Assembly (NCBI GenBank): GCA_039930525.1
Contig: JBDTTS010000002.1
Location: 9,197-33,196, forward strand
Direction: 5' to 3'
Source of the DNA: Actinomycetes bacterium
GTDB taxonomy: Bacteria; Actinomycetota; Actinomycetes; JAHEKZ01
DNA length: 24,000 bases
In this document: piece by piece, positions 1 to 24,000 of the stretch
How the letters are laid out: each line of letters opens with the position of its first letter
Position numbering within the stretch: the stretch's first letter is position 1
Program-made: the position numbers and the translations under genes
Notes under the pieces: model-generated
Told to the model about the DNA's origin: nothing
Databases searched by the model: none
What the model saw: the letters and a program-made list of their open reading frames with translations, nothing else

Positions 1-65
1 ACAACGTGGGCAAGGTCCTGCTGCAAGTTGTGCCCTCATGAGCGACACCGGCGACATCGATTGTT

Positions 66-1580
66 CTACGCTTCGGCCCCAGCTGAATAGGCCGCCTCAG
101 CCGGACGGCGAGGCTCATGCGCATTGATGCAAATGCGATTTCGCCCGCTGTTCTTTGCTTGGTAGAGCGAAGCGTCCGCTCGGGCCATCGTCACATCGAT
201 AGGTTCGTCAATGCGCCGTGCGGCGAGTCCGATCGAGACTGTCTGCCCCATGGGGACGCCTGCCTTGAGCCGCTCGAGCACTTCGACCGCTTGATCGGGA
301 GTGCAGTCGGGCAACGCGATCGCGAACTCCTCACCTCCCCACCTCACCAAGAGGTCGTCGGGTCGGATGAGTCGCTGCCACTTCTCGCCCAGCGACTTCA
401 GAAGAGTGTCACCAGCTAAGTGCCCGAAGGAGTCGTTGTAGGTCTTGAAGTGGTCGAGGTCAGCGATCGCGATGCAGAGCGGTGCGTCGAGCAGCTCTGG
501 AACTCTCTCGCGCCATGCACGGCGGTTTCCCATCCCGGTCAACGAGTCGGTCGTTGCGCTGTGCCGGAGGGTGTTCATCATGTCGGCGCGCTCGATGGCC
601 CAACCGATCTCTTGAGCGAGGAGAGTAACGGCTGCGCTCGTCTGGTTGGGGAGGTTTGGCCGCCGATCCCGCCAGGCGAGATGAAGTACGCCATGCACCA
701 CTCCATCGTGACCGAAGGGGTGCACGAGGATGCTGCGGGTGTCACCCTCTGATCGCGGCGCTGAACTTGCTCGCGGATCACGATGGGTGTCTGGTACGTA
801 GATCGGGCGTCCACCCACATAGGCCTCACCATCTAGTGAGGGCTCACTGAGGGAAAGTCGTCGGTCCGAGTGCTCGATGCCGAGGGATGCGCTGCGCCGT
901 AGGTGGTGTGAGCCGTCAGGCTCAAGGATGAGGACGATGGAGGCTCCGGACACTTCTCGAAGTGCTCGACAGGCCATGCCACGAGGGTCGCTGTCCTGCC
1001 GAATTCGCTGGGCGGCACTAGCCACCTGGGTCAGCGTCTGCTGAGCCTCGCGAGCCTCCTGCTCGCTGGCCCCCTGCCGTTGCACCAGCGTCGAGATCGC
1101 CCATACGGCAAGGGCCGGAACCGCGGTGAACACTATGATTCGGCGGACGTCTGTTGTGGTGAGGTCGCTAGCCCCGTCAAGCACGGTGACCGCAATGACA
1201 GCCGCGAGCATCAGCGCCAGCGTGATGAGGGCGTCCAACCGCTCGCCGTAGAGACTCACCCAGAGCGCAGGCAAGAAGAGGACCAGGGTGGCACCGGAGT
1301 CGGCGCCGCCGGTTCCGTAGACCAACAGAGTGAGGGCACCGAGCCAGACATAGACGGTGAGGTTCATCGTCAGCCGATGGGAGCGCCTCGCCACAGCGAG
1401 CGTCAGCGCGGTGAGCCCAGCGAGGGTGAGAGCGAGCCCAGCGAGCAGTGGCCCAGGGTGAGCTTGACCATCGCCACCGAGCGAGACAAGGGGAGCGACG
1501 AGTCCAGCCACGCCGAATGGCGCGACCTGCAGCGTGGCAGCCCGCAGTCGCGATGTGGAGGAGCTTGGTTCCTTCGGCAT
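66..1580 (-). CDS. Membrane-anchored GAF-GGDEF diguanylate cyclase
   Basis: 504-aa ORF. The N-terminal ~170 aa are hydrophobic helices, followed by a GAF-like region and a C-terminal GGDEF domain with 'RWGGEEFAIALPD'. An RxxD inhibitory site ('RPDD') sits at the canonical five-residue spacing upstream of GGEEF. Confidence 0.85.
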   Translation of the reverse strand: MPKEPSSSTSRLRAATLQVAPFGVAGLVAPLVSLGGDGQAHPGPLLAGLALTLAGLTALTLAVARRSHRLTMNLTVYVWLGALTLLVYGTGGADSGATLVLFLPALWVSLYGERLDALITLALMLAAVIAVTVLDGASDLTTTDVRRIIVFTAVPALAVWAISTLVQRQGASEQEAREAQQTLTQVASAAQRIRQDSDPRGMACRALREVSGASIVLILEPDGSHHLRRSASLGIEHSDRRLSLSEPSLDGEAYVGGRPIYVPDTHRDPRASSAPRSEGDTRSILVHPFGHDGVVHGVLHLAWRDRRPNLPNQTSAAVTLLAQEIGWAIERADMMNTLRHSATTDSLTGMGNRRAWRERVPELLDAPLCIAIADLDHFKTYNDSFGHLAGDTLLKSLGEKWQRLIRPDDLLVRWGGEEFAIALPDCTPDQAVEVLERLKAGVPMGQTVSIGLAARRIDEPIDVTMARADASLYQAKNSGRNRICINAHEPRRPAEAAYSAGAEA

Positions 1581-1620
1581 CGTGTTTGGTGTGTCGGCAG
1601 GTAGGCCGCTGGTCCTGAGC

Positions 1621-1636
1621 CCGGTGTGAGCACCGG
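1621..1636 (-). terminator. Candidate stem-loop downstream of the SGNH hydrolase gene
   Basis: Perfect hairpin ccggtg-tgag-caccgg (6-bp stem, 4-nt loop) in the 72-nt gap between the stop at 1653 and the next minus-strand start at 1580. There is no U-tract, so this is weak. Confidence 0.25.
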
Positions 1637-1652
1637 ATGTGGGCCGGATGAG

Positions 1653-2288
1653 TCAGGTCAGGATCAGGCGGACCTTGGCGGCGATCGCCTCGCCGGCGGC
1701 GCGGTGTCCATCGGCCTCCCAGTGCCACGGGTCAACGGCGCTCGGCTGCACCACCTCAGAGAGGTCCAGAAAGTCACACGCAATGGTCGCCAGGTATCCA
1801 CCCAGCGCGTCGGTCAGCGCTCTGGACCGGGCCTCAGCTCCTTCGTGCAGGGCCCTCAGCTCGACGCTCAACGGTCCGACGATGTGCGGGCCGACCACCA
1901 GCACTTTCGGGGGCGACGTTCCTGCCGGACCGAAGTCATCGCACCCCCTGACGATCGAGACGAGTTCGCCGGTCCCGCGAACGATATCTGAGACGTCCAG
2001 GTAGGGCAGCGAGACGTCGTTGGTGCCTAGCAGAATGACCACGAGGTCAAGCGGGTGGCTGATCTCCATCACTGGCACGAGCAGGTCCTTGCCGTTGCGC
2101 CACAGCCGAGGCAGGTAATCAAAGGTTGTGGTGCGACCATTCAATCCGTTCTCGATGACCTCGAAGTCGGCCCCCAGCCTCGCCCGCGTGATGCCAGGCC
2201 AACGAACGTCAGGTGCGAACCGCCCCGACTCACTGCCGGGAATGGCACCCCAGGTGTTCGAGTCGCCGTAGCAAAGAACAGTGTGCAT
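1653..2288 (-). CDS. SGNH/GDSL-family hydrolase (lipase/arylesterase-like)
   Basis: 211-aa ORF starting 'MHTVLCYGDSNTWG' (block I GDS with the catalytic Ser). A later 'GTND' block and C-terminal 'DPWH' (DxxH-type) match SGNH hydrolases. Confidence 0.8.
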   Translation of the reverse strand: MHTVLCYGDSNTWGAIPGSESGRFAPDVRWPGITRARLGADFEVIENGLNGRTTTFDYLPRLWRNGKDLLVPVMEISHPLDLVVILLGTNDVSLPYLDVSDIVRGTGELVSIVRGCDDFGPAGTSPPKVLVVGPHIVGPLSVELRALHEGAEARSRALTDALGGYLATIACDFLDLSEVVQPSAVDPWHWEADGHRAAGEAIAAKVRLILT

Positions 2289-2337
2289 AAGAGAAAACTA
2301 GCGAGTCAGCGTGCCGTCAGGTGGACGCTCTCTTTCG

Positions 2338-3126
2338 TCAGTGACCACCTGTGACCAGCCAAGCCCGCGCTTGAAGGGCAAGCGAGCCATCGGGCTGAGC
2401 CGGGATGGTGTGGCGCAGTCGATTCGACAGTCGCTGGCGGTGGGTGTCAGACAGGGACGAGCAATAGGTCGGCGCTGGTCCCTGACCCCCGAGGAATGGG
2501 CGCCAGTAGTCGTCGAAATCTGTGAATGTTGTGTCGAGTTCGACCGGAGTGCACGTGACGTCGGTCAGTCCGGCTCCCCGAAAGAGTCTCTCCAGGGTGT
2601 CTGCGCGGCAGAGGGCGAACCGCATTCCCTCGTCGTAGGTGGAAGCCGAAGGATCTTCGGCCAGAGCCGCGTCCCAGAAGTACCTCAGCATCTGCATCCC
2701 CTCTGCGTAGTCCCACACGTAGGCGCTGACGCGCCCACCCGGTGCCGTCACACGTCTCATCTCGCGCAGAGCGCTGGATGGATCGTCCGCAAAGTTCAGT
2801 GCGAGCCCGGCGATGACGTGGTCGACTGTGGCGTCCGCCAGTGGAAGGTGGCTGGCGTCACCGCTGAAAAACTGAGCCTTCTGATCCTGAAGTCTCCTCC
2901 GAGCGTCAGCAATGAACTCAGGCGACGGGTCAACGCCGACCACAGAGGTTGGCGTGGTGAGTTCCAGAATGGCTTGGCTCAGTGCGCCTGTACCGCACCC
3001 GACGTCCAGCCATCTGAGCGCCTCGGGAGGAGAAAGCGATGCGAGAACACGCCGGGCGAGCGGTCGACTGAACCTCCCCATGAAGTACTCGTAGGGGTTA
3101 GCGCTCGTCCAGGAATCGTCCGTCAT
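2338..3126 (-). CDS. Class I SAM-dependent methyltransferase
   Basis: 262-aa ORF with motif I 'LDVGCGTGALS' and downstream 'APGGRV' post-I/II-type blocks. ATG start at 3126. Confidence 0.8.
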   Translation of the reverse strand: MTDDSWTSANPYEYFMGRFSRPLARRVLASLSPPEALRWLDVGCGTGALSQAILELTTPTSVVGVDPSPEFIADARRRLQDQKAQFFSGDASHLPLADATVDHVIAGLALNFADDPSSALREMRRVTAPGGRVSAYVWDYAEGMQMLRYFWDAALAEDPSASTYDEGMRFALCRADTLERLFRGAGLTDVTCTPVELDTTFTDFDDYWRPFLGGQGPAPTYCSSLSDTHRQRLSNRLRHTIPAQPDGSLALQARAWLVTGGH

Positions 3127-3189
3127 GGGTTCATCATCGACCCGGTGGAGAGTGGCTGCCGCTGAAGGGGCAGATCGGCCAGATCACTA

Positions 3190-4083
3190 TTGTCGATGAC
3201 CATGGTTGAACCCGCGGTCGAGGTCCGCGGACTCGTGAAGACTTACGCCGGAACCCCAGCCGTCGACGGCATCGACCTGCTCGTGATGCGCGGGGAGTGT
3301 TTCGCGCTCCTTGGGCCAAACGGGGCCGGCAAGACAACGGCGATTGAGATCCTTGAGGGTTACCGCGCCCGCGAAGCAGGTGAGGCGTTGGTGCTGGGCC
3401 ACGACCCCGGTCGACCGACGCGGGCCTGGCGCAACCGCATCGGCATTGTGTTGCAGACGGCCACGGACAACGCAGAGTTGAGCGTGCACGAGGTCGTCAG
3501 CCACTTCGCTCACTACTACCCGGCACCACGAGACACAGACCAGGTCATCGACGCCGTCGGCCTGACCGACAAGCGGTCGACGAGGACGAGAAACCTGTCG
3601 GGCGGTCAACGGCGGCGACTCGATGTCGCGCTCGGCATCATCGGACGTCCAGAGCTGCTCTTCCTTGACGAGCCGACCACCGGCTTCGATCCGGAGGCTC
3701 GTCGCGACTTCTGGAAGCTGATCGGTCAGCTACGTGCCGATGGCACGACCATCCTGCTCACGACGCACTACTTGGAGGAGGCCGAACAGCTGGCCGACCG
3801 AGTGGCCGTCATCGCGCGGGGTCAGATTGTTGCCGAAGGCACTCCCTCGGCGCTGGGCGGGCGCGCGACTGCGGACGCAGTCGTGTCGTGGCGGACGCCC
3901 GACGGTGTCCAGACAAAAAAGACGGCGGAGCCCACGCGTCTGGTATCGGAGCTGGCTGCTCAGTACGACGGCGAGATCCCCGAGTTAACTATCCGCCGAG
4001 CCAGCCTGGAAGACGTCTACCTGTCACTAGTCGGCCGGCAGAACGAGAACGTGTCCGACGCAAACAGGGTGGGCGACCCATGA
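3190..4083 (+). CDS. ABC transporter ATP-binding protein (ABC-2/DrrA-like)
   Basis: Walker A 'GPNGAGKTT', signature 'LSGGQRRRL', Walker B 'LLFLDEPT'. The start is uncertain (TTG 3190, ATG 3196 or ATG 3202). The stop overlaps the next gene's start (ATGA at 4080-4083). Confidence 0.9.
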   Translation: MSMTMVEPAVEVRGLVKTYAGTPAVDGIDLLVMRGECFALLGPNGAGKTTAIEILEGYRAREAGEALVLGHDPGRPTRAWRNRIGIVLQTATDNAELSVHEVVSHFAHYYPAPRDTDQVIDAVGLTDKRSTRTRNLSGGQRRRLDVALGIIGRPELLFLDEPTTGFDPEARRDFWKLIGQLRADGTTILLTTHYLEEAEQLADRVAVIARGQIVAEGTPSALGGRATADAVVSWRTPDGVQTKKTAEPTRLVSELAAQYDGEIPELTIRRASLEDVYLSLVGRQNENVSDANRVGDP

Positions 4084-4880
4084 CCCCTACCCTCACCATT
4101 GGTTGGCACCGGTTCCGCGTCGAACTCAAGGAGTTTTTCCGGGAACGTGAGTCCGTAGTCTTCACCTTCTCGATGCCGATGCTGCTCATGCTGATCTTCG
4201 GATCGGTATTCAGTGGCGAGGTCGCCCCAGGGCTAGGCGTCACGTTCTCGCAGTACTTCCTCGCCGGGATGATCGCCTCCGGTCTTGTGTACAGCTCGTT
4301 TCAGCAGTTGGCCATTGCCATTCCGACAGAGCGCGACAACGGAACGCTGAAGCGGATCCAAGGAACGCCGATGCCCAAGGCGTCGTATTTCCTTGGCAAG
4401 CTGGGCGTTGTACTCATGGTGTATTGCGGCCAGGTGATTCTTCTGTTGCTCATCGGCGTGGTGCTGTTCGACGTGACGCTCCCCGACACCTGGTGGCAGT
4501 GGATCACCTTCTTGTGGGTGAGCACCTTGGGCCTGACCCTGTGCACGCTTCTCGGTATCGCCTTCTCAAGCTTGCCGCGCAGCGGGCGTTCGGCATCCGC
4601 CTTGGTGACACCGGTGATCTTGGTGCTGCAGTTCACGTCGGGGGTGTTCTTTGTCTTCCGTGATCTGCCGCACTGGATGCAGGTGTTTGCCTCGTTCTTC
4701 CCGTTGAAGTGGATGACGCAGGGGATGCGGGCGGTGTTCTTACCCGGCGAGTTCGCCTCGCAGGAGCCGGCGGGTGTGTGGGAACTCCCCCAGGTGGCGG
4801 CGGTGCTCGTTCTGTGGACGGTCGTTGCAATGGTTCTGGCGCTGACCACGTTCCGCTGGCAGCGCCGTGGTGATGGGTGA
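4080..4880 (+). CDS. ABC-2 type transporter permease
   Basis: I start it at ATG 4080 ('MTPTLTIGWHRF...'), which is translationally coupled to the ATPase stop. The track's 3888 start would overlap the ATPase C-terminus. About six hydrophobic helices, as is typical of ABC-2 permeases. Confidence 0.85.
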   Translation: MTPTLTIGWHRFRVELKEFFRERESVVFTFSMPMLLMLIFGSVFSGEVAPGLGVTFSQYFLAGMIASGLVYSSFQQLAIAIPTERDNGTLKRIQGTPMPKASYFLGKLGVVLMVYCGQVILLLLIGVVLFDVTLPDTWWQWITFLWVSTLGLTLCTLLGIAFSSLPRSGRSASALVTPVILVLQFTSGVFFVFRDLPHWMQVFASFFPLKWMTQGMRAVFLPGEFASQEPAGVWELPQVAAVLVLWTVVAMVLALTTFRWQRRGDG

Positions 4881-4881
4881 A

Positions 4882-5415
4882 CTACTGAGCCACCGGACTC
4901 GGTGGACTGATTGCCATGCCGCGCTTGTCGTGACAGACGTCTGGCCAGGGGCCGCGCGCCCATTGGAGCCCTGAGCCTGCGGCTGCGACGATGTCGGCTT
5001 CGTTCTCAGCGACCAGCTTTGCGGACTCGGTGTGTCGACTGACGTCACCGACACCTGCAAGGGTGAGCAGACCGCGCACATCGGCGAGGCGGTCGGCTAG
5101 CCATCCCAGGGGATCGGCGGGGATGGCTGGGTCGAACACCCGGTCTCCAGGCTCGCCCGCGGGCATCGTCGGGTGCCAGTGCATCCGGTCGGCAGCACCG
5201 GGTGACGACTCGAGCAGGTCGATGCGACAGACCGCTGGGTGCATCGTCACCGTTGGCGACGCGTAGATGGTCCCGACGTGCGATGAATCGACTGGGCGAA
5301 TCTCGACCCGCACTCCGCGTTCGCGAGTGTCGGGCGCTGATGCGAACGCTGGGTCTAGAAAGTCGATGCGCGTCACGGTCACCGAGAGGGTGTCGAAAAG
5401 CCAGGCCGTCTCCAT
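4882..5415 (-). CDS. Hypothetical protein (no recognisable family)
   Basis: Open frame with coding-like third-position GC. The start is either ATG 5415 ('METAWLF...') or TTG 5424. I recognised no motifs. It converges on the permease with a 1-nt gap. Confidence 0.5.
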   Translation of the reverse strand: METAWLFDTLSVTVTRIDFLDPAFASAPDTRERGVRVEIRPVDSSHVGTIYASPTVTMHPAVCRIDLLESSPGAADRMHWHPTMPAGEPGDRVFDPAIPADPLGWLADRLADVRGLLTLAGVGDVSRHTESAKLVAENEADIVAAAGSGLQWARGPWPDVCHDKRGMAISPPSPVAQ

Positions 5416-5644
5416 GACTTCCAACCTATAGATCCGATGGAACCGGTGATGACGCGCGTGCGATCAGTGCACATATCGTGGCTCAGCTCAGTAGTCATGC
5501 CGTGGCCGCCTAGCGAACCCACACGCGAAGTAGTCACAACCCGCCAGTTATGAACCATCCCGAAAGGCGATGGGGTACGCGCCGCATCGGGTCTACTGTG
5601 CCAGGCGTAGAGGGGGGTGGGGGAGCAATCCCAACGGGGCAACA

Positions 5645-7771
5645 ATGAAGCGCAATGCCGTCTTTCTGACCACGATCGCGGCTGTGGCCGCGCTTACCGC
5701 CAGTTCGCCCGCGATTGCTCGCGATGATGGCGATGACGACTTTAGCCCGGGAGCGGTCGGGGTTGGTGACCCGTACTACCCCACCGATGGGAACGGTGGC
5801 TACGACGCGACGCACTACACCCTCGACCTGGGCTACGACCCAGACTCGGATCGAATCTCGGGCAGCGTGACGATGAAAGCCCTAGCCACACAAGGTCTTT
5901 CACGATTCAACCTCGACATGAGCGGACTACGCGTTCATTCGGTCTCGGTGAACGAGCACCGGGCAGAGTGGCGTCGTGACGGTGACGAGCTGGTCATCAC
6001 TCCACGTCACGGGCTGGAAGACGGTGACGATTTCACCGTCACCGTTGACTACGCGGGGGTGCCGCAGACGCTGAATGACCTCTTTGGCGTATCAGGGTTC
6101 ATTCACACCGACGACGGCGCTCTTGTGATGGGGCAGCCGCACGGCGCCGCAACGTGGTACCCAGTCAGCGACCATCCCAGCGATCGTGCCTCTTACACCT
6201 TCCACATTCGCGTCCCCCAAGGCCTGACAGCGGTTGCCAACGGTGTTCTGCTCGGGAGAAACACCAGAAACGGACAGACAACGTGGAACTGGGAGGCCAA
6301 GGAGCCGATGGCCTCCTACCTCACCACCGCCACCATTGGTGAGTTCACCCTCCACAGTTACGAGGCCGACGGCCTGCGCTACTGGGACGCGGTCGACCCG
6401 GATTTGTATGCCCCTGTTGCGCAGCCGACCACCGGAACGCAGTTCGCCCAGTCGCAGGTGGCCAGCAATGGGTACAAGCGTCTGAGTCGAGTAATCGATG
6501 TCCCCGCGAGTGGAGGTTCCTTATCGTTCACAGTGACGCGCGACACAGAAGAGCCCTGGGACTTCTTCTTCGTCGAGGCTGTGCGTCCGGGATCTGGAGA
6601 CTGGACCACACTTGCTGATGAGAACGGTCACACGTCACGGAGCACGGGATGGTCTTGCCCATGGTGGCTGAACATCCATCCATTCCTGTCCCACTACCAG
6701 ACCCCCAGAAACAACGGCTGCCAGCCGTCTGGCACCTCTGGCAGCTGGTGGGCAGCAACAGGCAGCAGCGGTACCGCCGAAGACTGGAAGCTCGACCTGT
6801 CGGCATACGCGGGCCAGCGTCTGCGCATTGCCTTTGCCTACGCGAGTGATGAGATCGTTCAAAGGAGCGGCGTCTACATTGACGACATCGCCACACCGGG
6901 TGGTGAGGGGACGACATCCTTCGAGCCGGACGGCAACGTGTGGGATGGCTGGACGGTTCCAGGGTCGCCCAAGGGGAGCCCGACCAACGCCAACGACTGG
7001 ATCGTTGGAACCGTCGGCGACCTACCGCCGTCGCTCGGCGAGAAGGTCGACAGTTCGTTCGCTCGGCAACCAGACATCCTCAGGTTCCTCAGCCACAAGT
7101 TCGGGCCGTACCCGTTCGACGCGGCAGGCGGGATCGTCGACGATGTGTACGACGTTCAGTTCGCGCTCGAGACGCAGACGCGGCCGAACTACTCCCCTGT
7201 CTTCTGGGGCGACCAGGAGGACAGCGGCGACTCGGTGGTCGTCCACGAGAACGCCCACCAGTGGTACGGCGACAGCCTGACTGTGCGTCGGTGGAAGAAC
7301 ATCTGGCTCAATGAGGGTTTCGCGACCTACGCAGAGTGGCTTTGGTCTGCACATGAGGGTTCGTCCACCGAGCAGGAGAACTTCGACAGCATCTACTACG
7401 GGATCGGGAAGCGATCGAGCTTCTGGAAGGTGGTAATCGGTGACCCCGGGCCAGACCTGCTGTTCGACGGTGCGGTGTACTGGCGGGGTGCGATGACACT
7501 CCACCAACTGAGGGAGAAAGTCGGCGACCACGCGTTCTTCCGTACCTTGAAAATCTGGGCGGCGAAGAACCAGTACGGAACCGTGACGACCCGGAAGTTC
7601 CAACGTCTCGCGGAGCGTGTTTCCGGACAAGACCTCGACACGTTATTCCGAGTTTGGCTCTATACCCCCGAGAAGCCTCAGCTGCCCGGCTACCGATCGA
7701 CCGGATCGCGGACATCGACTGAGCTCGTCGCAACAGTTCGCAAGGCGCTGATCACCGCACGGAGGCGCTGA
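5645..7771 (+). CDS. Secreted M1-family zinc metallopeptidase with an inserted beta-sandwich-like module
   Basis: Start moved to ATG 5645, giving the signal peptide 'MKRNAVFLTTIAAVAALTASSPAIA'. Zinc site 'HENAHQWYGD' (HExxH) plus 'WLNEGFATY' (the third-ligand Glu 18 residues later), with 'FALETQ' in the GxMEN position. About 190 extra residues are inserted before the catalytic domain. Confidence 0.85.
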   Translation: MKRNAVFLTTIAAVAALTASSPAIARDDGDDDFSPGAVGVGDPYYPTDGNGGYDATHYTLDLGYDPDSDRISGSVTMKALATQGLSRFNLDMSGLRVHSVSVNEHRAEWRRDGDELVITPRHGLEDGDDFTVTVDYAGVPQTLNDLFGVSGFIHTDDGALVMGQPHGAATWYPVSDHPSDRASYTFHIRVPQGLTAVANGVLLGRNTRNGQTTWNWEAKEPMASYLTTATIGEFTLHSYEADGLRYWDAVDPDLYAPVAQPTTGTQFAQSQVASNGYKRLSRVIDVPASGGSLSFTVTRDTEEPWDFFFVEAVRPGSGDWTTLADENGHTSRSTGWSCPWWLNIHPFLSHYQTPRNNGCQPSGTSGSWWAATGSSGTAEDWKLDLSAYAGQRLRIAFAYASDEIVQRSGVYIDDIATPGGEGTTSFEPDGNVWDGWTVPGSPKGSPTNANDWIVGTVGDLPPSLGEKVDSSFARQPDILRFLSHKFGPYPFDAAGGIVDDVYDVQFALETQTRPNYSPVFWGDQEDSGDSVVVHENAHQWYGDSLTVRRWKNIWLNEGFATYAEWLWSAHEGSSTEQENFDSIYYGIGKRSSFWKVVIGDPGPDLLFDGAVYWRGAMTLHQLREKVGDHAFFRTLKIWAAKNQYGTVTTRKFQRLAERVSGQDLDTLFRVWLYTPEKPQLPGYRSTGSRTSTELVATVRKALITARRR

Positions 7772-7779
7772 GTTCCAAC

Positions 7780-7926
7780 GACAAGTCAAACGACTTGGCA
7801 GCGGCGGCATGTCTGTCGCGGGCTCACTTCAGCCGAGAGTTTCGTCGGGCCTTCGGTGAGACGCTCCACACGTACTTGCTGACCCGCAGACTGGAACGAG
7901 CGGCAACTCTGCTGCGCGGTACCGAC
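7780..7926 (+). pseudogene. Fossil fragment of an AraC/XylS-family HTH regulator
   Basis: The frame after the M1 stop reads '...LAAAACLSRAHFSREFRRAFGETLHTYLLTRRLERAATLLRGTD', matching the first HTH and linker helix of the AraC DNA-binding domain. There is no N-terminal domain or second HTH. Further downstream the frame is merely antisense to the oxidase gene. Confidence 0.55.
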
Positions 7927-9486
7927 TCACGACCACGGATAGATCGGCTTGTACTGCCGCTGCTCGAGGAAAGCCGCCCTCAGCCCATCGGGGTACGGGA
8001 TGTCGAGGACATCGAGGACCTCGGCGGCCACTCTGCTGCCCGACTCAGCCCCTCCGTTGAGGTAGCCCTGGCTGTAGACGGACGTGTGTTCGCCGGCGAA
8101 GTGCGCGCGTCCTTCGGATCGTCCCATCAGGCCTAGGAACGAGGTCATGTTGCCTGGTAGGAAGGCTGCGTAGGAACCTTTCACCCACGGATCCTTGGTC
8201 CAGTAGTCGAGCCACACACCTCCAACCTGGGCGGCGGCTATCCCCGGAAGCATCTCGTCGAGCGCGTCCAGCGTTTGATCGGCTACTTCCGTTGGGGCCG
8301 TTCCATGCGGCTGGTCGGTGGGGTAGGTCGCGCCAGCCGCACCACCGGCGAAGATCGTGACCAGCGCGTACTGGCGATCACTGGAGTCGGCGCTTCCCGA
8401 TTCCCATGTACTGAACTGGGGATCGTCCGCGCGCTGGAGGTAGCCGCTCCAGTTCTCGAACTCTCTCAACGGCTCGTCGAACTGGAGGAGCACCTTGGAG
8501 TTCGTGCCCATCCCTTGTCGGTTGATGGCCAACTTCTTGAGGTCAGAAAACCCGGCTTTGCTCAGGTCGACGTCCTGCATCGCGGTGAATGGCAGTGCAA
8601 GCACCAGGAAGTCAGCAACTACCGGCACCGACGAGTTGCCGAACACTAGTTCGTACTCACCGTTGGACAGTGTTCGAACAGATTCAAGGGCGGCATCCAG
8701 CGTGACAGAGCCAGCGGGGAGCGAAGCTGCGAGGCCTTGCGGGATCTGGTCGTTGCCGCCATGGATCGTGTAACGCTCGTCGTCGCCCGGCCACTCGACC
8801 GCGTAGAAGTCGATCAGGTTCGATGCGGACAACTGGTCGGCGTCGAGTCCGTACCAACTGGCTTGGCCGGCCGAGAAGAGCCGCCCCATGGGCGAGTCGA
8901 TGGACTCACCGGTCTCGGCTGTCAGCCACTCAGCTTCGGTCATCTCGTCGAAGGCCTGCGCCCTGACTCCCGCGTCTTTGGCGAAGTAGGAGCCATTGCG
9001 CTTGGCGACAGAGGTGAGTTGGCGGGACGTCTCGTTGATGGTCGCCATGAAGTCCTTACGGTCGACGTCGACGCCGTCGACCCAGGTCAGCGAGGACGTA
9101 CCGGGTTCCCAGGTGCTCCAGAGGTCATCGACTTGCAACTTGAGCTCTTGTGCGAGGCCGAGCAGGTGGACGTGGCGGGTGTCAATGAACTCGCCACCGT
9201 GCTCACCGACCTGGTCGGCCTCCCACCCGGTTGAGCTCCAGCATCGGCCACCCACCCGGTCGCGTGCTTCGAAGACGCTGACGTCGACGCCGGCTTGGCT
9301 GAGTCGGTAGGCGGCGGTCAAGCCGGCGAGGCCCGCTCCCACGACGACGACGCGGGGGCCACCTTTCGAATCTCTGGTTGAGGGCGTGGCGGCGGCGTCC
9401 GTCGACGGGGGGCTAGAGGTGCACGCACTCAACGTTAGGCCAGCGCTTAGCATCGTGCCCGACGTCAGAAAGGCTCGGCGCGTCAT
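7927..9486 (-). CDS. TAT-exported lipoprotein, flavin-containing amine oxidase family
   Basis: Start placed at ATG 9486, giving 'MTRRAFLTSGTMLSAGLTLSAC' (twin-arginine motif plus lipobox Cys). FAD fold 'VVVVGAGLAGLTAAYRL...VFEARDRVGGR', and a C-terminal 'HFAGEHTS' block typical of amine oxidases. Confidence 0.8.
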   Translation of the reverse strand: MTRRAFLTSGTMLSAGLTLSACTSSPPSTDAAATPSTRDSKGGPRVVVVGAGLAGLTAAYRLSQAGVDVSVFEARDRVGGRCWSSTGWEADQVGEHGGEFIDTRHVHLLGLAQELKLQVDDLWSTWEPGTSSLTWVDGVDVDRKDFMATINETSRQLTSVAKRNGSYFAKDAGVRAQAFDEMTEAEWLTAETGESIDSPMGRLFSAGQASWYGLDADQLSASNLIDFYAVEWPGDDERYTIHGGNDQIPQGLAASLPAGSVTLDAALESVRTLSNGEYELVFGNSSVPVVADFLVLALPFTAMQDVDLSKAGFSDLKKLAINRQGMGTNSKVLLQFDEPLREFENWSGYLQRADDPQFSTWESGSADSSDRQYALVTIFAGGAAGATYPTDQPHGTAPTEVADQTLDALDEMLPGIAAAQVGGVWLDYWTKDPWVKGSYAAFLPGNMTSFLGLMGRSEGRAHFAGEHTSVYSQGYLNGGAESGSRVAAEVLDVLDIPYPDGLRAAFLEQRQYKPIYPWS

Positions 9487-9646
9487 GGCGCTAGCACGGT
9501 GGACCGCTTCGTCAGCAGACATGTCGCGGGCGAGCTGCGACTTGAGCCGAAGCTGCACCATCGACCGCAGGAATCGGTCCTCGGGCGATCGGGGGCCTCC
9601 TGGCAACGCATCCCCCTCTTTACTCCGGCCAGCATGGGCGAGATGA

Positions 9647-9664
9647 GAGTTACAACAGTAACTC
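9647..9664. promoter_or_regulatory. Candidate operator palindrome in a divergent intergenic region
   Basis: gagttac-aaca-gtaactc: perfect 7-bp inverted arms with a 4-nt spacer, in the AT-richer 390-bp gap between the oxidase (minus) and the S1 protease (plus). Confidence 0.3.
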
Positions 9665-9876
9665 GGTTAGTGCCGACCAGCAGCGGATAGGCGACACCGA
9701 GTGAGCATCGGGCTACCAGTAGTTATAGGCCATTTCGTGCTATTCAAGAAGCGTCAATCGACTGCTATCTCTGTTTGTCAGAGGAGTCGATATCGGCTGT
9801 TCCGCGGAGAGATCGGGTCCCCTCCATACGCCGCAGATGGCGACGACGTGGTTCACGTTCGAGGAGGCTGCTGCAC

Positions 9877-10698
9877 ATGAAATTCCCTAGAGTCGTGATG
9901 CGCTCGATCATCATTGGTGCCCTGCTTCTCGTGGGCTTGGTCGTACCAGGGAAAGCGCAGGGAATTAGCTACGGCAGGCCCGATATGGGTGGTCATCCGA
10001 ATGTCGGCGCGCTGATCGGGCTCTTCCCCAGTCTCACCGGTGGTGATGACGAACTCTTCCAGGTGTGCACCGGCACCCTGATTGCTCCGAAAGTCGTCCT
10101 TACAGCTGCCCACTGCTTTCCTCCGAACTCCGACGCCAAGGATCGCTTCTTCACGTTCGACCAGTCCTATGAAGCGAACGAAGACGGCGTCGTTGTCGAT
10201 CCAGACATCTCCCTCTACAGCGGACACCAGGTGGTGCACCCTTCATTCGGAGCGAGTCCGAGAAGAGACAATCAGTACGACATGGCCGTGTTCCTTCTGG
10301 ATGAGGTGCCAGGCATCTCGCCAGCAGAACTCCCCGCAGCGGGTTTCCTGAACGACAAGGCGTTGACGGGGCAGTCGTTTACGACGGTGGGGTACGGCAT
10401 CACGAGGGACACCAATCACAAGGCTTGGCAGTCTTTCATGCTCGAGAACTCCATGCGCATGGTTGCCGAGCAGACGCTGACGGAGCGCACCGCTGCATGG
10501 GTCACGTTCTCGATGAACTTGGCTGCTGGCAATGGCGGGTCCTGCTATGGAGACTCTGGGGGGCCGCACCTGTTTGGAGATGTTGTCGTCTCCATCACGG
10601 TGGGCGGTGACCAGCCTTGCAAGGCCGTAGACAAGACGGTCCGTATTGACACTCCTGTCGCCCTTGAGTTCTTGGGTCAGTACGTCGCCGTCCCGTAG
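9877..10698 (+). CDS. Secreted trypsin-like (S1 family) serine protease
   Basis: Start at ATG 9877, preceded by gaggagg, giving the signal peptide 'MKFPRVVMRSIIIGALLLVGLVVPGKAQG'. Catalytic His in 'LTAAHC', Asp in 'YDMAVFLL', Ser in 'GDSGGP'. Confidence 0.85.
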   Translation: MKFPRVVMRSIIIGALLLVGLVVPGKAQGISYGRPDMGGHPNVGALIGLFPSLTGGDDELFQVCTGTLIAPKVVLTAAHCFPPNSDAKDRFFTFDQSYEANEDGVVVDPDISLYSGHQVVHPSFGASPRRDNQYDMAVFLLDEVPGISPAELPAAGFLNDKALTGQSFTTVGYGITRDTNHKAWQSFMLENSMRMVAEQTLTERTAAWVTFSMNLAAGNGGSCYGDSGGPHLFGDVVVSITVGGDQPCKAVDKTVRIDTPVALEFLGQYVAVP

Positions 10699-10741
10699 GT
10701 GCTTTGTGAGGAATTGACTCTGCTATGCGCAGGGTTCTCTG

Positions 10742-10933
10742 GTGTTGGTTGCATCATCCCTCTTGGTCGCAGCGTTTCCCGTCCTGGCGGTCGCCGGTCA
10801 TGATCTGCCTGCCCGCTCGTCGGCTTTGGGGCATAGCCGCGCCGACTGGGCGAGGAACTACACGCAAAGGTTCTACAGCGACGGTGACAACCACAGGCGA
10901 GGCATGTGGCTTCCCTTCACTGGGATAGGGTGA
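10742..10933 (+). CDS. Possible small secreted protein (63 aa), speculative
   Basis: GTG-initiated ORF with a signal-like N-terminus 'LVASSLLVAAFPVLAVAGH' and fairly high third-position GC. It ends 24 nt before the next gene. There is no recognisable family and no clear RBS. Confidence 0.25.
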   Translation: MLVASSLLVAAFPVLAVAGHDLPARSSALGHSRADWARNYTQRFYSDGDNHRRGMWLPFTGIG

Positions 10934-10956
10934 TCACAGCCCGCGAGGAGGCGTTG

Positions 10957-11685
10957 ATGTTCTTCGACCAGTATCCGCGTTTCGTCGAAACCAGTTCGAC
11001 TTCCAGCAGGCCTGCGCGACTCAACATGCGTCACCACGCAATGATCGAGTCCAATCGGTCCATCTTTGCGGGTGCGAGGGTCTTGGATCTTGCTAGCCAC
11101 GACGGTCGTTGGACCTTGGCGGCATTGGACGCTGGAGCATCCCACGCGATCGGCGTTGAGGGACGATCTGAGCTCGTGAAGAATGCCGAAGAGACTTTTG
11201 CTCTGTATGGAGTGGACGCAGCGACGTTCCGTTTCATCAACGATGACATCTTTGATGTTCTGCGCGCTCCGGATGAGAACGGGCTGGAGATCGACGTGGT
11301 CATGTGTCTGGGGTTTATCTACCACACGCTTCGGTACCAAGACCTCTTTGCCGGTGTTCGCTCCCTCAAGCCGAAGCACTTCCTCATCGACACAGCTGTC
11401 ATCTCCAGTGAGAGAGCAACGATCCTGGTGCATAGCGAAGATTCTTCGAAGGAATCTGCAGGATTGGATCACACGTTCCAGGTGGACGGGCGCCTGCTTA
11501 CGGGACGACCCTCGGTCAGCGCGCTCGAAATCATGCTTGAAGCACACGGCTTCACGGTGACTGAGCGTTTCGATTGGCCGGCGTATCTTGAGGCGAACTA
11601 CCCGAAGAACAAGACGGTCGGCTCTTACCGCGACGGCAAGCGTGTTACGTGGCTATGTGAGTTGGACGTGGTCGCTGCCGTCTGA
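10957..11685 (+). CDS. Class I SAM-dependent methyltransferase (atypical motif I)
   Basis: ATG 10957 is preceded by gaggag at 6-nt spacing. It has a Rossmann-type 'ARVLDLASHDGRWTLAALDAGASHAIGVEG' and 'DVVMCLGFIYH'. The glycine-rich loop is replaced by ASHDG. Confidence 0.65.
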   Translation: MFFDQYPRFVETSSTSSRPARLNMRHHAMIESNRSIFAGARVLDLASHDGRWTLAALDAGASHAIGVEGRSELVKNAEETFALYGVDAATFRFINDDIFDVLRAPDENGLEIDVVMCLGFIYHTLRYQDLFAGVRSLKPKHFLIDTAVISSERATILVHSEDSSKESAGLDHTFQVDGRLLTGRPSVSALEIMLEAHGFTVTERFDWPAYLEANYPKNKTVGSYRDGKRVTWLCELDVVAAV

Positions 11686-11718
11686 GCCCGCCCGTTGCCG
11701 AGTCGGTGTCCAGACAAG

Positions 11719-11791
11719 TGCCCTCGGCTGGAATCGAACCAGCGACACACGGTTTAGGAAACCGATGCTCTATCCCCTGAGCTACGAGGGC
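11719..11791 (-). tRNA. tRNA-Arg (anticodon CCT)
   Basis: 73-nt cloverleaf read on the minus strand. Acceptor GCCCTCG/CGAGGGC plus discriminator A, D-arm GCTC/GAGC, anticodon loop TTCCTAA (CCT), T-arm GCTGG-TTCGATT-CCAGC. CCA is not encoded. Confidence 0.9.
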
Positions 11792-12630
11792 GGGACGTGC
11801 GGGATTCCTTGTGGGAAACCCGCTGGACCCTGCCGCGACCCTCGCGGGCGTTGGTCGGGCAAGTCTAGGGGGCGTGATCTTCGGTCGATTTGGTGCTCTG
11901 GGGGTGGTTCGCGCGCCAGTTTGTGGTCTTCGGCTGGTTTTCGGTCGTGCGTGGGGCGGGGGGTATCAGGCAGCGGCTTGGGTGGTGACTGTTGTCGGTC
12001 GATTGCCCGTTGCCAGGTGTGGCGGGCCCAAGCGTTCTGGGCGAGTGCGGCCATCAGAACGATGACGGTCTGGTTGTGCAAACCCCACGCGGGGAGCCGC
12101 CGGTTGTAGAAGGCGCGTTCGAACTGTGCGTTGAGAGACTCGGTGTCGGCGCGCATGCCGTATACGCGGGAGTAGTCGGGATCGGTTGGGGGCCGGACGC
12201 GCGGGTAGTCGCTGCGGTTGAACGTGTGTTCCTCCTCCGTTTGGGTCGGGGTGAGCGGTTCCCAACAGACGTGCGCGTTGTCGTTTGATCGACAGGTCAG
12301 GGTGTGGCGGGCGTAGAAGGCCCAGCTGCCGTCCGGTTTGCGATCTCGTTTGGTCTGGTGCCGTGTGACTTCGACGAAGTCGAGGGTTCCGTCGGCGGTG
12401 ACGACCCGCTCGCAAATCGTTCCACCGGCGGCGTAGAGCGAGTGCCTACCACACTGTTCAATCCAAGCGGTTCGCGCGCGGCTCGGGGGTAGTTGGGCGG
12501 TAGCGTGTCCGTGCTTGCCGATCACGATCCCACCGCGCTCTTTGCTCTTGCGACTGTTGACCGTCAGCGACGCCGGACTCGATAAGCGCACCCTGAACAC
12601 CCGACTCGCCCCGTAGTCCACCCACACCAG
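11792..12630 (-). mobile_element. Copy A: 5'-truncated DDE-transposase-like gene plus ~200-bp tail, flush against the tRNA 5' end
   Basis: ORF 11782..12627. 'YGMRADTESLNAQFERAFYNRRLPAWGLHNQTVIVLMAALAQNAW' shows Y-x2-R-x3-E followed by a W-G-x-H...LMAALA stretch. I associate this pattern with the C-terminal catalytic region of IS4/IS701-type DDE transposases; the family assignment is tentative. The N-terminal half is absent, and the frame is closed by a stop at 12631-12633, inside the heliorhodopsin RBS. The last ~70 Pro/Arg-rich codons running into the tRNA look like read-through of non-coding DNA. 12001-12453 recurs at 13566-14016, and 11792-12030 recurs at 17322-17523. Confidence 0.55.
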
Positions 12631-12642
12631 TCAAGGAGCCTC

Positions 12643-13428
12643 ATGTCCCCCGCCACGACCGCACCGACCGCCACCGGGGTCACCAGCCAACGCCTGAGCA
12701 ACCTGCGCCGTTGGAACATCGGTCTCACCGTGCTGCATCTTGGGCAGGCGGCAGCGATGCTCTTGCTCGCCAACGCGTTCGCCATCGGGGTCCTCTCGTC
12801 GTTTCCCGATGGCCCCCCGGGAACGAAGGGTCTGACGACCACGACCATCTTCGATGTGCGGATTGGATGGGCCATCGCGCTCTTCCTGGGCCTCGCGGGC
12901 CTGGATCACCTGCTGACGGCAACCCTCGCGCGCAAGGTGTACGAGCGAGACCTGGGCCGCGGCATCAACCGCTTCCGGTGGGCTGAGTACTCGGTCAGCG
13001 CCACGATCATGGTCATCGTGATCAGCATGTACTGGGGCATCCTCACGATCAACGCGCTGATCCTCGTCGCCGGGGCCAACGTGGCGATGATCTTGTTCGG
13101 CTGGTTGCAGGAGCGGATGAACCCTCCCGGGCGAACCTCGACCACCATGCTGCCGTTCTGGTTCGGGTCGCTCGTGGGGATCACCCCGTGGTTGGCGATG
13201 TCCGCCAACCTCGTCTACGTCAGCGACGACGCCCCTGGCGCGCTCTTCGTCATCCTTATCGTGCAGGGCCTGTTCTTCTTCTGCTTCGGACTCAATCAGT
13301 GGCTCCAGTACCGCGAGGTCGGCCGATGGGCCGACTACGCCTTCGGCGAGAAGACCTATCTGGTGCTCAGCCTCGGGGCGAAGTCCCTGTTGGCCTGGCA
13401 GATCTTCGCGGTGTCGCTCGCCGCCTGA
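12643..13428 (+). CDS. Heliorhodopsin (7-TM retinal photoreceptor family)
   Basis: 261 aa, with AAGGAG RBS at 12633-12638. Family blocks as I recall them from heliorhodopsin 48C12: 'LLLANAFA', 'GPPGT', 'ALFLGLAGL', 'FRWAEYSVSATIMVIVI' (counterion Glu, E115, codon 12985-12987), 'GANVAMILFGWLQER', 'LPFWFGSLVGITPWL', 'YLVLSLGAKSLLAWQIF' (Schiff-base Lys, K247, codon 13381-13383). The two conserved His residues (H32, H89) are present, with seven hydrophobic segments. Confidence 0.9.
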   Translation: MSPATTAPTATGVTSQRLSNLRRWNIGLTVLHLGQAAAMLLLANAFAIGVLSSFPDGPPGTKGLTTTTIFDVRIGWAIALFLGLAGLDHLLTATLARKVYERDLGRGINRFRWAEYSVSATIMVIVISMYWGILTINALILVAGANVAMILFGWLQERMNPPGRTSTTMLPFWFGSLVGITPWLAMSANLVYVSDDAPGALFVILIVQGLFFFCFGLNQWLQYREVGRWADYAFGEKTYLVLSLGAKSLLAWQIFAVSLAA

Positions 13429-13566
13429 GAACATCGAGGTTTGCTCCGGGTCGCACTCAAGCCGGCAAGACGATGCTGCTGCTGAACTGTCTGGCCGCCG
13501 CCGTCCCGCCCGATGAGCGCGTCGTCATGGTGGAGGAGGTCTTCGAGCTGCGAGTGCCACTGCCCG
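13427..13566 (+). pseudogene. Fragment of a CpaF/TadA/VirB11-type secretion ATPase (Walker A region only)
   Basis: Two frames together read 'ENIEVCSGSHSS' / 'AGKTMLLLNCLAAAVPPDERVVMVEEVFELRVPLPD'. Compare the family pattern NILVSGGTGSGKTTLLNAL...IPPDERIVTIEDAAEL. It is about 45 codons with a frameshift, begins at the heliorhodopsin stop codon and ends at transposase copy B. Confidence 0.6.
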
Positions 13567-14016
13567 ACTCGCTCGCTGCCAGGTGTGGCGGGCCCAGGCG
13601 TCCTGGGCGAGGGCGGCCATCAGCACGTTGACGGTCTGGTTGTGCAGCCCCCAGGCCGGGAGCCGCCGGTTGTAGAAGGCGCGTTCGAACTGCGCGTTGA
13701 GAGACTCGGTGTCTGCGCGCATGCCGTAGACGCGGTCGTAGTCGGGATCGGTTGGGGGCAGGACGCGCAGGTAGTCGCTGCGGTTGAACGTGTGCTCCTC
13801 GTCCGCTTGGGTCGGGGTGAGCGACTCCCACCAGTCATGCACGCTGTCGCTTGATCGACAGGTCAGGGTGTGGCGGGCGTAGAGGCACAACTGCCGTCGG
13901 GTTCGCGATCTCGCTTCGTCTGGTGGCGAGCGACTCAGCGAAGTCGAGGCTTCCGTTTGCGGTGACGACCCGCTCGTAGATCCTCCCCCCGGCGGCGTAT
14001 AGCGAGTGCCCACCAC
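13566..14016 (-). mobile_element. Copy B: internal fragment of the same transposase-like gene (frameshifted, lacks tail and 5' half)
   Basis: It aligns base-for-base by eye with 12001-12453; most positions are identical, with small indels. The translation is split over ORFs 13525..14022 ('...YGMRADTESLNAQFERAFYNRRLPAWGLHNQTVNVLMAALAQDAWARHTWQRA') and 13835..14239 ('...HSLYAAGGRIYERVVTANGSLDF'), so it has at least one frameshift. Confidence 0.7.
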
Positions 14017-14115
14017 CGTCACCGCCAGGTGTCGAAGAGCAGGGCTGTCTGCATGAGAGCCAAGCTACCGAGGTCGTTATGGAGACGGCACGTGGTGGAT
14101 GCGCGACCTTGGCTA

Positions 14116-14220
14116 CTTGGCGACGGTCACCTCGACGTATCCGGCTGAGTTGTACTGGTCGGCCAGCAGGTAGTGGATGTGGTCCGGTGAGCCATCCCCG
14201 GATCTCGGCTGGGTCTGCGT
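14116..14220 (-). pseudogene. Orphan 3' end of an unidentified gene
   Basis: 35-codon stop-to-stop frame 'TQTQPRSGDGSPDHIHYLLADQYNSAGYVEVTVAK*' with very high third-position GC and no start codon. It lies just beyond the point where copy B homology ends. Confidence 0.3.
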
Positions 14221-14355
14221 CTAGCTGGTGTCCAATCAATTATGATGACTACACGTCAGGCCAACCTGCTCGCTCTGGGCGAACAGCGATGTTTTGGAGG
14301 GCGATCGCACTCCACCAACGAAACTTGGTCATCCTCGACCTGAGTCGTGTCGACA

Positions 14356-15156
14356 TCACGTCGCTACGTAGACCAGAAACTTGTCCTCGGGTGTCGGTGC
14401 GAGGTCGTTGTACTCCCCCCGGACCTCAACCGAGTTGAACCCCGCTTGCTTCAACATCATCACAAGCTCACCGCAGAAGTAGAGGTTGGCGGTGAGCCGG
14501 TGGCTCTCCGCGGCGACGAGTTCCCCGTCGAGCCATTGGGATGCGTGGATCTCCCAGGACTCCTGTTGCCGCAGCGTGTCGAATCCCAACATCCGTGATT
14601 GCAGGGCGTATTCAAAGCCGTCAGGTCCAAGGCGTCGGGCGTGCCCTTGCATCGGTTGCGAAGCCTCTGGCAAATGGTCTTGTCGTGCGGCGAGCCAGTA
14701 CGCCCACCGGTCGGAGTCGGAGTAGGGCACCTCATTGTCCAGCACTAGCCGCCCTCCGGGTTCCAAGTGATCGCGCAGCTGTCGCAGCGCTTCCTGGTCC
14801 TGTTCCCGGGTCGATGCCAGACCCAATCCACCGCAAACGACGATCGTTCGGTACCGACGTGGCAGATCGAGCTCGTGCATCGCCTGGCAGTACAAGTTCG
14901 CTCTGGCGCCCACAGACTCAACTGCGTGATGGCACAAAGCCAACATGTCAGGTGAGATGTCGCACCCATCGACATCAAGCCCAGACTCGACATAGGGGAC
15001 CAGCAGCCGGCCGCTGCCGCACGCAACGTCCAGCGCCGGCTGCCCTGCCTCCACGAACCGACGGAAGTAAGCGATTTCCGGACCAGAGTCGCGAAACAGC
15101 GACCACCATCGAGCGACCAGTCCGTGATGCCAGCTCTGTGGCTCGACGGGGGTCAT
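14356..15156 (-). CDS. Class I SAM-dependent methyltransferase
   Basis: Motif I 'ALDVACGSGRLLVPY', 'GCDISPDML' and 'LEPGGRLVL'. I prefer ATG 15156 ('MTPVEPQSW...') over the track start at 15210, because 15157-15210 appears to belong to the decayed NTF2-like paralogue. Confidence 0.75.
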   Translation of the reverse strand: MTPVEPQSWHHGLVARWWSLFRDSGPEIAYFRRFVEAGQPALDVACGSGRLLVPYVESGLDVDGCDISPDMLALCHHAVESVGARANLYCQAMHELDLPRRYRTIVVCGGLGLASTREQDQEALRQLRDHLEPGGRLVLDNEVPYSDSDRWAYWLAARQDHLPEASQPMQGHARRLGPDGFEYALQSRMLGFDTLRQQESWEIHASQWLDGELVAAESHRLTANLYFCGELVMMLKQAGFNSVEVRGEYNDLAPTPEDKFLVYVAT

Positions 15157-15184
15157 GGGGCTGAACACTAGCCGGTGAGAGGGG

Positions 15185-15478
15185 CTATTCCTCGGCCACC
15201 ATCGGCGCATGAATCGAGCTGATGCGGTCCTGCTGATGGGTAAACTTCACACGGTGCGGAACACCTACTACTCGGGTGGATCGGGCGCGTGTTCTTGCGG
15301 ACCATGGCCTGGTGTCACTTCGTCGCTGCATGATTTGCCGTCCACGCATGAGGCGGGAAGTCATCGATGATCATGGTCAGGTGCGGGGCAGTCCCACGAA
15401 CGTTGACTGGGGCTTGCTCGTCTCGGCGAGCAAACCCGCGCAGGCTGTCGTTGACGCGCAGCCGATCTCCCTGAGGGG
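15185..15478 (-). pseudogene. Decayed tandem paralogue of the adjacent NTF2-like gene
   Basis: It reads 'SLRGFA...TMIIDDFPPHAWTANHAATK*HQAMVR' against the intact neighbour's 'AVRAFV...TLIIDDFPPHAWSGSRAATRWYQDMVR'. A TGA at 15315-15317 replaces the Trp codon. A second frame then gives 'RSTRVVGVPHRVKF', matching 'RSAYVVVPVDVRW', so there is also a frameshift. Confidence 0.6.
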
Positions 15479-15481
15479 CCC

Positions 15482-15883
15482 TCAGTACCAGGTCCACGCG
15501 CAGGCCGTGATGCGCCAGCCTTGGTCGCCCTCCTGGGCTGTCATCGCCATGTAGCCCACTCTTTGCGCTGGTGCGCCGTCTTCTAGCCATCGCACGTCGA
15601 CCGGGACGACGACATACGCGCTTCGGTTGCCACCCATCACTTTGCCCGATCCCTCGAGACGAACTGATGGTTCAGACATGCCGAACTCGCCGGCCATGCG
15701 AACCATGTCTTGGTACCACCTGGTCGCCGCACGGCTTCCGCTCCATGCGTGAGGAGGGAAGTCGTCGATGATCAGTGTCTCGTCCTCACAAGCGGCCTGG
15801 ATGAGATCGACGTCGTCATTGTTGAAGGCCTCGACGAATGCGCGAACCGCAGTCATGGGACCGAGATCGGTCACATCAACCAT
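15482..15883 (-). CDS. NTF2-like / SnoaL-like fold small protein
   Basis: ATG 15883 is preceded by GGGAGG at 6-nt spacing. 133 aa beginning 'MVDVTDLGPMTAVRAFVEAFNNDDVDLI', which resembles the opening of NTF2-like (SnoaL/DUF4440-type) proteins. Confidence 0.6.
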   Translation of the reverse strand: MVDVTDLGPMTAVRAFVEAFNNDDVDLIQAACEDETLIIDDFPPHAWSGSRAATRWYQDMVRMAGEFGMSEPSVRLEGSGKVMGGNRSAYVVVPVDVRWLEDGAPAQRVGYMAMTAQEGDQGWRITACAWTWY

Positions 15884-16151
15884 CTGCGACCTCCCAGAGG
15901 ACAGCACCCTTGTATCTGTGCGCTCACGTAGCACCCTAACGCTGTGGTCGCTATCGAGTCATGACGTGAGACCGACGCCGCTGGACCGGCGGCAGAGTGA
16001 GTTCGGGAGGGTTTAGGTGCGCAGCTGAGGGGCACCGAGAAAGGTTGAGGCACGACCACTCGTCTCCGCGAAGAATCGCGACACCCTCACTACGGGAAAG
16101 CCGGGGAGGTCACCGTGGCGGCCTGAGGGCGGTCGTTGTGGTACAGGACAG

Positions 16152-16586
16152 TCAAACACCCTCGGCGAGCTGGCGCGCGTATTCCTCGGCGTCGTAGGTT
16201 CCGATCGACTTCTCGATCAATCCATTGTCGCCCAGCGTCCAGGACTCGAATCCGTCCACCCGAACCGACTTGCCGGTGCCGCCGGGCCCGGTGTTGGTGC
16301 CGGTGAACGTCCAGTGGTACTCAACGGAGTCGTTCTCCACGATCAGGTCGCGCAAGTAGACCTGCATGTCAGGCAGGCCTTCGTAGAAGCTTGCCGCCAC
16401 GGCTGTGAGGGCCGCTGTGCCAACGGCAGCCGCACCGCCGTTGATCGCCAAGGAACCATTCGGTGCATAGTGCGCAGCGACAGACGCGGGATCCCCGCTG
16501 CACCAGGCCGCCGTGTAGCTCTCGGCGAACGACCTGAGCTTGTCGATATCCTCGGCCACGGGGTTTCCTTCCGGATAGCACTCCAT
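16152..16586 (-). CDS. SnoaL-like (NTF2 superfamily) ester-cyclase-type protein
   Basis: '...LRSFAESYTAAWCSGDPASVAAHYAPNGSLAINGG...FYEGLPDMQVYLRDLIVENDSVEYHWTFTGTNTGPGGTGKSVRVDGFESWTL' is the typical SnoaL polyketide-cyclase-like pattern. The start is uncertain (ATG 16586 has no spaced RBS); the longer 16721 start probably reads through a GNAT remnant. Confidence 0.65.
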   Translation of the reverse strand: MECYPEGNPVAEDIDKLRSFAESYTAAWCSGDPASVAAHYAPNGSLAINGGAAAVGTAALTAVAASFYEGLPDMQVYLRDLIVENDSVEYHWTFTGTNTGPGGTGKSVRVDGFESWTLGDNGLIEKSIGTYDAEEYARQLAEGV

Positions 16587-16589
16587 CTC

Positions 16590-17136
16590 CGTATGAGCCC
16601 ACGGTAGAGCACGGGCGCATCCGCTCGCATGGAATGCGAGCAGCTCTAGACCGGAGGACCGATCGGGATCGACGTCAGCGTCCACTAGCGCGTCTCGGCG
16701 AAGTGGCCACCCTGCAGCCACGATGATCGATCGGGTCGCATGTCAGCGCGGCCACCCTTCGCGTGCCTCCCTGAGCATGCCAGTGGAGGGCCGCAGGCTG
16801 CAGCACTGACATTCGGTCGAGCATCGCCATCAGGTCAGCGTGTTTGTAGGACTCGACGGTCTGCGTCAACGAGGACACGAGGACCTCGGCGACTTCGTGA
16901 GCGTCCGGGGGCATCCAGACAGCGACCGCGGAGCTGTCGCCCAGATGCCAGACACCACCTGCGTCATATGCAGCCGCAGAGGTCTGCGACAGAAAGATGG
17001 GAAAGCCTTCGAGATCGCGTTCGGTCTCGGGATAGAGCCATCTCTGCACCGGATCCTCGGCAAACGCCAGGATCAATGTGGCTTCGGCAGCCGCCCGCTG
17101 ATCGTCGCGAACTAGTGAAGCTCCGTCGCGTCTCAT
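16590..17136 (-). pseudogene. GNAT-like acetyltransferase, probably frameshifted or truncated
   Basis: The N-terminal half 'AAEATLILAFAEDPVQRWLYPE...GGVWHLGDSSAVAVWMPP...LHW' resembles a common actinobacterial GNAT subfamily. The expected acetyl-CoA-binding Q/RxxGxG/A segment after 'HW' is missing in this frame, and a possible C-terminal remnant lies in the frame of ORF 16152..16721. Confidence 0.35.
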
Positions 17137-17321
17137 GCGGAGACCCTATTGGCACTCTGGGATCCAGCCCAGAGTCCTGACCGGCCTGTAGCACAGTGCG
17201 CGGCACCGACGCCGCCTCCCGAGCGTGCTCCTGCGAACTCTTGTGTGACAGATCAGACTTCATAAGGGAGGTCCACAAAGGTTGACTTAGGACTACTTGT
17301 CTCCGCGGCCAAGCCGACAGC

Positions 17322-17800
17322 CGGAACGTGCGGGATTCCTGTGGGAACCTGCTGGACCCTGCGGCGGCCCTTGCGGGCGTTGGCCGGGCTCAAGTTCCTT
17401 GGCCGGTTTCCGGTCGTGCCTGATCTAAGGAGGTTGCGTGAAGTGTGAGGCCCGGGTGTCAGGCAGCGACTTGAGGAGGTGATGGTTGTCGATCGATCGC
17501 CTGCTTCCAGGTGTGTGGGCCCAGTCGGAGTCGGGATCGGTCGGTGGCCGACGACGAGCCCCAGGGGAGCATGGAACCCAGGGACAGGATTGTCACGATC
17601 CACGCAACAGTTGCCTGCCCGAACTTGCTGCTCGAGTCGTTCCGCACTCCCATGTGGCACCGTCCCATCGATTCAGAATGTACTTCGGGTGGAACTGCAC
17701 TGCCTCGTCCCAGGTTCGGGCCAGCGCCGCAGTCTTCGACTCAACTGAAAGTTGCTCGAGCACGAATGCTGCTTCCAGATTTGGCCATATCTACTTCCAC
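17322..17800 (-). mobile_element. Copy C: divergent terminus of the transposase-like element (tail plus last few dozen codons)
   Basis: 17322-17523 aligns with 11792-12030 (shared 'acgtgcgggattcct..gtgggaa..ctggaccctgc..gcgggcgttgg.cgggc' ... 'tcaggcagcg.cttg' ... 'ccaggtgtg.gggccca'); copy A carries about 60 extra nt. ORF 17459..17668 ends 'GPHTWKQAIDRQPSPPQVAA', against copy A's 'ARHTWQRAIDRQQSPPKPLP'. Upstream of that point only weak, frame-broken similarity remains. Confidence 0.5.
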
Positions 17801-17802
17801 GG

Positions 17803-19080
17803 TTAGGTCCGCAGCGATGCCACGACCACTTCCCCCGCGGGGACAGTCACAGTTTGCGATCGACCGATTGCCGCGATCTCCGCTGTTGCCGTCGGGACTG
17901 TAACCGACTGCTGTGACTCTGGGTCAAAAATTTGTGCGGCTTGCCAGAGCAGAAGATTCAACACCCCAGTCCGAGTCCCGGTGAGCAACCACCTCACATT
18001 CGCGGGTGCCCCGACTTTGAGGCGCACTGGCTCTGGGGTAAAGGGCCGACCGGGATCCTTCAGCGATGCTAGGAATGTCCGCATGACATCCGCTTCCGGC
18101 TTCTCGGTCCAGGTCGCGGAGTCAAGACTGGGGGTTCGCCACAGGCCGAAACTGGACTCGATATCAGCGTTGTCGGGATCGGGATCGTCAAGCAACTCAT
18201 AGCGAATGCTTTGACAGCCGCGGGTAAAGAACTCAAGGACAGTGATGGGAGCGTAGGCAGCCGAAACCTCCTCAGGAACCGGCAGGTGCCCGTCTGGAGT
18301 GGCCATTGCGTTTGTGTATCCGGTCTCGGTGACCCAAGTGGGTACATCGCCATACGCTTCGTTGATCCACCCGAGACGCTCGTCCACGAGGTAGTCCGGA
18401 TAGCGCCCTCCGAAGTACCGATGCAAGCCCGCGTAGTCGAAGTAGTTCTGAACACCGAGTGAACCCAACCTGAGATGGTCGGCGTAGGCGGTGGGGACGG
18501 TGGCGTGTAGTGAGGGGCCGATGACTTGTGTACTGGGCATTTCGGTTTTGACGAATTCGTAGATGGCTTTTTGCACATCTAGCGTCTGTTCAGCCCAGTC
18601 TGCAGGTGGACTCCCACCACCTCTGATGTTGTTGGGTTCATTGACTCCTTCAATGGCGATGATGACGTCAGCGGCATTGTCCCGAATGTGCGCCAATCGG
18701 GAATTGAGGGCGGTGGTCGACTGTGTCCAGTCCGGTGGGGTGACGGTTGCTACCCATCCCAGTCCGAGGCTGCGCGCCTCGCTGACAGTTTGAGCAACGC
18801 TCTCCAGCCCCTCGGCATAGAGGCCCCGGAAGTACCGCACGTCGAGCGTTGCCAGGCGATCGATCCACGCGCCAGTGTCGGCGTAGACCGTGGTATTGAA
18901 GTTCGGGTGCGTACAGACGCCATAGGACTGATAGATCAGGTCTGAATGGACGGGCACCACCTGCTGCGCGACGGGGCTTGCCAGGGTTGCCTTCTCGAGG
19001 TCTGATCCTGACCTCCGGAGGGTGAATGCGAGGCCAGCTACCCCGGCCCCCGCAATCAGAGCCCTGCGGGTGAGCCCCAT
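17803..19080 (-). CDS. TAT-secreted clan GH-A-like glycoside hydrolase (TIM barrel plus C-terminal beta domain)
   Basis: ATG 19080 is preceded by GGAGG at 5-nt spacing, giving the TAT signal 'MGLTRRALIAGAGVAGLAFTL'. 'IIAIEGVNEPNN' is a candidate acid/base Glu in an NEP motif, and 'TWVTETGYTN' a candidate nucleophile Glu. This arrangement is typical of GH5/GH39-like enzymes; the exact family is unknown. Confidence 0.55.
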   Translation of the reverse strand: MGLTRRALIAGAGVAGLAFTLRRSGSDLEKATLASPVAQQVVPVHSDLIYQSYGVCTHPNFNTTVYADTGAWIDRLATLDVRYFRGLYAEGLESVAQTVSEARSLGLGWVATVTPPDWTQSTTALNSRLAHIRDNAADVIIAIEGVNEPNNIRGGGSPPADWAEQTLDVQKAIYEFVKTEMPSTQVIGPSLHATVPTAYADHLRLGSLGVQNYFDYAGLHRYFGGRYPDYLVDERLGWINEAYGDVPTWVTETGYTNAMATPDGHLPVPEEVSAAYAPITVLEFFTRGCQSIRYELLDDPDPDNADIESSFGLWRTPSLDSATWTEKPEADVMRTFLASLKDPGRPFTPEPVRLKVGAPANVRWLLTGTRTGVLNLLLWQAAQIFDPESQQSVTVPTATAEIAAIGRSQTVTVPAGEVVVASLRT

Positions 19081-19120
19081 GTCCACCTCCCCCAAGGGAC
19101 CGGTGCCGATCCTGAGGAGT

Positions 19121-20227
19121 TCAAGGAGTCGGATCGAGGTGGAAGCGCTGGAAGGGGACACTGCACGGGTGACCTGGGGAGAGCCACATCGATCGACTCT
19201 CTGACTCACAGATCATCGCGAACAGGATAGTTGAGCCTTCGTCCCCATCGACCGGGTCGGGGTGCACGCAGATCGATTGGTCTTCGCCGGCATGGTCGGC
19301 GAGGAGGAGTGACACGTCCTCGACAGTCGCCGTTGAACCACTTGCCAGCGACTGTGCCCGCCTGAGTCTGGATGCACTGCCATCTGACACCTCGAAGGTT
19401 TGCTTCGCCACGTCGGGGTCCAGCGCGTGGTTAGTGTGCACCTGGCTCGATACGAGTGCTGCAGTTGTCGCCGTAGTCTCGATCACGCACGACTCGCCAC
19501 CGGCGAACGTGCAGAGGTATGAGTAGCCACCAGCACGGCCCGATCGGTTGGCCCGCTTGAAGGCATCGGCGGGGTCGACGGCGTCCAACAGGGAACGGGC
19601 CACAAGCGCGCGCGGGATGCCCGGACGTTCGTCTTTGGCCGACAGCGACATCGTTCCGAACGCGGCGCCGTATTCGTTCAGGCCAACCAGGGGCAGGGTT
19701 CCCGCTACTACTGGGGCGAGCAGGACAGGACCATCGTTCGGTGAGTCTCGAACGATCCCCACCGCACCGTCATCGCCCGAGTACCACTGCTCGTTGTGCC
19801 CCAGAAGGGTGGTTCTGTCCGCCTTCAAAACAACGTCGGTGCAACGTTCGGCAGCAGTGGGCGCCGGATTCGCGAGCTCGACGATGCCGTAGATCTCCTC
19901 GAAGGCGTTCGCGGCGAATAGATCCAGGAACGATTGCTCGGCCCCAGCGGCGATACCGCGTATTTGCTTCACCAGGTCGGGCAGCGCCACCTCGGACGCC
20001 TCGACGAACGGGGTGAGTATCGATTCGAGCGCGAGACGATCGATTCCGTGCCGCGCCAGGTAGCGGCTGTTGAAAGCCACTGATTTGGCGATTGCTTCGC
20101 GAAACGCCCCACCAATGATCGCGCCGCGCTCGAAGGGCGTGCCCTTTGCTTCGACGGGCGTCAACTCGGGGCTTGGCACAGCGCTCGAGGGTTGGGGTGA
20201 TTGGCTGAGTTCGGGCTGCACCCTCAA
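19121..20227 (-). CDS. Peptidase C45-like N-terminal-nucleophile acyltransferase/hydrolase
   Basis: 368 aa. 'ERCTDVVL...LLGHNEQW' resembles the autoprocessing Cys site and the following HNE/D-W block of the acyl-CoA:6-APA acyltransferase (C45) family. No signal peptide. The start is non-ATG (TTG 20227 or GTG 20221), so uncertain. Confidence 0.5.
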   Translation of the reverse strand: MRVQPELSQSPQPSSAVPSPELTPVEAKGTPFERGAIIGGAFREAIAKSVAFNSRYLARHGIDRLALESILTPFVEASEVALPDLVKQIRGIAAGAEQSFLDLFAANAFEEIYGIVELANPAPTAAERCTDVVLKADRTTLLGHNEQWYSGDDGAVGIVRDSPNDGPVLLAPVVAGTLPLVGLNEYGAAFGTMSLSAKDERPGIPRALVARSLLDAVDPADAFKRANRSGRAGGYSYLCTFAGGESCVIETTATTAALVSSQVHTNHALDPDVAKQTFEVSDGSASRLRRAQSLASGSTATVEDVSLLLADHAGEDQSICVHPDPVDGDEGSTILFAMICESESRSMWLSPGHPCSVPFQRFHLDPTP

Positions 20228-20311
20228 AGTCTAGTTCCGGCGGTCAACCGTCCGGCAGCTTCCCTGCCATCGCTGAGTCCAGTTGGACACGTTGCCGGTG
20301 AATGACCCCGG

Positions 20312-22270
20312 TTAGTCAAGTGCGCCGACGAACTGCGCGTTGTAGAGGGCGAAGTACACCCCCTGCCGTTCGAGGAGCTCGGAGTGAGTGCCCTGCTCGA
20401 CGATCTGCCCAGCCTCCATCACGATGATTTCGTCGGCATCGCGGATCGTGGATAGCCGGTGCGCAATGACGAAGCTGGTTCGGTTAGACCTCAGGGCGCT
20501 CATAGCCTTCTGCACGAGGACCTCTGTTCGGGTGTCTACCGAACTTGTCGCCTCGTCAAGGATCAAGAGGGACGGGGCCGCGAGGAAGGCTCGCGCGATC
20601 GTGACCAACTGCCGCTCACCCGAACTGAGGTTGCTGGCCTCATCGTCGATGACCGTGTCGTAACCATCCGGGAGAGCGTGAACGAACCGGTCGACGTACG
20701 TGGCTCGGGCTGCGTCCTGGATCTCCTCTTCACTGGCATCGGGTCTTCCGTAGGCAATGTTTTCTCGAATCGTCCCGCCGAACAACCAGGTTTCCTGCAA
20801 CACCATGCCGATCTGGCTTCTTAGGTCACTCCGGCACATCGAAGTGATATCTGTTCCGTCGAGGGTGATCCGCCCGGCGTCGAGTTCGTAAAAGCGCAAG
20901 AGCAAGTTGACCAGAGTGGTCTTGCCAGCTCCCGTCGGTCCGACGATCGCGACGGACTGCCCGGGCTCGGCCACCAGCGACAGGTTTTCGATGAGCGGTG
21001 TACCCGGGACGTACCGGAAGGAGACATCCTCGAACTCCACCCGACCGGTCGTTTCCACGGGGCGTGCTGGGTCGATGTGGTCCGGAATCTGGTCTTCGGC
21101 GTCCAGCAGCTCGAATACTCGTTCGGCCGAGGCAACACCTGACTGCAACAGGTTCGACATGGACGCCACCTGTGTGAGGGGCTGACTGAACTGCCGCGAG
21201 TACTGGATGAATGCCTGGACGTCGCCTAGTGACATCGTCCCCGACGCGACACGAAGGCCACCGAACACGGCGATGAGAACGTAGTTCAGGTTTCCGATGA
21301 AGGTGATCGCCGGCATGATGATTCCGGACAGGAACTGAGCGCCGGCGCTGGCCCGGTACAACGATTCGTTCCGTTCAGCGAAGACTGCTTCAGCCTTTGC
21401 CTGGTGTCCGAAAACTTGCACGAGAGCGTGACCGGTGAACGTCTCTTCAACGTGCGCGTTGAGTGTGCCGGTCTCGTCCCATTGCTGGATGAAGAGCGGC
21501 TGAGATCGCTTGGCAATCAGCATCGTGACGACGATGGACAGCGGTATCGAGACCAATGCCACCAAAGCCAGCGTCGGCGAGATCAGCAGCATCATCGCCA
21601 AGACGCCCACCAAAGTCATCACCGAGGTGAGCAGCTGACTCAGTGTTTGCTGCATGGTCTGCTGAATGTTGTCGATGTCGTTGGTGACACGACTGAGCAG
21701 CTCACCCCGAGGGTGAGTGTCGAAGTAGCGAAGCGGCAGTCGGTGAAGCTTCTCTTCGACGGATCTACGCAAGCGCAACACAGTGCGTTGCACCACGCCG
21801 TTGAGGATGTATGCCTGAAGCCACATCACCAGGGACGCCCCGACGTACAAGGCGAGCACGAGGATCAGGGTGCGGCCGAGCGCGTCGAAATCGATCTCCT
21901 GTCCAGGGACAACCGTCATGCCCGACAGCAGGTTTGCGTAGCCGTCCTGCCCCGCAGACCTCGCCGCGTCGATCGCCTGCTGTTGCGTCATGCCAGAAGG
22001 AAGCTGAGCGCCAATAACGCCGGAGAAGATGATGTTGGTGGCGTGGCCCAGGATCCGCGGGCCGATGACCGACAACGTGACGCTGAACACCGTCAGCATC
22101 ACCACCAGCAGAGCTAGGGCGCGTTCCGGATGAAGCTGAGCGAGGAGCCTCCGGGCAGAGGGAACGAAGTTGAGCGACTTCTCGGTCGGCATGGCCGCAC
22201 CCATCGCCGCCCCAGGTCCATGTCGCGGTGTCGAACCTGGGGGTGGACGAGTCCCCGACTGAGTGCTCAT
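20312..22270 (-). CDS. ABC exporter half-transporter (TMD-NBD), subunit B
   Basis: 652 aa: six-helix type I exporter TMD, then an NBD with Walker A 'GPTGAGKTT', signature '[14 protein letters not shown]' and Walker B '[12 protein letters not shown]'. ATG 22270 overlaps the upstream stop (ATGA). Confidence 0.9.
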
Positions 22271-24000
22271 GCGGCACCCTCTGTTGGGAGTTGTGACTCC
22301 ACGATCTCGAGGTATGTGTCGCAGGTCAGTAGCAGTTCGTCATGCTGGCCTACGCCGACCAGTGCCCCGTGTTCGAGCACCAGGATCTGGTCGGCATCGA
22401 TGACGCTTGAGACCCGTTGCGCCACCATGAGCACGGTGGCGTTGCCCGTCTCTGCGCGCAGCGCCGATCGGAGGCGAGCGTCAGTGGCCAGATCGAGTGC
22501 CGAAAAGGAGTCGTCGAAGAGGTAGATCTCCGGCCGGCGAATGATGGCACGCGCGATGGCGAGACGCTGTCGCTGTCCACCCGAGAAGTTGGTGCCACCT
22601 TGAGCCACCGGCGCGTTGAGTCCGTCAGGAGCGGCTCGGACGAAGTCCTCTGCTTGTGCGACCCCCAAGGCACTCCACATCTCGGCCTCGCTGGCATCGG
22701 CCTTGCCGTACTGCAGGTTGCTCGCGATCGTCCCGGAGAACAGGTAGGACTGCTGCGGAACGAGCCCGAGCCGAGCGTGCAAGGCTCTGGGCGCCAAGTC
22801 TCTGACGTCGACACCGTCGACGCGTACCTCACCTGCCGTGGCGTCGAAGAGCCTGGCAACAAGGGATATGAGCGTTGTCTTTCCGGCCCCGGTGCTGCCG
22901 ACGATTGCGGTCAGCTGTCCCGGTCTCGAGACGAATGTGATGTCGCGCAGGACCGGTTCCTCGGCCCCTGGGTATTGCAGCCCGGCACCCACTAGCTCGA
23001 CTGTTGCGTGAGAGATCGGTGTCGCGCCGGTGGTGGTGGCGGGAACGACAGTCGAGTCGGTGTCGAGGACCTCACGGATCCGATCGGCGGCGACCGTTGC
23101 GCGGGGAATGAGCACGACCATGAAGGTGGCCATCATGATCGCCATGAGAATCTGGATCAGGTACGCCAAGAAGGCAGTCATCGACCCGATCTGCATCTGA
23201 CCGCTCGCCACCCGGTGCCCACCAAACCAGATCACCGCAACGCTGGCTGCGTTCAGGACCAGCATGATCGTGGGAAACATCAGGGCCATCAGGCGGCCTA
23301 CACGAAGAGCGGTGTCGGTGAGGTCTTCGTTCGCCACCCCGAACCGCTGCTGCTCGATCGGCTCGCGAACGAACGCGCGCACCACGCGAATGCCCGTGAT
23401 CTGTTCCCGAAGCACCCGGTTGACCACGTCGATTCGGGCCTGCATGAGACGGAACTGCGGAACCATGCGGGTAACGATCAGGGTGATCACCACCAAGAGC
23501 ACCGTCACGCTAACGACGATCAGCCAAGCGAGTCCGAGGTCTTGGCGAAGGGCCATCACGATGCCGCCGACGCACATGATCGGGGCCGTGATCATCATTG
23601 TGCACGACAACAGCACCAGCATCTGGACCTGTTGGACGTCATTGGTGTTGCGGGTGATCAATGACGGAGCGCTGAAGTGCGCCATCTCCCTGGCCGAGAA
23701 AGTGCCGACCTGCTGAAACAGCGAGGAGCGGGTGTCTCGCCCGAATGCCATCGACGCATGGGCGCCGTACCAGACCGCGGCGATGGTGCAGACGATCTGG
23801 ACGAGCGTCACTGCCAGCATGATGCCGCCGATGCGCACGATGTATCCGGTGTCTCCGGTGGCGACACCGTTGTCGATGATGTCGGCGTTCAGCGTGGGGA
23901 GGTACAGAGCGGCGATCGTGGCGAGGAATTGCAGGACGACGACTGCAGATAATTCTCGTTTGTAGGGTTCGAGGAACCGCCGCAGAAGGGGGATCAGCAC
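22267..24000 (-). CDS. ABC exporter half-transporter (TMD-NBD), subunit A; N-terminus at or beyond the window edge
   Basis: Walker A 'GSTGAGKTT', signature '[14 protein letters not shown]', Walker B '[12 protein letters not shown]'. The frame is open to position 24000 (GTG there), so the true start cannot be fixed. Confidence 0.85.

Follow-up and report, generated by a model that had tools for sequence, protein, structure and literature searches.

A heliorhodopsin gene among remnants of an insertion sequence that targets tRNA-Arg genes

Heliorhodopsin function is still debated, and the gene neighbourhoods of these proteins serve as clues. One heliorhodopsin (HeR) gene, in a 24,000-nt stretch of actinomycete DNA (the window), lies between two direct repeats, and the question is what its position there means. 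An earlier note had interpreted the locus as a promoter-less HeR cassette with a direct copy of a truncated transposase gene on either side. Our reading is that it is neither a composite transposon nor a demonstrably promoter-less cassette, and that it is not mobile now. The features of the region are collected in Table 1.

Table 1. Features around the HeR gene, in window coordinates.
Feature	Position	Strand	Description	Basis
tRNA-Arg(CCT)	11718-11791	-	Intact	ARAGORN; Rfam tRNA, 65 bits
IS remnant 1	11792-12552	-	IS coordinates ~1456-2239; transposase aa 273-467	tblastn; blastn to L001 and L012
Left copy of direct repeat	12005-12452	-	Sub-segment of remnant 1, frame intact	
Junction J1	12553-12566	.	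~14 nt, ACTGTTGACCGTCA, not assignable to the IS or the HeR module	Side-by-side parental sequences
HeR module	12567-13429	+	863 bp; 76-nt native leader and HeR ORF	
HeR ORF	12643-13428	+	Intact	Pfam; NCBIfam; alignment to HeR 48C12
TadA/CpaF/VirB11-like ATPase fragment	13431-13568	+	46 codons; Walker-A region, GRTQAGKT	
IS remnant 2 (right copy of direct repeat)	13571-14016	-	IS coordinates ~1558-2004; transposase aa 307-455	
Stretch between remnants 2 and 3	14017-17322	-	3.3 kb; four ORFs and unassigned spacers	
SAM methyltransferase	14356-15210	-		Pfam
Two SnoaL-like ORFs	15482-15934, 16152-16721	-		Pfam
153-aa ORF	16675-17136	-	Between remnants 2 and 3	
IS remnant 3	17323-17527	-	Last ~20 transposase codons, stop, 3' non-coding end, right inverted repeat	

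Only the genomic setting of this HeR is unusual; set beside HeR 48C12, the protein itself is not. It matches PF18761 over model positions 1-241 of 242 (E = 3.8e-87; 292 bits, cutoff 26.7) and NCBIfam NF038020 (241 bits, cutoff 100), and it aligns over its full length with HeR 48C12 (PDB 6SU3; E = 5e-55). Residues read from that alignment indicate that the TM3 counter-ion glutamate segment (FRW-EYS, FRWAEYS) and the TM7 segment with the retinal Schiff-base lysine (SL-AKS-LAWQIF, ...SLGAKSLLAWQIF) are both kept. An AAGGAG Shine-Dalgarno sequence precedes the gene at 12633-12638.

The direct repeats of about 450 bp with small indels that had been seen by eye are borne out by a computed alignment of 448 columns with 396 identities (88.4%) and two 1-nt gaps. 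Both blocks code for a C-terminal segment of a single protein family, the same segment in each, as had also been proposed. With a full-length homologue (P0002) as tblastn query, residues 273-464 map to 12552-11977 (89%), and residues 307-455 map to 14014-13570 with the match split over three frames. Sub-threshold profile matches, a catalytic motif and the anatomy of the element support derivation of these blocks from a DDE transposase gene. The putative triad D146, D248 and E410 (P0002 numbering) is invariant in 67 diverse family members whose mean column identity is 25%. DDE_Tnp_1 is the sole recurrent Pfam match (7 of the 67 members, best E = 2.1e-5), and weak NCBIfam matches to IS1182, IS1380 and IS5 models fall at the catalytic motifs (E = 0.01-0.1, below threshold). 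A Pfam scan of P0002, other full-length homologues and the window ORF gave no match, and the repeat ORFs returned nothing, or E~0.03 only, against Pfam, NCBIfam and PHROGs. A profile search of PDB sequences yielded only noise, and a Foldseek comparison of an AlphaFold model of the transposase (pLDDT 70) with the PDB produced no significant match. The 467-aa family comprises 896 clusters at 50% identity and is annotated as a hypothetical protein in every source.

A complete copy of this insertion sequence (IS), whose limits are visible in L012, is 2,239 bp long and has 17-18-bp terminal inverted repeats around one ~467-aa transposase. The repeats begin with GGACGTGCG... on the left (IRL) and end with ...CGCACGTCCC on the right (IRR); written with their variable positions, IRL is GGACGTGCG[G/T][G/A]AAAC..CC and IRR is GGAAT[T/C]CCGCACGTCCC. 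A 9-bp flanking repeat, GCCCYCGTA, is found on both sides of the L012 copy and at every head-to-tail junction. In the window the corresponding target is GCCCTCGTA, which is the first 9 nt of the tRNA-Arg(CCT) gene. Comparison of loci places the insertion point exactly at nucleotides 1-9 of tRNA-Arg(CCT/TCT) genes, and the tRNA stays intact because the IS duplicates or retains GCCCYCGTA. The full-length gene lies ~195 nt upstream of tRNA-Arg in the independent contigs L001, L002 and L012, and the same tRNA comes after it in L001 and L002 as well as in most of the 40 genome loci.

The IS piles up head-to-tail at tRNA-Arg in many Actinomycetota MAGs, and IRR-GCCCYCGTA-IRL junctions occur in at least 12 loci. 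Several MAGs carry it at two to four loci, and in a single 2.9-Mb contig it is present at tRNA-Arg(CCT) as well as at tRNA-Arg(TCT) (L013, L030). A 467-aa protein that is strictly single-copy, vertically inherited and free of IRR-core-IRL junctions is contradicted by these sequence comparisons. In six of the loci (L013, L024, L025, L030, L033 and L037), passenger genes lie between the IRL and a 5'-truncated transposase gene. An alignment of right ends reveals a conserved TAGACT hexamer (a TANNNT element), which in the window is at 11867-11862, ~72 nt upstream of the tRNA. This promoter-like element probably drives transcription of the tRNA.

The window holds three remnants of this IS. The first adjoins tRNA-Arg(CCT) and overshoots the repeat on either side, to 12552 and to 11792. 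It carries the ~190-nt 3' non-coding end as well as a right inverted repeat (GGAATCCCGCACGTCCC, 11792-11808) located by an IRR search, and it is without transposase residues 1-272 and hence without D146 and D248. The second carries two 1-nt frameshifts and lacks both ends of the IS, and the 9-nt sequence GCCAGGTGT is present at both of its limits. The third is recognized by tblastn with residues 450-467 (E = 5e-5), its DNA aligns with 11791-12030, and its IRR is at 17323-17339 with one mismatch; neither the 9-nt core nor a left end was found after it. No IRL was detected across the window with up to 3 mismatches, and the two IRRs are the only IS termini there. The earlier note had overlooked the extent of remnant 1 and its contact with the tRNA, the third remnant and the absence of a left IS end. 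An Rfam scan of the region found the tRNA only. The stretch between remnants 2 and 3 has no homology in any compared locus, and represents passenger DNA or, alternatively, older chromosomal sequence within the array.

The flanking repeats are without present function. Because there is neither a left IS end nor an intact transposase, the HeR unit cannot transpose, and the only way in which it could be deleted is RecA-type recombination of one repeat with the other, at 88% identity.

Other HeR loci define the piece of DNA that came with the gene. Their homology with the window begins at 12567, 12595 or 12608 and ends at 13428/13429, and the HeR module has 87-91% nucleotide identity to L003-L011 and L054. 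The left junction had been described as extremely tight, with no more than ~12 nt of original sequence ahead of the gene and the transposase frame open to a stop within the Shine-Dalgarno sequence. The in-frame TGA is indeed present at 12631-12633 on the minus strand, but the tightness is not. Transposase homology stops at about 12553, and HeR brings a native leader of 76 nt or more, because the DNA from 12567 is collinear (91%) with the independent loci L004-L007. The open frame at 12553-12630 is just this leader read antisense in high-GC DNA. Relative to the other copies the leader in the window has a 7-nt deletion, and the native downstream region of HeR is lost.

The right junction, in agreement with the earlier note, is tight, with the CpaF-type fragment beginning at the HeR stop codon. 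This fragment matches TIGR03819 (E = 7.7e-7; 28.6 bits, cutoff 373) at positions 184-223 of 340 and VirB11 with E = 2.9e-4. It is an internal pseudogene fragment truncated at both ends, and no donor or close homologue of it was found.

These results bear directly on the proposal of a promoter-less cassette between two truncated transposase copies, a transposase-associated, composite-transposon-like or amplifiable unit. HeR is flanked by transposase-derived direct repeats, and the right junction is where this proposal would place it. A scan for sigma-70-like promoters also came out negative, but its consensus is E. coli-type and had no match at any point of this high-GC region, which makes the result uninformative. 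The conserved native leader, however, travels with HeR. In addition, the catalytic aspartates are missing from both flanking copies, copy 2 combines its frameshifts with the lack of an IS end, the window is devoid of an IRL, and the repeats, with a divergence of 11.4%, are not clearly closest to one another. We therefore regard a cassette of this kind as quite unlikely. HeR is presumably expressed from its own leader or by fortuitous upstream transcription.

The mobility that the cassette was thought to document is nevertheless found in part. Copies of the 863-bp module stand in no fewer than four unrelated settings, next to a TrwC relaxase in one case and to toxin-antitoxin genes in others, and for this reason the HeR clade can be said to relocate as a small self-contained unit. 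It is mainly this comparison of contexts that supports relocation, and the unit bounded by the flanking repeats does not hold up as a transposable package. No repeated sequence resembling a recombination site was found at the module limits. No related genome was found in which the site is empty or in which HeR lies at tRNA-Arg(CCT). The association of the IS with HeR is a single case, because none of 89 other HeR loci carries the IS and none of 40 IS loci carries HeR. The neighbours of HeR at this locus are junk from mobile DNA. In the parts of the literature on HeR evolution and neighbourhoods covered by a term search, mobility is not discussed; the word 'horizontal' occurs once in one paper, and in another such terms appear in the reference list only.

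The remnant 1 ORF and the HeR protein were found on no other contig and come from one MAG, which raises the possibility of a contig that is chimeric at the repeats or junctions. The junctions (12553-12566, 13429-13431, 13566-13570 and 14016/7) lie outside the repeated sequence, however, and the longest perfect runs common to both repeats are ~32-33 nt, too short to mislead a large-k assembly. The region is uniform in composition, and other MAGs have arrays that are just as scrambled in contigs of long-read scale (such as L013, in a contig of 2.9 Mb). An assembly artefact is accordingly extremely improbable.

The relationship between the two repeat copies constrains how they arose. They are about 88.4-88.6% identical to each other, and copy 1 is 90.3% identical overall to L013, which is from another MAG; in the 3' quarter, copy 1 has 96.4% identity to L013 and 92.0% to copy 2. 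It is not clear from these values that the two copies are each other's closest relatives. One possibility is an in-situ segmental duplication, in which remnant 2 would have been copied on the spot from a portion of remnant 1 by replication slippage or unequal exchange, with HeR already present and no independent IS insertions. Remnant 2 is strictly a sub-segment of remnant 1, and the two are weak sisters in a neighbour-joining tree. This origin is nonetheless highly unlikely given the closer match of remnant 1 to L013, and the third remnant and the head-to-tail arrays in many genomes show that multiple insertions are the norm. It would also leave the ATPase scrap fused to remnant 2 unexplained.

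A second possibility is a Campbell-type integration. Circular or larger foreign DNA with HeR, the ATPase scrap and an IS piece (~1456-2004) would have recombined homologously with a resident truncated IS (~1558-2239) beside the tRNA. Direct repeats of the 448-bp common segment would then surround the insert in one step, and the repeat limits would correspond to one truncation point per presumed partner (IS 1558 at 14016 and IS 2004 at 13571). This origin would account for the further extension of copy 1 on both sides, and the presence of GCCAGGTGT at both limits of remnant 2 is also in its favour. However, no crossover mosaic or reciprocal switch of nearest neighbour is discernible along the two copies, recombination is inefficient at 88% identity, and the 89 HeR loci compared include no donor with HeR beside this IS. 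We consider such an integration unlikely, if less so than duplication or the cassette.

The explanation that we prefer, with a probability of roughly 0.65, is that HeR is passenger DNA within an IS array that is decaying at a tRNA hot spot, and was joined to this array by illegitimate recombination. Successive IS insertions at the same tRNA-Arg site would have built a head-to-tail array that then decayed by deletion, and the window would keep three remnants of it upstream of tRNA-Arg(CCT). Both repeats are defunct pieces from the right-hand side of a DDE insertion sequence that had no annotation. The HeR gene, its leader and the scrap of a conjugation-type ATPase gene would be foreign passenger DNA, and their position between the tRNA-proximal remnant and the next is the slot that unrelated passenger genes occupy in other arrays. 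Illegitimate recombination is supported by junctions without shared sequence: none of the four has flanks in common with other HeR or IS loci. Of the two routes named in the earlier note this one is favoured, and transposase-mediated packaging is disfavoured by the missing aspartates and left end. The array explanation needs at least two extra deletions, because the expected core and IRL are missing in two places, behind remnant 3 and in the interval from remnant 2 to remnant 1. The sequences themselves show the identity of the repeats, the anatomy and target of the IS, the arrays in other genomes, the limits of the module and the intactness of HeR; from them we infer the order of events, the arrival of HeR as IS-associated cargo and the way in which HeR is expressed. 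The order is unobserved, since the search for relatives yielded none whose site is empty or whose HeR lies at the tRNA.

A more far-reaching version of the array explanation is possible, but we hold it to be doubtful. The tRNA-Arg IS could be the platform of an unrecognized Actinomycetota system in which trans-mobilized, non-autonomous units (a left end, one or more foreign genes, a 5'-truncated transposase gene and a right end) are stacked upstream of tRNA-Arg and the IS end re-supplies the tRNA promoter. HeR would then be cargo whose unit lost its left end. If this is true, a DDE element would create an integron-like or island-like gene-collecting site, and heliorhodopsins would have a concrete vehicle by which to spread.

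The IS family is more novel than the HeR setting and may matter more. Nucleotides 1-9 of tRNA-Arg are an unusual target for a bacterial IS, and head-to-tail arrays with foreign genes may represent a new way for genes to accumulate at tRNA loci. The family resembles IS elements of the IS4/IS5 superfamily in its D..D..E triad, its C-terminal motif of the Y-x2-R-x3-E type, its terminal inverted repeats, its multiple and often decayed copies and its 9-bp flanking repeat, a length known from IS10 and IS50. It differs in that the lineage of the window reaches the threshold of no curated model, in its site specificity, and in the conserved promoter-like element of its right end, which faces the tRNA.

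Systems that carry passenger genes offer only partial parallels. As in Tn5- and Tn10-type composite transposons, the passenger gene, HeR, has a copy of the same IS on each side, but these copies are internal or 3' fragments with one surviving terminus (an IRR), and an intact transposase and an outer pair of inverted repeats are lacking. In ISEcp1- and ISCR-type transposition units a passenger gene adjoins an IS without a second complete copy, as at the HeR locus. Unlike these, the passenger-bearing units in other genomes are bounded by canonical left ends and have a 5'-truncated transposase gene; and because HeR is antisense to the IS, the IS supplies no HeR promoter in the manner of ISEcp1. 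An integron-like promoter-less cassette differs from the HeR module, which has its native leader and no repeat resembling a recombination site.

Tandem accretion in tRNA islands of tyrosine integrases resembles the arrays in that integration at a tRNA gene is repeated and site-specific, older copies are pushed outward and decay, cargo is diverse, and each junction has a short tRNA-derived repeat. The IS, however, targets the 5' end of the tRNA rather than its 3' end, and it uses a DDE-like recombinase and IS-sized units. A tyrosine-recombinase-like ORF accompanies only a distant clade of the IS, where a Phage_int_SAM_1-like ORF precedes the 467-aa gene (L002). This ORF had prompted the idea that the 467-aa gene is an integrase partner and the tRNA the att site of a tyrosine-recombinase island, which we rejected for the clade of the window because the complete 2.24-kb L012 element has only the 467-aa gene between its inverted repeats. 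A split integrase of the SSV type was ruled out as well, the gene being intact in the integrated state.

Pairwise alignment bears out the direct repeats of about 450 bp that the earlier note had described on either side of the heliorhodopsin (HeR) gene. The gapped local alignment matches 12005-12452 with 13571-14016 in direct orientation, with 396 of 448 columns identical (88.4%) and two single-base gaps, a similarity far above chance. On the minus strand, which is the coding strand of both copies, the left copy forms part of an open frame of 281 codons. This frame corresponds to NCBI 'hypothetical protein ABI720_00285' from an Actinomycetes MAG, and tblastn finds the coding sequence of the right copy broken across three frames. 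The annotated 269-aa product of the left frame is a chimeric pseudo-ORF composed of antisense HeR leader, transposase remnant and read-through into the end of the element and the tRNA. The 267-aa ORF on the strand opposite HeR is an artefact of high GC content.

The repeated gene belongs to a family that is named 'hypothetical protein' in every source checked. Full-length relatives of the left ORF have about 467-484 aa and no Pfam domain, and a profile search gives 896 clusters at 50% identity. An alignment of 67 diverse members (mean column identity, 25%) leaves D146, D248, E224 and E410 (numbered on the full-length homologue P0002) as the sole invariant acidic residues, and D146, D248 and E410 fall in the motifs VDGK, DGA and R-x-D-x-E-S-x-N, respectively. 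DDE_Tnp_1 is the sole recurrent Pfam match (7/67 members, best E = 2.1e-5); two further members match DDE_Tnp_1_6, and weak NCBIfam matches to IS1182, IS1380 and IS5 models occur on the same motifs. An AlphaFold model (pLDDT 70) has an N-domain made of helices, a core in the order strand-strand-strand-helix-strand-helix, an insertion rich in beta structure and a long helix at the C terminus. A Foldseek search of this model against the PDB returned no significant match, and the predicted fold is only suggestive of a DDE transposase. Taken together, family size, catalytic residues, profile matches and fold identify the gene as a divergent DDE transposase, which upholds the transposase-like reading of the repeat blocks.

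A scan of species-representative genomes yielded 40 loci of this family. All but two come from Actinomycetota MAGs (38/40), the exceptions being the isolate Nocardioides agariphilus KCTC 19276 and one MAG labelled Myxococcales (L047). Several genomes have two to four loci, and C-terminal fragments are numerous. The complete element in L012 (3187-5425) is 2,239 bp long and carries a single 467-aa gene, inverted repeats (IRL, GGACGTGCGGAAAACCCC; IRR, GGAATTCCGCACGTCCC) and GCCCYCGTA at either side. With inverted repeats at its termini, a flanking repeat of 9 bp and a DDE enzyme, the element has the anatomy of an insertion sequence (IS). Its target is nucleotides 1-9 (GCCCYCGTA) of tRNA-Arg(CCT) and tRNA-Arg(TCT) genes, an unusual choice in which the duplication leaves the tRNA intact. 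One of these tRNAs lies downstream of the gene in 17 of the 26 loci scanned, and both sites are occupied in one 2.9-Mb contig (L013, L030). Copies without a tRNA still end in its first nine bases, and the terminus follows directly in inverted form. This head-to-tail junction, with ...GGAATYCCGCACGTCCC, GCCCYCGTA and GGACGTGCGKRAAACTCC... in succession, was seen in at least 12 loci. The independent contigs L001, L002 and L012 have a full-length gene about 195 nt upstream of tRNA-Arg on the same strand. The first remnant in the window is placed in exactly this way, its homology reaching 11792 and adjoining the tRNA 5' end.

Some 72 nt upstream of the tRNA, within the IS right end, lies a TANNNT hexamer (TAGACT, TAGAAT, TAAAAT or TACACT; TAGACT in the window). 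It is kept in all clades of the right-end alignment (L001, L002, L012-L048 and the window), even in 50%-identity relatives, and its conservation suggests that the IS right end may supply the tRNA promoter. In a distant clade (L002:4701-5585), and partly in L001 (L001:2-166), the transposase gene has on its 5' side a tyrosine-recombinase-like ORF of about 295 aa (Phage_int_SAM_1, E = 2.8e-5; Phage_integrase, E = 0.0099). A search over 6 kb turned up no left inverted repeat in the L002 clade.

The window holds an array of IS copies rather than a pair. Three decayed copies are present, with two right inverted repeats; no left inverted repeat was found in the window with up to three mismatches allowed. 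The third remnant sits 3.3 kb past the right repeat and is followed by neither the 9-nt core nor a left end. None of the three can be functional: the first lacks both catalytic aspartates, and the second also carries two frameshifts. The structure differs from a composite transposon in having neither a pair of ends nor a transposase. Comparable pile-ups occur elsewhere, including four right ends in succession within 5.4 kb of L024 and further arrays in L013, L022, L037 and L042. In the arrays of other MAGs, a left end and a transposase truncated at its 5' end often enclose unrelated genes.

Coordinates of features in the window and in other loci (locus prefix, L)
Feature	Position	Strand	IS position	Content
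tRNA-Arg(CCT)	11718-11791
Right inverted repeats	11792-11808; 17323-17339
TAGACT hexamer	11867-11862	minus
Remnant 1	12552-11792	minus	1456-2239	aa 273 to end; right end (IRR)
Remnant 2	14014-13571	minus	1558-2004	aa 307-455; no IS end
Remnant 3	17527-17323	minus	~1975-2239	last ~20 codons and 3' end; right end (IRR)
ABI720_00285	11782-12627	minus		pseudo-ORF
HeR	12643-13428	plus
ORF antisense to HeR	12631-13434	minus		267 aa
Passenger-bearing head-to-tail arrays	L013:7125-11956; L024:3559-8962; L025:81-3398; L030:1496-6627; L033:3433-6469; L037:1980-10211			including Big_9/cadherin/RTX adhesin, adenylate-cyclase-AAA protein, ABC-2 permease, FAD oxidase, PLP enzyme, ArsP permease, HTH-cupin protein
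Short derivative	L021:11-984; L022:944-1798; L024:6565-7537; L028:~5700-5830
HeR context, Cellulomonas MAG	L003:1176-4622, 7469-11674			TrwC relaxase, MarR, PemK toxin, RHH toxin-antitoxin, HTH_17
HeR context	L004-L007			RHH/PIN toxin-antitoxin pair
HeR context	L008-L011			ABC transporter
HeR context	L054			further context

The assignment of HeR is unambiguous (Pfam PF18761, E = 3.8e-87; NCBIfam HeR equivalog, 241 bits), and the protein can be aligned with HeR 48C12 over its full length, the lysine-bearing SLGAKSLLAWQIF segment included. Its closest relatives (90-92% amino acid identity) occur in quite different neighborhoods, and one of these (L003, 90%) resembles the setting of a conjugative or integrative element. 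DNA identity of the other HeR loci to the window is 87-91%. It begins 76 nt (L004), 48 nt (L008) or 35 nt (L003, L054) upstream of the ATG and ends at the HeR stop codon in every comparison. This agrees with the tight right junction proposed earlier, where 46 plus-sense codons directly past the stop resemble the Walker-A region of TadA/CpaF/VirB11 ATPases (GRTQAGKT; TIGR03819, E = 7.7e-7, model positions 184-223 of 340). A downstream region common to L004 and L008 is absent from the window, so the native 3' flank of HeR has been lost there.

The left junction is different from that described in the earlier note, which gave HeR at most 12 nt of upstream DNA of its own; the 76-nt leader shared with L004 shows this to be wrong. 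The transposase frame that seemed to stay open to 12631 is this leader read backwards. Since transposase homology ends at about 12553 and the leader begins 76 nt upstream of the ATG, the junction comprises about 14 nt at 12553-12566. Just upstream of the Shine-Dalgarno (12626-12632 region), the window leader lacks 7 nt (CACC[C/A]AC) that are present in all other copies (L003/L004/L008). The 76-nt leader may hold a promoter. An E. coli-type sigma-70 consensus scan of the high-GC region 11600-14400 gave none anywhere. In the other three contexts HeR follows a gene of the same orientation, which would also allow co-transcription there. No sequence is common to the partners at the HeR/IS junctions, which indicates that they were made by illegitimate joining. 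The 9-nt GCCAGGTGT found at both limits of the second remnant (13578-13586 and 14024-14032), at one limit inside IS sequence and at the other just outside the homology, may be a rearrangement microhomology or chance. With a native leader present and no recombination site, the locus does not fit a promoter-less cassette. Overall, the observations of the earlier note are partly confirmed and their interpretation is partly supported. The HeR 'cassette' consists of an intact gene left among broken IS copies at a tRNA hot spot and is no mobile unit now.

Identity between the two repeat copies is 88.6% (92.0% in the 3' quarter), and the first remnant stands closer to the L013 copy from another MAG, at 90.3% (96.4% in the 3' quarter). 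The repeats therefore did not arise by recent local duplication. We favor a history in which IS or IS-derived units would have inserted one after another at the tRNA, HeR and the ATPase scrap would have been passenger DNA of the tRNA-proximal unit, and later deletions would have taken out left ends and inter-unit junctions. A serious alternative is Campbell-type integration via a shared IS segment, which accounts for the direct repeats in one step, but no donor is known and the repeat copies lack a mosaic signal along their length. No empty site or sister locus was found, and no fetched genome has the flanks of the window.

Successive insertion at the tRNA resembles the tandem accretion of tRNA-linked islands, but in the window the element at work is a DDE IS and its site is the 5' end of the tRNA. 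The main weight of the locus lies with the IS family, which appears to be the more novel finding for its tRNA-Arg 5'-end specificity and passenger-bearing arrays, and with its possible, if doubtful, role as a cargo-accreting platform. HeR neighborhood studies report few conserved neighbors. In the HeR evolution and neighborhood papers searched by term, mobility is not discussed (the only hits are in a reference list, apart from a single occurrence of 'horizontal'), so the multi-context HeR module is a modest addition to it.

Four MAGs (L021, L022, L024, L028) share a short non-autonomous derivative whose internal junction, at IS position ~1443 (...TTTGGCACATC/CCCCGCTCGCCGCAAGAGC), is identical in all of them, and the first remnant is truncated just some 13 nt deeper in the IS. 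L038 shows a more complicated rearrangement at this tRNA-Arg hot spot: there, a degenerate tRNA-like sequence (GCCCAGGTAGCTCAGGGCTTATACC...; L038:7347-7390) comes after an IS right end and, 3.3 kb beyond it, an intact tRNA-Arg(CCT) has a left IS end downstream (L038:10686-11785).

Follow-up and report, generated by a model that had tools for sequence, protein, structure and literature searches.

The stretch of DNA analyzed here (hereafter the window; 24,000 nt, from a metagenome-assembled genome deposited at NCBI as an Actinomycetes bacterium) contains a canonical heliorhodopsin (HeR) gene that was imported as a bare patch into decayed integrative elements at a tRNA-Arg gene, without a regulator or partner genes. 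A probability of about 0.8 was assigned to this overall account. For heliorhodopsin biology, the gene itself adds little, as its family has thousands of actinobacterial members. The added value lies in a horizontal transfer that was reconstructed at base resolution, in a MarR linkage in the clade to which the gene belongs, and in a family of elements found at tRNA 5′ ends. The features of the locus are collected in Table 1.

The HeR ORF starts with ATG, ends with TGA, and has no frameshift or internal stop across its 261 codons; its ribosome-binding site is located 4 nt 5′ of the ATG. The translated protein matched Pfam PF18761 (Heliorhodopsin) with 292.1 bits (cutoff 26.7 bits; E=3.8e-87) over positions 1–241 of the 242-position profile, and it matched the HeR equivalog NF038020 of NCBIfam with 241.3 bits (cutoff 100 bits; E=1.1e-71), both scores being far over the cutoffs. 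When PDB sequences were searched with phmmer, 48C12 was matched with E=5e-55 and the Thermoplasmatales HeR with E=2e-40, and the resulting alignment paired H32, H89, E115, S243, and K247 with H23, H80, E107, S237, and K241 of 48C12. The family motifs were located at residues 42–47 (LANAFA), 57–61 (GPPGT), 79–84 (ALFLGL), 111–117 (FRWAEYS, which contains E115), 150–157 (ILFGWLQE), 170–175 (LPFWFG), and 242–255 (LSLGAKSLLAWQIF, which contains K247). A preliminary description of this DNA had reported an intact, 261-residue HeR with these motif blocks, the glutamate, the lysine, and two conserved histidines in a high-GC, actinobacterial-type context. All of this was borne out, including the context (62% GC in the window). 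An antisense ORF of 267 codons (12631–13434) overlaps HeR; it had no family support and is a high-GC shadow.

Table 1. Features of the heliorhodopsin locus (coordinates refer to the 24,000-nt window)
Feature	Position	Strand	Remarks
tRNA-Arg(CCT), intact	11718..11791	-	First 10 nt form the centre of the att-like core
X-to-tRNA spacer	11792..11976	-	Terminal bases (CCGCACGTCCC, within 11782-11802) make up the left arm of the element-family core site
X fragment L	11977..12552	-	Codons 273-464 of a ~467-aa protein; N-terminal 272 codons missing
Junction filler, ~12 nt	12553..12564	.	Unique sequence between the MarR scar and truncated X
MarR 3′-end scar	12565..12585	+	Left patch edge; CGA CGC CGG ACT CGA TAA = R R R T R stop
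Native leader, 57 nt	12586..12642	+	Common to relatives; contains the AAGGAG ribosome-binding site (12633-12638)
HeR CDS, 261 aa, intact	12643..13428	+	H32, H89, E115 (predicted counterion), S243, K247 (predicted Schiff-base lysine)
140-bp filler 3′ of HeR	13430..13568	+	Unrelated to the downstream DNA of any HeR relative
X fragment R, pseudogene	13569..14017	-	Codons ~307-455; two 1-bp indels; both ends truncated
Third X remnant	17322..17520	-	Last 18 codons of X (17462-17515) and a spacer copy ending where the tRNA would start

A structural model was calculated with AlphaFold (AF2) using 24 relatives (pLDDT 82.9, pTM 0.78). Seven helices were predicted (residues 15–43, 74–93, 110–130, 136–159, 170–196, 200–224, and 232–260), together with a long A–B β-hairpin (strands 47–55 and 64–73). 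E115 is positioned in helix C and K247 in helix G; thus, the expectations of the preliminary description that there would be seven transmembrane segments and that the lysine would lie in the last of them agree with the model. Foldseek comparisons of the model to solved HeRs (6su3, 6su4, 6is6, and 7u55) gave TM-scores of 0.84–0.90 at E~1e-16, with a TM-score of 0.86 to 48C12. The matches to type-1 rhodopsins had E-values of at least 4e-4 and TM-scores that were mostly below 0.62 (best, 0.67), and the E-values of the two groups are twelve orders of magnitude apart. The window protein is 41–42% identical to 48C12 (PDB 6su3/6su4/6uh3) and 33% identical to the Thermoplasmatales HeR (6is6). It shares with both the family, the fold (TM 0.86–0.90), the lysine in helix G, the glutamate counterion in helix C, the two histidines, and the A–B β-hairpin; no feature tested at the level of sequence and model differed, and the inverted topology is predicted as well. 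Regarding that topology, the K and R residues of the N-terminal segment are R17, R22, and R23, and there are four in the BC, one in the DE, and one in the FG segment (more if the helix ends are counted), with two in the outer loops; a predicted cytoplasmic N-terminus fits the positive-inside rule. All-trans retinal would be bound via K247, with E115 as the probable counterion. Every family-defining feature at the levels of sequence and fold was found, and the gene is a genuine heliorhodopsin.

The identification is correct but ordinary, the protein being a typical and already-named member of its family. It is not a discovery, because the exact protein has been deposited at NCBI (P0001, “MAG: heliorhodopsin HeR [Actinomycetes bacterium]”), encoded on a contig of 33 kb. 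More than 4,500 HeR homologs were found at E ≤ 1e-20, and HeRs are very common in Actinomycetota. The closest relative is 92% identical, and the allele in the window is unique. Relatives that are 73–78% identical belong to more than one phylum (Arthrobacter, Cryobacterium, acI/Nanopelagicales, a Herpetosiphonaceae MAG, Trichococcus, and Exiguobacterium).

The edges of the imported DNA were located by comparing the window to the loci of the closest relatives (HeR 89–92% identical) using blastn. Common DNA was confined to 12567/12608–13428/9. On the right, likeness to every relative ends 1–2 nt past the TGA of HeR. On the left, the shared DNA includes the end of the marR gene that lies upstream of HeR in loci of the L003/L005 type; the scar that remains (Table 1) may be compared to the MarR terminus of one relative (L003), which reads R H R T R stop. 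The patch hence comprises 12565–13429 (~0.87 kb), i.e. the last MarR codons, the MarR–HeR spacer, and the HeR ORF. Its leader has a 7-bp deletion compared to those of the relatives, just upstream of the ribosome-binding site. The contexts of seven close HeR relatives were all unlike that of the window and unlike one another. The filler 3′ of HeR was considered as a fragment of a secretion ATPase, as it encodes a P-loop-like GRTQAGKT… sequence; the likeness to T2SSE/VirB11 was not significant (E=0.3) and is a hint at best.

The informative genomic context of this HeR is found in its relatives and not in the window. A specific MarR ortholog is located 62–670 bp from HeR in six loci (L002, L005, L006, L008, L012, and L013; HeR 79–90% identical), is present as a C-terminal remnant in L003 (HeR 91%), and is also next to HeR in L034 (HeR 74%). 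The linkage is kept in both co-directional and divergent orientations and even where a 136-aa ORF weakly similar to PNPOx (E=0.003) has been inserted. The divergent loci feature intergenic palindromes (TTGGTAACCAA and TTGGCAATATAGCCAA); those of L006 and L013 are of the form TTGG-N(3-6)-CCAA. The ortholog was absent from the window, from L171 and L173 (in which an ABC-2 permease takes its place), and from approximately 70 other, more distant HeR loci. Compared to the module of the clade (the six loci and the L003 remnant; HeR 79–91% identical, same leader), the window has kept the last MarR codons and has lost the remainder of MarR, the PNPOx-like ORF, and the operator-like palindromes, none of which was found in the leader (12586–12642). 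MarR is not among ten published neighbour classes of HeR (PMC11109279), nor does it figure in another analysis of HeR contexts (PMC8612252); no link between HeR and MarR or between HeR and mobile elements was found in the literature searched. MarR, often accompanied by the PNPOx-like ORF, is therefore a neighbour outside the published surveys that stays linked to HeR through several rearrangements, and the linkage provides a testable lead on how HeR expression or signalling is wired.

In one relative, the module is carried by a mobile element. A Cellulomonas MAG (L002) harbors an island that starts at a tRNA-Gly gene with an integrase and contains MarR, the 136-aa ORF, HeR, a TrwC relaxase, and toxin–antitoxin genes. 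The end of the island is a perfect 43-bp repeat of nucleotides 31–73 of the tRNA-Gly. With a recombinase, two att repeats, and tRNA adjacency all present, it constitutes an integrative mobilizable element of ~15.6 kb, in which the att repeat derives from the 3′ part of the tRNA, as in other tRNA islands with tyrosine integrases, and HeR is cargo. The window likewise has tRNA-adjacent element remnants with att-like cores, but these are decayed and have neither a recombinase nor a left end. The transfer in the window provides base-level evidence that HeR genes move, and the 15.6-kb element helps to explain why HeR phylogeny is out of step with taxonomy. No viral carriage of this HeR clade or of the X protein (see below) was found in IMG/VR.

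In the window, HeR stands alone: it has no MarR, operator, or recognizable promoter, and neither partner genes nor genes for retinal synthesis were found within the 24 kb. The Pfam scan covered 26 ORFs (22 of them at least 150 aa long), among which were a GGDEF/GAF protein, a GDSL lipase, several methyltransferases, an ABC-2 transporter, an M1 peptidase, an amine oxidase, a trypsin-like protease, two SnoaL-like proteins, an AAT-family acyltransferase, and a pair of ABC exporter half-transporters (20312–24000). Photolyase, glutamine synthetase, and glutaredoxin, which are partners or neighbours of other HeRs (PMC9769723, PMC9529153, PMC8612252), were not among the scanned ORFs. No genes for carotenoid or retinal biosynthesis were among them either, in keeping with the preliminary description, which had noted the lack of crtE/B/I/Y and blh; the sole candidate, an Amino_oxidase match at 7927–9606, scored 42.5 bits against a crtI-family cutoff of 238 and was rejected as CrtI. 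The same description had held that a new genomic context would be informative about HeR function. This did not hold for the window, because the gene is a transferred patch in mobile-element debris; its neighbours are accidental and mute on function, which is a caution for guilt-by-association arguments.

The isolation of the gene raises an alternative, namely that HeR is an intact but silent passenger that was moved without promoter or regulator, is unexpressed, and has not yet decayed. MarR and the palindromes are missing, the leader carries the 7-bp deletion, no retinal genes are nearby, and both flanking copies of X are pseudogenes. A scan for sigma-70-type promoters and intrinsic terminators also detected none in 10700–13700, but actinobacterial promoters are poorly captured by the consensus that was used. 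The ribosome-binding site is intact. The HeR ORF has remained open over 261 codons, compared to two indels in the 150 codons of X fragment R. The changes private to the HeR branch of the window number 9 synonymous and 5 nonsynonymous (14 in total, i.e. small counts, on a branch that partly predates the transfer). The latter (T4A, E16Q, T43A, V141L, and A203V) are all conservative, none is at a functional position, and all key residues have been kept. The dN/dS of HeR compared to six relatives was 0.10–0.22, low values that mostly reflect the history before the transfer. Because the private nonsynonymous changes are few while the shorter X fragment R has accumulated two frameshifts, the sequence argues for an intact HeR under continued purifying selection. 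Furthermore, standing alone is the state of ~61% of HeR genes (PMC11109279). The silent-passenger explanation was considered unlikely, and HeR may be expressed in the host.

By analogy to characterized members of the family, the imported HeR would be a slow-cycling light sensor rather than an ion pump, and it would modulate cytoplasmic or membrane partner proteins via its basic cytoplasmic loops. Three bacterial HeRs have been reported to modulate other proteins: AbHeR, glutamine synthetase (PMC9529153); TfHeR, photolyase (PMC9769723); and OcHeR, the OmrDE ABC exporter, for which charged cytoplasmic loops were implicated (PMC11109279). All three are, like the window HeR, from monoderms, and basic BC and FG cytoplasmic loops are found in the window HeR as well; TfHeR is from the genus Trichococcus, and the HeR that Trichococcus patagoniensis encodes (P0080) shares 76% identity with the window protein. 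However, the partner of each of these HeRs is encoded in the same operon, whereas the window HeR has no photolyase, glutamine synthetase, or adjacent ABC transporter. The heterodimeric ABC exporter pair in the window is 7 kb from HeR on the opposite strand, unlike the OcHeR–OmrDE operon. As the ORF alone was transferred yet has been maintained, a conserved host protein would be a likelier partner than a co-transferred one.

A broader interpretation can be offered only tentatively, being judged possible rather than probable: HeR may be a self-sufficient, mobile light-sensing cassette in Actinomycetes, whose clade travels with MarR on integrative mobilizable elements and which, in the present case, was salvaged as a bare ORF into a lower-GC host, where purifying selection has preserved it in the absence of a regulator, an operon partner, and retinal genes. 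Were this true, HeR activity would be independent of any co-transferred partner, and the protein would act on a universally conserved host protein or alone.

The composition of the gene was compared to those of the window and of the HeR orthologs. The GC3 of HeR is 0.897, whereas the remaining long coding stretches of the window range from 0.60 to 0.79. The orthologs have GC3 values of 0.85–0.92 in loci of 64–71% GC, where such values are normal; the GC3 of the window HeR equals that of orthologs in loci of 67–71% GC. The patch therefore stems from a higher-GC actinomycete and has not yet been ameliorated. With the patch boundaries and the compositional foreignness both established, HeR in the window is a horizontal acquisition of ~0.87 kb from the MarR–HeR module of a higher-GC actinomycete; such a donor module would have been the source from which 12565–13429 was cut. 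Vertical inheritance of a native HeR, with only the surroundings scrambled by mobile elements, would accord with the abundance of HeRs in Actinomycetota and with a locus that is clearly a hot spot for rearrangement. It is nonetheless highly unlikely: the gene is the single GC3 outlier in a window of 62% GC and equals its orthologs from genomes of ~70% GC, the left patch edge runs through the region of the MarR stop while the right one coincides with the stop codon of HeR, and the same HeR clade is carried by a bona fide integrative element in L002. In addition, HeR was found in none of the related loci that carry X and tRNA-Arg (79 metagenomic loci and L009–L011), and its capture is thus specific to the lineage of the window.

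A chimera of the metagenome assembly, in which HeR reads of another organism were joined at the repeated X sequences, was given slightly less credence still. The source is a MAG, and the patch is compositionally foreign and located between two copies of a repeat. However, the X copies are merely 83–90% identical, too diverged to be collapsed by an assembler, and the junctions, which contain unique filler of 12 nt and 140 nt, do not coincide with repeat edges common to any HeR donor. The HeR allele, 92% identical to its closest relative, is unique, and the assembler would have had to make two independent misjoins within 1.1 kb.

The horizontal acquisition would have taken place among the remains of elements that carried X. 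A full-length X (P0122, 467 aa) is encoded on L010, which is collinear with the window from X codon 273 through a spacer of ~190 bp to the same tRNA-Arg(CCT); X fragment L is also collinear with L106. From the collinearity with L010 it follows that X fragment L is at its native position and that its N-terminal 272 codons were replaced. In the simplest reading, a foreign mosaic of ~1.0 kb (12553–13568) would have taken the place of the DNA that lay between codon 455 in one copy of X and codon 273 in the following copy. Illegitimate recombination would have inserted the patch into stacked, decayed integrative elements upstream of the tRNA-Arg(CCT), and the proposed order of the rearrangements around HeR is likewise a reconstruction. 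Of an integration site, the window retains the adjacency to the tRNA, one exact half-site (11782–11802), and one degenerate stub in the third X remnant (17326–17380; the left arm has one mismatch, and the core is lost). Neither a recombinase gene nor the left end of an element was found in the window. The surroundings of HeR are immobile element remnants, not an integrative element.

That X is a DDE transposase, or that HeR was mobilized by a composite transposon with the two X fragments as its arms, is hardly credible. Direct repeats do flank HeR, X contains conserved D/D/E-like blocks as well as a Y-x2-R-x3-E motif, and its top weak Foldseek matches are Mos1, Hermes, and retroviral integrases. 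However, none of these matches is significant (best E=0.014, TM 0.17), and both copies are internal fragments without ends (codons 273–464 and 307–455), with X fragment L in its native syntenic place. X consistently occurs together with a tyrosine recombinase and palindromic att cores, a pairing that indicates site-specific integration, and no other X locus contains HeR. A composite transposon would also require two complete IS copies, and no transposase domain was matched by X.

The insertion site of the HeR patch reveals an apparently undescribed family of elements that combine a tyrosine recombinase with a ~470-aa, domain-less protein (X); they would insert at the 5′ end of tRNA-Arg or tRNA-Lys (nt 1–10) and bring along their own tRNA promoter. 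None of the 22 X family members scanned had a match in Pfam, NCBIfam, or PHROG. A profile search with X yielded 893 clusters (50% identity), of which 128 had E ≤ 1e-30. An AlphaFold model of X (pLDDT 69) had no significant neighbour in the PDB, and the DDE recombinases among its weak top matches are a hint only. Within the set of X loci (79 metagenomic loci and L009–L011), a tRNA gene was found 200–350 bp downstream of X on the same strand in 32 (22 Arg(CCT), 9 Lys(TTT), and 1 Arg(TCT)). A divergent tyrosine recombinase of ~295 aa (Phage_int_SAM_1, 24.7 bits, cutoff 22.3; PHROG integrase, E=3e-9) was located upstream of X in 12 of the 14 loci with enough upstream DNA.

At thirteen places that lack the tRNA, the spacer ends in CCGCACGTCC-CGCCCTCGTA-GGACGTGCGG, after which conserved sequence follows. 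This site consists of two 10-bp inverted arms around a centre that corresponds to tRNA nucleotides 1–10, a layout that is, judged by sequence, the architecture of a putative tyrosine-recombinase core site. Islands that target tRNA genes are usually found at the 3′ end of the tRNA. The X elements differ from these in their use of the 5′ end (the core comprises nt 1–10 and an arm on the promoter side) and in the invariable presence of the ~470-aa protein without a known domain. Two or three core sites in series were found on single contigs (L129, L160, and L011), which implies repeated integration at the tRNA 5′ end. This family may merit separate study. Tandem X fragments with other inserts were observed in L112, L123, and L129.

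A MarR gene adjoins the heliorhodopsin (HeR) gene in eight of the loci with HeR relatives (L002, L003, L005, L006, L008, L012, L013 and L034). This linkage is conserved, is confined to the HeR clade of the window, and is found in both orientations; MarR is absent from the published lists of HeR neighbor classes. In some loci, a 136-aa ORF that is weakly PNPOx-like lies between the two genes. The intergenic regions of divergent MarR/HeR loci contain the palindromes TTGGTAACCAA and TTGGCAATATAGCCAA, whose sequences resemble operators. In a Cellulomonas MAG (L002), HeR and MarR are carried on an integrative mobilizable element of ca. 15.6 kb. One of its boundaries is tRNA-Gly; the other is a 43-bp sequence that repeats nt 31-73 of that tRNA perfectly.

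The gene immediately upstream of the closest HeR relative (92% identical) encodes an ABC-2 family permease that is 75% identical to a permease in L005, where the latter is located 1.5 kb from HeR; this arrangement echoes the published association of HeR with ABC transporters. The window itself features a pair of ABC exporter half-transporters of the same general type as OmrDE, the partner of the characterized OcHeR. Unlike that partner, however, the pair is 7 kb from HeR, on the opposite strand, and outside the element remnants, and the likeness is probably coincidental.

Protein X (ca. 470 aa), which is fragmented in the window, has no recognizable domain and comprises 893 clusters at 50% identity. 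Together with a divergent tyrosine recombinase (ca. 295 aa), it constitutes the gene content of what is apparently an as-yet uncharacterized family of integrative elements. The elements are positioned ca. 200 bp upstream of, and in the same direction as, tRNA-Arg(CCT), tRNA-Lys(TTT), or tRNA-Arg(TCT). Their palindromic core sites (CCGCACGTCC-CGCCCTCGTA-GGACGTGCGG), the centers of which are identical to tRNA nt 1-10, are also found as tandem arrays. An element that integrates at the 5' end of its target tRNA gene and brings the tRNA's upstream region with it would be unusual. In several independent contigs, X is broken at codons ca. 266–273 or ca. 298–308, and the DNA upstream of the breaks differs from contig to contig. 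This recurrence suggests either internal recombination hot spots or the proliferation of defective derivatives. The ORF directly past the third X remnant (468 aa) encodes a twin-arginine-like signal (…LTRRALIAGAGVAGLA…) and matches neither a Pfam nor an NCBIfam model.

An orphan 140-bp fragment (translation …GRTQAGKTMLLLNCLAAAVPPDERVVMVEEVFEL…, a P-loop region) weakly resembles type II/IV secretion ATPases of the VirB11/CpaF type (E=0.3), and is probably the leftover of another mobile element. Two direct repeats, of 83 nt (76% identical) and 31 nt (81% identical), are located in the SnoaL-like gene block between the element remnants and possibly reflect paralog duplication and a common regulatory sequence.

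Locations of the features discussed (window coordinates unless a locus is named)
Feature	Location	Strand
L002 element (carries integrase, TrwC relaxase, MarR, PNPOx-like ORF, HeR, PemK/RHH toxin-antitoxin genes)	L002:1605-17212	
ABC-2 family permease near HeR	L171:2-349; L173:538-1422; L005:7637-8446	
ABC exporter half-transporter pair (ABC_membrane + ABC_tran)	20312-22270; 22267-24000	-
Recombinase + X element family (remnants in the window; other loci)	11718-12552 + 17322-17520; L009-L011, L092-L170	
X break sites	~12552 and ~14017; L107, L129, L139; L112, L113, L125, L127, L132	
468-aa ORF	17803-19209	-
P-loop fragment	13430-13568	+
83-nt repeat	15296-15378 / 15697-15779	
31-nt repeat	16040-16070 / 17277-17307
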